From an uncultured Pseudomonadales bacterium (lineage in GTDB: Bacteria > Patescibacteriota > Microgenomatia > UBA1400 > UBA12108): DNA of 64,000 bases. Below are positions 1 to 64,000 of this stretch, piece after piece. The DNA lies in contig CAZDRB010000001.1 in the NCBI GenBank assembly GCA_964507925.1, forward strand, positions 15,072 to 79,071. The letters run 5' to 3'. Below the pieces are notes generated by a model, which did not search any database, was not told where the DNA came from, and saw only the letters and a program-made list of their open reading frames with translations. Position 1 is the first letter of the stretch; the number at the start of each line of letters is the position of its first letter. The position numbers and the translations under genes are program-made.

Positions 1-2316
1 ATCCATCCACTTCTCGTCGAGTGTGGTGAGGTAGACATATTTTTCGATTTCGCGAATGGTAGCCTCACCAAACTGTTTTTCTCGGGCTTGATAGGTATCT
101 AGAGCAATTTTTTTGAGAGCTTTAATTATTACCTCGCTACTTTTGGTTTTTTTAAGCTCTTTGGCAAGCTGCTTTTGTGAGGCGTCGTCAAACGGGATGA
201 TCGTGATAAACTCCTTAACAATTGCCTCGATTTCGTCGCCACTAAATCCGTCGGTAAGCCTAGAATTTACCAGAATCTCGATTTCCGAAGCAACGAGCTC
301 GCTGATTCTTGTGGCAAGACTCTCGGGAGATGCCTCTGATTCCGCGAGGAGTTTGTCGCGAAGCTTGTAGATCACCTGGCGGTGTTTGTTCATAACGTCG
401 TCGTAGTCGACAACGCGCTTTCGCATATCAAAGTAAAAGCCCTCGACTTTGACTTGAGCCGATTCAAGTGCGCGGCTCACCATCGAGTGCTCAATTGCCT
501 CGTCTTCGGGGATCTTCATCATAGTCATGATCCCGGCGATTTTTTCTCCGCCAAAAATACGCATGAGATCATCTTCGAGCGAGACGTAGAAACGAGATGA
601 GCCAGGATCACCTTGACGACCTGAGCGACCTCTAAGCTGATTGTCAATACGACGAGAGTCATGACGCTCGGTACCTATGACGTGTAGCCCACCTACCTCG
701 ATGACTTTTTTATGTTCTTTTTCCCAGACTTTTTTGTCCATGCTGGATTTGTCTCCGCCAAGAACGATGTCCACACCGCGCCCGGCGATGTTGGTTGCGA
801 CCGTGATCCCACCGTATGATCCAGCAGAAGCGATAATCTTGGCTTCTTGGTCGTGATTTTTGGCGTTTAAGATCTGATGCGGGAGATTTTTTCTTTTTAG
901 GTACTTGGAAATTATCTGGTTATTGTCGATACTTTTGGTGCCGATCAAAACTGGCTGCCCATTTGCATGCCTGGTCTCGACCTCTTTGATAATGGCAGCG
1001 TACTTGACACGTGTTGTCTTATAGATAAAGTCGGGCGAGTCGAGGCGCTTAATCTCGCGGTGCGTGGGGATGATCGCGACATCAAGATTGTAGATTTTTT
1101 TGAACTCTTCGCCCTCGGTACTAGCCGTGCCTGTCATGCCTGAGAGGTGTTCGTACATGCGAAAATAGTTTTGGAGCGAGATAGTTGCGAGAGTACGAGA
1201 TTCTTGTTGGACGGCGACACCCTCCTTGGCTTCGATTGCCTGATGGAGACCATCAGAAAATCTCCGGCCGTACATCATGCGACCGGTATGCTCGTCGACG
1301 ATGATTACCTGACCTTCTTTGACGACGTAGTCGCGGTCGCGCTCAAAAAGTGAGGCTGCCTTGAGTGCTTGCTCGACGTGGTGAACAGTTTCGTAGCTTT
1401 CTTCGTAGAGATTTTTGATATTCAAGCGCTGCTCAAGTCGCCTGATACCATAGTCAGTGAGGGTAGCGGATTTTAGCTTTTCGTCGACGTCGTAGTCGGT
1501 ATCTTTGGTTAGAGTTTTGACTAGTTTTGCGTATTCGACATATTTATCAGTTGGTGTTGCATCAGGTGCAGAAATGATGAGCGGGGTTCTCGCCTCGTCA
1601 ATCAAGATCGAGTCAACCTCGTCGACGATGGCAAAGTAGTGACCACGCTGAACTTTGCCAGAGAGACTGTGAACCATGTGGTCACGAAGGTAATCAAAGC
1701 CAAACTCGTTGTTTGTTCCATAGGTCACGTCCGCGAGGTAGCTTTCTTTTCTTGGCACAGGGCGAAAGTGGGCGAGCCTGTCGTCGTCTTCTTTTTCGTC
1801 TTTGTATTTGAGGTCGAGTATTCCACCTGGTTGGTCACCCATTCCAGAATAGATCACTCCGACTGAGAGTCCGAGAAGAAGGTGAGCGCGTCCGTACCAG
1901 CCGGCGTCGCGGCGTGCCAAATAGTCGTTGACCGTGACAATGTGAACTCCTTGGCCAGATAAGGAGCGCACGTATGAAGCAAGAGTTGCCGAGAGAGTTT
2001 TACCCTCACCTGTTTTTTGCTCGGCAATTTTGCCCTGATAGAGCGAGAGCGCAGCCAGGATCTGGACATCGTAGGCTCGCTCGCCGGTCGTTCTTCTGAT
2101 TGCCTCACGAACGGTGGCCAGAGCCTCTGGCAAGAGCTCGTCGAGTGATTCACCACCCTGGAGGCGCTTTTTGAACTCGGCGGTTTTGCCTGGTAGTTCT
2201 TTGTCCTTGAGTTTTTGGATGCTCGCCTCAAAATCATTGACTTTTGACACTATCGGCGCGAGCTTGGAGAGATCACGGGCGTTGCTGTCAAAAAGTTTTG
2301 AGAGGAATCCTAACAT
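1..2316 (-). CDS. secA: Preprotein translocase ATPase SecA (N-terminal ~770 aa; gene continues past window start)
   Basis: rc of 2316..2260 translates MLGFLSKLFDSNARDL, the canonical SecA N-terminus. The frame stays open to position 1 (rc of 1..60 = TIREIEKYVYLTTLDEKWMD, SecA-like). Absent from the ORF track because it runs off the window edge. Confidence 0.9.
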   Translation of the reverse strand, partial: MLGFLSKLFDSNARDLSKLAPIVSKVNDFEASIQKLKDKELPGKTAEFKKRLQGGESLDELLPEALATVREAIRRTTGERAYDVQILAALSLYQGKIAEQKTGEGKTLSATLASYVRSLSGQGVHIVTVNDYLARRDAGWYGRAHLLLGLSVGVIYSGMGDQPGGILDLKYKDEKEDDDRLAHFRPVPRKESYLADVTYGTNNEFGFDYLRDHMVHSLSGKVQRGHYFAIVDEVDSILIDEARTPLIISAPDATPTDKYVEYAKLVKTLTKDTDYDVDEKLKSATLTDYGIRRLEQRLNIKNLYEESYETVHHVEQALKAASLFERDRDYVVKEGQVIIVDEHTGRMMYGRRFSDGLHQAIEAKEGVAVQQESRTLATISLQNYFRMYEHLSGMTGTASTEGEEFKKIYNLDVAIIPTHREIKRLDSPDFIYKTTRVKYAAIIKEVETRHANGQPVLIGTKSIDNNQIISKYLKRKNLPHQILNAKNHDQEAKIIASAGSYGGITVATNIAGRGVDIVLGGDKSSMDKKVWEKEHKKVIEVGGLHVIGTERHDSRRIDNQLRGRSGRQGDPGSSRFYVSLEDDLMRIFGGEKIAGIMTMMKIPEDEAIEHSMVSRALESAQVKVEGFYFDMRKRVVDYDDVMNKHRQVIYKLRDKLLAESEASPESLATRISELVASEIEILVNSRLTDGFSGDEIEAIVKEFITIIPFDDASQKQLAKELKKTKSSEVIIKALKKIALDTYQAREKQFGEATIREIEKYVYLTTLDEKWMD

Positions 2317-2336
2317 GCAGAAAGTATAGCATGCGC

Positions 2337-2966
2337 CTAGAGTTTTTGATTCACAAACTCGAGAAGTTCGCGATTGGATTGGCTGTAGTCGCTTGAGTCG
2401 TAAAAATACGTTTGCCAACCAGCTGATTTGACTCCATCAAGATTGTCCTGCTTGTTATCGATAAAAAGGATTTCTTCTGCGCGTACCCCGGCGCGGTCTG
2501 TAGCGATCTGGTAAATCTCAGGAAATGGTTTTTTTACTTTCTCGACACTACTGTCCACAATTACATCCCATGATATAGAAGGCAAAAGTTGTGCACTCCT
2601 GATTTCTGATAGCATCCCCGGATACATGTCCGTCAATAGTCCGATTCTTGCCCTGGATTTCGCATATTCGACAATATCCCAGATTCCCTTGTTTTGCTCG
2701 AAATGATTAACAAAATAGTTAAGGAATTTAAAATTTGGAGGAATTGTTAACTCTAGTTGAGTTGAAATTATTTGCAACATTTTTTCTGCGTCAATTTTAC
2801 CTGTTACAAGTTGATTATTGTGATCGCGAAAAATTGACTCAAATTTTATTGCAGAGTCTCCAGTTGCTCCTAACTCGGCTTTTAATATCTCCCATTTATC
2901 AGTCTCTGAAAAATCTTTGATCAATACGCCGCCGACATCGAAAAAGACAAAGGAAATCTTGCTCAT
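2337..2966 (-). CDS. HAD-superfamily hydrolase (haloacid dehalogenase-like phosphatase)
   Basis: N-terminal FFDVGGVL (DxG nucleophile motif) and C-terminal FIDNKQDNLDGVKSAGW (HAD motif IV-like). 209 aa. Confidence 0.6.
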   Translation of the reverse strand: MSKISFVFFDVGGVLIKDFSETDKWEILKAELGATGDSAIKFESIFRDHNNQLVTGKIDAEKMLQIISTQLELTIPPNFKFLNYFVNHFEQNKGIWDIVEYAKSRARIGLLTDMYPGMLSEIRSAQLLPSISWDVIVDSSVEKVKKPFPEIYQIATDRAGVRAEEILFIDNKQDNLDGVKSAGWQTYFYDSSDYSQSNRELLEFVNQKL

Positions 2967-4210
2967 CTTAGAACTTCTGGTAATTTGACTGATCCGTCGA
3001 CTTGCTGGAAGTTTTCCCAGATCGCGATCAACGTGCGGGTCGAGGCAAGGGCGGTATTATTGAGCATGTGGACATATTTGAGCGTCCCGTCCTCCGCTTG
3101 ATAGCGAATTCCGGCCCTGCGACTCTGAAAATCAGTCATGATCGAGTCTGAGGCTACCTCACCATACCCCTTTCTTCCTGGCATCCAGGCTTCGATATCA
3201 TATTTTTTGGCTTGAGGTTCGCCCATGTCACCTGTGCACATAAGGAGCACTCGGTATGGAATACCGAGATCCTGAAGAAGTTCTTCGGTAAACTCGAGCA
3301 TTTTTTCGTGCCAGGATTTGCTCTCTTCGAGATCCGCTTTGCATAGCACAACTTGCTCGATCTTCCAGAATTCGTGAACGCGGAAAAAGCCTTTGGTGTC
3401 ACGACCATACGAGCCGATCTCGCGCCGGTAACAGGGAGAAAAACCAACCATTTTGATAGGCAAATCTTTGGCTTTCAATGTTTCTCCGGCATAATAACTA
3501 ACTAGCGGGATCTCGGCAGTGCCTGCTAGAAAATAGTCATTTTTGGGATCAGTCTCGTCTTCTTCTAGTTTGTAAGTTTCTTTTTCGCCCCAGGGAAAGT
3601 GTCCGGTATTGATAAATGCTTGCCTGTTGTCGACAACTGGAGGAATCATGGGGGTATAGCCTTTTGCAACAAATTTGTTGAGGGCATATTGCATAAGCTT
3701 GATTTGAAGTAGGGCTGCCTCACCTTGGAGATAGTAACCGCGGAAGCCAGCGACTTTGGCACCACGCTCCAAGTCTAGCCAGCCATTTTGAGTCGCGATC
3801 TCAACATGATCCTTGGGCTCAAAATCAAATTCTGGTTTTTTACCCCATTCTCTTACGACAACATTTTCGGTTTCGTCTTTGCCGATTGGGACATCGTCAA
3901 GCGCCACATTGGGGATCTGGAGCATGAGATCGGCAAAGGAGTTCTCAAGAGTTTTAAGTTCTGGTTCGAGCTCTTCTAGTTCTCCCTTGAGTGCTTTACT
4001 TTCTGCTATGAGCTCGTCGGTGCGAGATTTTTTTAGCTCTTCGTTTAATAAGTTTCTTTTTCCACGTATTTTCTCTACTTGGGCAATGAGCGCTCTTCTT
4101 TTCCCGTCAATCTCTAGTAAATTATCCACGACCGCAGGATTAAGATTTTTATTTCTCGCGTTTTCCTTAACCTTGTCCGCGTGATCGCGGATGTATTGTA
4201 TGTCTAGCAT
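2963..4210 (-). CDS. serS: Seryl-tRNA synthetase
   Basis: 415 aa. N-terminal coiled-coil MLDIQYIRDHADKVKENARNKNL plus class II core (FRREIGSYGRDTKGFFRVHEF, GYGEVAS). 4-nt overlap with the downstream HAD gene. Confidence 0.9.
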   Translation of the reverse strand: MLDIQYIRDHADKVKENARNKNLNPAVVDNLLEIDGKRRALIAQVEKIRGKRNLLNEELKKSRTDELIAESKALKGELEELEPELKTLENSFADLMLQIPNVALDDVPIGKDETENVVVREWGKKPEFDFEPKDHVEIATQNGWLDLERGAKVAGFRGYYLQGEAALLQIKLMQYALNKFVAKGYTPMIPPVVDNRQAFINTGHFPWGEKETYKLEEDETDPKNDYFLAGTAEIPLVSYYAGETLKAKDLPIKMVGFSPCYRREIGSYGRDTKGFFRVHEFWKIEQVVLCKADLEESKSWHEKMLEFTEELLQDLGIPYRVLLMCTGDMGEPQAKKYDIEAWMPGRKGYGEVASDSIMTDFQSRRAGIRYQAEDGTLKYVHMLNNTALASTRTLIAIWENFQQVDGSVKLPEVLR

Positions 4211-4238
4211 ATTATTTCTCCTTTGATACTAATATTGA

Positions 4239-4874
4239 TTATAGTGCATGTTGGGATAGATTGGTTAAACATTCTTTTAGATGCTCAGTATAGTTGAGTA
4301 CCAGAACCCTTGCTTCCCTATTTTTTACTTCAATTATCGTAACTGCGGCAGGGTCAATCCTGAGTGACCAAAACCTATCTGGACTCATGTTAAGAACAGA
4401 CATCAAGATGACTCGGATCACGTTGTCATGAGTTGTGACCGCGATGTCTCCACCATCTTGCATTAGTTCGGAAAAGCGGTTGAGCACGCGACTCTCAAGG
4501 TCCTCAAAAGATTCCCCTCCCGGGAAAACTACTTTCTCCGGATCATTGTTCCAGGTGCGCAGGGTATCTCCCCATTTAGCTTGTATCTCTAGCTTTGATT
4601 TTCCTTCCCATTCCCCGTGATTGGATTCGATTATCTGTTGATCCAATACTACCCGCGCACCAGTCGCCAAGCCGATTTGTTCGGCAGTTTTTTTGGTACG
4701 AATGAGTGGGCTCGTGTATATTTTTTCAAGATTTTTGCCTGAGAAATATTGCCCCAAAGCATGCACTTGCTGAACTCCAAGTGGCGATAGATCTGTATTG
4801 TAAGTTTGCCCTTGATAAATTCCTTGGGTATTGGCAATCGATTCGCCGTGACGAATCAAGTATATTTTGGCCAT
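4239..4874 (-). CDS. Histidine phosphatase family protein (phosphoglycerate mutase-like / CobC-like)
   Basis: N-terminal IYLIRHGESIANTQG (RHG catalytic motif) and a later TTHDNVIRV His. 211 aa. Confidence 0.8.
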   Translation of the reverse strand: MAKIYLIRHGESIANTQGIYQGQTYNTDLSPLGVQQVHALGQYFSGKNLEKIYTSPLIRTKKTAEQIGLATGARVVLDQQIIESNHGEWEGKSKLEIQAKWGDTLRTWNNDPEKVVFPGGESFEDLESRVLNRFSELMQDGGDIAVTTHDNVIRVILMSVLNMSPDRFWSLRIDPAAVTIIEVKNREARVLVLNYTEHLKECLTNLSQHAL

Positions 4875-4880
4875 AAAAAA

Positions 4881-4912
4881 ACCTCCTACATGCTCACGGC
4901 CGTTTAGGAGGT
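4881..4912 (-). promoter_or_regulatory. Hairpin ACCUCCUA-16nt-UAGGAGGU followed by U6 and then the AUG of the phosphatase gene: terminator-like stem whose 3' arm is the Shine-Dalgarno
   Basis: Minus-strand transcript reads ACCUCCUAAACGGCCGUGAGCAUGUAGGAGGUUUUUUUAUG. The AGGAGG sits 7 nt before the start codon and pairs with the upstream CCUCCU. Confidence 0.4.
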
Positions 4913-5014
4913 GCCACCTTGTGCGATACTTGATTAAACTGCTATTACGGGCTTACCCGTTCCGGTTGCGACACCGGACAGCTTGTTTAGTGGAAAGCTA
5001 AACTCAGACGCCTT

Positions 5015-5497
5015 TTATTTAATTTTGTTTAGTTTACCATGTTTTTTTATCAGGTCAAATCCCTCTTCGACTGCAGGGAGCGTGAGTGGGAGGCAATCGA
5101 GCTCTTTGGCCTCGTCGAGAGTGAACCAGCCGCACTCAGATGTTTCCCAATCTGGGTCTTGTGTTAGATCTGGCACTTGATCTCCGATCTCGACTAGATA
5201 AGTAATCAAGATAACCTGGGTGTCCATTTTTTCGTCTGATTCGTCGGCGTACCAAATACTAGTTTTGACAATCGGATAAGGATGGATAATGCTCGCCTTG
5301 ACTCGCAGCTCCTCCCACATCTCACGCCTAACTCCCTCTTCCATCGTCTCGCCAAAGTCAAGCGCTCCTCCTGCAATTTGCCATTTGTTGTGCCAAGCAG
5401 GATTGTCAGGTGAGTGCCTTTTGGTGAGTAAGACTTTTTGGCCATCAGTTGAGACTGGCAGACCTAGGGCCGCGACGATGATTTTTTGTTTGCTCAT
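5015..5497 (-). CDS. NUDIX hydrolase
   Basis: Nudix box GGALDFGETMEEGVRREMWEELRV. Start taken at MSKQKIIVAALG (ATG at 5497), giving an ATGA overlap with the upstream HD gene stop; the track ORF extends further 5'. Confidence 0.8.
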   Translation of the reverse strand: MSKQKIIVAALGLPVSTDGQKVLLTKRHSPDNPAWHNKWQIAGGALDFGETMEEGVRREMWEELRVKASIIHPYPIVKTSIWYADESDEKMDTQVILITYLVEIGDQVPDLTQDPDWETSECGWFTLDEAKELDCLPLTLPAVEEGFDLIKKHGKLNKIK

Positions 5498-6048
5498 AGA
5501 CCAAGATCCTCGGCAATCGACTGCATAGCGGCGAGAACTGTCGGAACATGCTCCTCCCACAGGTCAACTCCGAGCTCGCGAGCCCCCTGCTCTACTTCTT
5601 GTCGATTTACTCCCTGCGCAAAGCTCTTGTCTTTCCATTTTTTCTTGATACTTTTGACTTCGACGTCCGCAATTTTTTTACTTGGTCGGACAAGTGCAGT
5701 TGTCGTGATCAGTCCTGTAATTTCGTCGCAAGCAAAGAGAGCTTTTTCCATGAGAGTGTCGCGAGATACTCCGGTACGAGGAGCGTGTGACTGGATCGCA
5801 CGTATAATTTCCTCGTCGACCCCGCGCTCTCGGAGGATTGGGGCGCCTTTTGCAGGATGCCCATCTAGGTCAGGATGGATCTCCCAGTCAAAATCGTGTA
5901 GGAGACCGGTCACGCGATATTTTTCTTCGTCTTCGCCAAATTTTTTGGCATAGGCTACCATCGCCGCCTCGACTGCAAGCATGTGGCGGACTAGATTCTC
6001 GTTTTTGACAAATTCGCGAACAATTTTTAGCGCGTCATCACGATTCAT
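5494..6048 (-). CDS. HD-domain phosphohydrolase (HDIG/YqeK-like)
   Basis: RHMLAVE ... GLLHDFD motifs (H..HD). 184 aa. Confidence 0.7.
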   Translation of the reverse strand: MNRDDALKIVREFVKNENLVRHMLAVEAAMVAYAKKFGEDEEKYRVTGLLHDFDWEIHPDLDGHPAKGAPILRERGVDEEIIRAIQSHAPRTGVSRDTLMEKALFACDEITGLITTTALVRPSKKIADVEVKSIKKKWKDKSFAQGVNRQEVEQGARELGVDLWEEHVPTVLAAMQSIAEDLGL

Positions 6049-6440
6049 ATTTCCTCCGGTATAAAAAATTCTGTTTGAATATTGTCAGGGTCTCTAAATG
6101 CGATATAAGGATATTTCCCAGCAAATTTTTCTATTCCTATTGTTGGAACTTTCATTTCTCTTAACCTATGTTCCAACAATTTAAGATCGGTCATAGATTT
6201 TACATGAAAGGCAATATGATCTAGGCCGATGCGTTTTTCGTCAAATCTATCTTTTGCAAGTTCTTGCCATTGCACAAACCAACAGGGAATTCCGACCGAT
6301 AGGAGACTGAAAGAGTTTGTATCATCCATCTTTATTTTGAGCTGAAATAATTTTTCGTAAAACGATCTAGTGACAGAGATATCGCTCACAGTGAGTGTGG
6401 TGTGCGCTATCCCGTCGAAAGTTAAGTTGTCGTCCTGCAT
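6045..6440 (-). CDS. VOC/glyoxalase-bleomycin resistance family protein
   Basis: HTTLTVSDISVTRSFYEKLF ... GLDHIAFHV, typical glyoxalase-fold metal-binding pattern. Start moved to MQDDNLTF (ATG at 6440); the 5' extension in the track lacks similarity. Confidence 0.6.
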   Translation of the reverse strand: MQDDNLTFDGIAHTTLTVSDISVTRSFYEKLFQLKIKMDDTNSFSLLSVGIPCWFVQWQELAKDRFDEKRIGLDHIAFHVKSMTDLKLLEHRLREMKVPTIGIEKFAGKYPYIAFRDPDNIQTEFFIPEEI

Positions 6441-6480
6441 AGTGATTTCCTTATACTTAAATACTGTATAGTATTTTAGT

Positions 6481-6948
6481 TTATTTGTTTGGGGTTCTAT
6501 CTTTGGAGAATAGTGTAGCATGTCGAGAGCGTTTTCGGAGCGGCTTGTCCAGTCTGTCGATGAGTGCCTCGAGAGCAAAATAACTGGGATATCTGTTCTT
6601 AAGGTTATATAAATCATTCGACTTTTTGAGTTTTTGCTCCTCTTGATGAAGTTTTTTTACAACCGATATTACTTCTGGATAATCTTCAAGGTGGGTGCTA
6701 ATCTTGGCAATCGTTGGATCGGTTACTCTCGTGACGTTACGAATGGTGCGATAATCATAACCCTCGGTCAGCATCTTGGCTATTTGAACTCTTTTGGCAA
6801 GCATTATGATTTCTGTCCGAGAAAGAAGGGCCTTGAGCAATCCCTCCATTTCGTTCTTGGTATCTACGAGTGAAAAAGCTCTCCAAAGATTACCAATAAA
6901 CCAATCGAGGATATTTCTTTTTACTTTGAACTTACTTACTTTTGTCAT
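6481..6948 (-). CDS. TrpR-like DNA-binding protein, YerC/YecD family
   Basis: EIIMLAKRVQIAKMLTEGYDYRTIRNVTRVTDPTIAKIS resembles the B. subtilis YerC core (EIQSLAQRLVVAQML..G.TY..I...TGAS.ATISR). Confidence 0.6.
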   Translation of the reverse strand: MTKVSKFKVKRNILDWFIGNLWRAFSLVDTKNEMEGLLKALLSRTEIIMLAKRVQIAKMLTEGYDYRTIRNVTRVTDPTIAKISTHLEDYPEVISVVKKLHQEEQKLKKSNDLYNLKNRYPSYFALEALIDRLDKPLRKRSRHATLFSKDRTPNK

Positions 6949-7026
6949 TTTTTTATACTTAATTACTATAAAGTATTTTAGTATAAAGAACTGATAGTTG
7001 GTAAATAATTACTATAAACTGGATGA

Positions 7027-7806
7027 CTATAATGGGTTGGGGACGTCGATAAATTCCACTTCGAGGTTATCTTTGAAATGGGCTTTGAGTTTTTTACCTA
7101 GTTCTTGCACCCCGAATACTTCGGTCGCGTAGTGACCGCAGAGAAAATAGCTGATCCCTTCTTCCTGCATGGCGTGAAGTCTAGATTCCGAAGATTCTCC
7201 TGATATATAGAGCTCGACACCTTTTGCTTTCATTTCCTCGATATTAGCCTGATAAGGTTTACCTGCTCCTGAGACTATACCAATGGTTTGGACCTTGTCA
7301 GCCCCAGCTTTGATCGCGAGAACGTCGTGAGAAAAAATCTTGGCGCATTTTTCTGAGAGATCATTAAGATCAGTTGGCTTTGGTAATTTGGCGACAAAGC
7401 CCCATTCGTCATAGAGTGTGTCAATAATCTTAGCTCCTAAGAGCTTGGCAATTGTGGCGTTGTTGCCAAATTCTTTTTGGGCATCAAGCGCGTAGTGATA
7501 GTCAGCAATAGTTAGATCATTTTTAATAATCAAAGACAATCTCTCTTGACTACTTTTAGAGTATCGTGAACCTACGGTGCGAGTGTCAAAACCGTGGTGA
7601 AAAATACAGTACTGTGCTTGTGCATTGATTGCCTCTCGCAAAAAATCACTATTAAGACTTACTCCTAGTGCGACTTTCTTGACCTCCATCGATCCATGGA
7701 ATTGAATGCCATTAGCCGCATACTCATCAACTTTTCTTGCCTTGGCCAAGAAATCTTGACCGATAGTATTCTCGATAAAAGTAGTAAGCTCGTCACGTAA
7801 GACCAT
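7027..7806 (-). CDS. Nif3-family dinuclear metal-centre protein (GTP cyclohydrolase 1 type 2 homolog)
   Basis: YCIFHHGFD (cf. Nif3 THHP metal site) and C-terminal FLCGHYATEVFG (Nif3 GHYxSE motif). Start at MVLRDELTTF; overlaps the lysS 3' end. Confidence 0.65.
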   Translation of the reverse strand: MVLRDELTTFIENTIGQDFLAKARKVDEYAANGIQFHGSMEVKKVALGVSLNSDFLREAINAQAQYCIFHHGFDTRTVGSRYSKSSQERLSLIIKNDLTIADYHYALDAQKEFGNNATIAKLLGAKIIDTLYDEWGFVAKLPKPTDLNDLSEKCAKIFSHDVLAIKAGADKVQTIGIVSGAGKPYQANIEEMKAKGVELYISGESSESRLHAMQEEGISYFLCGHYATEVFGVQELGKKLKAHFKDNLEVEFIDVPNPL

Positions 7807-9295
7807 AAATTTCCTTTGTGAGCTTGGAAACATGTCTTTTCATCTGTGGGAATAGTGTTCCTTCGCGGGCAGTGACGTTTTCCAAAAACCAAAATACACG
7901 CTCGCTATGCCCGTATCCACTAGTTGGTGGCATGCCGTATTCGAGCATCTCAACATAATCTATATCTAACATCTGCGCTTCGTCGTCTCCAGCGTCACGG
8001 GCGGACTGTTGTTCCTGGAAGCGTGCAAGTTGCTCAGCCGGATCATTGAGCTCGCTATAACCATTGCCTAACTCTGATCCCGCAATAATCACATGAAAGC
8101 GCTCGGTCAGTTCAGGATTTTCGGACTTGGACTTTGCAAGTGGGGACATAAACTTGGGTTCGTTGACAAGAAATGCCGGCCCGGCAATGTCCTTGCGGAT
8201 TATTTTCCAGAGATTGTCGATGAGTCGCGGCTTACCGACCTTGCCGTCTAACTTGACCTTGTATTTATGAAGAACTTTGACCATCTTACTCTCGTCATCG
8301 CTAAAAATATCGATCCCGAGTTTATCCAAGATTAAAGTTCTATAATCTAGCTCTTCCCATTCCTTGGCTAGGTCAAAGGAATGCTCTCCACGCGTAAACT
8401 TGGTGGTGCCATATACTTTTTTGGCAACATGACGAAACATGTTTTTTACGAGCTCCATGTTTTGGCGATAGTCGGCATAAGCCCAGTACCACTCTAGTTG
8501 ATAAAATTCTTGGAGGTGCTCGTCGTCTATACCCTCGTTGCGAAAATTGGGAGCTAGCGTATAGATTTTTTCAAATCCGCCGCCAATTAATCTTTTTTGA
8601 TATAGCTCGGTCGAGATACGCATATAAAATTTTTCGTCGAGGGCGTTGTGATAAGTCTCAAAAGGCCGCGCGTCTGCTCCACCTGTCACGTGCTCGAGTA
8701 CCGGCGTCTCTATCTCTAGGAATCCATTTTGCGCCATATACTCGCGCGAAACTGCCCAGAACTTGGCTTTTCTTTCAAATAGTGCACGTCTGCCCTCACT
8801 CATCACCAAGTCTAGATAGCGACGACGAAAGATCGTGTCCGGGTCTTTGAGCCCCTCCCAGCTGTCAGGCAAAGGGCGGATCGATTTTGAGAGTAGCTTG
8901 AGCTCTTTGACGTCCAGTGAGACCGCGCCAGTTTTACTTTTGCAGACCACGCCCATTGCTTGGACAAAGTCACCGACATCAATCAGGCTAAGCTCGGGAA
9001 ACCCGAGATTACCTGTTTTTTTGCTAGTTGGTGAGAGCAAGCTCTCCCTCAACAGGAGCTGAATTTTGCCGGATTGATCTTCTAGGTCACCAAACGCTAG
9101 CTTGCCGTGCTTGCGAAGAGCGCGGAGTCTGCCTGCCAAGGTTATTTCTTTTCCGTCGTACTTATCAAATCCATCTACAATCGCGCCATTTGAAAGATCT
9201 TTTTGCGACTGAGCGGGGTAGGGAGAGATACCGAGTTCGACCAACTTTTTGAGCTTCCCGATCCGCTCATTTCTGATTTCTTCTAGTCTAGACAT
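7793..9295 (-). CDS. lysS: Lysyl-tRNA synthetase (class II)
   Basis: 500 aa. N-terminal OB-fold, FRNEGIDDEHLQEFYQLEWYWAY (motif 2), C-terminal GMPPTSGYGHSERVFWFL (motif 3). Confidence 0.9.
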   Translation of the reverse strand: MSRLEEIRNERIGKLKKLVELGISPYPAQSQKDLSNGAIVDGFDKYDGKEITLAGRLRALRKHGKLAFGDLEDQSGKIQLLLRESLLSPTSKKTGNLGFPELSLIDVGDFVQAMGVVCKSKTGAVSLDVKELKLLSKSIRPLPDSWEGLKDPDTIFRRRYLDLVMSEGRRALFERKAKFWAVSREYMAQNGFLEIETPVLEHVTGGADARPFETYHNALDEKFYMRISTELYQKRLIGGGFEKIYTLAPNFRNEGIDDEHLQEFYQLEWYWAYADYRQNMELVKNMFRHVAKKVYGTTKFTRGEHSFDLAKEWEELDYRTLILDKLGIDIFSDDESKMVKVLHKYKVKLDGKVGKPRLIDNLWKIIRKDIAGPAFLVNEPKFMSPLAKSKSENPELTERFHVIIAGSELGNGYSELNDPAEQLARFQEQQSARDAGDDEAQMLDIDYVEMLEYGMPPTSGYGHSERVFWFLENVTAREGTLFPQMKRHVSKLTKEIYGLT

Positions 9296-9316
9296 GGAAA
9301 TAGTATACCAGGTTGA

Positions 9317-9787
9317 TTAGTGGATCTTTTTGATTTTGTAGATCACTTTTCCGGCGGGAGCCTCAAACTCGACCGCGTCTCCGTTCTTTTTGCCCAAGAG
9401 CGCAACACCGAGCTGGGAGGTATGGGAGATCTTTTTCTGGAGAGGATCGGCTTCCCACTCGCCTACGATCTCATAGGTATGATCTTTGCCAGAGACAGAA
9501 ACGGTGACTTTGCAGCCGATGTTGACTGAACCATTTTTGGCTTTGGAGCCGACTACTTCTGCGCGTGCGATTATCCCGTCCAGCTCTTCTATCCTGCCCT
9601 CGATAAAGGCTAGCTCTTCTTTGGCTGCATGGTACTCGGCATTTTCGGAGAGGTCACCAAAATCGCGGGCACGGGCAACACGATCGATCGCGGCGGTTAG
9701 TTTTTGATTTTTTAGCTCGTCTAACTCGGACTTGATCTCGGCGAGTCCAGCTTCTGTAAATTGGATTTTGTCGTTTGCGCTTGTCAT
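9317..9787 (-). CDS. greA: Transcription elongation factor GreA
   Basis: 156 aa. FGDLSENAEYHAAKEELAFIEGRIEEL plus C-terminal FKBP-like domain. Confidence 0.9.
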   Translation of the reverse strand: MTSANDKIQFTEAGLAEIKSELDELKNQKLTAAIDRVARARDFGDLSENAEYHAAKEELAFIEGRIEELDGIIARAEVVGSKAKNGSVNIGCKVTVSVSGKDHTYEIVGEWEADPLQKKISHTSQLGVALLGKKNGDAVEFEAPAGKVIYKIKKIH

Positions 9788-9843
9788 AGCTTGAGAATGA
9801 TAGCAAACAGGTAATACAAGTCAATATACCTATAGTAAAGGTG

Positions 9844-10695
9844 TTACTTGGTTGCAGAAAAGAGTGTGTGTCCCCAAATTCCGCTTTGCCTAGTAATCCA
9901 TTGATATTTACAGGCATAGGCATTGCCGAGCTGATATTTATTCATGATTCCGAATTTGTGTAGTAGCCAATAAATGGGTAGTCCTGGAAGAGAACAAAGA
10001 TAAAAATATCTCGCTACTCTGCGAGTTTTACTAGAGTAATCTTCGCTTACAATCTGCTTGAAACCAGTAAGTTTCATTATCTTTTTGTGTTCGGTTGTAG
10101 ATAAGAGGTTTGGCATTTCCCAACCGTCAATAAATTTTTTTGTTTGAATTTTTTCTAACTTTGTCTTGGGGAGACGATAATAGGTAAATTCCCCGACAAC
10201 TAGCTTGCCACCTGGCTTTAACAATCTATATGCTTCTCTATAAAAATCTTGTTTATCTGCGACGTGACAAATGGTTTCTATCGCAATAATTGCATCAAAG
10301 CTATTGTCATTGAAAGTTGTTTTGGTATAGTCCATTTCGAGGTATTTTATTTTGTCTAAAAGGTCGCGATCTCTTGCAATCTTTGTTGCCTCTTTGATTT
10401 GCATCTGAGACAGGGTGACGCCAATACATTGACATCCAACTTTTGAAGCAAACCAACAGGTGGCCTCTCCTAATCCACTACCTGCATCAAGGAGTGTGCT
10501 GTAAGGATGAAGATTTAAGAGTTCGCTGATTTTTTCTAGGAGTCGGTGAGTTGCTTCTGACCTGTTGTGAACAGATTCGTCCCAATAACCATAGTTCATG
10601 CTGTAGTTTTTGTGTCTAAATAGGACCGTGAAATAATCAAAAAAAGTTTGGTCGTAATAATCTCTGACCCTACGCTTGGGCGTGTCTAGCTTCAT
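9844..10695 (-). CDS. Class I SAM-dependent methyltransferase
   Basis: LLDAGSGLGEATCWFA (motif I), FDAIIAIETICHV, LLKPGGKLVV. Start at MKLDTPKRR (ATG at 10695). Confidence 0.75.
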   Translation of the reverse strand: MKLDTPKRRVRDYYDQTFFDYFTVLFRHKNYSMNYGYWDESVHNRSEATHRLLEKISELLNLHPYSTLLDAGSGLGEATCWFASKVGCQCIGVTLSQMQIKEATKIARDRDLLDKIKYLEMDYTKTTFNDNSFDAIIAIETICHVADKQDFYREAYRLLKPGGKLVVGEFTYYRLPKTKLEKIQTKKFIDGWEMPNLLSTTEHKKIMKLTGFKQIVSEDYSSKTRRVARYFYLCSLPGLPIYWLLHKFGIMNKYQLGNAYACKYQWITRQSGIWGHTLFSATK

Positions 10696-10712
10696 TGATA
10701 TACTATACAAAA

Positions 10713-10737
10713 ACAGTGTAAGGCTAACAAGCACTGT
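10713..10737. promoter_or_regulatory. Inverted repeat ACAGTG-N13-CACTGT in the divergent spacer between the methyltransferase and the membrane flavoprotein gene
   Basis: Read directly: acagtgtaaggctaacaagcactgt. Position fits an operator, but nothing else supports that. Confidence 0.3.
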
Positions 10738-10751
10738 ATGATTGATTTTAT

Positions 10752-12197
10752 ATGAACAAATTGACTATGTATCAGTTGATGATCTATTTTTTGGGAACAC
10801 TCCTCGTGGCCCTAACCATCCTTTCTTATCTCAAGATCTTGCCCTACGATCCAGCTGATATTATTGCCTCGACCGTAATACTTTGTATCTCCTCAGTCGT
10901 AGTCAATGCCGTTGTCGCAAAGATAAGTCGCGCCTATACAAATGTTGAGTCTGCCCTCATTACCGGACAGATACTCTCATTGATTGTCGGTCCGCTTGGA
11001 GTCCAAGGTAACAGTTTTTTCTTGGTGAGTGTGGCCGGGATCTCGATCGTGTCTAAATATGTATTGGCGATTAATAAACGGCATGTTTTTAATCCGGCAG
11101 GACTTGGGATACTGGCTGGCGCCCTGTTGTTTGGGAGAGGGGCCTCTTGGTGGGTGGGGAGTGTGGAGATAATCGGATTAGTTGCCGCGGGCAGCATTTT
11201 GATATTTACCAAGCTCAAGCGTTTTACCCTCGCACTTGTGTTTTTGAGTGCTTATTTGCTTCCAGCGACGATGCTCGGAATTGATCCGATTACTATTTTG
11301 CTTTATACCCCAATATTGTTTTTTGCGTCGGTGATGCTCATTGAGCCACTGACTTCTCCGGTCAAGACAAAGCAACAGATAGCGTATGCAGCTTTTATGG
11401 GCATACTTTTGCTTGCCCTGCAGATGAGCCTAAAAGTCCCCTACACGCTCGAGCTCGGCTTGCTCGTTGCTAATCTGTTTTCTTATCTGATGGGCAAGCC
11501 TTTGCGGGTCGAGATGACACTAAAGAGTAGAGAAAAAATTGCCAAAAATACTTTTGCCTTTCATTTTTTGCCGGCAGAAAAGTTTGCGTTTGAGCCGGGT
11601 CAGTATATGTCCTGGACTCTCCCTCACAAAGGTCAGGACAAGCGAGGGGTGCGGAGGTATTTTACAATCTCTTCTTCTCCTCGTGATACGGAAGTAGTTG
11701 TAAGTCTCAAGCTGCCTGAGGGCCGGGCAAGTAGCTACAAGCAGTCGCTCATGAAAATGAGACTAGGTGACAAGATTATCGCAAATGACCCTGTGGGTGA
11801 GTTTGTACTACCAAATGATCATAATCTCCCCTTGGCATTTGTTGCGGGCGGAATTGGAGTTACGCCGTTTATTAGTATGGCAAAGTGGCTGATTGAGAAA
11901 AACGAAACACGGGATATTGTTCTTTTGTACGCTAACTCTCGCGAAGAGGATATCGCCTACTCGCAAGTTCTGGCACGAGCCAAAAAGCAAGGACTAAAGA
12001 CTATTAATATAGTAACCAAGCGGGACGGGCACATTGATCAAGCGATGATTGCGGCAAAAATTCCTGACTACAAAGCGCGGATGTTCTATGTTTCTGGACC
12101 GCAGGCTATGGTTGACGAGGTACAAAAATTACTCAGGCGCGCAGGAGTCAAGAAGATAAAGACTGATTTTTTCCCGGGATATGCAAAGGGCGATTAG
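10752..12197 (+). CDS. Membrane flavoprotein: RnfD/NqrB-like polytopic N-domain fused to a ferredoxin-NADP reductase-like FAD/NAD(P)-binding C-domain
   Basis: N-terminal ~270 aa multi-TM with HVFNPAGLGIL (cf. the RnfD/NqrB xFNPA motif). C-terminal RYFTISSSP (RxYS FAD site), GGIGVTPFISM (NAD(P) site), MFYVSGPQAM. Confidence 0.6.
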   Translation: MNKLTMYQLMIYFLGTLLVALTILSYLKILPYDPADIIASTVILCISSVVVNAVVAKISRAYTNVESALITGQILSLIVGPLGVQGNSFFLVSVAGISIVSKYVLAINKRHVFNPAGLGILAGALLFGRGASWWVGSVEIIGLVAAGSILIFTKLKRFTLALVFLSAYLLPATMLGIDPITILLYTPILFFASVMLIEPLTSPVKTKQQIAYAAFMGILLLALQMSLKVPYTLELGLLVANLFSYLMGKPLRVEMTLKSREKIAKNTFAFHFLPAEKFAFEPGQYMSWTLPHKGQDKRGVRRYFTISSSPRDTEVVVSLKLPEGRASSYKQSLMKMRLGDKIIANDPVGEFVLPNDHNLPLAFVAGGIGVTPFISMAKWLIEKNETRDIVLLYANSREEDIAYSQVLARAKKQGLKTINIVTKRDGHIDQAMIAAKIPDYKARMFYVSGPQAMVDEVQKLLRRAGVKKIKTDFFPGYAKGD

Positions 12198-12200
12198 TGT

Positions 12201-12620
12201 CTAGTTTTCAACAGTGATTGTCCCGGTATTTCGGGGAGAGAGGTGGTCATGATACGAGTATGAACCTGCCTCGGTAAAGGTAAATTCGTAGACTCCCCCA
12301 GTAACAACTCCCATCCGACTATCAAAGGTTGAGTAATCTGAGTGGATTGGATGGGGATCCGAGGCAGTCCACATGGGAGAGTCCGATTCGTTGACAAAGA
12401 CGACCTTGGTACCTGGCTTGACCGTGATTTCAGACGGAGCGTAGCCAGACTCTGTATAGACAACTCGCTCGGTTAGCTCAACCCCTCCCTCTGTGTTCTC
12501 AACTACTACTGGAGTGGGAGAGGAGACGGTAGGTAGATTTTTGTCAGGAGTTTGCTTAGTAAAGAAGATTACACCAAGGCTTATGAGAATTAAGATAGCT
12601 ACGATTGGCAAAGCTTTCAT
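12201..12620 (-). CDS. Secreted/membrane-anchored cupredoxin-like domain protein
   Basis: Signal/anchor MKALPIVAILILISLGVIFF, then ITVKPGTKVVFVNESDSPMWTASDPHPIHSD ... YSYHDH (cupredoxin_1-like, His-rich). Convergent with the flavoprotein gene. Confidence 0.5.
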   Translation of the reverse strand: MKALPIVAILILISLGVIFFTKQTPDKNLPTVSSPTPVVVENTEGGVELTERVVYTESGYAPSEITVKPGTKVVFVNESDSPMWTASDPHPIHSDYSTFDSRMGVVTGGVYEFTFTEAGSYSYHDHLSPRNTGTITVEN

Positions 12621-12643
12621 ATTGATTATTGTAGCAGAAAAAA

Positions 12644-13309
12644 TCACCAGTCAATTGATTGTTGCCCGTGAGCCTCGAGATATGAGTTGCACTGGGAAAA
12701 TGGTTTGGAGCCAAAAAATCCTGAATAGGCGGAGAAAGGCGAGGGATGAGGAGACTTGATTACGAGGTGTTTGGACTCATCGATCACGCTGCCCTTTTTT
12801 TGGGCATATGCTCCCCAAAGAATAAAGACTAGATTTTCTTTTTGCTCGGACAAGGACCTGATCACTGCGTCGGTAAAGCGCTCCCAGCCGATGTTCTGGT
12901 GGGAACCGGGAGAACTTTTTTTGACTGTGAGCGTCGCATTGAGAAGGAGTACACCTTGAGTTGCCCACGACTGGAGATCTCCTCCTGTAACTCTAGATTT
13001 ACGCCCGAGATCGGACTCGATTTCTTTGTAGATATTTTGGAGTGAGGGAGGGAGCTTGACACCTGAGCTGACCGCAAAAGCTAGGCCATTGGCTTGTCCC
13101 TCACCATGGTAGGGATCTTGGCCGATGATCACGACCTTGACCTGCTCGAAGGGCGTGAGCTCAAAGGCGCGAAAGATAAATTTTGGCGGTGGGTAAACGG
13201 TTGATGCGAGATATTTTGACTTGACGAACTCAGCTAGTTTTTGAAAATAATCCTGATTAAACTCTGACTCTAGTACCTTTTTCCAGCTTGGCTCGATTTT
13301 GACATTCAT
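12644..13309 (-). CDS. ung: Uracil-DNA glycosylase (family 1)
   Basis: GQDPYHGEGQANGLAF and HPSPFSAYSGFFG motifs. Start at MNVKIEPSWKK (ATG at 13309). Confidence 0.85.
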   Translation of the reverse strand: MNVKIEPSWKKVLESEFNQDYFQKLAEFVKSKYLASTVYPPPKFIFRAFELTPFEQVKVVIIGQDPYHGEGQANGLAFAVSSGVKLPPSLQNIYKEIESDLGRKSRVTGGDLQSWATQGVLLLNATLTVKKSSPGSHQNIGWERFTDAVIRSLSEQKENLVFILWGAYAQKKGSVIDESKHLVIKSPHPSPFSAYSGFFGSKPFSQCNSYLEAHGQQSIDW

Positions 13310-13374
13310 GTTGTATATGTTATCACTGAGGATCCATGGTTGACAGTATATATATCTCATAGTATTATCTCAAC

Positions 13375-14184
13375 ATGAAATTAGGATTCATCGAAACATT
13401 AGGAGGCTTATATAACAATAGCCTTGAACCATTCTCTCTTAAAAACAAGTTGGACACTTTCCAAAGTTTATATGGAGTTAGGCCGTCGCCATTTTTGATA
13501 GACAACCCAGTAAGAGAAATTTCCTTAACCGAGCTTTCCCCTTCAATCCACGCGTTTGTAGAAAGTTTTACAGATTCAGGAGAATTTAATCGAAGCTTAA
13601 CAGACTATTTGAATAGATCTGAAGCTGGTTCTCATCTCAATCCCAGAGAGTTTTCTTTAGTTGCTCATTCTGGACCTAGCACTAGTATTTCCCCACCGTA
13701 TGACACATTCTTTATGGATGGAGCGTCTGGCTTAATACTCACTTATGGTAAACCTAAAGATCGAAATTCTGTAATTGCATCGGTAGATCCACTATTCAGG
13801 GTAAATCAATCTAATAGAATGTCCCAAACTAATCATGACTACAAAGACATTGTTATTAATCAGTTACAAGGACCACTGAAAAATTTTTCGAACCCAGAGT
13901 TTAGAAAAATTTTTACTAGCTTTAGATGGGAACATTTACTTGTAGATTGTCTTGTGTCCTGGGCCTGGTACGCTGGTTTACAAAGATTATTACTTTTACC
14001 ATCATATTATAATTATTATGGCAAAGTGAAAAGAAACGAAAATGGAAGCGCAATTATGAGATATGATGTGACAGCGGAGCGACGTGGATTTAGACGTACT
14101 AAAGAAACCGAAGCATACTCAATATTGTTTGATCGAGGCATGGTGATAGAGGCCTACAAACAAATGTTTGGCCAACAATCCTGA
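13375..14184 (+). CDS. Hypothetical protein (269 aa), Ser/Asn-rich, no recognisable domain
   Basis: Long ORF with the -10 hexamer TAGTAT at 13356-13361 upstream; island cargo. Confidence 0.5.
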   Translation: MKLGFIETLGGLYNNSLEPFSLKNKLDTFQSLYGVRPSPFLIDNPVREISLTELSPSIHAFVESFTDSGEFNRSLTDYLNRSEAGSHLNPREFSLVAHSGPSTSISPPYDTFFMDGASGLILTYGKPKDRNSVIASVDPLFRVNQSNRMSQTNHDYKDIVINQLQGPLKNFSNPEFRKIFTSFRWEHLLVDCLVSWAWYAGLQRLLLLPSYYNYYGKVKRNENGSAIMRYDVTAERRGFRRTKETEAYSILFDRGMVIEAYKQMFGQQS

Positions 14185-14277
14185 GTCCTTGTTTGTAAAT
14201 TAGGCTTATACCATCTCAATTGTAGCCATCAGATTTATTATTGATATCTGAATTCATGCATGCGATATAATGAATTT

Positions 14278-14814
14278 ATGGCAGATTACATTGTTCTTCA
14301 TGGTAGTGGTGGCATAGACATGTGGATACCATGGTTAGAAAAAGAACTGAAAAGTAAAGCTTCTGATGTATGGGTACCGACACTTCCTGATCCTGGTGAG
14401 CCAGATCTCAAGAAGCAGCTTCCGTTTTTGCTGGAGAGCAACAAGATAGGTCCAGAGTCAACTATTATTGGACACTCCGCATCTTGTCCGCTGATTTTGA
14501 GCTTACTAGAAAACTTGGATATAACTGTAAAAAAAGTTGTCCTCGTTGCTGGATATAATAAGCCATTGATAAATAGTGTGTCTGATCCAATTTTGCAAGA
14601 TAGTTACAACTGGGAGAAGATAAAGAAAGCTGCTAAAGAGTTTGTTTTTGTAGTATCAGACAATGATCCGTGGGGGTGTGGAGAGGAGATGAATAGACCG
14701 ATATTCGAACAAGTAGGTGGCACTTTCGTCATTGTTCATGACGGAGGACATTTTGGATCTAATACTTTTAAGAAACCGCTGTACGAATTCCCTCTTTTAC
14801 TGGGCTTGATTTAG
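14278..14814 (+). CDS. RBBP9/YdeN-like alpha/beta serine hydrolase
   Basis: IVLHGSGG ... IIGHSASCP (GHSxS nucleophile elbow) ... VSDNDPWG ... HDGGHF (Ser-Asp-His triad order of PF06821). Start at MADYIV (ATG 14278); TTGATA at 14241, TATAAT at 14266, 6 nt, then ATG. Confidence 0.6.
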   Translation: MADYIVLHGSGGIDMWIPWLEKELKSKASDVWVPTLPDPGEPDLKKQLPFLLESNKIGPESTIIGHSASCPLILSLLENLDITVKKVVLVAGYNKPLINSVSDPILQDSYNWEKIKKAAKEFVFVVSDNDPWGCGEEMNRPIFEQVGGTFVIVHDGGHFGSNTFKKPLYEFPLLLGLI

Positions 14815-15291
14815 TTGCTTATCTATTCCCCCCTCTACCTCAGTCCCAAAGGTGACAAGGAGCTTGTCGCTGGGATTAATTGTTTGAGTGAGGGCGTTGG
14901 GGTTCTCGACTCCGTTCACGAAAAATCTCAATGTCCCGCTATCGCCTGTGCAAAATGTTTGGCCAGTACCCGTGGTTAGACACTCATTCGTCAGCTTCAT
15001 CGGGAGAGTAGAGAAAAAGTCGCCCCACGTAGTTCCCTGCTTTTTGACTTTGATCAGGCTCGGATTATCTGCCTCTATATATACGTCGGGGGAGAGATTG
15101 TGATATTTGGGATCGCTAAAAAACCTTAACGTTTGGTGAGTATAGATAGTAAATGATGCCTGTATGTCTAACTCTGAAATGATTACTTCTTTCGGGCTTG
15201 AACCTGAGGACATGTCTTGAGTTTTTTTGCTGGTGAAATATGTGAGCCCTGCGATAGCAAGAGCGAAGATGAGGAAAATTTTGAGTTTCAT
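14797..15291 (-). CDS. Secreted protein of unknown function; paralog of the 32527..33036 product
   Basis: Signal peptide MKLKIFLIFALAIAGLTYF. Shared blocks with 32527..33036: ASFTIYTHQT / AGFRVYVDD, KKQGTTWGDFFSTL / HRSGATWGDLFKNI, FFVNGVENPNA / GYVDGELVENV. Confidence 0.5.
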   Translation of the reverse strand: MKLKIFLIFALAIAGLTYFTSKKTQDMSSGSSPKEVIISELDIQASFTIYTHQTLRFFSDPKYHNLSPDVYIEADNPSLIKVKKQGTTWGDFFSTLPMKLTNECLTTGTGQTFCTGDSGTLRFFVNGVENPNALTQTINPSDKLLVTFGTEVEGGIDKQLNQAQ

Positions 15292-15315
15292 AAATAGTAT
15301 TATACTAGGGTATAT

Positions 15316-15594
15316 ATGGATACAAAATCGAATGAGCTACTTTTAACTGAGATCCGCAAGCTGGCTGAGGCTGTGACCAAGCTCAACAAGCACCAATCTG
15401 CCTGGTACTCATTTGGGCGTGGGATTATGTCAGCTCTGGGGTATTTTGTAGGAGCAGCAATATTGGTTGGCGTCATCGTATATCTTTTGCAGAGAGTAGA
15501 TCTCGTTCCGATTATTGGGGAATGGCTTGGGGGAGTGATCAACGAGACAATCAAGAACTCTATGGGCAATCAATTAATGTTTCCGAATAAGTGA
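15316..15594 (+). CDS. Small membrane protein (92 aa), hypothetical
   Basis: One TM helix (GIMSALGYFVGAAILVGVIVYLL). Its stop codon is the first nucleotides of repeat copy 1. Confidence 0.4.
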   Translation: MDTKSNELLLTEIRKLAEAVTKLNKHQSAWYSFGRGIMSALGYFVGAAILVGVIVYLLQRVDLVPIIGEWLGGVINETIKNSMGNQLMFPNK

Positions 15595-15697
15595 CCCTAG
15601 ACCTTCCGCATCCAAACCGCCTTATCACACATCTGATTGATCTATATAACCTATTCGCTCCAGATATGAGAATATCATCGGTAGCTATATCCTTCTA
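15591..15697 (+). repeat. 107-nt direct repeat, copy 1 (gtgaccctagaccttccgcatccaaaccg ... ggtagctatatccttcta)
   Basis: Hand alignment to 16128..16234: equal length, about two-thirds identical ungapped, with strongly conserved 5' (first 30 nt about 26/30) and 3' ends. Confidence 0.6.
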
Positions 15698-15758
15698 ATG
15701 TTTCAAATCATAATTTCATAGTGACCTTGAGATAGATACTCCCCTAGTCTGGTAAAAT

Positions 15759-16097
15759 GTGGAAATGAGTCAAGAGGTAAGAACTGATATGGAAGATGCC
15801 TGGGCATCAGCCATAGCTCAGCAAGCAGAGGAAGTAATTGAAGAAGGTGCAATTGTAGTAGTGCAGGATGATCCATATACTTGGAGATATAGATCTGACC
15901 ATCCTTTACATAAACACCCTCATATATTTAGGGATGGCCAAGAAGAAGGTGAGCCAAACCTACTGATTAGAGATGTAGATGGAAGTTTTAATGTTGTAAC
16001 ATTACTAAACATTACTTTAGCAATGACTAGACACACAAATAGAGATGTCCACTTAGTGAACGATGAAAATGACGTATTAAATTTACTGAACGGTTAA
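15759..16097 (+). CDS. Hypothetical acidic protein (112 aa) between the two 107-nt repeats
   Basis: ORF with GTG at 15759 or ATG at 15765 (MSQEV). TAAAAT at 15753, 6 nt, then the ATG at 15765. No domain recognised. Confidence 0.4.
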   Translation: MEMSQEVRTDMEDAWASAIAQQAEEVIEEGAIVVVQDDPYTWRYRSDHPLHKHPHIFRDGQEEGEPNLLIRDVDGSFNVVTLLNITLAMTRHTNRDVHLVNDENDVLNLLNG

Positions 16098-16127
16098 TTG
16101 CAAAAATACGTTGATATATAGGTTAAT

Positions 16128-16234
16128 GTGACCCTAGAACTTCCAGATCCAAACCGTATTATATCTAATCTGCTAGAGATTTTCGATCTGTTCAACCCAT
16201 TCATAAAATCACCAGGGTTGGCTATATCCTCTTA
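16128..16234 (+). repeat. 107-nt direct repeat, copy 2 (gtgaccctagaacttccagatccaaaccg ... ggttggctatatcctctta)
   Basis: See copy 1. Begins 30 nt after the stop of the 15759..16097 ORF. Confidence 0.6.
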
Positions 16235-16245
16235 GATTATCAAAC

Positions 16246-16539
16246 CTATTTATCCTTGCACAACGCTAAACACACCCCATTGTTGTTGTAACACCACGGA
16301 TCGCCCTTGCTATATGGACCCTTGCTTGCAGTTCGAGTTCCCAAATAGTGTCTATCATCACAGCTGCCGTTTTTCGGAGGTACTCCCATTTTAATACACT
16401 CATCGTAACAAAACTGATAGTTCGTCTTTGATTTCGGACCTCTAACTGAGTAAATAAGGCCGGATAAAGCCAAGATTAAAAGAGCGCCAGTAGCAACTAC
16501 CTTAATCACATTGTCAAAATTTAACTTAATAGAGCTCAT
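16246..16539 (-). CDS. Small cysteine-rich secreted/membrane-anchored protein (97 aa, 6 Cys)
   Basis: N-terminal signal anchor (VVATGALLILALSGLIY), then QFCYDECIKMGVPPKNGSCDDRHYLGTRTASKGPYSKGDPWCYNNNGVCLALC with 6 Cys in a ~50 aa module. Confidence 0.5.
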   Translation of the reverse strand: MSSIKLNFDNVIKVVATGALLILALSGLIYSVRGPKSKTNYQFCYDECIKMGVPPKNGSCDDRHYLGTRTASKGPYSKGDPWCYNNNGVCLALCKDK

Positions 16540-16569
16540 GGTGTAAGTATATACCTCCTCAACGATGGA

Positions 16570-17118
16570 TTATCCTAATAAGTCAAATGGATGTGATGGG
16601 AGTTCCATGCTTCCATACATTCGCTCGAGCTCAGCATACATTTTGTGGAAGAGGCGCTCACCCAAATCAAGACACATTTGTTCAATAATTGGAAAAGAGC
16701 TAATTTCAAATTTGGAGTTTGTAACCTGTATCCCCAATCCTTTTGTTGGTGGATATCCAGGCATATTTGTTACTCCAGGAGGTACGATCTCAACACGTCG
16801 ATACATACTATCGCTATGAGCTACAGTTTGGTCTCTATGGGCAATGATTTGGTAGTGAAGTGTTTGATATCTCAGGTTTGTATATCCTGGCCATGTACTA
16901 TCAAGCGGTCTACCATATGGGCGATTAGACTTAAACGCACGTGAGTATGCGCTTATTATATTGTCCTGAAGGTGTAAAAAACCCTCATCTTTGATGGACT
17001 TAACTGTTCTTAAAAATAATCTAGTTGTGTATAGCGCCTCAGCAATGTCTTGATGAGCAATGGCCAGCTTGTATAGAGAAATTCTTTCTTCCTCTGATAC
17101 ACCAGGATGACTAATCAT
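16570..17118 (-). CDS. Hypothetical protein (182 aa), no recognisable domain
   Basis: Clean ORF divergently arranged with the 587 aa ORF. Island cargo. Confidence 0.5.
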   Translation of the reverse strand: MISHPGVSEEERISLYKLAIAHQDIAEALYTTRLFLRTVKSIKDEGFLHLQDNIISAYSRAFKSNRPYGRPLDSTWPGYTNLRYQTLHYQIIAHRDQTVAHSDSMYRRVEIVPPGVTNMPGYPPTKGLGIQVTNSKFEISSFPIIEQMCLDLGERLFHKMYAELERMYGSMELPSHPFDLLG

Positions 17119-17189
17119 ATTTGTACTATTCTACAACTGATGAAAACAAAGTCATCTTTACCCAATGCTTGGCATATAATTAGCTTTAT

Positions 17190-18953
17190 ATGTCAAAGGC
17201 TATAGATTTATTTCACTCTGTTAGCATGCAGAGCCGCATGTCGCCTGAGAACAGCTCTGCGATAAAAACACTACAACAATCAGCAGAAGCTTTTGAGTTT
17301 GAAGGCAATTATTTCTCGGCTGGTTATACCTACTCAACAATAGTGATGTCTCTTATGGGGCGGCATGTGAACACATACCCATACATCAATAAAGCTGATG
17401 AGTGTTACGACAAGTGCCTATCAAATCCTCACAACCATGTGCTTGAAAAAATAGCATGTCTCAAAAAGAAAATTAACGTGTTATCCGAGTACTCATGGAT
17501 GTTTAGGCACACTGAAAAAGAAATGTTGGACATAAAAACTGAACAAACGAAATTAGCAAGTCAGATTGAGACAATAATATCGAAGGAGTTTTCGGGTACC
17601 CCAGATGCAGGTAAGTATCTTGTTCATGGATTCCAGATTAATACAAATCTGGATGGTAAATGGTGGCAAACTTTCACAAATTGGGAAACTGATGCTGACT
17701 CAGAGCAGTTTGGTGGAGGAACAATAACTATAAATATAGCCTCAGCGTTTACCCTTAGAGTTGCTCTGGTTGACTACGCCGGTGCAAACGAAATCGCAGA
17801 TAAATATCCTGATTTTTTTATATCACCCGGACTAAAAGGATGGAAGGAGGCCGTTAAAGGTTTTTGTTTTCCAGAACAGGCAGACTTCTACTTTGAAAAA
17901 GCATCAACAATTTTTAACAGTGATAATAAGCCGCCAGAGGTTTTGAGCAATCACGGAGGACACTGGTCATCAAAAAATTGGGAGTTGTGGGGCACTTATT
18001 TTCGGTCTAGAGCAGAACTAGCACTAGCACGTAAAGATAAAGTTCATGTTAGGGAACATATCTTTCGTGCTTCAGAGATAATTGGCAAAGAGACCTTACA
18101 TTGGATTGACGAAGGTGTATCGAGATATCGCATCCTGGTTAAAGCGCTTGCAATACTACTTTCAGATAACTCAGAAATTTCCTTGAGTGAAGTAAGAAAA
18201 ATGTTTGAGTACGAGACGTATTTAAGCCACGCTTCTCACTACGATCATTTAATCGACGAGTTTATCTCGGGTACCAATTATGCATTGGATAACTTTAGAA
18301 AACATCCAGAGAGAGAGTTTACAGAAGGTAATCTTGCAAGAGCACTTACCGCCTTTGACAAAATTCCGATTATGGACAGTGGTTTAGTTGATGCAATACG
18401 ACCTCGCCTAGAGGAGCGTGCCCATGATGCGATATTTGGAGTACACAAAACCTGGATAGCTCGTACACTCGAAACAATATCAGATGAAGATGTTTTGCGT
18501 AAAGTAGTTCTTAAGTTAGTTCAGGCTTCGTTGCCAATTTACGCACAAATTATCCACGGCCCAACTGAACTAGGTACTGACATAGTTGCACTAGTAAAAA
18601 TTGACGAAGTGCTAATACTTAAACAATATCAGGTGAAATGCGGCAACATTACTAAGGCGAAATGGCCTGGTATAAAAGAGCAGTTAGAGGAAATATTTGA
18701 TGTAAAAGATAGACCATCTCTACCAGAAAATAGTAAAAACGCAAAAAAAATAGGCATATTGATATACAACGGTCATCCTAACCCCATAACTTCTCCGGTA
18801 ATAAACAGTTGGTTTGAAGTACAAAAAACAGAAAGGGATAGGCAATATGAGCATATACATCTAGATGCTTTTGTTAATTGGATCATCGAAGATAAGCTAT
18901 TGACCGAGTTTAGACAGGTCCTAACACAGCTCAATGTCCCCATTACAGAGTAG
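17190..18953 (+). CDS. Hypothetical protein (587 aa), no recognisable domain (no Walker, HNH, HEPN or PLD motif seen)
   Basis: Long uninterrupted ORF with TATAAT at 17175, about 9 nt before the ATG. Largest cargo gene of the island. Confidence 0.6.
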   Translation: MSKAIDLFHSVSMQSRMSPENSSAIKTLQQSAEAFEFEGNYFSAGYTYSTIVMSLMGRHVNTYPYINKADECYDKCLSNPHNHVLEKIACLKKKINVLSEYSWMFRHTEKEMLDIKTEQTKLASQIETIISKEFSGTPDAGKYLVHGFQINTNLDGKWWQTFTNWETDADSEQFGGGTITINIASAFTLRVALVDYAGANEIADKYPDFFISPGLKGWKEAVKGFCFPEQADFYFEKASTIFNSDNKPPEVLSNHGGHWSSKNWELWGTYFRSRAELALARKDKVHVREHIFRASEIIGKETLHWIDEGVSRYRILVKALAILLSDNSEISLSEVRKMFEYETYLSHASHYDHLIDEFISGTNYALDNFRKHPEREFTEGNLARALTAFDKIPIMDSGLVDAIRPRLEERAHDAIFGVHKTWIARTLETISDEDVLRKVVLKLVQASLPIYAQIIHGPTELGTDIVALVKIDEVLILKQYQVKCGNITKAKWPGIKEQLEEIFDVKDRPSLPENSKNAKKIGILIYNGHPNPITSPVINSWFEVQKTERDRQYEHIHLDAFVNWIIEDKLLTEFRQVLTQLNVPITE

Positions 18954-19019
18954 GATCTCCTTAGATTTGTGTTCTATTAGACTCTACGTATACTATTAGA
19001 AAACAGGGAAATAACAGCG

Positions 19020-19304
19020 ATGGCAAAATCGAGCACCAGTTATCAATCAGGCCAAACAGGAAATCCTAAAGGCAGGCCTGCAAAGGGCTACTCAATAACA
19101 GAGATGTTTAGGAGTATGCTAGATAGCGACAGTGAGATGCGAGAAAAACTAGCTAAAGTGATCCTGCGAAAGGCATTAGATGGTGATATGGCTGCCTGTC
19201 GCCTTATCTGGTCATACATGGATGGGTTGCCGACAAACAAAATATCAATTACTGAACTCCCAAGACCACTCCCCCTTCTTGGCGGAGTCACATCTGAAAA
19301 CTAA
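19020..19304 (+). CDS. DUF5681-like phage/integrative-element protein
   Basis: N-terminal QSGQTGNPKGRPAKG matches the conserved SGNPxGRPKG signature of DUF5681 proteins from phages and integrative elements. Confidence 0.55.
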   Translation: MAKSSTSYQSGQTGNPKGRPAKGYSITEMFRSMLDSDSEMREKLAKVILRKALDGDMAACRLIWSYMDGLPTNKISITELPRPLPLLGGVTSEN

Positions 19305-19513
19305 TCACGGATTTTTCTGTTGTCTTTTTCTTGCTTAACACTATTACGACCATATAGGGTCAGAAATAGAACTGTACCAATACACGCCACAACTAAACCT
19401 AGAAATAGAAAAGAAAACACACTGAGTGCTAGATTGATCATGCTTACCTCCTTACCTGGATAATAACATAAATATATACCAGCAGTAAGTCGACCAAGAG
19501 TAAGGATTTTCAT
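19301..19513 (-). CDS. Small membrane protein (70 aa), hypothetical
   Basis: Single TM (LALSVFSFLFLGLVVACIGTVLFLTLY). Overlaps the DUF5681 stop by 4 nt. Confidence 0.35.
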   Translation of the reverse strand: MKILTLGRLTAGIYLCYYPGKEVSMINLALSVFSFLFLGLVVACIGTVLFLTLYGRNSVKQEKDNRKIRD

Positions 19514-19521
19514 AACCTTAA

Positions 19522-19737
19522 GTGGTTATGAGTAAATCAATATATCTTCAAGTCGGTAAGCGGATACAAGAGCTACGTCGAAAGAAGGGTGTGACTCAAG
19601 AAAAGCTCGCATTAGATGCTGGTTTGAACCGCGCCTACATAGGCTACATCGAGCGAGGAGAACGTAGTCCCTCGGTACTCACTCTCTTTAGGATAGCCAG
19701 ATCACTCAAAATTAAACTTTACGAGCTATTTATCTAA
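19522..19737 (+). CDS. XRE-family helix-turn-helix transcriptional regulator (Cro/CI-type)
   Basis: QELRRKKGVTQEKLALDAGLNRAYIGYIERGERSPSVLTLFRIARSL is a textbook HTH_3/XRE fold. Confidence 0.8.
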   Translation: MVMSKSIYLQVGKRIQELRRKKGVTQEKLALDAGLNRAYIGYIERGERSPSVLTLFRIARSLKIKLYELFI

Positions 19738-19813
19738 AAACTTGACTCTGATTAAATTTTTCTGTTAGCCTGGATGTAAGTTAATCATTATTGGTACCAA
19801 ACTCCCTACGTGG

Positions 19814-19866
19814 AACGGTGCTTTCAACTTTTCGCTAGATAGCGAGATCTTGAGGCACCGTTTTTT
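19814..19866 (+). terminator. Compound hairpin (AACGGTGC ... GCACCGTT with inner TCGCTA-gat-AGCGA) followed by a T-run
   Basis: Read directly. Lies between the XRE gene and the recombinase gene. Could be a terminator or a recombinase regulatory element. Confidence 0.35.
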
Positions 19867-20052
19867 GTTGTATGACAATAAAACAAGCAAGAAAAATACT
19901 TGGAAAAATGGCAGACGGGATAGCTGATGAGGTTATCCAAGCCGACATTGAAGTGGCTGAGTTTTTTACATCCATTTTTTTCGATCACATACGTTACGGT
20001 GGACACGATGGGGTGGTGCATCCACAACAAACGTGCCATAATTAGGCACTAT

Positions 20053-21582
20053 ATGACACGTAGAGCTGTTATTTACATACGGGTATCCGATCAGTCACAA
20101 ATCGAAAACAATAGCCTAGAAAGCCAGCTGAAGACTTGTGACGCATTTGCGAAGCAGAGTGGTTACGAAGTCATCAAGATATATCGTGAAGAGGGTAAAT
20201 CTGCCAAGGAGGTTTTTACAAGAGAGAAACTCAAAGAGTTAATGTCGTTTTGTTTGGTAAAAGCAAATCACATAGATGCGATGATCGTATACAAATACGA
20301 TCGATTCAGTCGAAACTCTGCCGATGGCCAAGCAGCGATTGCACTATTGGCTAAGGCTGGTGTGGATGTGATATCTGCCACCGAGGGAGCAGAAGATAAT
20401 CCAAGTGGAAGAGCCATGCGTACGATTTTACTAGCTTTAGCACAGCTAGATAACGAGATAAAGGGCGAGCGAGTACATGACAATATGCAGGCCGTCTTTC
20501 GAAAAGGGTTCTGGCCATTTAAATGCCCAGTCGGATACAAGAGATTTTCAAGAAACAAAGAGGAAAACATGGGGATTCCTCCTTTAGTTGATAAGCACTT
20601 GGGACCCATTGTGACAGAGATGTTCAAGAACGCCGCAAGCGGTATCTACTCTAAGGAACAACTAGCCAGGATGATGAACAGCCAAGGTTTTGGTGACCAT
20701 TATCGTGCCAAATCTACACACAAGATTGTCGATAGCATTTTACGCAAGACTTTTTACTATGGTGAGATGTATGGACCAAAGTGGAAGGAACGGGTATGGG
20801 GTAAGCATGAGCCATTAACCGATAAAGAAACTTGGGAGTTAGCATACAACAGAGTCATATTAAAAAAGAAAAACTATGTCTACCAGGACGAAGCAAAATA
20901 TCCCCTTAAAGGGCATCTACGTTGTAGTGAGTGTGGTGCGCCGCTCACCACGTCACCATCTACTGGACGTAGTAAAAAGTACTACTACTATGAGTGTCGC
21001 AGCAAGTCATGCAAAAAGATCAGGACGCTTGCTGACGACGCGCATAAGCAGTTTGAGTTGATATTAGAACAAATCAAGCCTTCCCCTAGAGTACTACGCC
21101 TTTTCGATAGCACTGTCTTTTCTACATGGGATAAGGAAATCGCTCGCTCCGAAGCGTCACTCGAAAAAGCAGATCAACACCTTTTGACGCTCAAAAATGA
21201 CATTACAAATATACGTAAGTCTGTAGATAATGGACTATTAACGATGGAGGAGGGAAAAGAACAGATTGAGATAGTTAGGCAAAACATCGCCGTTGCTGAG
21301 ATTGAGAAGGCAGATATTAAGTGTAGTCATTATGATAAGGAAGTTGTGAGAAACTTTACTCGCTCATTTTTAGAAAATATTGATGGACTATGGCGAGACA
21401 TGAACTTATCAAAGAAGCAGGCTTTTCTCGCTCTCATTTTTCCAAACGGCATCTTATGTGATAACAACCGAAAAATCCGAACCGATCAATTGTCCCCATC
21501 CTTCGAGCTAATTGTGGCTCTTAGTGAGCAAAAAGGTGAAAATGTGACCCCACAGGGAATCGAACCCTGGTTAGCAGAATGA
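20053..21582 (+). CDS. Large serine recombinase (resolvase-type catalytic domain + recombinase domain + zinc ribbon)
   Basis: AVIYIRVSDQSQ (catalytic Ser region), YKYDRFSRN, recombinase domain, CSECGAPL ... YECRSKSC zinc ribbon, C-terminal coiled coil. Start at MTRRAVIYIRVSD (ATG 20053). The last 38 nt overlap tRNA-Glu on the opposite strand. Confidence 0.85.
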   Translation: MTRRAVIYIRVSDQSQIENNSLESQLKTCDAFAKQSGYEVIKIYREEGKSAKEVFTREKLKELMSFCLVKANHIDAMIVYKYDRFSRNSADGQAAIALLAKAGVDVISATEGAEDNPSGRAMRTILLALAQLDNEIKGERVHDNMQAVFRKGFWPFKCPVGYKRFSRNKEENMGIPPLVDKHLGPIVTEMFKNAASGIYSKEQLARMMNSQGFGDHYRAKSTHKIVDSILRKTFYYGEMYGPKWKERVWGKHEPLTDKETWELAYNRVILKKKNYVYQDEAKYPLKGHLRCSECGAPLTTSPSTGRSKKYYYYECRSKSCKKIRTLADDAHKQFELILEQIKPSPRVLRLFDSTVFSTWDKEIARSEASLEKADQHLLTLKNDITNIRKSVDNGLLTMEEGKEQIEIVRQNIAVAEIEKADIKCSHYDKEVVRNFTRSFLENIDGLWRDMNLSKKQAFLALIFPNGILCDNNRKIRTDQLSPSFELIVALSEQKGENVTPQGIEPWLAE

Positions 21583-21616
21583 GAATCTGCTGTCCTAGCC
21601 ACTAGACGATGGGGCC
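21545..21616 (-). tRNA. tRNA-Glu (anticodon CUC)
   Basis: Hand-folded: acceptor GGCCCCA/TGGGGTC, D-arm GTCT-AGTGGCTAG-GGAC, anticodon stem GCAGA/TCTGC with loop TTCTCAT (U33, CUC, A37), T-arm CAGGG-TTCGATT-CCCTG, discriminator A. No encoded CCA. Confidence 0.85.
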
Positions 21617-21680
21617 CCGTAGAACGGGGTAAACCGCTCTTATTGAATTATACCAGATGAGAGTGTGATAATATCGAAGA

Positions 21681-22049
21681 GTGAAGCTTAACAAACTGAC
21701 CCCAGAAGAAGAATATGTAATCGAGAGCAAAGGGACGGAGAGGCCATTTAGCGGTGAATACGACGATTTTTATAAACCCGGGATATATGTTTGCCGCAAA
21801 TGTGACAATCCTCTGTTTTCCTCAAAGGCCAAGTTTGACGCGGGATGCGGCTGGCCGGCATTTGACGAGCATTTCCCCGGTGCGGTCAAGGAGATTCTGG
21901 ATGCAGACGGGATTCGGGTCGAGATACAGTGCCAGAAATGTGGCGGACATCTAGGGCACGTGTTTAGGGGTGAGCAAATGACAAAAAATAATACTCGGCA
22001 CTGTGTCAATTCTTTGTCGATTAAGTTTGTGGAGGATCAGCATGAGTGA
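21681..22049 (+). CDS. msrB: Peptide methionine sulfoxide reductase MsrB
   Basis: CxxC ... CxxC zinc site (CRKCDNPLF, CQKCGGHLGHVF) and catalytic RHCVNS. 122 aa. Confidence 0.9.
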   Translation: MKLNKLTPEEEYVIESKGTERPFSGEYDDFYKPGIYVCRKCDNPLFSSKAKFDAGCGWPAFDEHFPGAVKEILDADGIRVEIQCQKCGGHLGHVFRGEQMTKNNTRHCVNSLSIKFVEDQHE

Positions 22050-22563
22050 GCTCGCTACAATTGCCGGAGGATGTTTCTGGTGCACGGAGGCAATCTTCCG
22101 TCGACTCAAAGGCGTGACAAAAGTAACCTCGGGATACACAGGAGGGAGTGTTGAGAACCCGAGCTACGAACAAGTATGCACGGGTAGGACAGGTCATGCG
22201 GAAGCCGTACAGTTAGAATTTGAACCAAGTCAGATCAGCTACAAGACTCTCCTTGAAGTATTTTTTGCGCTCCATGATCCCACGACGCTTAATCAGCAGG
22301 GGGCAGATCACGGGACGCAGTACCGCTCGGCAATTTTTTATCATAGCGAGGAACAAAGAAAGGTCGCGGTGGCTGCAAAAAGCGAGATTAAAGGAGCCGT
22401 GACGGAGATCGTTAAATACGAAAAATTTTTTCCTGCTACCATCGATCATCAACAGTACTACGAGATCAATGCGAGCGCTCCCTACTGCAGTTATGTGATA
22501 GCTCCTAAGATCGAGAAATTACTTGAGAAATACGGTGAGCTAGTGAAACCTGGGTATAATTAA
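22042..22563 (+). CDS. msrA: Peptide methionine sulfoxide reductase MsrA
   Basis: ATIAGGCFWCTEAIF (GCFWC active site). Start at MSELATIAGG (ATG 22042), overlapping the msrB stop as ATGAGTGA. Confidence 0.9.
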   Translation: MSELATIAGGCFWCTEAIFRRLKGVTKVTSGYTGGSVENPSYEQVCTGRTGHAEAVQLEFEPSQISYKTLLEVFFALHDPTTLNQQGADHGTQYRSAIFYHSEEQRKVAVAAKSEIKGAVTEIVKYEKFFPATIDHQQYYEINASAPYCSYVIAPKIEKLLEKYGELVKPGYN

Positions 22564-22564
22564 G

Positions 22565-24139
22565 TTATCCAAAAGTAAAAGCGAATAGCTCGACATTGCC
22601 ATCCGGGAAAACTAATTTGAGGACGTGCCTGCCCGGATTTTCGAGTTTAACCAGGGTATAAATTGTGTCTTGATCAACGAGGATTTCGCCCCGATATTCT
22701 CCATCCAGGTGTACCTCTACTTTTACGGGCGAAGATGCCGGGCGCATGACGATAAAGGCGTCTTTGGCTTCGTATTCGAGTGTTAGGGTCGCACCAGACG
22801 CAGGGAGTGCAAATTCCTTGCTAATTTTCCAATCACCCGTTTTTGTGATAGGAGCTCCTGGATCTAGACGCGAGGCGCCAAGATAGAGCTCGGGAGTGCG
22901 AGAGTAGATCTCATAGTCTTGATTGTTAATATCACTCTCTGGCTTTGCCCCGACTTCTTCAAGTAATTTTTGGATCATTTTCTCTGTCTCGTCGTAGTCG
23001 CCCTCGCCAAAATGAGTGTAGCGAACACGCCCCTCATGGTCGATTAAGTACTTGGCTGGCCAGTAGCGGTTAGAGTAAGCTCTCCAGGTCGCAAAGTCAT
23101 TGTCCTGCATCACGGGATAGAGGATGCCAAAATCTGCAACAGCCTTTTTGACGTTGGTGTGATCTTTTTCAAACTCAAACTCGGGAGAGTGTACGCCGAT
23201 CAAAACGAGTCCGTCATCCTGGTATTTTTCGTACCAAGACTTGAGATAAGGAAGAGTACGTATGCAGTTGATACAGGTATAAGTCCAGAAATCGATTAGG
23301 ACTACTTTGCCTCTAAGCTCACTTAATTTGAGTGGTTCGGAGTTGATCCACTCTCCGCCCTGAACTAGCTCTGGAGCGATTTTGAGGTCCGCCATTTCGC
23401 CTAGATTCTTTTTGACTAGCTCATTATCTTCTATTTTAGTCAGACCAGCTCCGTACTGAGGGAACTTGTCGAGAATGTAAGTCTGGAACTGACGGTCATA
23501 GCCATAGTGGATGAGGAGTGCGGTCAAGATCATGACAACGCCAAACCCGCGCTGAATCCTCGCAGTATTATTGAGAAGCCATGGCACGCGAGCGAGGGAG
23601 CGCCCTCCACCGATAATAATAAGATACATGGGGATCGCAGTGCCGAGCGAGAACGCAAGCGTAATGATGAGCGCGTCGAGCGTGACTTGCCCGGATATTG
23701 CGAGACTAATGACAGAAGCTAGGATCGGGCCTACGCACGGCGTCCAAAGCAGGCCAAGCGAGAGTCCGATCAGTATCCCACCACCAAAGCCTGATCTCCC
23801 TGGTGAGCTAGGGGCAAAGTTCGCAAGACGAGAAAAAAGTGATTCGAGTAGCTTTTGGAACCAGGGAATTAGGAGCGAGAGCCCAAAACCAGCAATCACT
23901 ATGACCGAGATAGTGCGAAGTGCGTCTGCAGGTACTCCAAAAAGCTTGACTAGTGAAGAGAGAAATAGAGTAAAAAAAGTAAAGCTCAAGATAAAGCCAA
24001 CAACAATCCCGTATGAACGACGACGACTGGCCGAGTCCCCAACTGAAGAAGCTAAGATTACTGGCAAGATCGGTAAGATACAGGGAGAGAGGATCGTGAT
24101 TACTCCGGCGAGAAAGGAAAAAAGAATCAAAATTAACAT
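22565..24139 (-). CDS. CcdA/DsbD-type transmembrane thiol-disulfide transporter fused to a periplasmic TlpA/ResA-like thioredoxin domain
   Basis: N-terminal LSPCILPILPV and LWTPCVGPILA (the two conserved CcdA cysteines). Middle VLIDFWTYTCINCIRTLP (CxxC thioredoxin fold). 524 aa. Confidence 0.75.
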   Translation of the reverse strand: MLILILFSFLAGVITILSPCILPILPVILASSVGDSASRRRSYGIVVGFILSFTFFTLFLSSLVKLFGVPADALRTISVIVIAGFGLSLLIPWFQKLLESLFSRLANFAPSSPGRSGFGGGILIGLSLGLLWTPCVGPILASVISLAISGQVTLDALIITLAFSLGTAIPMYLIIIGGGRSLARVPWLLNNTARIQRGFGVVMILTALLIHYGYDRQFQTYILDKFPQYGAGLTKIEDNELVKKNLGEMADLKIAPELVQGGEWINSEPLKLSELRGKVVLIDFWTYTCINCIRTLPYLKSWYEKYQDDGLVLIGVHSPEFEFEKDHTNVKKAVADFGILYPVMQDNDFATWRAYSNRYWPAKYLIDHEGRVRYTHFGEGDYDETEKMIQKLLEEVGAKPESDINNQDYEIYSRTPELYLGASRLDPGAPITKTGDWKISKEFALPASGATLTLEYEAKDAFIVMRPASSPVKVEVHLDGEYRGEILVDQDTIYTLVKLENPGRHVLKLVFPDGNVELFAFTFG

Positions 24140-24140
24140 G

Positions 24141-24584
24141 TTATATTAAGTTCTCGAGAAGCTCGGTTAGTCCGCCACCGTTCCACTTGGTGATAACATT
24201 ACCGCCTTCATCGACCTGGACAAAGGTATGTTGGTAGGTAATTTCATATTTTTTGGCGAGTTCTTTTTCTTGATCGTCGGTTTCGGGATCGTTGTAGTTG
24301 ACCCTAAAAATCACCACATCACCGGGTACTTTTGAAGAATTTTCTGACAAAAGCTTGTCTACGGGGCGGCAGGTTGGACACCAAGACGCGTAGAAGAATA
24401 AGACTCGCCGAGATGATGCGGTAGTAGCAAAATCCTGATCTGTAAATGGGAGATATCTTGAGGGGGATGGGGTATCTGCGGGTGTAGTGGTCTCGGTCAT
24501 GACTGGCTGAGGCGAACTTGAAGAGTTGTTGTAGGCGTAGACACCAAAAACAATAAGCAAGACTACAATTATTATTTTTAGCAT
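24141..24584 (-). CDS. Membrane-anchored thioredoxin
   Basis: N-terminal TM, then VLFFYASWCPTCRPV (WCxxC). 147 aa. Confidence 0.75.
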   Translation of the reverse strand: MLKIIIVVLLIVFGVYAYNNSSSSPQPVMTETTTPADTPSPSRYLPFTDQDFATTASSRRVLFFYASWCPTCRPVDKLLSENSSKVPGDVVIFRVNYNDPETDDQEKELAKKYEITYQHTFVQVDEGGNVITKWNGGGLTELLENLI

Positions 24585-24602
24585 ACTTTGATCCTAGCAT
24601 AA

Positions 24603-24896
24603 CTAGCTAATGGTCGCGCCGACAAAGTCGATTAGAGGCAGTTTTTGACGAACCTCGTTCCAAAATTTCTCCGAGAGTTTTTGGGAGTAGCTAGCATTCT
24701 TTCCGCGCTCCATTCGCCCGCAGAGCTTACGATCCCAGTCTTCGATGATTTTCCTTATAGCAATCCCCTTTTCGTTAAACACGACCTGATTGGCTTTTTT
24801 GTTTGCCTGGTATAGATCGTGGATAAACTGAAACTCAGCAAACAAGCTCTGGTTTTCCGCAATCATTTTTTGATAATACTCTTTGTATTTGACCAT
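24603..24896 (-). CDS. Hypothetical protein (~98 aa)
   Basis: ORF starting MVKYKEYYQKMIAENQ (ATG 24896). The longer track ORF overlaps the upstream antiporter gene. Confidence 0.4.
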   Translation of the reverse strand: MVKYKEYYQKMIAENQSLFAEFQFIHDLYQANKKANQVVFNEKGIAIRKIIEDWDRKLCGRMERGKNASYSQKLSEKFWNEVRQKLPLIDFVGATIS

Positions 24897-24897
24897 T

Positions 24898-25848
24898 CTA
24901 AGCTTGTACAACCTCGATAATAATAAAGACGATGTATAAAAGAAGGAGCACATAGGCCTCTTTTCGTGAGAGTGAAGAGCGAGAGCGAATAAAAATATAA
25001 AACAGCACCAGGCTCGTCAGTAGGATCGCAAACCTAACCATCGTGTGATTAGGTAGCGAAATTGAAGATTGATTATAAATAACTAATGCTCCGATTATGA
25101 GTGAGTTGGCTGAGGCCGAGCCCAGGTAATCGGCGAGAGCTATATCTGTCTTTTTGCTAAGTACTGTTCGGGCGACCAGGGATAACTCTGGAATATTTGT
25201 TCCTATCGAGACTATGATGAGGCCGACGATAAACTGTGACCACCCGAGAGCGAGTGCAAAGTATTCGGCAGAGGCTACAATGCCTCTTGCCGAGGCAAAA
25301 ATTATTACAACTCCGGCAAAAATTTTTAAGATCCGATGCTGTGATTTTTTATGTGCGTGATAAGTATCTTTAATTTTTTCAAAGAAGCTTTCTGTTTGAG
25401 AAAGAAATAGAAAAAGCACAAGATACAATATGATCAAAAAGATTCCTTCAACAAGGCTTAAAATGCGGTCAGCGATCATCACGGTCGGAGCAAGTATTGT
25501 AATGAGAGAGAAGATAAGTTCTTTGCGGTGCAAAACTTTGGGGAGCACTACTTTACCGCCAAAAACTGCGAGAAGTGGAATAACCAGTAAAAAGAGAACG
25601 AGGCTAGCCCCGATCAGACTACCCACCATAATTTCGGAGTCTCCTTGTGTGACTGCAGTAACTCCGATCATAAGCTCGGGGAGGGAAGTCATCAGACCCA
25701 GAATAAAGAAGGAGATCGTGAAAGCTGAGATTTTTAGAGACCGAGCGAGAGAGCTTATCGAGGTTACAACGAGACCTGTCCCAAACCAGATGGATAGCGA
25801 GCAGGCAAGAAATAGCGTGATATTAAAGAGAGCGATCTGGGGCAGCAT
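24898..25848 (-). CDS. Ca2+/Na+ antiporter, CaCA family (YrbG-like)
   Basis: Two alpha-repeats: GLMTSLPELMIGV and IGTNIPELSLV. 316 aa polytopic. Confidence 0.8.
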   Translation of the reverse strand: MLPQIALFNITLFLACSLSIWFGTGLVVTSISSLARSLKISAFTISFFILGLMTSLPELMIGVTAVTQGDSEIMVGSLIGASLVLFLLVIPLLAVFGGKVVLPKVLHRKELIFSLITILAPTVMIADRILSLVEGIFLIILYLVLFLFLSQTESFFEKIKDTYHAHKKSQHRILKIFAGVVIIFASARGIVASAEYFALALGWSQFIVGLIIVSIGTNIPELSLVARTVLSKKTDIALADYLGSASANSLIIGALVIYNQSSISLPNHTMVRFAILLTSLVLFYIFIRSRSSLSRKEAYVLLLLYIVFIIIEVVQA

Positions 25849-25854
25849 AGTAAT

Positions 25855-26295
25855 TTAGCTTAGTTTTTTGCCAAGCGCCATCATCGCCATACCTTGTACC
25901 AAGTCAAAGATGGCGGCGAGAACCAGGACGACTACCCAAGAGCTAATTCCGAGTCCGAGGTTTTCGGCAAAGCGCGAGATCGCCCAGAGAGCGACAAAGT
26001 TAACGACCAAGTAGAGGAGCATCCAATCCTTGGGTTTCAAGGTCACTTTGTTTTTCCATTCGTAATAGCTAACTAGGGGCATGACGGCAGTGCCAATGAG
26101 TGTAAAGGCAAGAACGCTATGGTACATCGCCCACCAGTGAGAAATTGAGCTTGTACCAAGAACTACATTCATGGGAGCAAACATGTTGGCAAGGTGAAGG
26201 ACGAGGTAATTGACCAAAAATAGTGTTGAAAACGAACAAATTAGATGTATACCGGTTTTTGCTTGGATTTTTTCTTTTGAGAGGGCGATCGCCAT
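25855..26295 (-). CDS. Hypothetical 4-TM membrane protein
   Basis: 146 aa, four hydrophobic helices, no recognisable motif. Confidence 0.4.
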   Translation of the reverse strand: MAIALSKEKIQAKTGIHLICSFSTLFLVNYLVLHLANMFAPMNVVLGTSSISHWWAMYHSVLAFTLIGTAVMPLVSYYEWKNKVTLKPKDWMLLYLVVNFVALWAISRFAENLGLGISSWVVVLVLAAIFDLVQGMAMMALGKKLS

Positions 26296-26340
26296 ATGTT
26301 AATCTCCGCTAAATAAATAGTAGATTAACTATAGCAGAAA

Positions 26341-28707
26341 TTAGACAAGTGCAAGACTCAGCACTTCGGAGACATTTTTGACAGCGTGGAACTTGAGATC
26401 TTTTTTGATTTCCCCTGGGATCTTGACTAGATCCTTGGTGTTTTCGAATGGATAGATTATTTCCCTGATACCGGCGGTGTGGGCGGCAATGACTTTTTCC
26501 TTAAGTCCGCCGATTTCGAGGACGCGCCCGCGAAGCGTGACCTCTCCAGTCATACCTAGATTTTTCTTGACAGCTTTTTTGGTGAGCGCGGAAACTAAGG
26601 CGGTGGTCATGGTGACACCTGCCGAAGGGCCGTCTTTGGGGACTGCTCCCTCTGGCACATGAATATGAAGATCAATAGTTTTATAAAAATCGGGCTTGAG
26701 ACCAAAATCCTTGTAATTACTTCTAATATAGGTGAAGGCAGCTTGAGCTGATTCTTTCATGACCTCCCCTAGTTGCCCGGTAATCTGGAGATTACCCTTG
26801 CCGGGCATGACCGAGACCTCGATAAAGAGAATTTCTCCCCCGACCGATGTCCAGGCTAGACCTGTCGCCATACCCACGGGGTTTTTGCGTTCGGCGAGAA
26901 CCGCGCTATATTTGACTGGACCGAGATAGTTGTGGAGATTTTGGGTCGTGACTGAGGGAATAGACTTTTTGGTGCTAGTTGCGAGTGATCTTGCGATTTT
27001 TCTCGCGATCTTCGCGATCTCTCGCTCCAAGTTTCTGACTCCAGCTTCCCGCGTGTATTTGCTGATTATCTCTCTCAATACCACGTCACTTAGTTTGAGG
27101 TTTTTGGAGGTAAGAGCGTTTTTCTCGAGAACTTTTGGAACGAGATATTTTTTGGCGATATGAAACTTTTCCTCGCGGGTGTAGCCAGAGAATCTAATGA
27201 CCTCGAGGCGGTCACGGAGGGCTGTGGGAATAGTGTCGAGGACGTTGGCGGTTGCGATAAACATGACACGCGATAAGTCCATGGGTAGTTCGAGATAGTG
27301 GTCGGAGAACTCTTTATTTTGTTCGGGATCAAGAGCTTCAAGAAGTGCAGCTGAAGGGTCGCCACGAAAGTCATTGCCGACCTTATCTATTTCGTCGAGC
27401 ATAAAAACTGGATTCATCGAGCCCGCTTGCCTCATACCCTCGACGATTCGACCGGGCATGGCGCCGACATAGGTTTTGCGATGACCTCTAATTTCGGCTT
27501 CGTCCCGGATGCCGCCGAGGGAGATTTTGACAAACTTTCTCTTGAGAGACCTGGCGATAGATTTGCCGAGCGAAGTCTTGCCAACTCCAGGGGGACCAAC
27601 AAAGCAGAGGATGGTAGGTAAGCTAGGAGATGATTGTTTTTTGACGAGTTTTTGAGAGGCTTTTTTGAGCTTCATAACTGCAAGATATTCGACTATCCTT
27701 TCTTTTACTTCTTCTAGTCCGTGGTGGTCTAGGTCCAAGATTTTTTCCGCGGTTTTGAGTGAGACGTGGTCTTTTGTCTCCTTGTCCCATGGCAGATCTA
27801 AGACCGTTTCGAGCCAAGTGCGAATATAGCCTGCCTCGGGATTGTTGGGAGACATGCGGTTCAAGCGCTCGAACTCTTTGTGGACTTTGGTCAGAGCCTT
27901 TTTTGGTAAGTCAAGTTTGTGGAGTTGATCGTGGAGCTCGTCGAGCTCGACCTCGCCTTCGTCAAACTCGCCAAGCTCCTGCTTAATCGTATTTAGGCGC
28001 TCTCTAAGAATAGTTTCGCGCATGCTTTTACTAAATTTTTCTTGGGTTTTGCTCGCGATATTCTTTTCTATTTCGAGAACCTTTAGTTCTTTGGCGAGGA
28101 GGTGATTGATTTTGTCGAGCCTAAGCTTGACGTCAAGTGCCTCGAGAATAGACTGTCTATCTGTAAGCGAAGCACTGAGACTTGCGGCTACTTGATCACC
28201 TAACTCGGAGACAGATACTCCGGACATGAGACGCATAAAGTTTGTGAACTCGACGGACTTGCCTAGGTTGACTGCTTCCCTAAACTGAGCGGTGATGTGT
28301 CTGCCCATAGCCTCGATTTCTTCTCCTACCGTGTTTTTTTCTACAAGCTCTTCGACGAGAACCATCTCAACTGGCGAGCTCTCATGAGTTTTGATGAGCT
28401 TGATCCGAGCAATCCCCCTCACAAGAGCGTTTAGCTCACCACCAGTTTTGAGGGTTCTCTCGACTACACACAGGGTGCCGACACGGTAGAGATCTTTTTT
28501 TGAGTCGGGGTTTTCTAGGCGAGAGTCTTTTTGAGTAAAAAGTGCGACGAGCTTATCTCTCGATTCCGAGGCTTTGATTGCGAGAATTGATTTTTTGCGG
28601 CCAAAGGTCAAGACGACTTCGTTAGTTGGATAGACTACAACGTCACGGACTGGAATGAGAGGAACGAGGCGGGTTATGGGTTTTTTGACTGGGACTAAAA
28701 AGCTCAT
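26341..28707 (-). CDS. lon: ATP-dependent Lon protease
   Basis: N-domain, AAA+ Walker [19 protein letters not shown]-terminal protease [20 protein letters not shown] (catalytic Ser). 788 aa. Confidence 0.9.
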
Positions 28708-28744
28708 GTTAGCAGTTTACATGATTGAGTGCTAAGAGTCAATC

Positions 28745-29542
28745 CTAGGCTAATATCTTATCGCCGACTTTGATGCCAAATCGCTCGGCCGCGGATTTTC
28801 CTTGAACGACGATCTCGATAAAGCGCTTGTCGCGGTAACCGCTTGAGCCGATTATGATCCCGGGTTCACCATTTGGAACGTCCTTGAGGCGGTCATAACA
28901 CTTGATTTTGCCCCAGGAAGTCTCTATTTCTTGACCAGCTTGATGATTGATATCTTCTGCCCAGGCGGTAGTTTTGCAGTTGCCAAAGTTGTCAACATAC
29001 CAGACTGCAAGGGGCGCCGGCAAGAAATCGGAAAGGGGGTGAGTCTCGGAGGGGATATCCTCGCCATCCATGACCCATTTGGCAACACGGGGCAAAAACT
29101 CGTAGCTCCTGAACTGAGTTTTTGTGATTGGGGCGCGCAGGTGTTCGGCTAGTTTGCCGGCGCGAATGGTGGCGTCAAGGACAGTTGGAATATCATAAAC
29201 CTCGATTTCCGTTGCAAGACCATATTTGGAAATCAGGGAGAGGGTCGCTCCGTCGACAGTTGCAAAAATGTGAGTGTCCTTGTATTTGATGTGGCCAAAA
29301 GGGGTGCCGTTCTCCCATTTTTTGGCTTTGCCGTGACGTGGAGCTACGTTGGCCAGAATAATTCCTGGTTCGTCCATAGCCCCGTCGATTGTGTCGATAA
29401 TTAGACCTGACGCCTCTAGGTCGGCATATGCCCCAACTGCAACTGGCGAGATATGGGTAGAAGGAAAAAAAGTAGCTGCGCGAACCACCTGACGATTCAT
29501 CGTCCCGGGATCGGAGCAGTCATTAATAATAGTTACGTACAT
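28745..29542 (-). CDS. DUF62-like protein (SAM hydroxide adenosyltransferase / SAM-hydrolase fold), divergent
   Basis: Pattern IINDCSD ... VAPRHG ... FATVDGATLSLI ... VWYVDNFGNCKTT parallels DUF62 LLTDFG ... VDPGVG ... GPDNGLLS ... IDRFGNLITN. The N-terminal acidic motif is non-canonical. Confidence 0.45.
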   Translation of the reverse strand: MYVTIINDCSDPGTMNRQVVRAATFFPSTHISPVAVGAYADLEASGLIIDTIDGAMDEPGIILANVAPRHGKAKKWENGTPFGHIKYKDTHIFATVDGATLSLISKYGLATEIEVYDIPTVLDATIRAGKLAEHLRAPITKTQFRSYEFLPRVAKWVMDGEDIPSETHPLSDFLPAPLAVWYVDNFGNCKTTAWAEDINHQAGQEIETSWGKIKCYDRLKDVPNGEPGIIIGSSGYRDKRFIEIVVQGKSAAERFGIKVGDKILA

Positions 29543-29551
29543 AGGAACAAG

Positions 29552-30250
29552 TTATTTTATCACAACTTCTGAAGGATCTAGCTTGCGGAATTTGCCTGGC
29601 TTTAGGTCGCCAAGCTCCCACGGACCAAGCTTGATTCGAATAAGGCGCATGACTGGGTAGCCAACTGCTTCGCACATTTTGCGAATTTGCCTGTTTCGAC
29701 CTTCGTGGATTGTGATATTGAACCAAGTGTTTTTGGGTTGGCTCTCGGTGATCTCGACTACGGCTTTCGCGGTTTTTTTGCCTTCGATCGTAACTCCTTG
29801 TTCTAGGTACCCTACTGTTTTGGCTGTCATCACCCCTTTGACGAGAACGTGATAGGTCTTTTTGATCTCGAACTTTGGGTGAGTCAGGCGGTAGGCCAGA
29901 TCGCCGTCATTGGTCAGGAGCATCAGCCCCTCTGAATCATAGTCTAGGCGACCGACCGGATAGAGGCGATGACCTCCGGGCACAAGCGAGGTGGCGGTTT
30001 TTCTGCCCTCAGGATCGCTGACAGCTGAGACGACGTGACGAGGCTTGTTTAAGAGATAATAAACCATAGTTTCGTCTAGTTTAACTGTCTTTCCGTCGAC
30101 TGCGACCTGAGCTGTATCGCTCTCAATAACTTGGCCGACAGTGGCTATTTTGCCGTTGACCGTGACTTTGCCCTCCTCAACCATTTCTTCGGCTGTCCTG
30201 CGCGACGCGACTCCAGAGTGAGCGAGATATTTGTGAATCCTCATTTTCAT
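29552..30250 (-). CDS. Pseudouridine synthase, RsuA/RluB family
   Basis: N-terminal S4 domain (RIHKYLAHSGVASRR), catalytic VGRLDYDSEGLMLLTNDG. 232 aa. Confidence 0.85.
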   Translation of the reverse strand: MKMRIHKYLAHSGVASRRTAEEMVEEGKVTVNGKIATVGQVIESDTAQVAVDGKTVKLDETMVYYLLNKPRHVVSAVSDPEGRKTATSLVPGGHRLYPVGRLDYDSEGLMLLTNDGDLAYRLTHPKFEIKKTYHVLVKGVMTAKTVGYLEQGVTIEGKKTAKAVVEITESQPKNTWFNITIHEGRNRQIRKMCEAVGYPVMRLIRIKLGPWELGDLKPGKFRKLDPSEVVIK

Positions 30251-30286
30251 GAGATTATTATACCCCTTAGCTGATAAAATAAGCTC

Positions 30287-31324
30287 ATGAAACAGATCTT
30301 TTGGTTATTCCTCCTGATACTTGTAGTTTGCATCCCCGGGCTAGAAAGGTTGATTCCGAGCTCAAAATTTTCTGGAGAGATAGTCTCGATCTCAGAAACT
30401 GCGGACTCTCCCATTCCTTTTAAAACTGCGACTGTTCTTCGCGAGGACAATACTATTGTCGAGGCGAGTATATATGACTTAAATGTGGCTTACGCTGTTG
30501 GCGAGAGAATCTTGTTGCAGCAAGATACTGATGAATCTGTTTATAGTGTGACTGGGAAAGAGCGAACGGGGGCATTATTTAGGCTTTTTGTTTTGTTTGT
30601 CGGGGTCATTGTAATTGTGAGCGGAATCTCGGGAGTGAGGTCGCTCGTAGGGCTTGCATTTTCTTTTTTGGTAATTTTTAAGTACGTATTACCTCAGATA
30701 GTCGCTGGGGGTAATCCGTTGAGCATAGCCTTGTCGGCTAGTCTCATAATTCTATCTGTTTCTTATTATCTGACCCATGGAGTCAACCACAAATCGACGA
30801 TTGCCATAATCGGAACACTTGGGGCGCTCACGGTAACCGGAGTACTTGCAATGGTTTTTTCTTCGCTTACGACTCTGACTGGATTTGGAACTGAGGAAGC
30901 AGGATTTTTGATTGATCGCCTGACACTCGGAAACTTCTACAACTTACTTTTGGCCGGAATTATCCTCGGCTCTTTAGGTGTACTTGATGACATTACGATC
31001 TCCCAAACCTCGATTGTGGCAGAACTCTCTCAGGCAAATAAAAAGCTTGGAGCGCGCGAGCTATACACTCGTGCAATGAGGATAGGCCATGATCATATTT
31101 CCTCCTTGGTCAATACCCTAGTTCTTGTCTACACTGGGAGCGCTCTACCGCTACTTCTTTTATTTGTAACAAGCGACGCTAGCGTGTATGAGCTACTTAA
31201 CTACGAGGCAGTTGCTGAGGAAGTTGTGAGGACACTAGTTGGCTCGATCGGCCTAGTCTCTGCTGTCCCGTTGACGACAATTATCGCCTCCTACTGGTAC
31301 TCTACTCGTGATGGGAGAGTGTGA
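30287..31324 (+). CDS. YibE/F-family polytopic membrane protein
   Basis: ~8 TM with GSLGVLDDITISQTS, recalled as the conserved YibE/F motif. 345 aa. Confidence 0.55.
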   Translation: MKQIFWLFLLILVVCIPGLERLIPSSKFSGEIVSISETADSPIPFKTATVLREDNTIVEASIYDLNVAYAVGERILLQQDTDESVYSVTGKERTGALFRLFVLFVGVIVIVSGISGVRSLVGLAFSFLVIFKYVLPQIVAGGNPLSIALSASLIILSVSYYLTHGVNHKSTIAIIGTLGALTVTGVLAMVFSSLTTLTGFGTEEAGFLIDRLTLGNFYNLLLAGIILGSLGVLDDITISQTSIVAELSQANKKLGARELYTRAMRIGHDHISSLVNTLVLVYTGSALPLLLLFVTSDASVYELLNYEAVAEEVVRTLVGSIGLVSAVPLTTIIASYWYSTRDGRV

Positions 31325-32045
31325 ACATCAGGATAATCCCAACTAAGAACATAATAATAGTTGAAATCGTCTTCCTCGTGGTTTTGCTTTCTTTAAGTTC
31401 TGGCACAAGGTCAGCGGCGGCAATATAGATAAAGCCACCGGCTGCAGCGGGGATCAAGTAGGAAGCAACAACTTCGCTACTGATTGAGAGATAATAGCCC
31501 AAGACTCCACCAATTACCGCGGTTAACGAAACGGCGACGTTGGCGATAAGCGCTTTGGTGCGGGTGTAGCCGGAATGCAAGAGTACTCCGTAGTCGCCTA
31601 GTTCTTGGGGAATTTCGTGGAGTGCGATTGCTAGTACTGCGACTACACCTAGCGACTCGCCAGTTGCAAATGAGGCAGCAATCAAGAGTCCGTCAAGAAA
31701 GTTATGCAGTCCGTCTCCGATCAGGTTCATTGTGCCGATTGTGTGTTTGGTCAAGTGATTTTCGTCGTGGCAGTGCCTCCAGTGGAGAAAGCGCTCGAGG
31801 AGGAAGAAGATAATAAAAGAAACGAGCGCGATATTAAACGGCAAGTGGTCGCCGAGGAGCTCGATAGATTCTGGAAGCTGGTGCAAAAAAGCTGCTCCAA
31901 GCATGGTGCCTGCTGAGAGGGAGACGAGCGGGAGAAGGAGTCGATTAAGAAGTTTGGGCTTGATCCCGATGACCAAAACACCGATAAGGGAACCGGAGCT
32001 AATAATGAGGGTGGCCAGGATGATTGTAAGTAATTCAGGTGACAT
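31302..32045 (-). CDS. zupT: ZIP-family zinc transporter (ZupT-like)
   Basis: HEIPQELGDYGVLLHSG (ZIP signature HExPxExGD) and His-rich loop HWRHCHDENH. Start at MSPELLTIIL (ATG 32045). Confidence 0.8.
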   Translation of the reverse strand: MSPELLTIILATLIISSGSLIGVLVIGIKPKLLNRLLLPLVSLSAGTMLGAAFLHQLPESIELLGDHLPFNIALVSFIIFFLLERFLHWRHCHDENHLTKHTIGTMNLIGDGLHNFLDGLLIAASFATGESLGVVAVLAIALHEIPQELGDYGVLLHSGYTRTKALIANVAVSLTAVIGGVLGYYLSISSEVVASYLIPAAAGGFIYIAAADLVPELKESKTTRKTISTIIMFLVGIILMFTLSHHE

Positions 32046-32460
32046 AGTTTCCTTTCTTTTGGCATGGGCCACAGAGTCCGAAGAACTCAATGGCGTGGCG
32101 TGTAATGTTAAACCCACCAGAAATATTTAGCTTGTTTATTTGTTTTTCGAATGTGGAATCTTTGATTTCTACAATAGTATGACAACTATCGCAAACCGCG
32201 TGATGATGGTGATCGTGGACATACTCGTAGCGAAACTTGCCTTCTTGAAAGTCTACTCGCTCAAAAATACCAACTGAGACAAATTTTTCGAGGGTGCGAT
32301 AGATAGTTGCCAGATGTGCCTGGCTGCCAAGTTTTTTGGCGACATCTTCGACCGTGAGAGGTTTTTTGGAATTGATCAAAGTATCAAGCACTCTTATTCT
32401 CGCTGGAGTAATCTTGATTCCGGAGGCAGAGATTATTTCGTTTATATTCTTGCGACTCAT
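32035..32460 (-). CDS. Fur-family metalloregulator, probably Zur
   Basis: ITPARIRVLDTL ... ATIYRTLEKFVSVGI (wHTH), HHHHAVCDSCH and CGPC metal sites. Immediately upstream of zupT and overlapping it by 11 nt, the usual zur-znu/zupT arrangement. Confidence 0.8.
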   Translation of the reverse strand: MSRKNINEIISASGIKITPARIRVLDTLINSKKPLTVEDVAKKLGSQAHLATIYRTLEKFVSVGIFERVDFQEGKFRYEYVHDHHHHAVCDSCHTIVEIKDSTFEKQINKLNISGGFNITRHAIEFFGLCGPCQKKGNYVT

Positions 32461-32488
32461 TCGCATATTATATTGCGAATAATTCGCA
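32459..32488. promoter_or_regulatory. Fur/Zur-box-like operator: palindrome ATTCGCA-TATTATAT-TGCGAAT plus a third half-site AATTCGCA
   Basis: Read directly: perfect 7-nt inverted arms around an AT-rich spacer. Overlaps the regulator's own start codon and abuts the -35 of the divergent promoter. Confidence 0.5.
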
Positions 32489-32489
32489 T

Positions 32490-32526
32490 TTGTCAACATG
32501 CAAAATTTGTTGTGTATAATTTGGCT
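32490..32526 (+). promoter_or_regulatory. Sigma-70-type promoter of the His-rich secreted protein gene: TTGTCA (32490-32495), 19 nt, TATAAT (32515-32520), 6 nt, ATG
   Basis: Read directly. TG at -15/-14; -10-to-ATG spacing matches the other leaderless-type starts in the window. Confidence 0.4.
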
Positions 32527-33036
32527 ATGAAACTCAGGGCTAGGCTAACCATCTACACTTTGGTAATTATGATTCTTGGAATAGGGGTTTATGCGTATCG
32601 CCCTGCCGATCGTGATCATGTTCATTATCACGCGGGCTTTCGCGTGTATGTAGACGACCAGCTACACGACTTTTCGCTTTTTGAGTACATGAACTACACG
32701 CCGTGTTCTGATCATGATCAAAAAGAGTCCCCCGAGGACGAGCAAATTGAAAAGGCTCACCTTCATGACAATGTGGGTGATGTAGTACATGTTCACCGCA
32801 GTGGCGCGACCTGGGGCGACCTGTTTAAAAATATTAACTATAAATATGATAGCTACGAAAGAGTAAGCGGATACGTAGATGGTGAGCTGGTTGAGAACGT
32901 TTTTGAGAGTGAGATTGCCCCGTACACCAGCCTGATACTACTAATTGACGATTCTGATGCAACGAGGAGCGCGGAGCGAGTCGAAAAGAGTTACATCGAA
33001 CAAGTGGAAGCTAAGAGCGAGCTTTGTGGTGAGTAG
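32527..33036 (+). CDS. His-rich secreted protein of unknown function, paralog of the 14797..15291 product, putatively Zur-regulated
   Basis: Start at MKLRARLTIYTLVIMILGIGVYA (signal/anchor). His clusters DRDHVHYHAGF, CSDHDQ, AHLHDN, VVHVHRSG; ATWGDLF block shared with the paralog. The longer 5' extension in the track is an artefact. Confidence 0.55.
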   Translation: MKLRARLTIYTLVIMILGIGVYAYRPADRDHVHYHAGFRVYVDDQLHDFSLFEYMNYTPCSDHDQKESPEDEQIEKAHLHDNVGDVVHVHRSGATWGDLFKNINYKYDSYERVSGYVDGELVENVFESEIAPYTSLILLIDDSDATRSAERVEKSYIEQVEAKSELCGE

Positions 33037-35449
33037 ACTCTAATCTCAGAAGATACTTGAATATCTCGATTACAAAAAATATCATCACCGAGAGCCCGAT
33101 TGCGATTGTCCAGTACTCTATACCTAGGCTCACTGTGCCAAAAATACCTCTAAGTCCTGGAACAATAAACGGCAAGGACTGAAGGAAAAATCCGACTAGA
33201 ACTGCAAGAATTAGATAGCGATTGGAGAACATTTTGTCACGCCAAAACGCGGTTGTGAGGAGACGAACAGAGAATACGTAGGCAAGTGAGTTGAGACCCA
33301 GGACCAAGAATGACATAGAGCGAGATAGTGTCTCGTCGCCGGTTTGTTGATATACAAAATAAAAACTTCCAAAAGCAAAGATCGAGGCAAAGATGCTGAC
33401 GATCGCGATCAGGCTAATCATCCAGCGATTAACAAGCGGCTCTTTGGGTCGCCTTGGTGGAAAGTTCATAATACCCTTTCGCTCCGGGTCGACGGTGAGA
33501 GCTAGGCTAGGGAAGCCGTCTGAGACGATATTAATCCAGAGTATTTGGGCTGCTGTCAAAGGGAGTGGCACACCTATGGCTATTGCGGTAATGACGACGA
33601 TAATCTCGGCAAAAGCGTCACAGAGTAAGTAGAGAATAATTTTTCTGATGTTATCAAACATGGCTCGACCTTCTTTGATGGCGCGGATTATGGTCTCAAA
33701 ATTAGAGTCCAAGAGAACTAGGTCGGCAGTTTCTCTGGCTACGTCGGTCGCGGAATCAACAACAATTCCTATATCAGCTAGGTGGAGTGCTGGAGCATCG
33801 TTGACTCCGTCACCCATCATGGCAACTACCTCACCTTGCTTTTTGAGGGCTTGGACAATTAGGTATTTGTCGGAAGGAGTTGTGCGGGCAAAGAGGATCG
33901 TGCTTTTGACTGCTTCTAGTTGATCGTGCTCGCCGAGCCCTGCGAAATCATCTCCCAAAACAACCTGAGAACTAGAAATATCTATCTCTAGTTCTTTGAG
34001 TACATCGAGGGCAGTAGGGGCGTAGTCGCCGGTGATGACGAGGAGCTTGATCCCAGCACGACTAGCCTCTCGGAGTGCGTTTTTGACGCTAGTTCTGACG
34101 GGATCGGCAAAGGAAATTAATCCCGTAAATTTCAAATTGTTTAGCACACTAGAATCAGATATTTTTGCGGCCTGCTTGTAATCTTTGTTTGAGTAGGCGA
34201 TCACTCGCCTGCCTTTTTCTGTCCAGCTTTGGATCGTAGTCTCGATTTGTTTTCGCTCGGAATCAGATATTGCACAAGCTTTGATAATAGTTTCTGGGGC
34301 TCCGCTGACGTAAAGAATGTTTTTGGTAGATGACTTGATTAGGGTTGCAGTGAATCTAGTTTCTGAAGAAAAGGGAATTGAGTCTAGACGAGATTCTGCA
34401 AGCTGTTTTTTTCCTATTATCTCTTGACCCCACCTATATGCTTCTGTGACCATGGGATCGTCATGATCACTCGTGAGAACGGCGTGCTTGGCAATCTCCT
34501 CTTGGCTGCCGTATGTATCTATTACTGCTAACTTGCCGGTTGTGAGCGTGCCTGTTTTGTCGACACAGATAATCGTGACTCCTCCCAATGTTTCGGCAGA
34601 TGAGAGCTGGCGAACTAGACCCTTGTGTTTCATTATTTTTTGCATTCCGATTGCGAGAATAATAGTGAGGGAGACAATTAGACCCTCGGGAATACTAGAG
34701 ACAGCAAGCGCGACGGCGGTAATAAAAATCTCACTGAGTGGTAGTCTTCTCCATATACCTAGAGTCACGACTACGGTAAGAAGTACCGCGATAATTACCA
34801 AGATCTGCCGACTCAGGACAGCTAGCTGATGCTCAAGTGGAGTTGGTGCTGACTTTGTATCGAGCTGGAGCGCTATTTGTCCCATTTTTGTCGAAGAGCC
34901 AGTTAACTTGACTAGACACACGACTTGGCCGGCGGCAACAATAGTCCCCATATATACTTCGTCACCGACCTCTTTTTTGACTGGCTGGCTCTCGCCAGTT
35001 AAGAGCGCTTCGTCGAGCATTAGTCTGTTGGCAAAGATCACTTCGGCGTCAGCGGGAACTCTGTTTCCCGAGTCAAGAATCAAGGTGTCACCAGGTACAA
35101 TCTCTTCTGTATCTATCTCTATTAGCTTGCCATCTCTTTTGACTTTGACACGACTGGTCAAATAACTTTTGAGTTTGGAGAGTGCGTTTGAGGCTCTGTA
35201 TTCCTGGACGTAGCCAAGGATTGTGTTAATGAGAACCGCAATCATGATAATCACGGCGTCGCTTATGTGACCGATAAATAGAGTGATCAAGGTGGCGATG
35301 AGAAGAACATAGACAAAAGGATTTTTGAGTTGGGAGAGAAACACCTCTAGTCTAGTTGGTGGAGGCTTGTGCGGGAGAATATTGGGACCGTATTTTTTTT
35401 GGAGAGCGAGAGCGTTCGATGAGCTTAGACCCGTGTATTCAGGAAACAT
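33011..35449 (-). CDS. P-type ATPase, P2 type (Ca2+-transporting, PEGL motif)
   Basis: CVDKTGTLTTGKL (phosphorylation site), SSIPEGLIV (PEGL in TM4), [20 protein letters not shown]. 812 aa. Confidence 0.85.
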   Translation of the reverse strand: MFPEYTGLSSSNALALQKKYGPNILPHKPPPTRLEVFLSQLKNPFVYVLLIATLITLFIGHISDAVIIMIAVLINTILGYVQEYRASNALSKLKSYLTSRVKVKRDGKLIEIDTEEIVPGDTLILDSGNRVPADAEVIFANRLMLDEALLTGESQPVKKEVGDEVYMGTIVAAGQVVCLVKLTGSSTKMGQIALQLDTKSAPTPLEHQLAVLSRQILVIIAVLLTVVVTLGIWRRLPLSEIFITAVALAVSSIPEGLIVSLTIILAIGMQKIMKHKGLVRQLSSAETLGGVTIICVDKTGTLTTGKLAVIDTYGSQEEIAKHAVLTSDHDDPMVTEAYRWGQEIIGKKQLAESRLDSIPFSSETRFTATLIKSSTKNILYVSGAPETIIKACAISDSERKQIETTIQSWTEKGRRVIAYSNKDYKQAAKISDSSVLNNLKFTGLISFADPVRTSVKNALREASRAGIKLLVITGDYAPTALDVLKELEIDISSSQVVLGDDFAGLGEHDQLEAVKSTILFARTTPSDKYLIVQALKKQGEVVAMMGDGVNDAPALHLADIGIVVDSATDVARETADLVLLDSNFETIIRAIKEGRAMFDNIRKIILYLLCDAFAEIIVVITAIAIGVPLPLTAAQILWINIVSDGFPSLALTVDPERKGIMNFPPRRPKEPLVNRWMISLIAIVSIFASIFAFGSFYFVYQQTGDETLSRSMSFLVLGLNSLAYVFSVRLLTTAFWRDKMFSNRYLILAVLVGFFLQSLPFIVPGLRGIFGTVSLGIEYWTIAIGLSVMIFFVIEIFKYLLRLESTHHKARS

Positions 35450-35475
35450 AACAAGATCAAGTATAACAAGGAATG

Positions 35476-35712
35476 TTAGTTTTTGACTCTATAGCCGAGA
35501 GATTCGATTACTAAGACAAATTTTTTTGGATCAGTTTGGGCGGGATCGTAGGTAATTACGGATTCTTGGCGCGCGTAGCTTGTACTACTCGTGATCACTC
35601 CCTTGAGCTCTCCTAGCTCACCGTCAATGTTGAGACTACAACTTACACAGTGTAGGCCGTCTAGCTTGAGGGTTATTTTGGTGCCTTTGGGTTTTTTGAA
35701 TAGATTGAACAT
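35476..35712 (-). CDS. copZ: Heavy-metal-associated (HMA) copper chaperone, CopZ-like
   Basis: LKLDGLHCVSCSLNIDGEL (HMA fold with CxxC). Start at MFNLFKK (ATG 35712), 2 nt after the upstream gene stop. Confidence 0.7.
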   Translation of the reverse strand: MFNLFKKPKGTKITLKLDGLHCVSCSLNIDGELGELKGVITSSTSYARQESVITYDPAQTDPKKFVLVIESLGYRVKN

Positions 35713-35713
35713 A

Positions 35714-36754
35714 CTAGATAACCTCCATGACACCACTATACATCCCCATACTACAGGTATAGGTATATTTACCGAGTTTGGTCGGAGTAAATTTGTGGAC
35801 CTTGGTGTCGACAGGTTTGAGAACGTCGTAGATATTGAAAGCTTTAAAGGTAAAAGCAGTTGCACAGCTATAGACCCCACCACTTGTGTTTAGAGTTAGC
35901 TCAACTGGAACGCCCGACTTGACGCGGAAGTAGCGCGGGGCATATCCACCATTTGAGACTGAGATCGTGACTTTTTGAATACCATTTTGCAAAAGGACAT
36001 TTGGATCTTGGCCCTTTGGCGCTGATTTGTCATAAGGTGGCAACAGCCTGACTATTTGTGGACCTAGTCTTTGAAGTGAATATGGACTATCGGCAACTTG
36101 GAGAATACCATTGATCCCGCTGATTCCCATAATAATTAACAGGAAGGCGGCGACGCGCAAAAAATCTCTTCGCCAGACTTCTGAGAGCCTGGAGGTACCG
36201 ATGCCTATGAGGAAAAATAGGGGGGCAGTCCCGAGGACAAATGTCCCCATAATTAGCGCTCCTTCGACCGCTGAGCTGCTACTGAGGGCGAGGACCGCCA
36301 TAGCTTGAGTCACTCCGCAAGGAACAAAGACAGTGAGTAAACCCAGAATCCCGGGGGCAAAGAGACTCGCATTTTGCTCGTTGTTTTTGAGTTTTTTGTA
36401 TACCCATCTAGGAGGACGGATCGCGATGTAGCGGAAAATGGGATGGACTTCGAGTAAATTGAGTGCGGTTGCGAGCATAAATCCGGCAGCGAGTCCCTGG
36501 AAAATCAACTTAGCTGTGAGTGACAGCTCAACTGCGCTCCCAACGAGGCCGAGTAAAGCTCCCAAAATCATGTGGCTCACTAGCTTGCTGGTCATGAAGG
36601 CAGTAACTGGAGCAATATCATCACGACCAAACCCTGGATTAACTGCGATCTTTTTCTGATTGGCTATCACACTCGCGAGTAGACCTCCCTGCATGGCGGC
36701 GCAAGTTACGCCACCTGTAGTTAATCCGGTCAAAAATATTAGCCAAAGATTCAT
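35714..36754 (-). CDS. Membrane protein (TauE/CcdA-like N-terminal permease-type domain) fused to a C-terminal periplasmic cupredoxin-like domain
   Basis: N-terminal ~230 aa polytopic with GVTCAAMQGG and VFVPCGVTQA Cys motifs. C-terminal YAPRYFRVKSGVPVELTLNT ... YTYTCSMGMYSGVMEV (cupredoxin_1-like with a Cys/Met Cu site). In an operon with copZ and copA. Confidence 0.5.
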   Translation of the reverse strand: MNLWLIFLTGLTTGGVTCAAMQGGLLASVIANQKKIAVNPGFGRDDIAPVTAFMTSKLVSHMILGALLGLVGSAVELSLTAKLIFQGLAAGFMLATALNLLEVHPIFRYIAIRPPRWVYKKLKNNEQNASLFAPGILGLLTVFVPCGVTQAMAVLALSSSSAVEGALIMGTFVLGTAPLFFLIGIGTSRLSEVWRRDFLRVAAFLLIIMGISGINGILQVADSPYSLQRLGPQIVRLLPPYDKSAPKGQDPNVLLQNGIQKVTISVSNGGYAPRYFRVKSGVPVELTLNTSGGVYSCATAFTFKAFNIYDVLKPVDTKVHKFTPTKLGKYTYTCSMGMYSGVMEVI

Positions 36755-36764
36755 AGTCTCTCCA

Positions 36765-39053
36765 TCATAAACGAATAGCTTTTAGGCGCAAGGAATTGGT
36801 AACGACTGAGACAGAGGAAAAAGCCATGGCGGCTCCGGCAATGCCAGGGTTGAGCATCACTCCGTAGAGAGGATATAAGATACCAGCGGCAATCGGAATT
36901 CCGATAATATTATAAAAGAACGCCCAAAAGAGATTTTGTTTGATGACGCGAAAAGTTAGGCGTGATAGTCGGATAGCTTGCGGGAGGCGCTCGAGATTGC
37001 CACCGAGGAGCGTGAGTCCTGCCGACTCGATTGCAACATCTGTGCCGGTCCCCATGGCGATACCAACATCAGAAGTAGCTAGAGCTGGGGCGTCGTTGAC
37101 TCCATCACCGACCATAGCGACCCCGCCATGGCGATGGTTTCGAGCTTGAATTTTTTTAATTATGTCGGCTTTTTCTCCCGGTAATACCTCTGCAAATATT
37201 TCGTCAATGCCGATCTGTTTACCGATATGTTCGGCGGTTAAGCGATGATCGCCGGTGAGCATGGCTACTTTGAGACCGAGCTTGTGCAGATCTTTAATAA
37301 CTTGCTCAGACTCTTCTTTGAGTGTGTCACTAACTCCTAGATACATCAAGATTGATTTTTTTGTAGCGAGGATAATTGGGGTTGCCCCCTCTTTGGCAAA
37401 TTCTTCGAGTATTGCTTGGTCTATTTTTATCCCCAACTCAGTCATGAGTTTGGTGTTGCCGGCATAATACTCTACCTTGTCGACTTTACCCTTGAGCCCT
37501 TGACCGGAAATTGCTGAAAAACCAGTTACTTGCAAAAGCTTGATCTTTTTTTCTTTTGCATGGTCAACTATGGCCTGCGCCAGAGGATGTTCCGATTGCG
37601 ACTCTAGCGAGGCCAAGATTTGCATAAGATTATCTTTACCAGAACCAACTATCTTGTGATGTGTGACGGATGGAGCGCCTTTGGTCAAGGTGCCGGTTTT
37701 GTCCAGAACAACAAAATTAACAGCGCGAAGCTTTTCCAGGCTTTCCGCATTTTTGACTAGAATCCCTTTGCCCGCTGCTTTGCCTACACCCACAATGATG
37801 GCGGTAGGCGTGGCTAGACCCAGGGCGCAAGGACAGGCAATCACAAGTATTCCCACAAAACTAAGAAGCCCTAGGAGGGGATTGCCGAGGGCTGTCCAGA
37901 GGACAAACACTAAAACTGAGAGGACAAGGACAATCGGAACAAATACGGCTGAGATCTGATCAGTCAATCTCTCAATAGGAGCGTGACTACCTTGAGCAGC
38001 CTCGACCATTTTGATGATTTGGGCAAGCATTGTACTCTCGCCGACAACGCTCGCGCGAAATTGAAATGCTCCTTGCTTGTTGATTGTGCCGCCAATTACT
38101 TTGTCACCGACTACCTTGTCTACCGGAAGAGGTTCTCCGGTTAACATCGATTCGTCGATACTGCTATCACCTTTGATAATTTTGCCGTCTACCGGGATTT
38201 TGACTCCAGGCTTGACGATAATGATCTCGCCTACGACTACTTCGCTAACTGGGATCTCGATCTCTTTCCCATCCCTAAGGACAAGCGCAGTTTTGGCTTG
38301 GAGTCCTAACAGCTTCTCGATCGCTTCGCCAGTCTTGAGCTTGGAGCTAGCTTCTAGATATTTGCCAAAAGTGATAAAGCCGATGACCACAATGGTCACG
38401 TCAAAGTATAATCCTTCTGGCGCACTTAGAGCTGCATGAATGCCTGGAAAAAGTAATAGTGTCGAACTATATATGTAGGCAACGAGCGTGCCAATGCCAA
38501 CCAAACTATCCATGTTGGCGACGCGGTATCTGATAAAGCGAGCTACTCCTTGAATATATGGTTGCCCGATCCAGAACATAATGGGAGTCGCTAGGACGAA
38601 AGAGAGAGAGTTAAATGTCATCATCGAGAGAGGGAGTTTGGGCAGGAAGCCAAATTGGCTTGATAAAAGATCCCAAATCATCAGGACAAAGACAATGAGC
38701 GCGATCGGCATGACGAAATAGGTTTTTTGACGTAGCTTGTCGAGCTCGGCCAATTTTTCGGCTTTTTTTGTGGAATCGGAAGTAACTACAGCACCCATGT
38801 CATGGCCATAGTGAGGACTCTTGGGATCGAGTGTATCAGAGAGTTTCATATCATGCATTGTGTATCCGAGTGGGGAGATTGCTTGATTGATAGTAGAGGT
38901 AGCCACATGGCGCGAAGTTGATACTTCGGCGGTTTCGGTTGCTAGATTGACATGGGCCTTTTCCACTCCGGGCAACTTTTCTAGTTTGCGCTTGATAGTG
39001 CTCGCGCAGCTCGCGCAGTGCATGCCAGAAACTGAGTATTTAGTGGCTACCAT
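36765..39053 (-). CDS. copA: Copper-translocating P1B-type ATPase CopA
   Basis: N-terminal [19 protein letters not shown] motif [29 protein letters not shown]. 762 aa. Confidence 0.9.
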
Positions 39054-39471
39054 GAAACTCCTTTAGACATCCCTTGCCGCAAAAATAGTGGCGGGCGCCG
39101 TCATATTCTGCTGTATAACTTGCTGATCCCGGCGTTAGATGCATATGACAGATGGGGTCGATTACGGTGGGCTCTGCATCATCGATTGCCTTGAGTTTGG
39201 AGAGGTTTTTGGTGAAGCTCGCGAGCTCTCCAAAAAGCTGGGAGTCAAGCGAGTAATATATTTCTTTGCCAATCTTTTTTGAGCGAACAAGCTGCTGATT
39301 CTTGAGAAGCATCAGGTGTTGGCTGACGGTAGCTTGCCTGAGTGCGGTCATCTGAACAATCTGATTAACAGTCAAGGAATGACCTTGGAGCAAGCAGGTA
39401 ATCTCTAACCGCTTGGCGTGTCCAAGGGCTTTGTAGAGACCAGAATTTTTCTTGAGAACCGAGGCTTTCAT
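39040..39471 (-). CDS. ArsR/SmtB-family metalloregulator fused to a C-terminal TRASH/YHS metal-binding domain
   Basis: w[33 protein letters not shown], then DPICHMHL ... [10 protein letters not shown] (TRASH/YHS CxHx...CxxxC). Overlaps the copA start. Confidence 0.7.
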
Positions 39472-39485
39472 ACCTCTATCATATT

Positions 39486-39932
39486 CTATTTTTTGAATAT
39501 GTCAAATGCTTTAATGGCCTCTCTAAAAAATCCGCTGTCCTGACCGAAATTAAAAGACTTAAATTCTTCTGTAGTGACCCATCTGTATTCGATATGTTCA
39601 TCGGACAAGGTAACCTCACCTCTCCAGTCAGCGGACGTATAACAAATACCAAAAACTGTAGATCCCTGAAAAAATCCTGCTGACACTCCAATTTTGTTCA
39701 TAAAAAATATAGGAGTGACAGAGTTTATAGTGATACCAGCTTCTTCTCTTACTTCTCTTTTGATGGCCTCGATAACATCTTCGCCCTGTTCGTAACCACC
39801 ACCTGGCAGATCCCAGTTGCCGCCACGTGAGTGATCGTCCATTGCGCGCTTAAAAGCCAATATTTTCCCATCTTTGCTGACGATGATGCATTTTTGAATT
39901 AGGCGGACGTTGTTTAGAATTTTGTCACTCAT
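39486..39932 (-). CDS. NUDIX hydrolase
   Basis: Nudix box GGGYEQGEDVIEAIKREVREEAGI. 148 aa. Confidence 0.8.
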   Translation of the reverse strand: MSDKILNNVRLIQKCIIVSKDGKILAFKRAMDDHSRGGNWDLPGGGYEQGEDVIEAIKREVREEAGITINSVTPIFFMNKIGVSAGFFQGSTVFGICYTSADWRGEVTLSDEHIEYRWVTTEEFKSFNFGQDSGFFREAIKAFDIFKK

Positions 39933-40567
39933 AATTCTTGTGTGACGTCGATTATTTTTGACTCGTCGCCTATAACCTCTACATATTGATTGTCGTTGAG
40001 GAGAATAAAGGGCGGCATTTGTTCTGAATATATTTTTTCTATGCGACCGCCCAAGTATTTGTTACGAAATTCTTTACTCCCCCAATGAGGTACTACCGTG
40101 AAATTGACTAGGTTAAATCCAGTGTAATCTGCCAAAGGTGGCTGGACGAACCTGTCTTCTCTTGCATATGGAGGGAGGGCTGGTCCTGCGATAATAGAGC
40201 CAGCGCTAGTCGAAATGTAGATCATTCCTGCTTTGACTCGTTCTTTTACGTAAGATCCAAAATTATTCTTTTGAGACTCTTGGAGTAGATATGGGGAGCT
40301 ACCCCCTTCTACGTATATACATTTATATTGAGATAAATCATTCCGAATATTGTCTTCGGTTTTTTCCTCGATGTCGTACATATCAAAATGGAATCCGTTA
40401 TCTTCCAAACTCTTTATGTTGGTGTAGTGCCACGTGAGATCAGAGCCAGGCTTGCCCTTTAGAGTAGTAGTGATGAAAACCGTTTTTTTCTTAATGTCAG
40501 CATTTAACTTCTGCCCAACGCTGTGAGCTACGTACTGGATTTGGGAGGTGAGGAAAAGGCGGCTCAT
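39929..40567 (-). CDS. Peptidase S51 family (dipeptidase E-like)
   Basis: IYVEGGSS and ISTSAGSIIAGP (S51 nucleophile Ser context). 212 aa. Confidence 0.6.
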   Translation of the reverse strand: MSRLFLTSQIQYVAHSVGQKLNADIKKKTVFITTTLKGKPGSDLTWHYTNIKSLEDNGFHFDMYDIEEKTEDNIRNDLSQYKCIYVEGGSSPYLLQESQKNNFGSYVKERVKAGMIYISTSAGSIIAGPALPPYAREDRFVQPPLADYTGFNLVNFTVVPHWGSKEFRNKYLGGRIEKIYSEQMPPFILLNDNQYVEVIGDESKIIDVTQEL

Positions 40568-40869
40568 TTATCCTTTTTCCGGTCGATTTTGTCTAGTCCC
40601 AAGATATGGACGCCAAAGTATACGACGAGGGCGACCACGATAAAGTCAATCATGGTTGAGAGAAAGTTGCCCCACATGAGATGAGAGCTACCGATCTCAA
40701 CACTAGCGTCTCTCAGCTCGCCGGTAAAGCCGAGGAGAAGGCCGATCACGGGATTGATAATATCGTTAATGAGCGCCGTCACGAGTTTGGAGACGGCTCC
40801 ACCTAGGAGAAAACCAACAGCGAGCCCGACAACTCCCTGCTCACGAACAAAGTTAAGAAAGCCCTTCAT
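40564..40869 (-). CDS. mscL: Large-conductance mechanosensitive channel MscL
   Basis: MKGFLNFVREQGVVGLAVGFLLGGAVSKLVTALINDIINPVIGLL is the MscL TM1 signature. Start ATG at 40869. Confidence 0.85.
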   Translation of the reverse strand: MKGFLNFVREQGVVGLAVGFLLGGAVSKLVTALINDIINPVIGLLLGFTGELRDASVEIGSSHLMWGNFLSTMIDFIVVALVVYFGVHILGLDKIDRKKDK

Positions 40870-40870
40870 A

Positions 40871-40902
40871 TTGACATTATAACAAGGATTGTGTGCTATA
40901 AT
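40871..40902 (+). promoter_or_regulatory. Promoter for the RRM protein gene: TTGACA (40871-40876) ... TGcTATAAT extended -10 (40894-40902), ~100-nt 5' UTR
   Basis: Read directly. Spacer is long (20 nt), but the extended -10 is perfect. Confidence 0.4.
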
Positions 40903-41002
40903 CACCATAGTTATTTATGTGTACATGCTTTTCCAGAACGATAGCGAATTTTTCCTGTTAGTTTAAAGCGAAGTGATGGCACGCGTTTATGGAGGTCGCC
41001 AC

Positions 41003-41377
41003 ATGGCAACCAAATTATTTGTCGGAAGTTTAGCCTGGGCTACAACTGACGATTCATTACAAGCATTTTTCTCCCAGGTAGGAACTGTTACCAGTGCCCG
41101 CGTCATCACTGACCGTGCAACTGGCCGCTCAAAAGGCTTTGGCTTTGTTGAGATGAGTACGGAAGAAGAGGCTCAAAAAGCTGTCGCCGAACTTAACGGC
41201 AAAGACCTAGATGGTCGCGCTATCGTCGTCAACGAAGCACGCCCCATGGAACCTCGCGACAATAGTCGTGGTGGATTTGGTGGTGGTGGATTCGGTGGCG
41301 GACGTCCTCAAGGTGGAGGATACGGTGGATCACGAGACAACAATCGTGGTGGCGGATATGGCCGCTCTAGCTACTAA
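41003..41377 (+). CDS. Glycine-rich RNA-binding protein (single RRM)
   Basis: RNP2 KLFVGSL and RNP1 KGFGFVEM, then a GGFGGGGFGGGRPQGGGYGG tail. Start at MATKLFVG (ATG 41003), preceded by GGAGG. Confidence 0.85.
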   Translation: MATKLFVGSLAWATTDDSLQAFFSQVGTVTSARVITDRATGRSKGFGFVEMSTEEEAQKAVAELNGKDLDGRAIVVNEARPMEPRDNSRGGFGGGGFGGGRPQGGGYGGSRDNNRGGGYGRSSY

Positions 41378-41408
41378 TATTGCTAAATAGTATTAGAAAA
41401 ACAAAAAA

Positions 41409-41432
41409 ACCCGTCGCAAGGCGGGTTTTTTG
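41409..41432. terminator. Rho-independent terminator, bidirectional type (A-run, ACCCGTC-GCAA-GGCGGGT, T-run)
   Basis: Read directly. GNRA-like GCAA tetraloop, 7-bp stem with one G-U, six T. Confidence 0.7.
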
Positions 41433-41449
41433 TAGAGTATACTGGTGAT

Positions 41450-41998
41450 ATGCCAGTACAAGCAGATAAAATTGAGATATTGATCTCTAAAGAGGAGATC
41501 AAGGGAATTGTAGAGCGGATCGCAAGCGAAATAGCGCGGGACTTTGCAGGAGAAGAGGTTATCCTAGTTGGAGTCCTGGACGGTGCGTTTGTTTTTTTGT
41601 ATGAGCTTGCGCGAGCTCTTTACAAACAAGGAATGGAGAGAATAGTAATTGATTTTGTCGGGATGGATACGTATGGTGATGGGACTGTATCCTCTGGTGA
41701 GCCCAAGATCACCAAAGATCTTAAGCAAGATATTGGTGGCAAGAATGTAATTCTTGTAGAAGATATTGTCGATACTGGATTTAGTTTGTCTATCCTACAG
41801 GCGATGATGAAGGCGAGAAAACCAAAAAGACTGGCTACCGCGGCGATGCTCTCCAAGAGCAAGAGACGCGAAATTGAAGTACCCGTGGAGTATGTCGGCC
41901 GAGAGATACCGAATAAGTTTGTGGTTGGGTACGGACTAGATTACGAGGGCAAATACCTGCGAGAGTTACCGTATATTGGAGTAGTGGCTAGTGACTAA
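41450..41998 (+). CDS. hpt: Hypoxanthine-guanine phosphoribosyltransferase
   Basis: VILVEDIVDTGFSLS (PRPP-binding motif) and the overall HGPRT pattern. 182 aa. Confidence 0.85.
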   Translation: MPVQADKIEILISKEEIKGIVERIASEIARDFAGEEVILVGVLDGAFVFLYELARALYKQGMERIVIDFVGMDTYGDGTVSSGEPKITKDLKQDIGGKNVILVEDIVDTGFSLSILQAMMKARKPKRLATAAMLSKSKRREIEVPVEYVGREIPNKFVVGYGLDYEGKYLRELPYIGVVASD

Positions 41999-43204
41999 AT
42001 ACCTTTTTCGCAGTCGCAGTAAAAATGACAACGCCCAGACACTGAGCCCGATAACTCCCACTATGACTGTGTATTGAGGCAGGCCATTGTTTTCGGCGAT
42101 TTTGCCTATCACTAGTGCCAATAGAACATACGGCAACCTGGTAAATAGAGCAATGGCCGAGAGAGTTGTGGCCCGGTGGTTAGTTGGGGTATGTTCGTTG
42201 ATAAATTGTGAAAACAAGATGTCTACATGTGTAAGCGCCATTGCTAAAAGGATCATGAGAGTTCCTCCGACCAAGAATTTTTGTGGAAGACCAATCAAGA
42301 GAAACACTAAAGAGAAAATAAAGGTAGTTATAATAATATGCTTTGATTGCGAAAGCCATTTTTGAATCCAGCGCATAATGCTCAACGAGATTATAACGCT
42401 AAATGAGATGACCGAGAGTAAGTAGGCGTAGGTGGTTGGAGTATATCCAAAACGTTCTGCCGTAAAGGGTCGGAGTATCCCCCAGTTATACATATAACCT
42501 ATACTTAAAATAGTTAGGCAAAGGAAGGCAAATGACACGACTTTTGGATTAATGAGAACTGCAAGGCCGTCTTTAATTTGTGTTAGATAGAGTTTTGGTG
42601 ACCAAGTATTTTCAGGTTTTTTGACAACAATTTCTTTTAAGAAATAGGCTGCAATAACACCAATTATTCCGACCATACCAGCTGTAAGGTAAGGCAAGCG
42701 AAGTCCGATTGCAAAGAGTGCGCCTCCGATTGCGGTTGCACTCAGATTGACTACTCTGCCGATAATGGTCGAGGTTGTGATAACCTCTTTCCAATTATTT
42801 TCGTACCCCTCCTCTTTGAGCGAGTCGTAGGCCAAGGCCTCGGTCGCGCCGGACTGGAAGGCGTAGCCGATTGTCCATAACATATACCAGAGGGTGATAG
42901 AAAAAAATGAGCTACTGATAGCAATCAAAAGATTGCCAGCAGAGAGCATAATATTGCCAAGTAGGATTGTTTTCTTTCTGCCTATAATATCAGCCATCAC
43001 TCCCGACGGCAGTTCTACTAAAAATCCAACAGCAAAAGTGATTGAGTCTGAGATCCCTATCTGAGTCTTGGTCATAAAGGCTCCCCAGATGAATGCCCAG
43101 ACGGCAGAGGCAAACCAAGCATTGTAAACTCCGCTCAATACATAAAACATCGCGATGTTAGGGATATGAGAATAGGGAAATATCTTGCGAAGGTATCTTT
43201 TCAT
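41966..43204 (-). CDS. MFS transporter
   Basis: 12 predicted TM, GRKKTILLGNIM (MFS motif A-like). 412 aa. Confidence 0.8.
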   Translation of the reverse strand: MKRYLRKIFPYSHIPNIAMFYVLSGVYNAWFASAVWAFIWGAFMTKTQIGISDSITFAVGFLVELPSGVMADIIGRKKTILLGNIMLSAGNLLIAISSSFFSITLWYMLWTIGYAFQSGATEALAYDSLKEEGYENNWKEVITTSTIIGRVVNLSATAIGGALFAIGLRLPYLTAGMVGIIGVIAAYFLKEIVVKKPENTWSPKLYLTQIKDGLAVLINPKVVSFAFLCLTILSIGYMYNWGILRPFTAERFGYTPTTYAYLLSVISFSVIISLSIMRWIQKWLSQSKHIIITTFIFSLVFLLIGLPQKFLVGGTLMILLAMALTHVDILFSQFINEHTPTNHRATTLSAIALFTRLPYVLLALVIGKIAENNGLPQYTVIVGVIGLSVWALSFLLRLRKRYLVTSHYSNIR

Positions 43205-43213
43205 AAATAAAGA

Positions 43214-43450
43214 TTATATCAAGGCGAACTTCTGTTGATGAGTAAGTTTTTTGAGGGCAGCCTCGCGCTTTAGAGCGCTAGACTTGTCAGGATGCTCTTC
43301 AGTGTAGACGACTCTCAACGGCTTGTGACTCCGAGTGTAGCTAGCACCTTTGCCCGATAAATGCTTGGCAAAACGACTTTCGATATTATCTGTTGAGCCG
43401 AGGTAGTAACTACCATCCTCGCACTCTAGCATGTAGACAAAGTAAGTCAT
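43214..43450 (-). CDS. GIY-YIG nuclease family protein (UPF0213)
   Basis: YFVYMLECEDGSYYLGSTDNIESRFAKH is a GIY-YIG signature. 78 aa. Confidence 0.8.
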   Translation of the reverse strand: MTYFVYMLECEDGSYYLGSTDNIESRFAKHLSGKGASYTRSHKPLRVVYTEEHPDKSSALKREAALKKLTHQQKFALI

Positions 43451-43468
43451 TGCCTCTATTATGACCCA

Positions 43469-44014
43469 ATGGAAGAAAAATGTCCTAAGTGTGGAAACCC
43501 CCTCGCCCCAGTAACAGAAACCAAAACTGGTCGTCAGTTACAGCGCTGTAGTGCAGGAAACTGGAACCCTGAGACCCGCAAGAATGAGGGTTGTGACTAC
43601 GTCAAATGGCTCGAGGTCAAACCTCAGGAGTTAGACGAAAAATGCCCCAAGTGTGGCAACCCACTAGTTCTTAACGTCACGAGATTCGGTAAGAAAATGA
43701 AGAAGTGCTCGACCAACGTGTGGAATGCCGAACTTAAAAAAGCCGAAGGTTGCGACTATATAGAGTGGATCAATGGCACGACCGAGGCGCTTGACGAGGA
43801 CTGTCCGGAGTGTGGCAAAAAACTAGTTTTGTATACAACGGCTGCGGGTAAGAAGATGAAAAAGTGCTCGACCGCCGGATGGGATCGGGAGAAAAAAGAG
43901 GCAACAGGATGCCCATATGTAGAGTGGCTCAAGGGAGTAGATTACGCGCCAAAAACAGAGAGCGGAGACGAGTTTTTGCCTCCTGAACCTATGCCTTCGG
44001 ATCTTGAAAGTTAG
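43469..44014 (+). CDS. Protein made of three tandem topoisomerase-I-type C4 zinc-ribbon repeats
   Basis: Three ~54 aa units: CPKCGNPL ... C ... W ... EGCDYVKWL; CPKCGNPLVLNVTRFGKKMKKCSTNVWN ... EGCDYIEW; CPECGKKLVLYTTAAGKKMKKCSTAGWD ... TGCPYVEW. Resembles the zf-C4_Topoisom module. Confidence 0.6.
   Translation: MEEKCPKCGNPLAPVTETKTGRQLQRCSAGNWNPETRKNEGCDYVKWLEVKPQELDEKCPKCGNPLVLNVTRFGKKMKKCSTNVWNAELKKAEGCDYIEWINGTTEALDEDCPECGKKLVLYTTAAGKKMKKCSTAGWDREKKEATGCPYVEWLKGVDYAPKTESGDEFLPPEPMPSDLES
43481..43943 (+). repeat. Three in-frame tandem repeats (~160 nt each) encoding the zinc-ribbon units
   Basis: Unit boundaries near 43481, 43643 and 43802, derived from the protein periodicity. Confidence 0.6.
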
Positions 44015-44414
44015 CGAGTATTTCTCCTACGTGATTATCAGGACTAACATTTTTGTATATTTTGGCGACCCTCCCTTTTGGATCAATTAGATAGGTTGTG
44101 CGACTATTGATGTCGTAATCTTTGTGGACGATTCCCCTCTCGTCGCTGAGGAGTGGAAAATTGAGATGGTATTTCCCCGCGAACTTTTTATGTGACTTGG
44201 TCGAGTCTTTGGAAACTCCGAGAACTACCATTCCGAGTTTCTCTATTTCGGACATGGAGTCGCGAAAGTTGCAGGCTTCTGTAGTGCAACCGGGAGTATC
44301 GTCTTTGGGGTAAAAATAGAGAACAACCCATTTGCCGAGGTAGTCGGTCAAGTGATGGATGTGACCATCCTGGTCAGGGAGGGAAAAGATTGGGGCGGCA
44401 TCGGAGATTTTCAT
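43989..44414 (-). CDS. bcp: Peroxiredoxin Bcp (thiol peroxidase)
   Basis: YFYPKDDTPGCTTEACNFRD (peroxidatic Cys motif). 141 aa. Confidence 0.85.
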   Translation of the reverse strand: MKISDAAPIFSLPDQDGHIHHLTDYLGKWVVLYFYPKDDTPGCTTEACNFRDSMSEIEKLGMVVLGVSKDSTKSHKKFAGKYHLNFPLLSDERGIVHKDYDINSRTTYLIDPKGRVAKIYKNVSPDNHVGEILANFQDPKA

Positions 44415-44911
44415 TTAAGGTTAGTAAGTATCTTTTTAATCAACTGGTGTTGAGGAGAGAGTTCTGACTTAACTTCTTCGAGAGAAATGATCCCCCATTT
44501 TTCTTCGACTTTTGATTTAATGAGGGCGATAACTTCCTCAAAAGGCATGGTTGGGCGAAGGTAGCGGAGAGCGCAAACAAATCCCTGGACAGAGACAAAT
44601 CGATAACAATCGGCGTTGGCGACTATTTCAGATTCCAGTGAAAAGAACTTTTCTACCCCGTGATGTTCAAGTACACAGTGGCGGATATTTTCTTTTATTT
44701 GTTCTGTTAGATCAGAACTAGCTAGTAATTCGTTAGTTTTTTCTAGGCTCATTTGGATGTGCTCGGGTTGTCTCCCCTCTTTGATTGCTTGTCCGATCAT
44801 GCAGTCCATGATGAGTGTGCCTGCCTCGACAACCGATTCGTCTGCGCCAAGCTTTTTGGCTAACTCAATCCCTTTTTCTTTGGCGAGATCAACATGTCCA
44901 ATTAGGGGCAT
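44411..44911 (-). CDS. Hypothetical protein, possibly a degenerate HD-type phosphohydrolase
   Basis: GHVDLAKE, LEHHG and NADCYRF resemble spaced His/Asp ligands, but the canonical HD dyad is absent. 166 aa. Confidence 0.35.
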   Translation of the reverse strand: MPLIGHVDLAKEKGIELAKKLGADESVVEAGTLIMDCMIGQAIKEGRQPEHIQMSLEKTNELLASSDLTEQIKENIRHCVLEHHGVEKFFSLESEIVANADCYRFVSVQGFVCALRYLRPTMPFEEVIALIKSKVEEKWGIISLEEVKSELSPQHQLIKKILTNLK

Positions 44912-45024
44912 GCCTGTTATCTCAGCTTATTCGTAGGCGATTTCGTTAACTTTTTGCAAAAAATCTTGCATTGTCATGGGGATATTTTAGCAGGTCGATA
45001 GAAAGTGGGGACTAGCGTGTCGAG

Positions 45025-45098
45025 TGGTTGCCGGGCTAGGATTCGAACCTAGAAGACGACATTCAGAGTGTCGCATGATACCATTTCATCACTCGGCA
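45025..45098 (-). tRNA. tRNA-Gln (anticodon CUG), CCA encoded
   Basis: Hand-folded: acceptor TGCCGAG/CCCGGCA (one A6-C67 mismatch), D-arm ATGA-AATGGTA-TCAT, anticodon stem CGACA/TGTCG with loop CTCTGAA (U33, CUG, A37), T-arm CTAGG-TTCGAAT-CCTAG, discriminator A, then CCA. Confidence 0.8.
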
Positions 45099-45139
45099 GC
45101 TTGCCAGAGTATTTTACCGCACTTCGGACGTGAGAGGTA

Positions 45140-45481
45140 CTACTCCTTTGGTTTGAGTTTCCTAGCTTCGATTTTTTTGAGCGAGCCGAGGACCCGCTCG
45201 TGAAGATCAATATCCTTGATCCGCGCAATTCTGAGGATCGTGACGACGAGGTCGCCTAGCTCTTGTTCGTAGGACTCGTCCCTTTGGGCGGCCAGGTTCA
45301 GAGGCTTTCGGCCGTGCTCGGCGAGGTAAGCACGAGCGATCTCCCCGACCTCTTCGGTCAATGAAAGTAGAAGGATCGAGCCGTATTCTTTGGTGTATCT
45401 CTTGCCACGATCAATTCTACTGAGATAGTTGAAGTACTCGGAAAATGGGGACTTGAAATGGGTGCGCTTTTTTCTGGTCAT
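45140..45481 (-). CDS. MazG-like nucleotide pyrophosphohydrolase domain protein
   Basis: LTEEVGEIARAY ... EELGDLVVTILRIA (the paired EExxE metal-binding helices of the all-alpha NTP-PPase fold). 113 aa. Confidence 0.65.
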   Translation of the reverse strand: MTRKKRTHFKSPFSEYFNYLSRIDRGKRYTKEYGSILLLSLTEEVGEIARAYLAEHGRKPLNLAAQRDESYEQELGDLVVTILRIARIKDIDLHERVLGSLKKIEARKLKPKE

Positions 45482-45487
45482 GAATTA

Positions 45488-45499
45488 ATTATATACTAG
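45488..45499 (+). promoter_or_regulatory. ATTATATACTAG motif (-10-like TATACT) 4 nt upstream of the ATG at 45504. Identical 12-mer at 52485-52496 before the ATG at 52501
   Basis: Read directly. Both copies lie in ~22-nt divergent spacers. Related ATTATACTAG at 15298-15307. Confidence 0.4.
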
Positions 45500-45503
45500 T
45501 CTT

Positions 45504-46118
45504 ATGAGGATACAGGAGATTTACGAGAAATATCAGATTATGCCCCAGCTCGTGACGCATATGCTCAGGGTTGCGGGAGTTGGAATAAAGATCCTCGAGG
45601 GGTGGAGTGATGAGATAGACCAAGGACTAGTGACCAAAGCACTACTTCTTCATGATATGGGCAATCTAGTCAAGTTTGATTTATCAAAGAATTTGATGCC
45701 GATCGAGAATATTGAGAAGTGGAAAATCTTGCAATCGGAATGGAGAGAAAAGTATGGTAGCGACGCATACCAGGCGACAATGAAGATTATGGACGAGCTA
45801 GGGGAGAAAGAGGTCGCAACAATTCTCGAGGAGGAGCATGCAGGATATTATGCTGGAGATACTGGACTCATCATCAAGCAGTCGTGGCCGGCCAAGATCC
45901 TCGCATACGCTGATATGCGTGTCACGCCTGCCGGAGTGGTGCCACTAGTCGAGCGCATCGCTGACCTTCATTCTAGGTATGGGGGTGAGATTGCTTGGTA
46001 TGGATTTTTGTATGAACTTGAGGTAGATATTAAACGAATGACGATAACTGATCTTGCCGCCATTACCGAAAAAGAAATATTGCCAAGTATTGACAACTTA
46101 TTAAAGTTGGTGATATAG
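45504..46118 (+). CDS. HD-domain phosphohydrolase
   Basis: HMLRVAG ... LLLHDMGN ... EEEHAGYY ... AYADMRV (H..HD..H..H..D). 204 aa. Confidence 0.7.
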   Translation: MRIQEIYEKYQIMPQLVTHMLRVAGVGIKILEGWSDEIDQGLVTKALLLHDMGNLVKFDLSKNLMPIENIEKWKILQSEWREKYGSDAYQATMKIMDELGEKEVATILEEEHAGYYAGDTGLIIKQSWPAKILAYADMRVTPAGVVPLVERIADLHSRYGGEIAWYGFLYELEVDIKRMTITDLAAITEKEILPSIDNLLKLVI

Positions 46119-46129
46119 TTCCAGAAATT

Positions 46130-46372
46130 AATAAAAAGGCGTTACAGTTTGGTTTCCCGCCAAACGAGCTGAGTACGATGAGTACTACGGAAGTCAACCG
46201 TAAAATACGACAAAGCGTGTCGGCAACGGAGCGCAGATAATAAGCAATAGCTTACATACTGACTCCACCGCAAGGTGGTTTTTTTGTAAGCTAACGGAAG
46301 CAAGGTGGTACCACGAGCTAACCTCGTCCTTGTCTATCAGATAATTCTGGTGGGCGAAGACGAGGTTTTTTT
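46130..46372 (+). promoter_or_regulatory. T-box riboswitch leader (predicted tRNA-Pro-responsive) with canonical antiterminator/terminator
   Basis: T-box sequence AAGGUGGUACCACGAG (46302-46317). Helix A1 CAAGG/CCUUG, 7-nt bulge UGGUACC, helix A2 ACGAG/CUCGU. Competing terminator CCUCGUC (46322-28) / GACGAGG (46359-65) plus U7. Upstream hairpin CCACC-GCAA-GGUGG (stem III-like). Operon encodes proline synthesis and ProRS. Confidence 0.65.
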
Positions 46373-46414
46373 ATTAGAGAAACACTAAAAAAATATATAA
46401 AGGAGATAAGTAAT

Positions 46415-47473
46415 ATGAAAATTATGAATGTCGAGTCACTAACCGAGTTAGTGCAGAAACACGGATTTAATAACTACCTACTGGGTCTGATGAAGGCGCT
46501 CAAACACGACTTTGGGAAATGGCAATCATTTACCAAAATGCCCAGACCTGCCATGCATGTTCCAGGCGGCGTATTGGAGCTTATGCCTATTTGTGATAAT
46601 GAAAATTATTACACATTTAAATATGTTAACTGCCATCCTAATAATCCCTTTATAGGTCAGCAGACTGTGGTTGCCACTGGTCAACTATCGAGAATTGATA
46701 CTGGCTATCCTCTGATGTTTAGCGAAATGACTGTGCTCACTGCCCTTCGAACAGCCGCTACTGCATCTCTTGCAACTGACTTAATGGCTCGCAAGAACGC
46801 ACGGGTTTTGGCTCTAATTGGAAATGGTGCTCAAAGCGAATTTCAAGTTAAGGGCCAACAGTTGGTGCGTGATATTAGCGAAGTTCGATTCTTTGATATT
46901 GATTCAAAGGCAATGGATAAATTTGAAAAAAATATGTCCACCTCCAGCCTTAAATTAACGAGATGCAATAGCGCCAAAGAAGCAACTCTGGGAGCGGATA
47001 TTATAACTGTGTGCACTGCCTGTAAGGCAAATGTCGATGTCATTAAGAATGATTGGGTTCAGGAAGGAGTGCATATTAACGCGCTCGGAGGAGACACGAT
47101 CGGCAAAACTGAGTTAGAACTTGGTATTTTGTCTCGAAGTCGCATAGTAGTTGAATACTTTGACCAATCGTACGTTGAGGGAGAAATTCAAAGGCTTGAC
47201 CATGATGAGGCGAAAAACCTAGTTTACGCTGAGATGCACGAGTTAGTTACTGGGCTTAAACGTGGACGCGATAATGATGGTGAAATAACTCTCTTTGACT
47301 CTGTTGGGATTGCGTTAGAAGATTACTCAGCACTAAGGTTTACCTATGATCTGGCAGAGAAATACAATCTGGGTGAGGAACGAAACCTTACGCCAGTGTT
47401 ATTAGATCCTAAGAATCTAATTGCGGTGCTAGATGATAAAACAACATATAATTTAATGGATAAGGAGACATAA
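46415..47473 (+). CDS. Ornithine cyclodeaminase (mu-crystallin family)
   Basis: 352 aa aligning along its length with P. putida OCD: FKYVNCHPNN, LTALRTAATASLA, ALIGNGAQSEFQ, NALGGDTIGKTEL, FDSVGIALEDY. Confidence 0.85.
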   Translation: MKIMNVESLTELVQKHGFNNYLLGLMKALKHDFGKWQSFTKMPRPAMHVPGGVLELMPICDNENYYTFKYVNCHPNNPFIGQQTVVATGQLSRIDTGYPLMFSEMTVLTALRTAATASLATDLMARKNARVLALIGNGAQSEFQVKGQQLVRDISEVRFFDIDSKAMDKFEKNMSTSSLKLTRCNSAKEATLGADIITVCTACKANVDVIKNDWVQEGVHINALGGDTIGKTELELGILSRSRIVVEYFDQSYVEGEIQRLDHDEAKNLVYAEMHELVTGLKRGRDNDGEITLFDSVGIALEDYSALRFTYDLAEKYNLGEERNLTPVLLDPKNLIAVLDDKTTYNLMDKET

Positions 47474-47474
47474 T

Positions 47475-47810
47475 ATGACAATATACGATGATTTTGTAAA
47501 GCTCGATATACGCGTGGGCAAGATAGTGGCGCTCGAGGACTTCCCAGAAGCAAAGAAGCCTGCATATAAACTGAAAATAGATTTTGGCGCTGAGATCGGC
47601 ACTAAAGTATCTAGTGCTCAGCTGGTCAAGCATTACACCAAAGAAGAGCTTGTGGGCAAAATGGTCATGGGAGTGGTTAACTTTCCTCCCCGCCAGATCG
47701 GACCATTCCAGTCAGAAGTACTCACGCTCGGAGTGCCCGACGAGACTCACGAGTGTATACTGGTAGTGCCAGATAAAAATGAAGCAATAATCGGTGGAAA
47801 ATTATTTTAA
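47475..47810 (+). CDS. tRNA-binding domain protein (CsaA/Trbp111-like)
   Basis: DFVKLDIRVGKIVALEDFPEAKKPAYKLKIDFG ... LVVPD is the EMAP/tRNA-binding OB fold. 111 aa, 1 nt after the ocd stop. Confidence 0.75.
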   Translation: MTIYDDFVKLDIRVGKIVALEDFPEAKKPAYKLKIDFGAEIGTKVSSAQLVKHYTKEELVGKMVMGVVNFPPRQIGPFQSEVLTLGVPDETHECILVVPDKNEAIIGGKLF

Positions 47811-47821
47811 AAAGGAGAATT

Positions 47822-49069
47822 ATGAAATACTCGAAAATGTTCGTCAAAACACTTAAGTCTGCTCCGTCTGGAGCAGATACTGCCAATCACCGCTTGCTCG
47901 TGCAGGCAGGATTTGTCAGACAAGTTATGGCTGGGGTATATACCTATCTCCCCTTGGGATTGCGGGTGCTCAACAAAATTGCAAACATTGTGCGTGAGGA
48001 AATGGACAAGATTGGAGGACAAGAGGTACTTATGCCCCTCCTCCACCCTGCTGATCTGTGGAAGCAAACAGGTGGGTGGGATATTGACGTGCTTTTTAAG
48101 ATTAAGAGCCGGACGGATAGGGACTATGCGCTTGCGCAAAGTAACGAAGAAACGGTCACCCCACTTGCCAAAGAGTGGATTCACTCGGCCAAAGATATGC
48201 CTCTCTCGATCTACCATATCAATTGGAAGTTCCGCGACGAATTACGGAGCAAATCAGGAATTTTGCGAGGCCGAGAGTTTTACATGAAAGACATGTATAG
48301 CTTTCATGCAACGCAAGAAGATTTTGACCTCAACTACAAAAAAGTTAAGGAGGCCTACCTCACGATCTTTAAACGACTGGGGCTTGTAGCCAAGGCGACC
48401 GAGGCCTCGGGAGGAGCATTCTCCGAAAAGATTAGTTATGAGTTTGAGGTTTTGACTCCTGCCGGCGAGGCGCCTGTATTGTACTGCGATAAGTGTGATT
48501 ACTGCGTCAATGTAGACGACATTAAGACTTATTCCGAGGGGGATGATTGCCCACTATGTAAAGACGATAAGCTCAAGAGCGCGATGGCCTCGGAGGTCGG
48601 CAATGTGTTTGATCTTGGACAAAAATATTCCAAGGCCTTTGATCTAAGTATTGTGGGTCAAGACGGAAAAAAAGAATATCCGATCATGGGCTGTTATGGA
48701 ATCGGAATTAGTCGGACCATGGGCGTGATCGTCGAAAAGTTTAACGATGAAAAGGGCATTATCTGGCCTGCCTCGGTTGCGCCATATACGGTACACCTAG
48801 TGAGCGTCAATACCAACGACAAGTCAGTGGTTAAGCGAGCTGAGGAAGTATATCAAGCTCTTATCAAGGCAGGTATCGAAGTTTTGTACGACGACCGAGA
48901 GTCAGTTGGCGCGGGGCAGAAGCTAGCGGAAGCGGACATGATCGGATGTCCGATCCGAGCTCTCGTGTCGACCAAATCAGGAGAACAGGTCGAGCTAAAA
49001 TATCGAAATAAAACCGAGTCCCAGCTGGTAAGCTTGGACGAGCTGATAGAGACTGCAAAGACTATTTGA
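47822..49069 (+). CDS. proS: Prolyl-tRNA synthetase (bacterial type lacking the editing insertion)
   Basis: N-terminal region (HRLLVQAGFVRQVMAGVYTYLPLG) and WKFRDELRSKSGILRGREFYMKDMYSFH closely parallel E. coli ProRS motifs 1-2. C-terminal zinc-like CDKCDYC and anticodon-binding domain. 415 aa. Confidence 0.9.
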   Translation: MKYSKMFVKTLKSAPSGADTANHRLLVQAGFVRQVMAGVYTYLPLGLRVLNKIANIVREEMDKIGGQEVLMPLLHPADLWKQTGGWDIDVLFKIKSRTDRDYALAQSNEETVTPLAKEWIHSAKDMPLSIYHINWKFRDELRSKSGILRGREFYMKDMYSFHATQEDFDLNYKKVKEAYLTIFKRLGLVAKATEASGGAFSEKISYEFEVLTPAGEAPVLYCDKCDYCVNVDDIKTYSEGDDCPLCKDDKLKSAMASEVGNVFDLGQKYSKAFDLSIVGQDGKKEYPIMGCYGIGISRTMGVIVEKFNDEKGIIWPASVAPYTVHLVSVNTNDKSVVKRAEEVYQALIKAGIEVLYDDRESVGAGQKLAEADMIGCPIRALVSTKSGEQVELKYRNKTESQLVSLDELIETAKTI

Positions 49070-50771
49070 CAGTCACTGACTTGGCAAGGTTGCGCGGCAT
49101 GTCGGGATCAAGATTTTTGGCAAGGGCGAGATAGTATCCCAATAGTTGAAACGGAATCACGTTCAAGATAGGTGAGATAATCTCGTCGTCTTCTACCTTG
49201 ATCCAGTCGTCAAAGACCTCTTCTTTTTTTGGTCCTATGCCTATAATCCAGGCGCCTCTTGCCTTGAGCTCCATCGCTCCTGAGAGAACATTGTCACGCT
49301 CCTCCCCCTCGTCGACTATTACCAAGCAAGGCGTTCCTTTGTCGATGAGCGCAATCACTCCGTGTTTGAGCTCTCCACCGGCAAATCCCTCAGCATGGAG
49401 ATAGGAGATCTCCTTCATTTTGAGAGCACCTTCGAGTGCGACTCCATAATTTTGTCCCCTGCCGATCACATATAGGTCAGAGTGTTTGGCAAGTTTGTCT
49501 GCCAAAGCCCAGAGCTTAAGTTCGAGCTCGGGCGTAAAAAACTCCTTGACTTCATTTACTGCCCTACTCACATCAATACGCTTTCCCAAGATTAGGTAAG
49601 CTGAGACTAGCATGTTGGTGAATGCCTTGGATGACACAACCGCTTTCTCGATACCCGCAAGGAGCGATACCCAGACATCTACCTCTCTAGAGAGAGTAGA
49701 TCCCGGAATGTTCACCAGGCCTATTATCTTGGCGCCTCGTGCCTTGGCATCTCGCATAGCCTGAATTGTGTCGATCGTTTCTCCTGACTGGGAGGCAAGT
49801 AGCACCGCAGAGTTTTTATCGACTAAGTGTACGAAGGAGTTAAACTCGCTAGCCGACACCGGAATGATTTGGATGTTGCTGTGCCGAGCAAAAAGATAGC
49901 TTGCAACAAGCATGGAGTAGTAGGCGGTCCCGCATCCGATTGCATAGACCACTTGAGCCTCGGTGAGCAGTTTTCTGGCCTTGATGATCTCGCGATCATC
50001 TGAGCTTATGCGCCTACCAATCGCCTCTACCTGATCATGTATTTCCTTGATAAAGTAGTGAGGATACTCGCCTAGCTCAACTATCTCTCGATCCATCTTG
50101 ATCTGGCTAAAAATGTGGCGTGAAGTTAGTTTGCCATTTTTGATTATGGCGATATCCCCGTCTTTGAGCACTGCTATATTGTCAGTACAAGCAAGGAGTG
50201 ACGGGATATCTGAGCTAATGTAGAGCTCGCCTCCTTTGCCCTGTCCGACGACAAGGGGAGAGCCATTTTTGCAGGCGACAAGATCGCCATTTTTGCTTAT
50301 CACAACTATTGTGTTGAACCCCTTGAGTTGGGCAAAACTTGCCTTGACAGCAGAGGCAAAGGCGAGCTTTTTTTGAGCCTCTTCAACAAGATGGGTGAAG
50401 ATCTCGGTATCTGTTTCTGAGACAAATTTGTGACCCTGATCAAGTAGTTTATTCTTGAGTTCGAGATAGTTTTCGATAATCCCGTTGTGGACTACCGAGA
50501 TATTTCCAGTGCAATCCAGGTGGGGATGGGCATTTTGATCAGTGACCCCGCCGTGAGTTGCCCAACGGGTATGACCAAGGGCTATTTTTGATGATCCAAG
50601 GGTTAACTGACTAGAGCCAATTTTCCCGACATGCTTTTCTAGCGCAAGTCCCCCGGATCCGGCTGCTACGATCCCCCATGAATCGTAACCTCTATACTCT
50701 AGTGACTTGAGGCCCTCAAAAACAATTTTTGTAGCATTGCCACTCCCAACGTAACCAAAAATTCCGCACAT
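49062..50771 (-). CDS. glmS: Glutamine--fructose-6-phosphate aminotransferase (GlcN6P synthase)
   Basis: MCGIFGYVGS (N-terminal nucleophile Cys2), two SIS domains, C-terminal SVTVK-like tail. 569 aa. Confidence 0.9.
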   Translation of the reverse strand: MCGIFGYVGSGNATKIVFEGLKSLEYRGYDSWGIVAAGSGGLALEKHVGKIGSSQLTLGSSKIALGHTRWATHGGVTDQNAHPHLDCTGNISVVHNGIIENYLELKNKLLDQGHKFVSETDTEIFTHLVEEAQKKLAFASAVKASFAQLKGFNTIVVISKNGDLVACKNGSPLVVGQGKGGELYISSDIPSLLACTDNIAVLKDGDIAIIKNGKLTSRHIFSQIKMDREIVELGEYPHYFIKEIHDQVEAIGRRISSDDREIIKARKLLTEAQVVYAIGCGTAYYSMLVASYLFARHSNIQIIPVSASEFNSFVHLVDKNSAVLLASQSGETIDTIQAMRDAKARGAKIIGLVNIPGSTLSREVDVWVSLLAGIEKAVVSSKAFTNMLVSAYLILGKRIDVSRAVNEVKEFFTPELELKLWALADKLAKHSDLYVIGRGQNYGVALEGALKMKEISYLHAEGFAGGELKHGVIALIDKGTPCLVIVDEGEERDNVLSGAMELKARGAWIIGIGPKKEEVFDDWIKVEDDEIISPILNVIPFQLLGYYLALAKNLDPDMPRNLAKSVTVK

Positions 50772-50799
50772 ATTTGCTCCTTCGGAGAATTTTTAATTC

Positions 50800-51045
50800 T
50801 CAATTTACAATTTACAAATGAAAGATAGTATTGGAGCAAGTCTTTGTTGATTTGAACTTGTCCTTTTTAGGTAGATACTAGCTACCTGAGGGTTTCCGCT
50901 GATTACTTCGACTCACTGCGTTCGCTCAGTACAAGCCTTCTTCGCAATGCTTCGAGTTCGATTTCCCGACGTATTCGTCGGGACCCTCCTCCTCGTACCC
51001 CCCGTCGCCAAAGGCTATGGTGGGGCCAGACGCCCGTAAAGTTGT
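50800..51045 (-). ncRNA. Candidate glmS ribozyme/riboswitch in the glmS 5' UTR
   Basis: On the minus strand the UTR contains GUACGAGGAGGAGG (rc of 50986-50997), cf. consensus GACGAGGAGGAGG. Then AAUCGAA, CUGAGCGAACGCAG (cf. CUGAGUGUGCAG) and GUAA segments in the consensus order, with an inserted perfect hairpin CCCGACG-AAUA-CGUCGGG. P1 region is degenerate. Confidence 0.45.
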
Positions 51046-51049
51046 CCTT

Positions 51050-52477
51050 TCAAGCTGAGTTTAGCACATTTTCAAAGCGTGCGAGTACCTTGTCTCTGCC
51101 AATCACCTCGATCGTCTCAAATAGTGGAGGGGTTGCTGTCTTGCCGGTCACGGCAACGCGGAGCATCATAAAGTATTGTCCAGGCTTCCATTCATTTGAT
51201 TCAGATAGAGATCTAATTTTTTGCTCAATATTTTCATGAGTCCAGTTTACTTGCTCAATAGTTGATAGCTCATGGTTTGTAGCTGATAGTTGTGCTTTAA
51301 CTTCGTCGACGCTCGATTTTTTGGTGAGCATGCTCAGGTCTACTGAGATGTCTCGATAGAAAAAATCAGATAACTCCTCAAAGTCTTTGAGCGTGACAAG
51401 GCGCTCTTTGATAAGAGGCAAAATACGCCCCACCATGTCCTCTGGGCAATCAGCCGGAATAAATGGTTCTAGGCGGGAGGCAAGATCGGCATCGGATAGT
51501 TCGCGGATATAGACACCGTTGAGCCAGTTAAGCTTGTCCAGATCATATACTGGGGCAGTTAGTGTCACGCGCTCGAGAGAAAAATGTTCTATAAATTCGC
51601 CCAATGCGAATACTTCTTTTTTGTCGGGATGCGACCATCCCATAAGTGCCAGAAAATTAAGAATAGCTTCTGGTAAGTAACCCTTGTCGCGGTGGGAGAG
51701 GATCGAGACGTCATTTTTCCTTTTGCTCATTTTGCTATGGTCTTTGTTTCTAATAATCGGGAGGTGGGCAAAAACTGGTAGATCCCAACCAAATGCTTGG
51801 TAGATCAAGATATGCTTGGGAGAGCTCGAGAGCCATTCCTCTCCACGAATGACGTGCGTAATACCCATAAGATGATCGTCTACGACGACAGCAAGATGAT
51901 AGGTTGGATAGCCGTCGGTTTTTAAGAGTACCTGATCGTCAATGCCTAAGTTTTGAAATTCAACGTCACCTCTAATTACGTCGTGACAAATGGTAGTTCC
52001 TGACTCTGGAACTTTAAGCCTGATAACATATGGCTCAGATTTACTTCGTTTTTCTGACTCTGATCGATCAAGATTGCGGCAATACTTATCATATCGAGGG
52101 AGCTGTTTTTGAGCTTGCTGGTCTGCGCGGACTTGCTCAAGTCGCTCTCTGGTACAAAAGCAGTAGTAGGCTCGATCATTTTTGACTAAGCTAAGTGCGT
52201 GCTCTTTGTAGATATTAAGCCTCTCTGATTGAGTATAGGGGGCGTGAGGACCGCCGACATTTGGACCTTCGTCGTTTGAGAGTCCCAGCCAAGAGAGGGC
52301 GTCAAAAATAACCTCAACCGCTCCTTCGACCTGACGCTCTCGATCAGTGTCTTCTATGCGGACAAGAAACTGTCCTTTGCCCTGCCTCGCGATAGCCAAG
52401 TTTCTCATAGCGATATAGGCAGTTCCGAGGTGGGCGATACCGGTAGGAGAAGGGGCAATTCGGGTGCGAATAGTCAT
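51050..52477 (-). CDS. gltX: Glutamyl-tRNA synthetase
   Basis: RIAPSPTGIAHLGTA (HIGH motif) and KMSKRKN (KMSKS). 475 aa. Confidence 0.9.
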   Translation of the reverse strand: MTIRTRIAPSPTGIAHLGTAYIAMRNLAIARQGKGQFLVRIEDTDRERQVEGAVEVIFDALSWLGLSNDEGPNVGGPHAPYTQSERLNIYKEHALSLVKNDRAYYCFCTRERLEQVRADQQAQKQLPRYDKYCRNLDRSESEKRSKSEPYVIRLKVPESGTTICHDVIRGDVEFQNLGIDDQVLLKTDGYPTYHLAVVVDDHLMGITHVIRGEEWLSSSPKHILIYQAFGWDLPVFAHLPIIRNKDHSKMSKRKNDVSILSHRDKGYLPEAILNFLALMGWSHPDKKEVFALGEFIEHFSLERVTLTAPVYDLDKLNWLNGVYIRELSDADLASRLEPFIPADCPEDMVGRILPLIKERLVTLKDFEELSDFFYRDISVDLSMLTKKSSVDEVKAQLSATNHELSTIEQVNWTHENIEQKIRSLSESNEWKPGQYFMMLRVAVTGKTATPPLFETIEVIGRDKVLARFENVLNSA

Positions 52478-52500
52478 GGGAAGTATTATATACTAGAGCT

Positions 52501-53550
52501 ATGGCTAGTCTTGGCGAAACAGCGGTGATTGCAAGAAAGGTGATCAAGTACGGTGCAATTACCCTTGCAGTCCTGATCATTGGTCGAGTCATTCTTGGAG
52601 CAATCACTACCTACTGGAAAAAAATTAACCCTCCTCCCCCACCTCCTCCTGACGTCCTTTTTGGCAAGTTGCCACGCATAGCTTTTCCGCAAAAAGATCA
52701 GCTGAGTTTGACCTATTCGCTCGAAACTCCAACAGGAGGCTTGCCATCCAAGCTCCCTGATCAATTTAAAGTCTTTTTTATGCCGATCAAAAAAGCCAAT
52801 CTCTTGGCTTATGACTTTGCCAAGGCGGTTGCAAATCGTCTGGATTTTATCCAGGATCCAGTCAAGCTCTCAGAAACTGATTACCGCTGGAACTCGCTAA
52901 GTCCGATCCCTTCGTCACTCACTATAAATATTATCACTGGCGCCTTTGTCCTAGACAAAAGATGGCAAGATGATCCAAGTTATCGAACGCCAAACAATTA
53001 TTTTGACGAAACCCAGGCAGTTGACCGAATGTACAACCTGCTCTCACGAGTCGAGCTCTTGCCAGAAGACATCAGGGACGGATCGTATACTATTCAATAC
53101 CTTAGAGCAGAGGGAGAGCAGATAGTGCCCGCGGTATCTCTCTCACAAGCGCATTTTGTGCAGGTCAATTTGTATCGTTCACCAGTTGATAATGTAGAAG
53201 TAGTCAACCCGAGAACTGACCAAGGTTTGATCACTGGGATCCTGGCCTTGCAAAGAGAAGATCCGCGACAGTTTGTGAGTTTGAACTACAATTATTTTCC
53301 GGTTAATTTGGAGCGCTTTGCAAGCTATCCCTTGATTGGGGTTGCGGAAGCGTGGCAGAGACTTCAACGGGGAGAAGGATTTGTTGCTGGGATCAAGCCG
53401 GGAGCACAGGAGGTGGTAATACGCGATATAGCTATTAAGTACTATGACCCTGATACTGCCCAGCAGTTTTTGCAACCAGTATATGTATTTTCGGGAGATC
53501 CAGATTTTGTAGCTTATGTTCCTGCTGTTTCGGATCAGTGGTTGGAGTAG
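52501..53550 (+). CDS. Hypothetical membrane-anchored protein with PPPPPPP linker (349 aa)
   Basis: N-terminal TM (ITLAVLIIGRVILGAITTYW), a 7-proline run, then a large extracytoplasmic domain with no known motif. Confidence 0.5.
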   Translation: MASLGETAVIARKVIKYGAITLAVLIIGRVILGAITTYWKKINPPPPPPPDVLFGKLPRIAFPQKDQLSLTYSLETPTGGLPSKLPDQFKVFFMPIKKANLLAYDFAKAVANRLDFIQDPVKLSETDYRWNSLSPIPSSLTINIITGAFVLDKRWQDDPSYRTPNNYFDETQAVDRMYNLLSRVELLPEDIRDGSYTIQYLRAEGEQIVPAVSLSQAHFVQVNLYRSPVDNVEVVNPRTDQGLITGILALQREDPRQFVSLNYNYFPVNLERFASYPLIGVAEAWQRLQRGEGFVAGIKPGAQEVVIRDIAIKYYDPDTAQQFLQPVYVFSGDPDFVAYVPAVSDQWLE

Positions 53551-53556
53551 AAAAAA

Positions 53557-54846
53557 TTAGGGCTTGAGGCGCTTGACGTCGCGAGGGAGAAATGTTGCCT
53601 CCTTGACACTATCTAGTCCCAAGATCTGCATCACTATCCTTCCTGGTCCCATCCCAATCCCGCCATGCGGAGGACAACCATAGCGGAAAAAGTTGAGGTA
53701 GTCAGAAATAGTTTTTGGATCCACTCCCTTTTCTATGGCTTGTTTTTCTAAGATCTCCACGCGATGCTCGCGCTGTGCGCCGGTTGTAACCTCGACTCCT
53801 TTGTAAAGGAGATCAAATCCCTTCGTGAGCGTGTTGTTTTCATCGTGTCTCATGTGGTAAAAGGCACGTCCCCCGGGGGGATAATCGATCACAAACACAA
53901 AGTCATGCCCCATCTCCTCTTTGACGATCTTTGCTAGTCCACGCTCCTCCTCGGGAGAGAGATCGTTTTCTTTGTCGCTAGTTATTCCGATTTTTTTGAG
54001 CATTTCTTTGGCTTTGGCGAAGGGAATTCGTGGGAAAGGTGAAGTTGGAATCTCAAGGTCTGGTAAGATATTTTTGGCTTCTGTAAAGGCTGAGATCAAG
54101 AGCCCCTCTTCCATATCCATGACATCGTGATGGGAGTCGATATAGGATATCTCCACATCCCAACCGGTAAACTCGGTCATGTGGCGAGTAGTAAATGATT
54201 CCTCAGCACGAAAAACTGGACCCATCATAAAGACCTTCTCTAGTCCCGCAGACATGGCCATTTGTTTGTAGAACTGAGGAGACTGGGCAAGAAATGCCTG
54301 ACGATCAAAATACTTGACCTCGAAAAACTCGGATCCACCTTCGCTTGAAGCACTCATAAGGGACGGCGAGTAAAGTTGGGTAAAACCATTGTTAAGAAAA
54401 TAGTTCCTTGCACCTTTTTCGAGAGCTGTCCAGAGAGAAAAGATTTTGTGTTTTTCGGCGAGGCGAAGGTCGAGCCAGCGCCAATCAAAACGCTTGGCTA
54501 CGTCTACTTCGGACGCGCCTTTTTCGAGAGCAACGGGAATAGGTAGCTCAGGAGCAGAAAGCGAGAGAATCTCGAGCGTATCTGCTTCTAGTTCGACTCC
54601 TTCAGGCGCTTGTTTAGTTTCTTTGCAAAGTCCCATGACTGAGACGACTGATTCGATTGTGAGAACGTCGAGCTTGCCGAACGCCTCTTTGTCTTTTAAG
54701 ACTACGACCTGGATAGAGCCCGAGTTGTCACGGATTCTAAGGAAGGCGATCTTGCCCTGATTTCTAAGTGCTTGAATAAAACCAGAAATTTTGACTGTTT
54801 TCCCAATCTTGGTTTTTAGATCGATAATTTTTGTGCGCGTGGTCAT
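53557..54846 (-). CDS. aspS: Aspartyl-tRNA synthetase, short archaeal/eukaryal-type (likely non-discriminating)
   Basis: N-terminal OB fold, class II core, C-terminal GGIGMGPGRIVMQILGLDSVKEATFLPRDVKRLKP (archaeal AspRS ends FPRDRxRLTP). ~430 aa. Start at MTTRTKIIDL (ATG 54846). Confidence 0.8.
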   Translation of the reverse strand: MTTRTKIIDLKTKIGKTVKISGFIQALRNQGKIAFLRIRDNSGSIQVVVLKDKEAFGKLDVLTIESVVSVMGLCKETKQAPEGVELEADTLEILSLSAPELPIPVALEKGASEVDVAKRFDWRWLDLRLAEKHKIFSLWTALEKGARNYFLNNGFTQLYSPSLMSASSEGGSEFFEVKYFDRQAFLAQSPQFYKQMAMSAGLEKVFMMGPVFRAEESFTTRHMTEFTGWDVEISYIDSHHDVMDMEEGLLISAFTEAKNILPDLEIPTSPFPRIPFAKAKEMLKKIGITSDKENDLSPEEERGLAKIVKEEMGHDFVFVIDYPPGGRAFYHMRHDENNTLTKGFDLLYKGVEVTTGAQREHRVEILEKQAIEKGVDPKTISDYLNFFRYGCPPHGGIGMGPGRIVMQILGLDSVKEATFLPRDVKRLKP

Positions 54847-54860
54847 ACAGAGATTATATC

Positions 54861-55793
54861 CTAGAGGTCTGGGGTAATCCACTCGTGATTATCATACGCC
54901 CAGTTGATAAGTCTTTCGGATTCGCCGAAGCGATCTGATGACCCGAGAACGACCACTATTACTTTCTGATCCCCTCTTTCGACATAGCTAACCAAGCACT
55001 CTCCAGCCTGGGCAGTAAAGCCTGTCTTGAGGCCTTTTAATCCTGCAACCGAGCCCAGGAGCTTGTTGGTAGTCTCCAGGCTGTGCAGTTGTTGCCCAGA
55101 TATATCGCTAATTGTAAGACTTTTTGTTTGAACAATCTCGGCAATCGTTGAGCTCGCGAGAGCTTGCGAGGCTAGAATCGCGATGTCTCGAGGAGTTGAG
55201 ACGTGACCATATTGGTCGATGCCAGACGGATTTTTGAAGACAGTGTTATCCATGTGGATAGACTTGGCTTTGGCGTTCATGGCCCTCACAAATTCTTGAT
55301 AGCCACCCGGAAAATTGTCGGCGAGGGCGAGGGCTGCGTCGTTGCCTGAGTGGATAAGCAGGCCTGATAAGAGATCTTTGAAAGTGAGTTTTTCTCCTGC
55401 AATTAAATTGATTGTTTGACCGATTGCGCGATCCTCGTTTTTGACTTCGAGCACACTATTCAGTGAATAGTGATCGATCGCGACTAAGGCTGTCATGAGT
55501 TTGGTGAGGGAGGCGGGAGCGAGCGTGAGATCAGGATTGTAGCTATAGAGAATAGCTTTACTGTCAAGATCTTGGATAATTACTCCCCGAGCAGTATGAA
55601 ACGGGATATTTGCTCCCAGATTTTTGGGATACAATACGGGGACGGGGTCAGGCAAAGTGTAAGAAAGCACTTCGCCGGGGGAGATAATCGTAGTTTGTAG
55701 CTTGTTTTGACCAGGATATAAAATAGCGAGCAGTAGAAAGCTAATAGCAAATAGGAGCCGTGGGCGGTCTAGAGATAATTTAGGTTTTGACAT
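54861..55793 (-). CDS. D-alanyl-D-alanine carboxypeptidase (S11, PBP5/6-like)
   Basis: SxxK ASLTKLMT, SxN HSGND, KTG LKTGFT. N-terminal signal/anchor. 310 aa. Confidence 0.8.
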   Translation of the reverse strand: MSKPKLSLDRPRLLFAISFLLLAILYPGQNKLQTTIISPGEVLSYTLPDPVPVLYPKNLGANIPFHTARGVIIQDLDSKAILYSYNPDLTLAPASLTKLMTALVAIDHYSLNSVLEVKNEDRAIGQTINLIAGEKLTFKDLLSGLLIHSGNDAALALADNFPGGYQEFVRAMNAKAKSIHMDNTVFKNPSGIDQYGHVSTPRDIAILASQALASSTIAEIVQTKSLTISDISGQQLHSLETTNKLLGSVAGLKGLKTGFTAQAGECLVSYVERGDQKVIVVVLGSSDRFGESERLINWAYDNHEWITPDL

Positions 55794-57441
55794 AACTACC
55801 TATGAGTTGAAGTGATTCTTTGGAACGCCAAAGGTTAATGTCGAGCGTGACAATCGCTGAAGAGATGTTTATGAGCGGATGAGGCTCCACTGAGTTGAAG
55901 TGCATAAGTTCTCGTGTAACCCCATCTTGTTCAACAGTGAGCCGGCGGTGCTTACCCTCTGCGCCGAGCTTACGATCTTCGACTACTTTAAGAGAGTTAA
56001 GTAAAAACTTGGGCTTTGGGTTGCCGATCCCAAAAGGTTCGAGGGTGCGGATTTTTTTGGCGAGGGCAAGCGTAGTGTCGCTTAGTGAAAGCTCGAGATC
56101 GGCCGCGTGAGTCTTAACGAGAAGCGAGGAATTGATTGAGTGATTCGCAAGTTTTACTAATTCACTTGTCATGTTTTTGACCTGGGTCTTTTCCAAGCTA
56201 AATCCAGCTGCCTGCTCGTGTCCACCGAGTCCCAGAAAATGTGTGGGTAGGGACCTGAGCATTTTAGTAATATCAATCCCGGGGAGCGACCTAGCCGATC
56301 CTTTGACTATGTCCTTGTTGTCACTCATAACAACCGCAGGGAGATTAAATTTTTCGACCAGCTTGCCCGCAACAAGTCCGATCACTCCTTCGTGGTAGTC
56401 GCCTATAACCACGATTATTTTGTGCTTAGGCTTGATGGATAAGACAATTTTGAGGGCTTGATCGGTAAGGTCTTGACGATCCTTGTTTTGAAGTTCGATT
56501 TTTTTAGCGAGTTCATTCGCCTGGACTTTGTCACTGGTACAGAGAAGACGAAGTGCGTCTAGTGGACTATAGATCCGACCAGCAGCATTAATTCTAGGGG
56601 CAATCGCAAAGCTAATTAGATATGTTGAGATCGATTTTTCTTTGGAACCGATTAGCTCCCTGAGTGCAATAATGCCTGGCCTTGTGCTCTTTTCGATAAT
56701 CTTGAGACCTGAGGTAATAATGGCTCGGTTTAGCCCAGTGACCGGCATCAGATCAGCCACAATTCCTATGGTTGCAAGATCAAGAAGGTTTTTGGCGATA
56801 TCTCCTAAGAGATACATCGAGACAATCCAAGCGATACCTGCGCCTGAGGTCAGAGTGGTGTGGACAATGCTAGTTGCGGGAGGAAGACTTTTTTCTAGCT
56901 GGTGATGGTCAGTCACAATAACTTCGATACTTTGATTGATAAAAGTCTTGATTCCCTCCTTGGCAACAATACCAGTGTCGACGGTCACAACAAGTTTGGG
57001 TAGAAAATTGTCGAACTGTGTGTCCACAAAAGCTAATCCAGTGATGATCTCGTCAACTGCTTTGTCAGATAGTCCGTATCCATGTTTGTGCCGATCTGGG
57101 ATAAAGGGCAAAATGCGCGAGCCAGATTTTTGTTTTTTGGCGTAGGCCGAGAGTGCTTGCCACATGAGAGCTGTAGCCGTCACGCCATCCGCGTCGTAAT
57201 CGCCAAAAACACAGATATCATGCCCTGCGTTAAGATGAAAGTCGATGATTTTTTGCGCTGATTTAAGCGAGGAGAGCTTGATCCCAGAATTTTTGAGGAG
57301 ATAATCTAGAGAGGGCTCGGGAGGACTGAGAAACTCTTGTTGGTCGCCTCTCGTTTTGTGGCCGCGTGATTTTAAAATGGTCTGAAAAATGTCCTCAGCT
57401 GATCTATTTTTGGCTAACTTGGCACTGAGCTTGATTTCCAT
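55780..57441 (-). CDS. recJ: Single-stranded-DNA-specific exonuclease RecJ
   Basis: DHH motifs ICVFGDYDADGVTATAL, VIVTDHHQ, DHHA-domain GGHEQAAG. 553 aa. Confidence 0.85.
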   Translation of the reverse strand: MEIKLSAKLAKNRSAEDIFQTILKSRGHKTRGDQQEFLSPPEPSLDYLLKNSGIKLSSLKSAQKIIDFHLNAGHDICVFGDYDADGVTATALMWQALSAYAKKQKSGSRILPFIPDRHKHGYGLSDKAVDEIITGLAFVDTQFDNFLPKLVVTVDTGIVAKEGIKTFINQSIEVIVTDHHQLEKSLPPATSIVHTTLTSGAGIAWIVSMYLLGDIAKNLLDLATIGIVADLMPVTGLNRAIITSGLKIIEKSTRPGIIALRELIGSKEKSISTYLISFAIAPRINAAGRIYSPLDALRLLCTSDKVQANELAKKIELQNKDRQDLTDQALKIVLSIKPKHKIIVVIGDYHEGVIGLVAGKLVEKFNLPAVVMSDNKDIVKGSARSLPGIDITKMLRSLPTHFLGLGGHEQAAGFSLEKTQVKNMTSELVKLANHSINSSLLVKTHAADLELSLSDTTLALAKKIRTLEPFGIGNPKPKFLLNSLKVVEDRKLGAEGKHRRLTVEQDGVTRELMHFNSVEPHPLINISSAIVTLDINLWRSKESLQLIGSYVKT

Positions 57442-57487
57442 AGCTTCATTCTACCCCAGAGCGCCATGATACGGGTATAATAGAGTT

Positions 57488-58867
57488 ATGAAGTTAGCAT
57501 TTGATCCGGGAGTGGTGGCGATTGTCAAAAAACTAGAAGAGGCGGGACACGAAGCTTGGATAGTTGGGGGGGCGGTGCGAGACCTGATTCTGGGAATTCC
57601 GGCTTACGACTGGGACGTAACCACCTCGGCAACACCTGAGGAGATCCAGCCACTGTTTGAAGAGTCCTTTTATGATAATGAGTATGGGACAGTCAAGGTT
57701 GCGGGCAAGCATATCCGAACCCAGTTCGAGATCCCAGAGGATAAGATAGATGACGACGCGCTCTATGACATAACTACATACCGATCCGAATCTGGATATA
57801 GTGATAAAAGGAGGCCGGACAGCGTCGCCTGGGGCAAGAACATTGAGGAGGACCTAAAGCGCCGCGACTTTACGATCAATGCCCTCGCCCTTCGGCAAGC
57901 TCAGGGTAAACTAATCGAGATCTTTGACCCTTATGGTGGACAAGAGGATATTAAGAACAAAGTGATCCGGGCGGTTGGGGATCCAAGCGCGCGGTTTGAG
58001 GAAGATGCGCTCAGAATCATGAGGGCGATAAGACTCTCGGCTCAACTAGGATTTGTGATCGAGGAAAAGACGCTCCAAGCGCTCAAGGAAAAGATGCCAA
58101 ACTTAAAGGAAATTTCTTGGGAGCGAATTGGGGCGGAGATGATGAAGCTAGTCGGATCGGAGCATGTAGCCGACGGAATATTATTAGCCGTAAACACGGG
58201 AATGATCGAGATTGTGATCCCCGAGCTACTGGCGACAAAAGAAGTCAAGCAAGGTGGACATCATATTTATGACGTATTTACCCACTCGGTCGAGGCGTTA
58301 AGGGCATGCCCATCCCCTGACCCGGTTGTGAGACTTGCAACCCTTTTACACGATATTGATAAGCCTGTGGTTGCCAAGCAAGGTGGAGAACGAGGCGTCA
58401 CTTTTTATAATCACGAGGTGTCAGGAGCAAGAACTGCCAAGCGGATTGCCGAGCGACTGAAGCTCTCAAAAAAAGATCAGGACCGCATATTTACCCTAGT
58501 CAGGTGGCATATGTTTGTGTACGAGCGCAAGATGACCGACGCCTCGATCCGCCGGTTTATCAGGAGAGTAGGAAAAGAAAATATCGCCGACATGATGGCT
58601 CTTAGAATAGGCGACCGAGTGGGAGGTGGATCCAAGGCTACGAGCTGGAGACTGACTGAGTTACAGAAACGGATTGGCGAGCAGTTTTATGAGCCACTTT
58701 CATTGAAAGACATGAATATAAACGGCGCTGAGGTTATGAAGATACTCGGGATCAAGCCAAGCAAAAAAGTGGGAGAGGTTCTCAACGCTTTGTTTGAGGA
58801 AATTATCGAAGATAGTTCAAAGAATACAAAAGAATATTTGGAAAAACGGGTGAAAGAATTGGCTTAG
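57488..58867 (+). CDS. cca: CCA-adding enzyme / tRNA nucleotidyltransferase with HD domain
   Basis: GGAVRDLILG ... DWD (pol-beta NT motif), RDFTINAL, HD domain LLHDIDKP. 459 aa. Confidence 0.85.
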   Translation: MKLAFDPGVVAIVKKLEEAGHEAWIVGGAVRDLILGIPAYDWDVTTSATPEEIQPLFEESFYDNEYGTVKVAGKHIRTQFEIPEDKIDDDALYDITTYRSESGYSDKRRPDSVAWGKNIEEDLKRRDFTINALALRQAQGKLIEIFDPYGGQEDIKNKVIRAVGDPSARFEEDALRIMRAIRLSAQLGFVIEEKTLQALKEKMPNLKEISWERIGAEMMKLVGSEHVADGILLAVNTGMIEIVIPELLATKEVKQGGHHIYDVFTHSVEALRACPSPDPVVRLATLLHDIDKPVVAKQGGERGVTFYNHEVSGARTAKRIAERLKLSKKDQDRIFTLVRWHMFVYERKMTDASIRRFIRRVGKENIADMMALRIGDRVGGGSKATSWRLTELQKRIGEQFYEPLSLKDMNINGAEVMKILGIKPSKKVGEVLNALFEEIIEDSSKNTKEYLEKRVKELA

Positions 58868-58892
58868 ATTGATCTAGAATGATATAATTCTC

Positions 58893-59178
58893 GTGCCTTG
58901 GGTAGGCTAGATGATCGCTCCGACGTAAAGTCGGAGAGGAAAGTCCAGACAGCAGTGTGCAGGGTGTCTCGACGTAAAGTCGGGAACGGGTAACCGCTAG
59001 TTAGAGCAACAGAGACTACGACTCACCCGCAAGGGAAGAGAGTGAAAAGGGCAATCCTCCCCGCTGCAACCGACGAATAGGCCGACAAAGACTGACGCAC
59101 ACCAGAGGCCTGAAGCTTGCGGGCATAGATAAATGATCATCTGCAAAACAGAATCTGGCTTATGCCTACCCAAGGCGC
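58893..59178 (+). ncRNA. rnpB: RNase P RNA (bacterial type, reduced ~285 nt)
   Basis: P1 closes with a perfect 13-bp helix: GCCTTGGGTAGGC (58895-) / GCCTACCCAAGGC (59164-59176). P4 strands GAGGAAAGTCCAGAC (cf. GAGGAAAGUCCGGGC) and ACAGAATCTGGCTTATG (cf. ACAGAACCCGGCUUA). Confidence 0.8.
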
Positions 59179-60050
59179 TTAGAAAAAAATCTATCCCAGA
59201 CTAGAAGAAGTGGTGCGGCGGTAAAGGTCGAGGAATAGGTCCCGGAGACAGCCCCGACAAGGAGTGCCAAGATAAACCACTTGGTGGAGTCGCCTCCCAA
59301 GAGATACATCGAAAGAAGCATAAAGATAATCGTGAGCGAGTTGTTTAGACTTCTACCCATGGTCTCAACAACCGCACGGTTAACGATTTCTTTGAAATCT
59401 AGATATCCATGTTTTTTTCCTAGTTCACGAATGCGGTCGTAAACCACGATCGTGTCGTGAACCGAAAAACTAAGAGTTGTGAGGAGGGCTGTGACAAAAA
59501 GGGTATCTACCTCAACTCCCAAAAAATGACCAAGAAGGCTAAAGACACCGGTTAGAACAAGAGTGTCGTGGAGCATAGCCAAAACTGCTGAAACCCCAAA
59601 CTTGACGCTTTTAAAGCGAGTCGCGACGTACGGAAGAATTAGAAATGTGGCGAGGATGATTGCAGTCAGCGTTTTTTTGACTAGCTCTTCGCCAAGAGCG
59701 GGACCGATTGTCTCAAACTGTAGCTCGGTCAAAGGACTTTGAGCTCTTACTGCCCGAACTAGGTCCTGGTATTCTTCGCGGCTAATTGGCTCGGTCGAGA
59801 TGAGTAGCGAACCACCTTGTTGTGTCACTTCGCGGATCAAGATATTCTCAGATTGGGCGATACTTCGTAACTGAGTTTCTTCTATCTCACTTTGCCAGGT
59901 GATATTCGAGCCACCGGTAAAATCGATTGCTAGCTTGAGGCCATAGTTTGTGAGTGAATAAACGCCGGGAATAATTACAAAAAGTGAGATCAAAAAATAT
60001 ACCTTCCAGTATTTCATTGGATTGAGTAGTCGTAGTTTATTTTTTGACAT
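59166..60050 (-). CDS. secF: Protein-export membrane protein SecF
   Basis: 294 aa, 6 TM, typical SecF N-terminal region and C-terminal RND-like half. Confidence 0.85.
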   Translation of the reverse strand: MSKNKLRLLNPMKYWKVYFLISLFVIIPGVYSLTNYGLKLAIDFTGGSNITWQSEIEETQLRSIAQSENILIREVTQQGGSLLISTEPISREEYQDLVRAVRAQSPLTELQFETIGPALGEELVKKTLTAIILATFLILPYVATRFKSVKFGVSAVLAMLHDTLVLTGVFSLLGHFLGVEVDTLFVTALLTTLSFSVHDTIVVYDRIRELGKKHGYLDFKEIVNRAVVETMGRSLNNSLTIIFMLLSMYLLGGDSTKWFILALLVGAVSGTYSSTFTAAPLLLVWDRFFSKRLG

Positions 60051-61359
60051 AAAAACTCCTGAGTAAGTTGCGAGTCACAAAGACACCAGTAAAGAGGGCA
60101 ACTACTATTCCGATAAAGAGGGTAAGCGCAAACCCTCTGACTAGGCCCGAGCTGTTGAGAAATGTCCAGTCAAAGGGATTAAAGAGAACAAAGGTTGTGA
60201 TCAAGGTTGCGATGTTCGCGTCCTTGATTGCATCCCAAGCGCGGCCAAATCCGAGCTCCATACTCCGACTCCAGCTATTACCTTTTCGAATCTCTTCCTT
60301 CATTCTTTCAAAAATCAAGATATTGGCGTCTACCGCCATGCCGATTGAGAGGATAAACCCAGCTAGACCAGGCAAGGTAATAGTAATCGGAATTAGCTTG
60401 TAGACAGCAAGAGTCAAGAGACCGTAGATAACAAGGCCGATATTTGCGATTACGCCGAGGGCACCGTAGTTGAGGATCATAAAAAGTGCGACGAGGAGAA
60501 GCCCTATCCCCCCAGCTTTTAGGCTAAGCGCAATACTTTCTTGACCCAGAGTCGGGGCGATGTTTTGCTGTTTGATAATCTGGATTGGAACAGGAATCGC
60601 GCCGGCGTTTAGAGTGATTGCCATGTTTTTGGCTTCGTCGAGCGTGTACTCGCCGCTGATGACTGCAACTCCATCTAGTATGGCCTGTTGGACAGTTGGA
60701 GCGGAGAGCGGGAAACCATCAAGAAAGATCGCGAGAGGTTTGCCGACGTTTCTTGAGGTGACGTCGCCAAATTTAACCCTACCTTCCTCAGTAAATTCGA
60801 GGCTGATTTCTGGCTTTCCTGTTTGATCGTTAAAGACAACGCTCGCTTTTTTGAGATCCTTGCCAGTGAGTTCAGTTACAACAAAATCAGCATAGGTTGC
60901 GGAAGTGGTTGCCTCGGGAAGCTCACGAAAATCTAGAAGGGCTGTTTGACCGATGAGATTAAGAGCCTCATCTGGGTCGTCTACACCAGGGAGGGCCACG
61001 AGAATACGAGAGCTATCCGCTGAAACTGCAGTTTTGATTGTAGGCTCGGCAACCCCGTAAAGATCGACTCTGCGGGCAATTATTTCTCTCGCTGATTCGA
61101 GCGCATCGCCCTGATCTTCTGGGGCAATTGCGGACATATCAGCCTCGAGCGTAACCTCAGTGCCACCTTGCAGATCAAGACCGAGTTTGATCCTGAGGTC
61201 GCGCTCAAATGAGCCTAACTTAATCTCAGGACTTGAGATCACAAAGGAAACATCGCGACCGAAGAGAGATAATTGGACGGGATAGTTTTTGGGAGCATTG
61301 ATTATGAGCGAGAACGCGGTGAGGAGCGAGATAAAGAAGAGATTTTGCTTGAGTCGCAT
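60037..61359 (-). CDS. secD: Protein-export membrane protein SecD
   Basis: 440 aa. N-terminal anchor, periplasmic domain, C-terminal 5 TM. Overlaps secF by 14 nt. Confidence 0.85.
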   Translation of the reverse strand: MRLKQNLFFISLLTAFSLIINAPKNYPVQLSLFGRDVSFVISSPEIKLGSFERDLRIKLGLDLQGGTEVTLEADMSAIAPEDQGDALESAREIIARRVDLYGVAEPTIKTAVSADSSRILVALPGVDDPDEALNLIGQTALLDFRELPEATTSATYADFVVTELTGKDLKKASVVFNDQTGKPEISLEFTEEGRVKFGDVTSRNVGKPLAIFLDGFPLSAPTVQQAILDGVAVISGEYTLDEAKNMAITLNAGAIPVPIQIIKQQNIAPTLGQESIALSLKAGGIGLLLVALFMILNYGALGVIANIGLVIYGLLTLAVYKLIPITITLPGLAGFILSIGMAVDANILIFERMKEEIRKGNSWSRSMELGFGRAWDAIKDANIATLITTFVLFNPFDWTFLNSSGLVRGFALTLFIGIVVALFTGVFVTRNLLRSFYVKK

Positions 61360-61367
61360 AGAGAGCT

Positions 61368-61547
61368 TTATTTTACATCAAGCTTAAGCTGTTTTGTGGA
61401 GACAAATCTGGCGGAGAGCACCTCCAACTCTGGATCGTAGTTGAGACTCACTTCGTCCCCCTCCTCTAGACTTAGCGCTTTGATGACTGCACTTGGAATA
61501 ATGATGCCTTTCGAATTGCCAATTTTGGTGATCTTGGTAGAGCTCAC
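61368..61547 (-). CDS. AbrB/MazE/SpoVT-family small DNA-binding protein (59 aa), GTG start overlapping the upstream stop as GTGA
   Basis: Minus-strand translation VSSTKITKIGNSKGIIIPSAVIKALSLEEGDEVSLNYDPELEVLSARFVSTKQLKLDVK* is a swapped-hairpin AbrB-type domain. GAGGAA 8 nt upstream. Below the ORF track's 60-aa cutoff. Confidence 0.55.
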   Translation of the reverse strand: MSSTKITKIGNSKGIIIPSAVIKALSLEEGDEVSLNYDPELEVLSARFVSTKQLKLDVK

Positions 61548-62125
61548 GCGACAAGTTCCTCTTCGTCCCCGACTATCATGACTCTTGAGGCTTCGAGAAT
61601 TCGCCCAATAAAGGGATCGTTGTGAGTTTTGCGATAGCTAAGTTCGGCTTCTGTCATAACAGTGTAGTTAATTTCTCGCCCGAGTTTGGCTTCTTGTTCC
61701 TTAATCAGTTCGGTAAGTTGAGGCATAATGATCTCGCCAACCAAGAGAAGGTCAACTGTGTCCTTGGCGCGAGGCATGTGTCTCACAAAACGTCCTGAGA
61801 TCATAACAAACTTGATTTTGCCAAGCTTGGGCGAAGCCTTAGTTAGTGCAAGCCCAAGTCCAGTGGTCTTGCCAATCATGCTTATTAGCTCTTTGTGAAA
61901 GAGGTAGTTGCGGTTAAAGGAGTAGTAGAGGCGGTTGCCGCGCTTTTCGTCTTTGACCATGCCAGCTGCCTGCATATGAATAAGTTCTCTTCTAACCGCG
62001 TTGATTTCCTCCCCGATTTTCCGGGTGAGCTCGCGGATGTAGTACATCTCCTGGGGGTTCTGCAAAAAAACCTCAAGAAGTTTGACGCGTACTTTGGAGA
62101 TAATAAAATCCTGGAGACTGGCCAT
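61544..62125 (-). CDS. Winged-helix DNA-binding domain fused to a minimal nucleotidyltransferase-fold domain
   Basis: N-terminal YIRELTRKIGEEINAVRRELIHMQAAGMV (wHTH). C-terminal FVMISGRFVRHMPRAKDTVDLLLVGEI (GS...DxD pol-beta-type NTase motif). Start at MASLQDF (ATG 62125). Confidence 0.5.
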   Translation of the reverse strand: MASLQDFIISKVRVKLLEVFLQNPQEMYYIRELTRKIGEEINAVRRELIHMQAAGMVKDEKRGNRLYYSFNRNYLFHKELISMIGKTTGLGLALTKASPKLGKIKFVMISGRFVRHMPRAKDTVDLLLVGEIIMPQLTELIKEQEAKLGREINYTVMTEAELSYRKTHNDPFIGRILEASRVMIVGDEEELVA

Positions 62126-62176
62126 GATTATAGTGTACAACAAAACTACTCGAACACAATAGGTGTACAAATAGTC

Positions 62177-63385
62177 TTAATAGGTCACTGTGTTATCAAG
62201 CGGTAGAATACCAAAGACAATCTTGCCTCGATTAAAGGTGATCTCTTTGCCTTTGGAGTCGGTCCAGATGGTGCGAGCCTCTCGGTCTTTTTTGGACCAG
62301 TTGGCTTCGATTGCCTGACCGTCCTGGAAAATGATGCCCTTGCCCGTACCGATGAGCTCGTAGAGCATATGCTTGAGCTCGCCAAGAGGTCCGATTTCTT
62401 TGGTATATTGAACGACAACTACCTTGGCGCTCAAGGTCGAGTCGTCATTGAGATCCTTGTGAGCTGCTCCTCCGTTTTCACGAGTGTAGATATTGTTGTC
62501 GCGATCATAGCTCCAGACCACGTTGAAGTCTTTGTAGTTTTCCCAGAATCCGTAGGAGATCTTGGAGGTAGCTCCCCGCTCGGAGAGAGCGAGATCATCT
62601 TTCCATTTCCAGGTTGTAAAACCAGTTTCCCAGTCTAGCTTGCCGTCTGGAGACTTGTTCGTCCAGCCACGGGTAGACATGGCATATTTCCAGAGTTTTT
62701 CGGTACTTGTGTACATGGTGTGCTCGGTCGCGACAGTGCGGCCGATGCGCTCGTAGTCACGCCAAAAGGTCGGAAAGCCAATTGAGAACTGGTTGAGATC
62801 GTTCCCCTTAGCTCCACCCCAACCGTATTGATTGATTTGCTCAAGTGCCTGGACGCGTTTATCAGTAGTACAAGCCTTGGGGTCGCTTGAGCCACAGTTG
62901 GCGCCTCCTACGTGCGCGTAGAGAGGATAGTTGTATTCGGAAGCTAGGTTAACAAAGTGAGTACGGGCACTCCTGACTGGTCCAAGAATTGTATCTCGTG
63001 CGGCAACTCCGCAATAAAAAACTGCACCAAAACGGGTAATACCTCCTTCGGCGACGGCTTCGTAGATGACGTCTGCGGAGTTCAAGCCTGACTGAGGTCG
63101 AGCGTCAACGGAGTTTTCGATCATGACAAAGAGAGGACGTCTAGATTCCCAGACTTTTTGCTCGGCCGTCGTGAACATCCCGCCGTTCACTGGACACTCG
63201 GAGTTTCTCGGAGCTGAGGGATCAATGTTGAGACCGCCACCAAGCGGAGGAGTTGCGACTGGAGAGAGATCTCCGCCTGATTCAGGAGAGTAGAGATAGG
63301 TAGTGAGAGCGTAGCTGGCACCGCCTGAGAGGGCGAAAGAGAGAAGGAAGATAATGATTGCCTTGACTACCAGTTGTTTGTGCAT
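62177..63385 (-). CDS. DUF3048 domain lipoprotein/secreted protein (YerB-like)
   Basis: RPLFVMIENSVDARPQSGLNSADVIYEAVAEGGITRF matches the conserved DUF3048 N-terminal block. N-terminal anchor. 402 aa. Confidence 0.7.
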   Translation of the reverse strand: MHKQLVVKAIIIFLLSFALSGGASYALTTYLYSPESGGDLSPVATPPLGGGLNIDPSAPRNSECPVNGGMFTTAEQKVWESRRPLFVMIENSVDARPQSGLNSADVIYEAVAEGGITRFGAVFYCGVAARDTILGPVRSARTHFVNLASEYNYPLYAHVGGANCGSSDPKACTTDKRVQALEQINQYGWGGAKGNDLNQFSIGFPTFWRDYERIGRTVATEHTMYTSTEKLWKYAMSTRGWTNKSPDGKLDWETGFTTWKWKDDLALSERGATSKISYGFWENYKDFNVVWSYDRDNNIYTRENGGAAHKDLNDDSTLSAKVVVVQYTKEIGPLGELKHMLYELIGTGKGIIFQDGQAIEANWSKKDREARTIWTDSKGKEITFNRGKIVFGILPLDNTVTY

Positions 63386-63388
63386 AAG

Positions 63389-63859
63389 TTATTTGCCCTT
63401 TCGATTAATAAGCTGCTGTTCTTCTTTGGATAAGGGGTGGTCTATTCCATCCCCACCTTTTATTGATTTTACATAAAACCTTGTATTTTCTCTACTATGA
63501 AGTGAGGTGATCACAACACCATCACTGTTCCCATCAAGTAGCGCCAGGATAAAGCTCTGATCTCCGCCTGTGTCACCGAAAGGATTAAAGCGCTTGAGAA
63601 CGACTCTCTGAACGTGTAAAAGGCTCTCGTTTTTGAGCTTGAGGAGGCCTTTTTTGAGGGAGTCAGTGCGATGCTCGTGTTCGGCGAGAGTTTTTTGGAT
63701 TCCCTCAAGAACGTTGTGAAGGGTTTTTTGGTCGATATTCTTGGTTAGCGAGTTGTAGTGCCGACTTAATCTGCCGAGCCAAAACATGAGAATAAGATTG
63801 AGAATCAGTGAGAGACCAGTGAGTGCGGCGAGGATAAGCGTTTCTTGAGATAAGACCAT
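63389..63859 (-). CDS. DUF4446-like membrane-anchored protein
   Basis: N-terminal TM, then FNPFGDTGGDQSF, recalled as the DUF4446 signature. Start at MVLSQETL (ATG 63859). Confidence 0.5.
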   Translation of the reverse strand: MVLSQETLILAALTGLSLILNLILMFWLGRLSRHYNSLTKNIDQKTLHNVLEGIQKTLAEHEHRTDSLKKGLLKLKNESLLHVQRVVLKRFNPFGDTGGDQSFILALLDGNSDGVVITSLHSRENTRFYVKSIKGGDGIDHPLSKEEQQLINRKGK

Positions 63860-63937
63860 GAAGATATGATAGCAGATAGTTTCGTAAGTGGTAATAATGT
63901 ATATTAAAACCATGGCTATTGTAAGTTATGATCATCA

Positions 63938-64000
63938 TGGACTGACCGAGGCGGTCTCGAGTTCAGTTAAGGTTTCGGCGATTATAAAGGTATTATCTTT
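63938..64000 (-). CDS. 3' end (last ~20 codons) of a minus-strand gene that starts beyond the window end
   Basis: rc of 64000..63938 reads KDNTFIIAETLTELETASVSP* in an open frame. Function unknown. Confidence 0.25.

Follow-up and report, generated by a model that had tools for sequence, protein, structure and literature searches.

A probable proline-specific T-box riboswitch with an ultrashort Stem I upstream of an ornithine cyclodeaminase, tRNA-binding protein and prolyl-tRNA synthetase operon in the Candidate Phyla Radiation

We propose, with a probability of about 0.85, that the leader lying 5' of an ornithine cyclodeaminase (OCD), tRNA-binding protein and prolyl-tRNA synthetase (ProRS) operon is a real proline-specific T-box riboswitch, which would act by transcription attenuation and whose tRNA-recognition half is reduced. 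It lies in a 64,000-nucleotide stretch of DNA (hereafter the window) from a host belonging to the Patescibacteria, or Candidate Phyla Radiation (CPR). The leader represents a stripped-down type of T-box, with a tiny Stem I, that is overlooked by standard database models; ultrashort-Stem-I T-boxes have until now been described mainly as translational switches of Actinobacteria. A literature search, limited in reach, found no publication on a T-box in Patescibacteria, the Candidate Phyla Radiation or Saccharibacteria. An earlier sequence-only reading had described a canonical T-box antiterminator. The discriminator half is indeed canonical, but not the Stem I half, which is ultrashort, carries its specifier in the apical loop and has no distal platform.

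The operon and its promoter region contain the following features.

46090-46119, plus strand: promoter-like site TTGACA, 18 nt, TATAGT, with an upstream TG (11 of 12 matches)
46400-47473, plus strand: Shine-Dalgarno sequence AAGGAG (46400-46405) and ornithine cyclodeaminase gene (ATG 46415)
47475-47810, plus strand: CsaA/Trbp111-type tRNA-binding protein gene
47822-49069, plus strand: prolyl-tRNA synthetase gene, bacterial type, without INS editing domain, 415 aa

The assignment of the three genes, made before from the letters, was confirmed by profile matches: OCD matched NF005762 (421.7 bits, cut-off 350), the tRNA_bind/CsaA-type protein NF007495 (156.5 bits, cut-off 117) and ProRS TIGR00409 (450.7 bits, cut-off 306.7). 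ProRS was matched to models of 559-568 aa in two stretches, the first pairing query residues 1-235 with model positions 1-237. The CsaA-type gene adjoins proS in all close relatives, and the OCD-CsaA-ProRS contigs L110-L112 also carry T-box leaders. The promoter-like site overlaps the end of an HD-domain gene, and a TATAAT-like box is found in related leaders at the same distance before AAAGCG. Only 21 nt lie between the -10 box (end 46119) and the basal helix of the leader (46138-46140).

The discriminator half was examined with the preceding Stem III.

46248-46293, plus strand: Stem III, outer helix UAGCUUAC / GUAAGCUA
46265-46278, plus strand: distal hairpin of Stem III, CCACC-GCAA-GGUGG, then U7 at 46279-46285
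46301-46332, plus strand: antiterminator (helix A1, 7-nt bulge, helix A2), with covariation
46301-46305 / 46328-46332, plus strand: helix A1, CAAGG / CCUUG
46306-46312, plus strand: T-box bulge UGGUACC, 7 nt
46313-46317 / 46323-46327, plus strand: helix A2, ACGAG / CUCGU
46320-46372, plus strand: intrinsic terminator, 21 bp, sharing 46320-46332 with the antiterminator
46322-46328 / 46359-46365, plus strand: terminator core CCUCGUC / GACGAGG, then U7 at 46366-46372

The T-box antiterminator, the mutually exclusive terminator and the stem-III-like hairpin were each found, in every sequence feature, where the sequence-only reading had placed them. In the aligned leaders, 97.1% of antiterminator cells were paired, against 28-50% when the pairing was slid, and 7 of 10 pairs showed compensatory changes. 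Two covarying helices enclosing a UGGNACC bulge are the hallmark of a T-box. The terminator hairpin (46320-46367) was calculated at -31.2 kcal/mol, compared to -8.5 to -10.1 for the antiterminator, and a counterpart of the terminator with its U-run is kept in 30 of 30 unique relatives. Within Stem III, a sequence scan of the window listed the inner hairpin and its U7 as terminator-like; this hairpin (46265-46285) could end transcription ahead of the T-box sequence, which counts against the T-box reading. Purine-rich sequences flank Stem III, AUAAGCA preceding it and AACGGAAG following it; by eye, AAGCA and AACGGAAG of the window take the places of AAGCG or AAGAG before the stem and GAAAG or AAAGU after it in relatives.

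The 5' domain of the leader is made up of short elements.

46138-46170, plus strand: Stem I domain, basal GGC (46138-46140) / GCU (46168-46170) and a 6-bp helix (46147-46152 / 46160-46165)
46153-46159, plus strand: apical specifier loop UUUCCCG, specifier CCC at 46156-46158, followed by the purine G46159
46172-46186, plus strand: mini Stem II, 5-bp AGUAC / GUACU with pentaloop GAUGA
46187-46211, plus strand: Stem IIA/B pseudoknot, IIA being ACGG (46187-46190) / CCGU (46198-46201), with F-box-like CCGUAA
46193-46195 / 46209-46211, plus strand: helix IIB, loop GUC / GAC
46215-46234, plus strand: extra stem 'IIC', GCGUGUCG-GCAA-CGGAGCGC, with conserved internal U.G / G.A / U.G

Across this domain 99.1% of cells were paired in the alignment, against 28-44% when slid, with four compensatory pairs, and RNAalifold alone predicted the same helices. 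As judged from the aligned sequences, covariation supports Stem I, mini Stem II, Stem IIA and both antiterminator helices. Stem I was paired in 100% of cells, and direct comparison showed UUUGG/CCAAA replaced in relatives by GGGG/CCCU, CUUGG/CCAAG or UUUAG/CUAAA. With 6 bp and a 7-nt loop, it leaves no space in the alignment for a distal platform (AG bulge and distal loop); RNAalifold closes U46153.G46159, giving a pentaloop instead. The asymmetric internal loop at the K-turn position reads C.A / A.G in the window, the canonical form being G.A / A.G, and A.A / A.A in most long-form relatives; canonical GA/GA is present at this position in short-form relatives, L033 and L110.

Mini Stem II covaries from C-G to A-U, with G.U variants and GUGC/GCAC in L002 and L006. 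A search for an S-turn (GAA/AGUA) recognised none in either Stem II or the extra stem; the 5-bp Stem II hairpin offers it no helical context. Stem IIA is invariant in relatives (ACGG/CCGU, CCGUAA) and is also aligned by the Rfam model. Helix IIB was seen in at least five complementary combinations, GUC:GAC, GUCA:UGAC, GGA:UCC, GGAU:AUCC, CUGC:GCAG and CUCC:GGAG, the last read by eye, the longest match given by the script in L033 being GACUC:GAGUC. Covariation suggests modest support for IIB, which has 2-5 bp and just 2 bp in some members. Stem IIC, with compensatory changes in 2-3 pairs, is a lineage-specific insertion missing from the Rfam consensus, and occurs also in long-Stem-I T-boxes of CPR contigs. 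A minimum-free-energy hairpin CGACA/UGUCG at 46208-46222 was rejected, as relatives do not have CGACA and covariation favours GCGUGUCG/CGGAGCGC.

The only regulatory-RNA family of Rfam to be matched was the T-box family, RF00230. An Infernal search, suggested earlier as a check, gave a significant match, yet one of 34.8 bits, far under the gathering score of 93, so that a default Rfam scan leaves the leader unreported. The E-value was 4.7e-4 for the whole 64-kb window, where this was the fourth-best Rfam match, and 3e-6 when the leader was searched alone; the match is thus above chance. We attribute the low score to the ultrashort Stem I and the absence of a distal platform: the alignment spans the full model (1-219), with 84 Stem I model positions matched by just 18 nt. 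The gathering score was reached by none of the proline leaders across 15 related loci, whereas the long-Stem-I T-box of L083 does reach it. The leader also folded much better than shuffled sequence (z = -5.4). The sequence-only reading had counted a sub-threshold Infernal score and the lack of a distal platform against a T-box; both were literally found and the element is still a T-box, making these criteria too strict. Of the two Stem I features it named, the specifier loop is present, as the apical UUUCCCG, and the distal platform is absent.

We found 30 non-identical relatives in CPR genomes and metagenomes that share with the leader the CCC loop, the UGGNACC bulge and the terminator. The genes following them encode a proB-like kinase, P5C reductase (proC), a class-III aminotransferase, a protein with an ArgZ-like C-terminal domain, or ProRS (proS), the last also as CsaA-proS and OCD-CsaA-proS; the proB-like kinase is followed by two uncharacterised ORFs of ~398 and ~250 aa. 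Every leader with a CCC loop and purine sits 5' of a proline-synthesis gene or proS, and the proline specificity proposed before is thereby borne out in all 30 homologous leaders. The loop UUUCCCG is invariant across 17 aligned long-form leaders. The metagenomic relatives were found by a sequence pattern forcing the loop and the GAUGAG motif, which inflates the conservation of both parts in that subset; in members that came to light by routes other than this pattern, CCC is still present (UAUCCCG, UACCCAG, UUCCCAG, UUCCCG). The conservation of the CCC loop in 30 relatives 5' of proline genes identifies CCC 46156-46158 as the specifier. It was one of two candidates named earlier; the other, CCG 46198-46200, was discarded because it forms part of the invariant 3' strand of Stem IIA, in the F-box CCGUAA. 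No such leader was found, by motif or model search, in 70 of 79 ProRS loci from genomes (nearly all CPR), indicating that the element is lineage-restricted and not general to CPR proS. One relative, L095, lacks a segment from the central part of its leader.

Transcription probably starts just 3' of the promoter-like site, and the apical loop displays the codon CCC and its purine. By analogy with known T-boxes, the anticodon of tRNA-Pro, assumed to be GGG, would pair with CCC. The 3' end ACCA of uncharged tRNA-Pro would pair with UGGU of the bulge and stabilise the antiterminator, allowing RNA polymerase to continue into the three genes of the operon, while charged tRNA, unable to pair with the bulge, would leave the terminator to form. 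Low prolyl-tRNA charging would in this way give more proline synthesis from ornithine and more ProRS. The GGG anticodon and A73 are assumed, since ARAGORN called no tRNA-Pro gene in the window or in 109 loci (L001-L109). A tRNA-like sequence after the T-box in L097 was dismissed by analogy with L103, where the same conserved sequence belongs to the long spacer before tyrS; ARAGORN called no tRNA in L097 or L103. The L097 contig ends ahead of any downstream gene. The all-G.C codon-anticodon duplex may perhaps make the absent elbow-binding platform and S-turn dispensable, and the hairpin with U7 inside Stem III may conceivably serve as a pause site and so allow time for tRNA binding.

Among known T-boxes, the leader comes nearest to the Class III ileS type of Actinobacteria, with its 'ultrashort' Stem I, named examples being those of Mycobacterium tuberculosis, M. 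smegmatis and Nocardia farcinica. Both have a short Stem I with an apical-loop specifier and no elbow-binding double T-loop platform, a junction at the K-turn position leading to Stem II and then to a IIA/B pseudoknot with F-box-like CCGU(A), and a standard discriminator with a UGGN bulge (PMC7583486, PMC10482949). Class III apical loops are described as 5-6 nt (PMC10482949); that of the CPR leader has 7 nt, or 5 if U46153.G46159 pairs. The CPR leader differs in ending in an intrinsic terminator and U7 rather than in a Shine-Dalgarno (SD) sequestrator, and in having a 5-bp Stem II with no AGUA/GAA S-turn, in contrast to the elongated Class III Stem II whose S-turn latches the codon-anticodon duplex. 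Its specifier is CCC (Pro) and not AUC (Ile), it has the extra stem and a terminator-like Stem III, and its host belongs to the CPR/Patescibacteria and not to the Actinobacteria. What sets it apart from Class III is the intrinsic terminator, the lack of an S-turn Stem II, the proline specificity and the CPR origin.

This likeness raises the possibility, which we consider improbable, that tRNA binding mainly frees the ribosome-binding site, as in a Class III-type translational T-box (actinobacterial ileS-like), the hairpin and U-run being incidental. In its build, Stem I matches Class III, whose members are mostly translational (PMC10482949), and many relatives have the start codon directly after the U-run, with the 3' arm of the terminator containing GAGG or AAGGAGGAGG 7-9 nt before the start (L005, L080, L081, L087, L090 and L112); moreover, the hairpin of a serine leader in the window is an anti-SD/SD pair. 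However, in the proline leader the SD sequence is found 28 nt downstream of the U-run and belongs to neither alternative structure; the 21-bp hairpin and its U7 make a textbook intrinsic terminator, whose U-run is kept in every relative. Some relatives may combine transcriptional and translational modes.

The sub-threshold Rfam score, the missing platform, the degenerate K-turn of the window and the mid-leader deletion of L095 could also be taken to mean that the leader is a decayed, non-functional remnant that has lost Stem I, leaving the operon under constitutive partial termination only. We regard this as highly improbable: the reduced 5' domain is conserved with compensatory changes in 30 leaders and several gene contexts, and the CCC loop is always found alongside proline genes. 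Moreover, other genes on the same contigs retain T-boxes with a long Stem I, which shows the truncation to be specific and not part of a general decay. These are found in L083 (5222-5516, 100 bits), in the tyrS leader of L103 and in a similar leader of L097. Those of L083 and L097 share with the proline leader the mini Stem II, the pseudoknot, the extra stem (GUGUGUCG...CGGAGCAC), the Stem III hairpin with U-run and the discriminator, and the L103 leader has two of these in common with it, the mini Stem II and the discriminator. Unlike the proline leader, the long-Stem-I leaders keep a K-turn, an internal specifier loop, an AGAGA bulge and a GGUUGGUGAAAGC distal loop.

The Class I proline T-boxes of Firmicutes have a long Stem I as well; they include those of Bacillus proBA/proI and of clostridial proS, where proline synthesis or ProRS is induced by uncharged tRNA-Pro. 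They work by transcription antitermination with a UGGU bulge for A73 tRNA, the same logic as that proposed here. Their Stem I carries an internal specifier loop, an AG bulge and a distal loop, and they reach the Rfam threshold; the CPR proline leader, at 34.8 bits, has none of the distal elements. That it is nevertheless a canonical Class I T-box, with a long Stem I overlooked and the specifier elsewhere, for instance at CCG 46198-46200, might be argued from the earlier candidacy of that codon and from the full-length Rfam alignment, but is extremely improbable: the 18 nt standing against 84 Stem I positions and the 21 nt between the -10 box and the basal helix are distances that already refute it, and CCG is taken up by Stem IIA. 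Finally, a ribosome-mediated (leader-peptide) or protein-dependent attenuator merely resembling a T-box, for which the terminator and alternative hairpins would speak, as in classical attenuators, has a negligible probability, as the ORF of about 20 codons from ATG 46179, read by eye, has no proline codon and the UGGNACC bulge with its covarying helices is characteristic of T-boxes.

The lack of both a platform and an S-turn counts against the T-box reading. In the current view, transcriptional T-boxes generally require a long Stem I with its distal platform for fast tRNA capture, those without a platform are translational and rely on a Stem II with an S-turn, and at least one of the two devices is needed (PMC7583486 and PMC10482949 for the first two points; PMC10482949 for the third). 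In the Class II glycine T-box glyQS, the loss of Stem II is explained by a strong G/C-rich duplex, GGC:GCC (PMC7583486). This is likewise a reduced transcriptional T-box, and the CCC:GGG duplex of the CPR leader invites the same argument; glyQS, however, keeps the long Stem I platform and has no Stem II or IIA/B, whereas the CPR leader has lost the platform and keeps the mini Stem II and pseudoknot.

A covariance model of the 5' domain found a single other site in the window, a second leader of like build 5' of serS, with a UCC (Ser) loop and a UGGC bulge; the antiterminator of this serine leader could not be worked out. We tentatively raise the idea, which for now we hold to be possible rather than probable, that the CPR proline leaders and this serine leader form a further T-box class, transcriptional and with neither platform nor S-turn. 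Its tRNA would be captured by the G/C-rich apical-loop duplex, perhaps aided by the conserved GAUGA pentaloop and the pseudoknot, and the kinetic handicap would be offset by a pause, or an early-termination checkpoint, at the Stem III hairpin and U-tract.

A conserved family with neither device yet with a strong terminator would test the T-box capture rule, and would also amount to a natural tRNA sensor of very small size, its recognition domain spanning ~100 nt. As the Rfam T-box model at its present threshold misses such leaders, tRNA-sensing regulation in CPR bacteria is under-annotated. These small-genome hosts keep a one-step route from ornithine to proline, which, along with ProRS and a tRNA-binding protein, would be coupled to how far tRNA-Pro is charged.

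The leader of the ocd-csaA-proS operon had been read from sequence as a T-box, with an antiterminator CAAGG[UGGUACC]ACGAG...CUCGU CCUUG, a mutually exclusive terminator with U7 and a stem-III-like hairpin, upstream of genes for ornithine cyclodeaminase (OCD), a tRNA-binding protein and ProRS. All of these elements were recovered, at the following positions.

46090-46119, forward: promoter-like site, TTGACA, 18 nt, TATAGT, with TG
46138-46140 with 46168-46170, forward: Stem I basal helix, 3 bp
46147-46152 with 46160-46165, forward: Stem I upper helix, 6 bp, with an asymmetric internal loop between it and the basal helix
46153-46159, forward: apical loop UUUCCCG
46172-46186, forward: mini Stem II, a 5-bp hairpin with pentaloop GAUGA, 3' of the basal helix and aligned by Rfam to Stem II
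46187-46201, forward: Stem IIA, ACGG/CCGU, with F-box-like CCGUAA
46193-46195 with 46209-46211, forward: pseudoknot helix IIB, loop bases GUC with GAC
46215-46234, forward: extra stem GCGUGUCG-GCAA-CGGAGCGC, with conserved internal U.G/G.A/U.G
46248-46293, forward: Stem III, with purine-rich flanks
46301-46305 with 46328-46332, forward: antiterminator helix A1, CAAGG/CCUUG (from sequence)
46306-46312, forward: T-box bulge UGGUACC (from sequence)
46313-46317 with 46323-46327, forward: antiterminator helix A2, ACGAG/CUCGU (from sequence)
46320-46367, forward: terminator hairpin, core CCUCGUC/GACGAGG, with U7 at 46366-46372 (from sequence and folding)
46415-47473, forward: OCD (NF005762, 421.7 bits, cut-off 350)
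47475-47810, forward: CsaA/Trbp111-type tRNA-binding protein
47822-49069, forward: ProRS, bacterial-type, 415 aa, without INS editing domain

The 3' strands of A2 and A1 also form part of the terminator hairpin, which is predicted at -31.2 kcal/mol, against -8.5 to -10.1 kcal/mol for the antiterminator, the usual asymmetry of T-boxes. Across 24 aligned discriminators, 97.1% of cells were paired, with compensatory changes in seven of ten pairs.

At Rfam gathering thresholds, no T-box was reported in the window. With E-value thresholds, the T-box model RF00230 matched 46133-46334 (E = 3e-6 when the leader is searched by itself, 4.7e-4 over the full 64 kb), the fourth-best Rfam match in the window behind RNase P and two tRNAs. 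The Rfam scan that the sequence-only reading had proposed as its check thus returned the expected family, at 34.8 bits and so below the gathering score of 93. The score is low because 84 Stem I model positions are covered by only 18 nt, while the discriminator half aligns near-perfectly. The distal platform which that reading had expected of Stem I is absent: the leader has neither AG bulge nor distal loop, and therefore no tRNA-elbow platform. Taken literally, both findings that had been named as speaking against a T-box, a sub-threshold score and a Stem I without platform, were obtained, and comparative evidence was therefore consulted. The RNase P RNA of the window (58899-59176) is only 278 nt long and lacks several helices of the 367-position model; it passed its Rfam threshold narrowly (104.5 vs 100 bits).

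Relatives of the ProRS in the genome collection were nearly all from CPR (Patescibacteria) MAGs, the closest, at ~80% identity, being of Woesebacteria/Microgenomates type. Many MAG records (L001, L002, L004, L007, L014 and others) are titled 'uncultured Pseudomonadales' or 'Gammaproteobacteria' despite a CPR-type ProRS and the window's synteny; these labels look wrong, since the closest named relatives are Woesebacteria/Microgenomates. Of the nine closest loci, the seven designated L001-L007 share, as far as each contig reaches, the order HD-domain gene, leader, optional gene, CsaA, ProRS; the other two are L058, in which the leader is absent, and L009, which is cut off by the end of its contig. 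A short leader of ~150 nt lies directly 5' of CsaA-proS in six of the seven. The remaining locus, L005, has a long leader like the window's; behind it come a gene that resembles the P5C-reductase dimerisation domain weakly and below threshold, and then CsaA-proS.

Metagenome contigs were scanned with one pattern keyed on Stem I and Stem II sequence, which returned 30 stretches, all but one of them such leaders. The samples that hold these contigs are from groundwater. After deduplication there were 30 different leaders, and each (30/30) combines the bulge UGGNACC with A1/A2 and a U-run terminator. Three more (L110-L112), before OCD-CsaA-ProRS operons, were reached independently of the pattern through OCD homologues, and a covariance model added one that precedes proS in the Saccharibacteria MAG L033. 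Because the pattern forced both the specifier loop and GAUGAG in the metagenomic subset, their conservation there is partly built in; members reached by way of ProRS or OCD show that CCC in the loop is general.

The genes behind these leaders encode ProRS alone, CsaA-ProRS, OCD-CsaA-ProRS, P5C reductase, a class-III aminotransferase or a protein with ArgZ-like C-terminal domains, of the ornithine-to-proline cyclase type; in a further context, a short amino-acid kinase resembling glutamate-5-kinase precedes two ORFs of ~398 and ~250 aa. Leaders of the short form are found with CsaA-proS, those of the long form mostly before proline-biosynthesis genes; in L093, a long-form leader lies directly 5' of proS. 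In the window, L005 and L081, one proline-related gene and then CsaA-proS follow a long-form leader, and no further leader separates that gene from CsaA-proS; it looks as if the short leader had been replaced by a leader-plus-gene module. Two members deviate. The L108 leader (minus strand, before proC) has a CCC loop but UGGCACC in place of UGGUACC, which would imply either G as the discriminator or tolerance of a mismatch. In L095, the extra stem is without its 3' half and Stem III without its 5' half; this may be a genuine deletion or an error of assembly. In the window, L001-L007, L058 and L110-L112, ProRS (415-427 aa) is missing the INS editing domain and a CsaA/Trbp111-type gene of 110-111 aa always lies directly 5' of it, which hints that the small protein works together with ProRS, for example by binding tRNA in trans.

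The sequence-only reading had left the specifier between CCC (46156-46158) and CCG (46198-46200). The latter was rejected, as it forms the 3' strand of Stem IIA, which does not vary, and the former lies in a loop conserved before proline genes. By the usual rule, which places the codon on the loop's 3' side with a purine after it, the predicted specifier is CCC, followed by G46159. The UUUCCCG loop showed no variation among 17 aligned long-form leaders, and independently found members carry UAUCCCG, UACCCAG, UUCCCAG or UUCCCG. L110 and L112 have CCA in the same frame, likewise a proline codon. The helix under the loop covaries among leaders (UUUGG/CCAAA, GGGG/CCCU, CUUGG/CCAAG). RNAalifold adds a U46153.G46159 pair, which would turn the specifier loop into a pentaloop. 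At the K-turn position, the internal loop is non-canonical in the window (C.A/A.G); a canonical GA/GA K-turn is present in short-form relatives, L033 and L110. No tRNA-Pro gene was found in the window or in any related locus scanned, and a GGG anticodon, as well as A73 as the discriminator implied by UGGU, are assumed here, as is usual for bacterial tRNA-Pro.

In 17 long-form 5' domains, 99.1% of cells were paired, against 28-44% with partners slid, and four pairs showed compensatory changes. Unguided RNAalifold recovered the same five helices. Helix IIB recurs at equivalent places as GUCA:UGAC, GGA:UCC, GGAU:AUCC, CUGC:GCAG and CUCC:GGAG, the last read by eye (the longest match by script in L033 is GACUC:GAGUC), and is only 2 bp in a few members. 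The extra stem is absent from the Rfam consensus, and Stem II is missing the GAA/AGUA S-turn. GAUGA is not general: L033 carries GAGGA in its place, and the Stem II region is larger in L110 and L112. The leaders of L110 (2760-2850) and L112 (230-290), before OCD-CsaA-ProRS, share a loop motif, AAUACAUAAGC, that is absent from the window leader.

A terminator scan listed CCACC-GCAA-GGUGG plus U7 (46265-46285) within Stem III. Automated scanning found such hairpins with U5-8 in 8 of 24 long-form proline leaders, a count that rises to 14 with six more L089-type leaders judged by eye; the long-Stem-I leaders of L083 and L097 have them as well. [quoted passage not shown] In the window, the hairpin's 3' arm GGUGGU repeats the GGUGGU of the T-box (46304-46309). 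An attractive reading is that hairpin and U7 would act as a pause giving the tRNA time to bind.

The analysis shows the structures of the leader, that the alternative ones exclude each other, that they are conserved and that they occur in the context of proline genes. By the established T-box mechanism, uncharged tRNA-Pro would pair through its anticodon with CCC and through its ACCA end with UGGU, which would stabilise the antiterminator and allow readthrough into ocd-csaA-proS. As the Shine-Dalgarno sequence (SD; 46400-46405) lies outside both alternative structures, control in the window would be transcriptional. In eight relatives (L005, L080, L081, L087, L090, L095, L096, L112), the start codon directly follows the terminator U-run and the terminator 3' arm holds GAGG or AAGGAGGAGG 7-9 nt 5' of the start; several relatives are therefore perhaps controlled at both levels, and in them, not in the window, a single hairpin could prevent transcription as well as binding of the ribosome.

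Searching the 64 kb with a covariance model of the 5' domains gave two sites: the proline leader and minus-strand 5014-4907 (31.7 bits, E = 1.2e-5), the latter absent from the Rfam matches.

5017-4875, minus: serine leader
4874-4239 and 4210-2963, minus: genes for a histidine-phosphatase-family protein and SerRS (serS)

This leader reads AAGGCGUCUGA-GUUUAG-CUUUCCA-CUAAAC-AAGCU, its apical loop CUUUCCA giving a serine codon, UCC, with A after it. Next come a mini Stem II, the hairpin ACGGG-UAAG-CCCGU and CAAGG-UGGCACC, whose UGGC would pair with a G discriminator, as in bacterial tRNA-Ser. A hairpin ACCUCCUA/UAGGAGGU plus U7, both an anti-SD/SD pair and terminator-like, ends directly at the AUG. 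A search of this leader for an antiterminator found none, and no A1 3' strand. We regard 5017-4875 as a second, T-box-like leader with an ultrashort Stem I.

Ordinary T-boxes occur in the same contigs. The second leader of L083 (5222-5516, minus; RF00230 100 bits), on a contig that also carries an ultrashort proline leader, has a K-turn, an internal specifier loop, an AGAGA bulge and a distal loop; mini Stem II, pseudoknot, extra stem and discriminator are common to it and the proline leaders. The start of the gene behind it resembles chorismate mutase. In L103, a leader with a long Stem I and UAC (~8790-8550, minus) precedes tyrS, and L097 carries a long-Stem-I T-box (~6100-6340) besides an ultrashort proline leader. 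The extra stem GUGUGUCG...CGGAGCAC is common to ultrashort proline leaders and the long-Stem-I leaders of L083 and L097. The coexistence of both types argues that Stem I truncation is specific to certain leaders, not general decay.

Transcriptional T-boxes generally need a long Stem I, and in Actinobacteria an ultrashort one is associated with control of translation (PMC7583486); the platform, the S-turn or both enhance binding of the tRNA (PMC10482949). In glycine T-boxes, loss of Stem II is ascribed to the strong GGC:GCC duplex (PMC7583486). Here the duplex would be CCC:GGG, all G.C, and the parallel, a strong duplex offsetting a lost part, is suggestive. Like Class III T-boxes in Stem I, the proline leader differs from them in being transcriptional, proline-specific, without S-turn and from CPR bacteria; in the literature collection searched, no paper links T-boxes with CPR phyla. 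Overall, our results support the T-box as real and the sequence-only interpretation of it. The element is best filed as a T-box riboswitch variant, Class III-like in Stem I, and one that is invisible to Rfam at the curated threshold.

Follow-up and report, generated by a model that had tools for sequence, protein, structure and literature searches.

Comparative sequence evidence for a divergent glmS ribozyme with two additional hairpins in the glmS leader of a Microgenomates bacterium

The window, the whole 64 kb stretch of DNA that was analysed, carries gltX and glmS on the same strand, separated by a leader that contains a predicted glmS ribozyme (Table 1). The glmS product has Pfam GATase_6/7 and two SIS domains and an N-terminus MCGI. 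There is no credible open reading frame in the leader. From the 3′ end of the ribozyme (50827) to the glmS start codon (50771) is 55 nt on the same strand. This placement in the glmS 5′ UTR is seen in all relatives, and the order gltX-leader-glmS-hisS is kept in most of those for which the flanks were read. Gene callers place small open reading frames over ribozymes of the clade to which the window sequence belongs.

The 3′ end of gltX is only 15 nt upstream of the predicted cleavage site and transcripts reading through from gltX are therefore plausible. In this part of gltX, TGCTAAACT is possibly an extended -10 promoter element; a consensus promoter scan did not call it, and most aligned relatives conserve the string TGCTAAnCT 5′ of the ribozyme. 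The consensus promoter and terminator scan returned nothing on the correct strand and no terminator-like site. The spacer between ribozyme and glmS includes a hairpin (50785-50801) that is specific to the window and a Shine-Dalgarno sequence AAGGAG (50777-50782), the latter being the sole part of the spacer conserved among relatives. RNase J is absent among the ten large open reading frames scanned within the window.

Table 1. Positions of the leader, the predicted ribozyme elements and the neighbouring genes in the window.
Feature	Position	Strand	Remarks
gltX	51050-52477	minus	5′ neighbour of the leader
Possible extended -10 element TGCTAAACT	51058-51066	minus	within the gltX 3′ end
glmS leader	50772-51049	minus	278 nt, gltX on one side and glmS on the other
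Whole predicted glmS ribozyme	50827-51034	minus	G(-1) at 51034 to P3.1 3′ strand
Predicted scissile bond	51033-51034	minus	G(-1) 51034 / G1 51033
P2.2 5′ strand C2 G3 U4 C5 U6 G7	51027-51032	minus	mapped onto the P2.2 pairs of PMC7125110
P1 hairpin	50997-51026	minus	length 18-73 nt among relatives
ACGAGGAG	50989-50996	minus	invariant in all 18 leaders of the type
P2 5′ strand GAGGG	50984-50988	minus	pairs with CCCUC 50888-50892
HpA	50964-50983	minus	extra hairpin, from P2 5′ strand to AUCG element; CCCGACG-AAUA-CGUCGGG
AAUCGAAC	50956-50963	minus	AUCG invariant; role from PMC7125110
HpB	50908-50955	minus	extra hairpin in the loop between P2.1 and P2.2 3′ strands
CAGCGGAAA	50893-50901	minus	P2.2 3′ strand 50897-50901, then linker GAAA
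P2 3′ strand CCCUC	50888-50892	minus	helix recovered by RNAalifold
P3 hairpin AGGUAG/CUACCU	50869-50887	minus	loop bears P3.1 5′ strand AGUAU, 50879-50875
Short P4 GGACAAGU/ACUUGCUCC	50833-50863	minus	14-nt loop
P3.1 3′ strand AUACU	50827-50831	minus	pseudoknot with loop L3
A/U-rich spacer	50772-50826	minus	read from the sequence
glmS coding sequence	49062-50771	minus	569 aa; predicted regulated gene

A comparison of the leader with the Rfam model of the glmS ribozyme, RF00234, gives a full-model match over 50824-51045 of the minus strand with a score of 21.7 bits and an E-value of 0.0044 in a targeted scan of 451 nt. The gathering score is 37 bits, some 15 bits higher, and the canonical controls reach 98.9 and 107.2 bits. 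No match was found in the window at the gathering score, the element is not listed in a whole-window scan at E ≤ 2, and simple arithmetic rescales the E-value from 451 nt to approximately 0.6 for the whole window. Being below the gathering score and invisible in whole-window scans, the element has in the Rfam match alone a weak line of evidence. The low score is explained by a 75-nt insertion, which is how cmscan treats the HpB region, together with a missing P4.1; standard database searches miss the element because of the two extra core hairpins and the shortened peripheral arm. The first-pass annotation had described a glmS-ribozyme-like leader, to be checked with RF00234 and abandoned if there were neither a significant hit nor cleavage dependent on glucosamine-6-phosphate (GlcN6P). 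The check does give a signal when targeted, but for the reasons above the RF00234 part of the proposed refutation would wrongly reject the element.

Stronger evidence comes from relatives. Twelve other distinct leaders were collected from metagenomic relatives, nine of them through GlmS sequences of 58-67% identity and three through a shared 18-mer; in a species-representative genome collection the best GlmS match is just 46% identical. Taxonomic assignment was drawn from Lon protease matches. Invariant core strings are common to these leaders and that of the window. A covariance model of the core domain, R1, for which 17 relatives were used and the window sequence was left out, has a single match in the 64 kb, at 50866-51037 of the minus strand, with 107 bits (E = 1.1e-27). 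Canonical ribozymes are detected by R1 as well, though weakly and, apart from one weak match of 11.3 bits away from glmS, only directly 5′ of glmS at Firmicutes and Chloroflexi loci. In addition, a search for the two 5′ core strings in combination, GCGTCTGG-N15-45-ACGAGGAGGAGGG, gave one match in the window and none in 100 shuffles, and the minimum-free-energy fold has a z-score of -2.67.

The relatives form a graded series in RF00234. Direct homologues of the window element score 35.8 (L088), 28.3 (L102), 20.2 (L082) and 17.5 bits (L084), while L104, L103, L108 and L119 lie above the gathering score with 69.5, 59.3, 54.8 and 44.9 bits, and L009, from Candidatus Gottesmanbacteria RBG_16_52_11, scores 36.8 bits. 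The window clade thus spans 17-36 bits, as against 37-70 bits for the L119/L104/L103/L108/L009 group. The four leaders above the gathering score share with the window both extra hairpins and the AAUCGGAC...AUCAGCGGAAACCCUCAGG core. With one architecture running from 17.5 to 69.5 bits, homology to accepted members of the glmS ribozyme family is demonstrable.

Covariation was scored on an alignment of ten leaders. The proposed structure has 97.5% of cells paired, compared with 36.6-49.0% in controls with slid partners, and 18 pairs changed on both sides, compared with 2-6; the observed score was not reached in any of 500 shuffles. RNAalifold independently recovers P2, HpA, HpB, P3 and P4. Thirteen independent contigs, metagenomic or genomic, retain the 208-nt element, and the differences among them include compensatory changes. 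Covariation thereby supports the predicted secondary structure and the P3.1 pseudoknot. In P2, P2.1 and P2.2 the strands are invariant within the window clade and covariation is uninformative there. Taken together, the comparative evidence settles the identity of the predicted element as a real, divergent glmS ribozyme.

The first-pass reading is largely borne out, but only part of its motif assignment survives this structure. All the strings quoted are present on the minus strand within the leader at the positions given. The assignment of GUACGAGGAGGAGG (50998-50985) to J1/2, P2.1 and the P2 core is correct, as is that of AAUCGAA (50963-50957) to the AUCGA element, the P2.1 3′ strand. The other two of the four were misplaced. 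The string CUGAGCGAACGCAG (50929-50916), taken for P3, lies inside HpB, the real P3 being AGGUAG...CUACCU at 50887-50869, and the GUAA (50906-50903) equated with GUAAGG is in the linker directly 3′ of HpB. The hairpin CCCGACG-AAUA-CGUCGGG (50982-50965) is perfect and inserted, as had been noted, but is one of two insertions. The P1 and cleavage-site region, thought not recognisable by eye, can be identified as G|GCGUCUG at 51034|51033-51027.

The cmscan alignment places G|GCGUC of this region on the consensus A|GCGCC, and ACGGGCGUCUGG is invariant in 13 leaders. The expected context of the cleavage site, N(-1) followed by G1, C2 and G3, is present and invariant as G|GCG (51034|51033-51031). 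By analogy with the canonical family the cut would fall at 51034|51033. A single nucleotide of any identity upstream of the cut suffices (PMC8495972). The P1 hairpin that follows shows C-G to U-A changes at two base pairs.

P2.2 in the canonical ribozyme pairs nucleotides 2-7 with a CGGCG strand, leaving one bulge. Five pairs are also possible in the window, with the bulge shifted. The pairing with 50897-50901 is C2-G, G3-C, U4.G, C5 bulged, U6-A and G7-C, whereas the canonical helix has C4-G, C5-G and A6 bulged. Positions 4, 5, 6 and 53 of P2.2 co-vary among L119, L104, L103, L108, L009 and L045. Alternative P2.2 registers have been described, inferred from mutant libraries (PMC7125110), and the window P2.2 agrees with these. 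The strand CAGCGGAAA is contained in TCAGCGGAAACCCTCAGG, an 18-mer without variation in the clade that occurs also in the Rfam-passing L103, L104 and L108.

In the published description P2.1 consists of residues 28-30 paired with 43-45 (PMC7125110) and holds the general base (PMC8495972). The corresponding 5′ strand is C50995, G50994 and A50993, of which G50994 is the predicted equivalent of the general-base guanine; mapping onto PMC7125110 assigns U50961, C50960 and G50959 to the 3′ strand and also to the cofactor pocket. Both strands, CGA and the UCG of AUCGA, are invariant in the 18 leaders of the type, and we infer the P2.1 pairing itself, the strands showing no covariation. The active-site and pocket residues C2-G56, C28-G29-A30 and U43-C44-G45 (PMC7125110) are invariant in 18 of 18 leaders, and all catalytic and cofactor-pocket nucleotides that can be mapped from published work are present. 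P2 encloses the 3′ strands of P2.1 and P2.2, and in L009 its outer pair changes from G-C to A-U. A “P2a” helix in the nested structure of Rfam (G143-C201, R144-U200) was dropped, its nucleotides being those of P2.1 and P2.2 (PMC7125110). One canonical feature is missing. G26 is described as making a base triple on the G7-C52 pair, but the window clade reads ...GGGGU|ACGAGG, one nucleotide shorter and without the G; L108 and L009 have U in its place.

HpA and HpB are variable hairpins inserted at solvent-facing junctions. HpA has changes on both sides in six of its seven pairs with 100% of cells paired, and is present in all 18 leaders of the type and absent from the canonical ribozymes sampled. 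All four outer pairs of HpB have changed on both sides; it is long (48 nt) in the window and in L094, and approximately 18-24 nt in most relatives. The two hairpins at the P2 junction are common to the window and other Microgenomates.

The P3 hairpin, which covaries at two pairs and is found independently by RNAalifold, is joined to the 3′ tail by the P3.1 pseudoknot, which covaries also. Complementarity in P3.1 is held by eight different sequence pairs: AGUAU/AUACU, UGUAU/AUACA, AGUAC/GUACU, UGUGU/ACACA, ACUAC/GUAGU and, read by eye from the sequences, GUGU/ACAC, UGGC/GCCA and UUAC/GUAA. In a per-sequence shuffle test of P3.1 single sequences were not significant, a result attributable to the shortness of the helices, and the evidence for the predicted P3.1 is covariation across sequences. 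The loop of the short P4 retains both purine strands of IL4, CAAA and ACAAAG, whose adenines are critical (PMC11602151). P4.1 and the GNRA L4 tetraloop are missing in 13 of 13 members of the clade, whereas the outgroups L119, L103, L104, L108 and L009 retain P4.1 with GNRA-type loops. Lacking these elements the window element can make no L4-P1 contact. This contact was found important in B. subtilis by k-seq (PMC11602151), and the periphery is reported to be dispensable for catalysis yet stabilising (PMC11602151, PMC8495972). RNAalifold proposed an alternative in which GGAG in ACGAGGAGG pairs with CUCC at the P4 3′ end. The region is invariant in the clade and the two pairings are indistinguishable there; the alternative was not adopted because the canonical family pairs CUCC within P4.

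Comparison with canonical members of RF00234 (Bacillus subtilis, B. anthracis and Thermoanaerobacter tengcongensis) informs on what is shared. The window has in common with them the location in the glmS 5′ UTR, G1-C2-G3 after the cut, P1, ACGAGGA with the general-base G, P2, AUCG as P2.1 3′ strand, GCGG in the P2.2 3′ strand, P3 with the P3.1 pseudoknot, and P4 with its purines AAA and ACAAAG. All shared elements are arranged in the same order and with the same topology. The differences are HpA and HpB, which make the P2 region a junction of several helices, the absence of the P4.1 helix and GNRA L4 loop, G(-1) where the canonical form has A, the P2.2 register described above, one nucleotide fewer between P1 and ACGAGG, a GGAAA linker in place of GGAUG, and a score of 21.7 bits against about 100 bits.

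The Microgenomates-type leaders are closer. In L119, L104, L103 and L108, all from metagenomes, and in L009 the hairpins HpA and HpB occupy identical insertion points, AAUCGGAC is identical and the GCGGAAACCCU core nearly so. L119 shares the gltX-glmS neighbourhood and, with L108, G(-1). In contrast to the window, L119, L104 and L103 keep G26, and L119 has a fully canonical P2.2 (GCGCCAG / UCGGCGG). The leader L045, from Ktedonobacteraceae (Chloroflexi), resembles the window in its UCAGCGG P2.2 3′ strand and U at position 6 but lacks HpA and HpB, and its P4/P4.1 is normal, with a GCAA loop. The shifted-bulge P2.2 is therefore not unique to bacteria of the candidate phyla radiation (CPR).

What, then, might the element do? 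Very probably it works as a glmS ribozyme, of a Microgenomates (CPR) subtype, and exerts negative feedback on GlmS synthesis. Weighing against this are the score below the Rfam threshold, the departures at positions well conserved in canonical ribozymes (G(-1), U4, G26 and the GGAAA linker), the missing L4-P1 contact and the negative RNase J result for the ten open reading frames scanned. Transcription would start at a promoter that overlaps the gltX 3′ end or arrive by read-through from gltX. The RNA would adopt the canonical double-pseudoknot core of P2.2 (51032-51027/50901-50897), P2.1 (CGA 50995-50993/UCG 50961-50959) and P2 (50988-50984/50892-50888). P1 would flank this core, and bracing would come from the P3/P3.1 pseudoknot and from the purine-rich P4 loop docked on P2.1. 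GlcN6P, on accumulating, would bind in the preformed pocket and serve as catalytic cofactor, G50994 would activate the 2′-OH of G51034, and the chain would be cut at 51034/51033. The glmS mRNA, left with a 5′-OH end, would then be degraded and GlmS lowered. Cleavage, dependence on GlcN6P and the decay step are carried over from the canonical family.

Is the resemblance to the glmS ribozyme deceptive? That it arose by chance in a non-functional intergenic spacer could be argued from the Rfam statistics, the E-value of 0.0044 holding for 451 nt only and the element going unlisted at window scale. This reading is refuted by covariation and by R1, with compensatory changes along the 208 nt in independent contigs, and we regard it as extremely improbable. 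A cis-regulatory RNA unrelated to the ribozyme, for instance an attenuator or a leader bound by a protein, might resemble it in a few purine-rich strings, and both the sub-threshold score and the two false motif matches of the first-pass annotation would suit it. It is contradicted by the continuous series of homologues with the same architecture and by the presence of every helix of the family, including P3.1, in the right order; detection also works in both directions between the clade model and canonical ribozymes (weakly for R1), and the consensus scan found no terminator-like site. We consider this explanation very unlikely.

A subtler alternative is a leader descended from the ribozyme that is no longer a GlcN6P switch, acting instead as a constitutive self-cleaving site that parts the gltX and glmS transcripts or as a non-cleaving structured leader with a role in mRNA stability or translation. 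Deviations at usually conserved sites, namely G(-1), U4, the lack of G26 and GGAAA for GGAUG, are compatible with this, as are the lost P4.1/L4-P1 clamp and the proximity of gltX with plausible read-through, and a few active-site mutations can abolish the requirement for GlcN6P (PMC11602151). Yet the pocket keeps the IL4 purines that support it, G(-1) and GGAAA occur also in the Rfam-passing L119 and L108, any single nucleotide upstream of the cut is enough (PMC8495972), and selection this strong on the pocket is hard to explain unless the ligand is used. On balance loss of the switch appears improbable. It is likewise unlikely, though marginally less so, that the window clade represents a naturally minimised ribozyme with properties unlike those of the textbook ribozyme, in which the periphery is rebuilt (loss of P4.1 and of the tetraloop-receptor clamp, two new helices on core junctions) and the substrate strand remodelled (G(-1), shifted P2.2 bulge, no G26 triple). 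If true, cofactor affinity or specificity might be altered, Mg2+ or folding needs might differ, or largely constitutive cleavage might part the gltX and glmS transcripts.

With the functional, feedback-regulating ribozyme as the preferred reading, several points are of wider interest. A whole clade of CPR glmS ribozymes is missed by the Rfam threshold and recovered cleanly by a subtype-specific model. The leaders also provide a natural series bearing on the role of the periphery, from canonical ribozymes through the Microgenomates type with two extra hairpins to the window clade, which in addition is without P4.1 and L4, and they supply natural cases of alternative P2.2 registers. The suggestion that a copy in this lineage would be phylogenetically notable holds in a softer form, for other Microgenomates-type leaders pass the Rfam threshold and the lineage is therefore probably already covered by automatic Rfam hits; no paper on this lineage, or on the glmS ribozyme in CPR or Patescibacteria, was found in a comparison that did not extend to the McCown 2011 catalogue of natural variants. 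Within that same scope we rate the structural variant, with HpA and HpB and without P4.1, as new on its sequence.

It appears that organisms of very small genome size have kept a metabolite-sensing ribozyme to control the step with which cell-wall amino-sugar synthesis begins. Outside the CPR, the only relatives found here to carry the ribozyme are Firmicutes and Chloroflexi, a distribution that would fit a shared Gram-positive-type heritage.

The glmS leader is the 278-nt gap on the minus strand between gltX (51050-52477) and the GlmS ORF (49062-50771), which encodes 569 amino acids with Pfam GATase_6/7 and two SIS domains. It contains no credible ORF and its fold is better than those of shuffled sequences (z = -2.67). 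The short strings quoted in the first-pass annotation are all present here on the minus strand, where it places them. A scan for the Rfam glmS ribozyme family (RF00234) was the check which that annotation had proposed. RF00234 is absent from the whole-window scan at gathering thresholds, in which two tRNAs and a short RNase P RNA are all that is reported, and is again not listed at E ≤ 2. A targeted scan of 50700-51150 gives a match along the whole model (positions 1-167), located on the minus strand at 50824-51045; its score is 21.7 bits, where the gathering score is 37, and its E value of 0.0044 holds for that small search space. By itself this match is suggestive but inconclusive.

The nearest GlmS in a species-representative genome collection is 46% identical to that of the window, and in a large protein database there is a tight clade of 569-570 residue sequences sharing 58-67% identity with it. 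Contigs were retrieved for eleven of these relatives, nine of which gave distinct leaders. The gene order gltX-leader-glmS-hisS is common to most relatives with flanks read, and the leaders span 227-349 nt. In a ten-leader alignment (A2) long invariant blocks (ACGGGCGUCUGG; UACGAGGAGGAGGG; AAUCGRAC; AUCAGCGGAAACCCUCAGG; ACAAAG) alternate with segments variable in sequence and length yet self-complementary. Metagenome contigs scanned for exact matches to the invariant 18-mer TCAGCGGAAACCCTCAGG gave 24 loci; the RNA is present in eight, as seven distinct sequences (locus L111 duplicates L084), and the others are chance matches.

Helices were placed on A2 and pairs counted, with 3′ partners slid by 1-3 columns serving as controls. 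Standard pairs occupy 97.5% of cells, compared to 36.6-49.0% in the controls, and 18 pairs are changed on both sides as opposed to 2-6. The observed covariation score was reached by none of 500 shuffles. RNAalifold recovered P2, P3, P4 and two extra hairpins in the P2 region, HpA and HpB, without structure input. Pseudoknots were placed by the pair list from mutational mapping of the T. tengcongensis core (PMC7125110), which superseded an Rfam-style "P2a" helix assignment, now dropped. In that map P2.2 consists of C2-G56, G3-C55, C4-G54, C5-G53, a bulged A6 and G7-C52, P2.1 pairs C28-G29-A30 with U43-C44-G45, and residues 47-50 form the loop joining the 3′ strands of P2.1 and P2.2 (PMC7125110). 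Across the family P3.1 stays complementary in eight different pairs of sequences, and this covariation is strong comparative evidence for the pseudoknot particular to the glmS ribozyme class.

Predicted elements of the window glmS ribozyme
Feature	Position	Strand	Pairs
Predicted cut site	between G51034 and G51033	minus	
P2.2	51032-51027 with 50901-50897	minus	C2-G, G3-C, U4.G, C5 bulged, U6-A, G7-C
P1	51026-50997	minus	
P2.1	C50995-G50994-A50993 with U50961-C50960-G50959	minus	
P2	50988-50984 with 50892-50888	minus	
P3	50887-50869	minus	
P3.1	50879-50875 with 50831-50827	minus	AGUAU with AUACU
P4	50863-50833	minus	

Within a single architecture, RF00234 scores rise in graded steps. The window clade, which is the window plus 12 other leaders lacking P4.1, runs from 17.5 (L084) and 20.2 bits (L082) through the window at 21.7 to 28.3 (L102) and 35.8 (L088). 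Outgroups with the same extra hairpins and core score 36.8 (L009, Candidatus Gottesmanbacteria), 44.9 (L119), 54.8 (L108), 59.3 (L103) and 69.5 (L104), and the canonical controls 98.9 (L003, Chloroflexi) and 107.2 (L059, Firmicutes). L119 and L009 are free of selection bias since they were found via GlmS homology, not RNA sequence. A core-domain covariance model built from 17 relatives, window excluded, has a single match in the window (50866-51037, minus strand, 107 bits, E = 1.1e-27). On 80 glmS loci of named genomes it also finds canonical glmS ribozymes, at low scores, and all matches but one, a weak one, lie within 420 nt upstream of glmS. Recognition thus works both ways, as the relatives' model finds canonical ribozymes and RF00234 finds the clade. 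The candidate of the first-pass annotation is upheld by the graded series, the covariation and the core-domain model; the element is a glmS ribozyme, a kind already known. Either an unrelated RNA or a chance match is effectively excluded by the relatives' RF00234 scores, the covariation and the model's matches to both the window and canonical ribozymes.

Comparative analysis establishes the homology of the window element, its secondary structure and P3.1 pseudoknot, and the conservation of its core. By analogy with the canonical family, GlcN6P would bind in a preformed pocket and serve as general acid, with G50994 as the general base acting on the 2′-OH of G51034. Cleavage would leave glmS mRNA with a 5′-OH end, leading to its degradation. 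In Bacillus RNase J1 degrades the 5′-OH glmS mRNA; no nuclease of the RNase J kind was found among ten window ORFs scanned. Since 15 nt separate the end of gltX from the cut site, cleavage would also free glmS from any transcript that reads through. A derivative of the glmS ribozyme that is ligand-independent or non-cleaving is improbable because the pocket residues are strictly conserved.

All 18 leaders of the Microgenomates type (the window clade and the five outgroups, all with HpA and HpB) keep G1-C2-G3, ACGAGGA with the general-base G, AUCG, GCGG and the P2 helix. The window clade also keeps both purine strands of the P4 internal loop (IL4), CAAA and ACAAAG, which k-seq on B. subtilis shows to buttress P2.1 and the ligand pocket (PMC11602151). 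The whole type departs from the canonical form in that HpA (50983-50964) takes the place of most of the UUUA linker from P2 to the P2.1 3′ strand, HpB (50955-50908) lies within the P2.1-P2.2 loop, and GGAAA replaces GGAUG. Sequence and length vary freely in the two hairpins, which have no conserved loops, and no insertions occur at their sites in the canonical ribozymes examined. Other differences are found only in the window clade, in 13 of 13 sequences. The P4.1 helix has been lost along with its GNRA loop, a 12-14-nt loop directly connecting the two IL4 strands, whereas all five outgroups retain P4.1 with GCAA, GUAA or GAAA-type loops. U replaces C4, with a pairing register using U6-A, and the P1-to-ACGAGG spacing is one nucleotide shorter, so G26 is missing. 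A Ktedonobacteraceae ribozyme has the same U6/UCAGCGG form of P2.2 but not the extra hairpins, and this form agrees with alternative registers of the bulge deduced from double mutants (PMC7125110). G(-1) is present in the window clade, L119 and L108.

The Microgenomates architecture is a structural variant, and so above all is the P4.1-less form that falls below the Rfam threshold. No description of either was found in the searchable literature, which did not cover the McCown 2011 natural-variant catalogue; relatives that exceed the threshold have presumably been listed already among automatic Rfam hits. Large optional insertions form a mosaic, with a P1 extension of about 55 nt in L084, L094 and L111 and an HpB extension of about 30 nt, carrying tandem AG/AG internal loops, in the window and L094. 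This suggests independent gain and loss of peripheral modules. In L119, L120 and L121 gene callers place an ORF of 73-82 amino acids exactly over the ribozyme (about 1140-1430), an annotation artefact arising because the RNA was unrecognised.

The Lon protease encoded in the window shares 75-78% identity with proteins labelled Candidatus Woesebacteria, Microgenomates group and Candidatus Collierbacteria, which belong to the Microgenomates group of Patescibacteria. The short RNase P RNA (278 nt) and a densely packed gene content rich in aminoacyl-tRNA synthetases do at least fit this placement. RF00234 was not found upstream of glmS in five other Patescibacteria loci (by annotation Magasanikbacteria, Uhrbacteria, Moraniibacteria and two unclassified bacteria), so within the sampled candidate phyla radiation the ribozyme looks confined to Microgenomates-like lineages. 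A Candidatus Uhrbacteria locus (L058, 5016-5080, minus strand) carries a DUF3800-IX RNA (RF02968, 62.1 bits), unrelated to the glmS ribozyme.

Upstream columns of a further leader alignment (A1) show a promoter-like TTGCTA-N17-TGCTAAnCT common to relatives. Relatives also have, 10-15 nt before the cleavage site, an AAGGAGG that resembles a Shine-Dalgarno sequence and is followed by no ORF; in the window (51044-51066, minus strand) the counterparts are TGCTAAACT, within the gltX end, and AAAGGAC. One speculation is that the Shine-Dalgarno-like sequence stabilises the 5′ end and is lost on cleavage. The spacer between ribozyme and Shine-Dalgarno sequence (50785-50815, minus strand) holds a short AAAUUGU tandem repeat and, ending 2 nt before AAGGAG, a perfect GAGAAU / AUUCUC hairpin, both window-specific and not present in relatives.

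Elsewhere on the plus strand, 46133-46334 matches the T-box leader (RF00230) with 34.8 bits, where the gathering score is 93; E is 3.7e-05 for a 5-kb search and 4.7e-04 for all of the window. The match precedes an operon of an ORF (46415-47473), a tRNA-binding-domain gene (47475-47810) and hisS (47822-49069), and relative L096 has a match at the equivalent place (40.3 bits). This is probably a divergent T-box, likewise below the Rfam threshold. The bacterial class A RNase P RNA (58899-59176, plus strand) has just 278 nt where its model has 367 positions, and barely passes, at 104.5 bits against 100; large deletions in its peripheral helices mark it as reduced. Adjoining gltX is a 349-residue protein (52501-53550, plus strand) without a Pfam match, the same in length and position in nearly all relatives and thus a conserved protein of unknown function. 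A large serine recombinase of 551 amino acids (19927-21616; Resolvase, Recombinase and Zn-ribbon domains) overlaps at its 3′ end an opposite-strand tRNA gene (21545-21616), which may mark a mobile element integrated at the tRNA.
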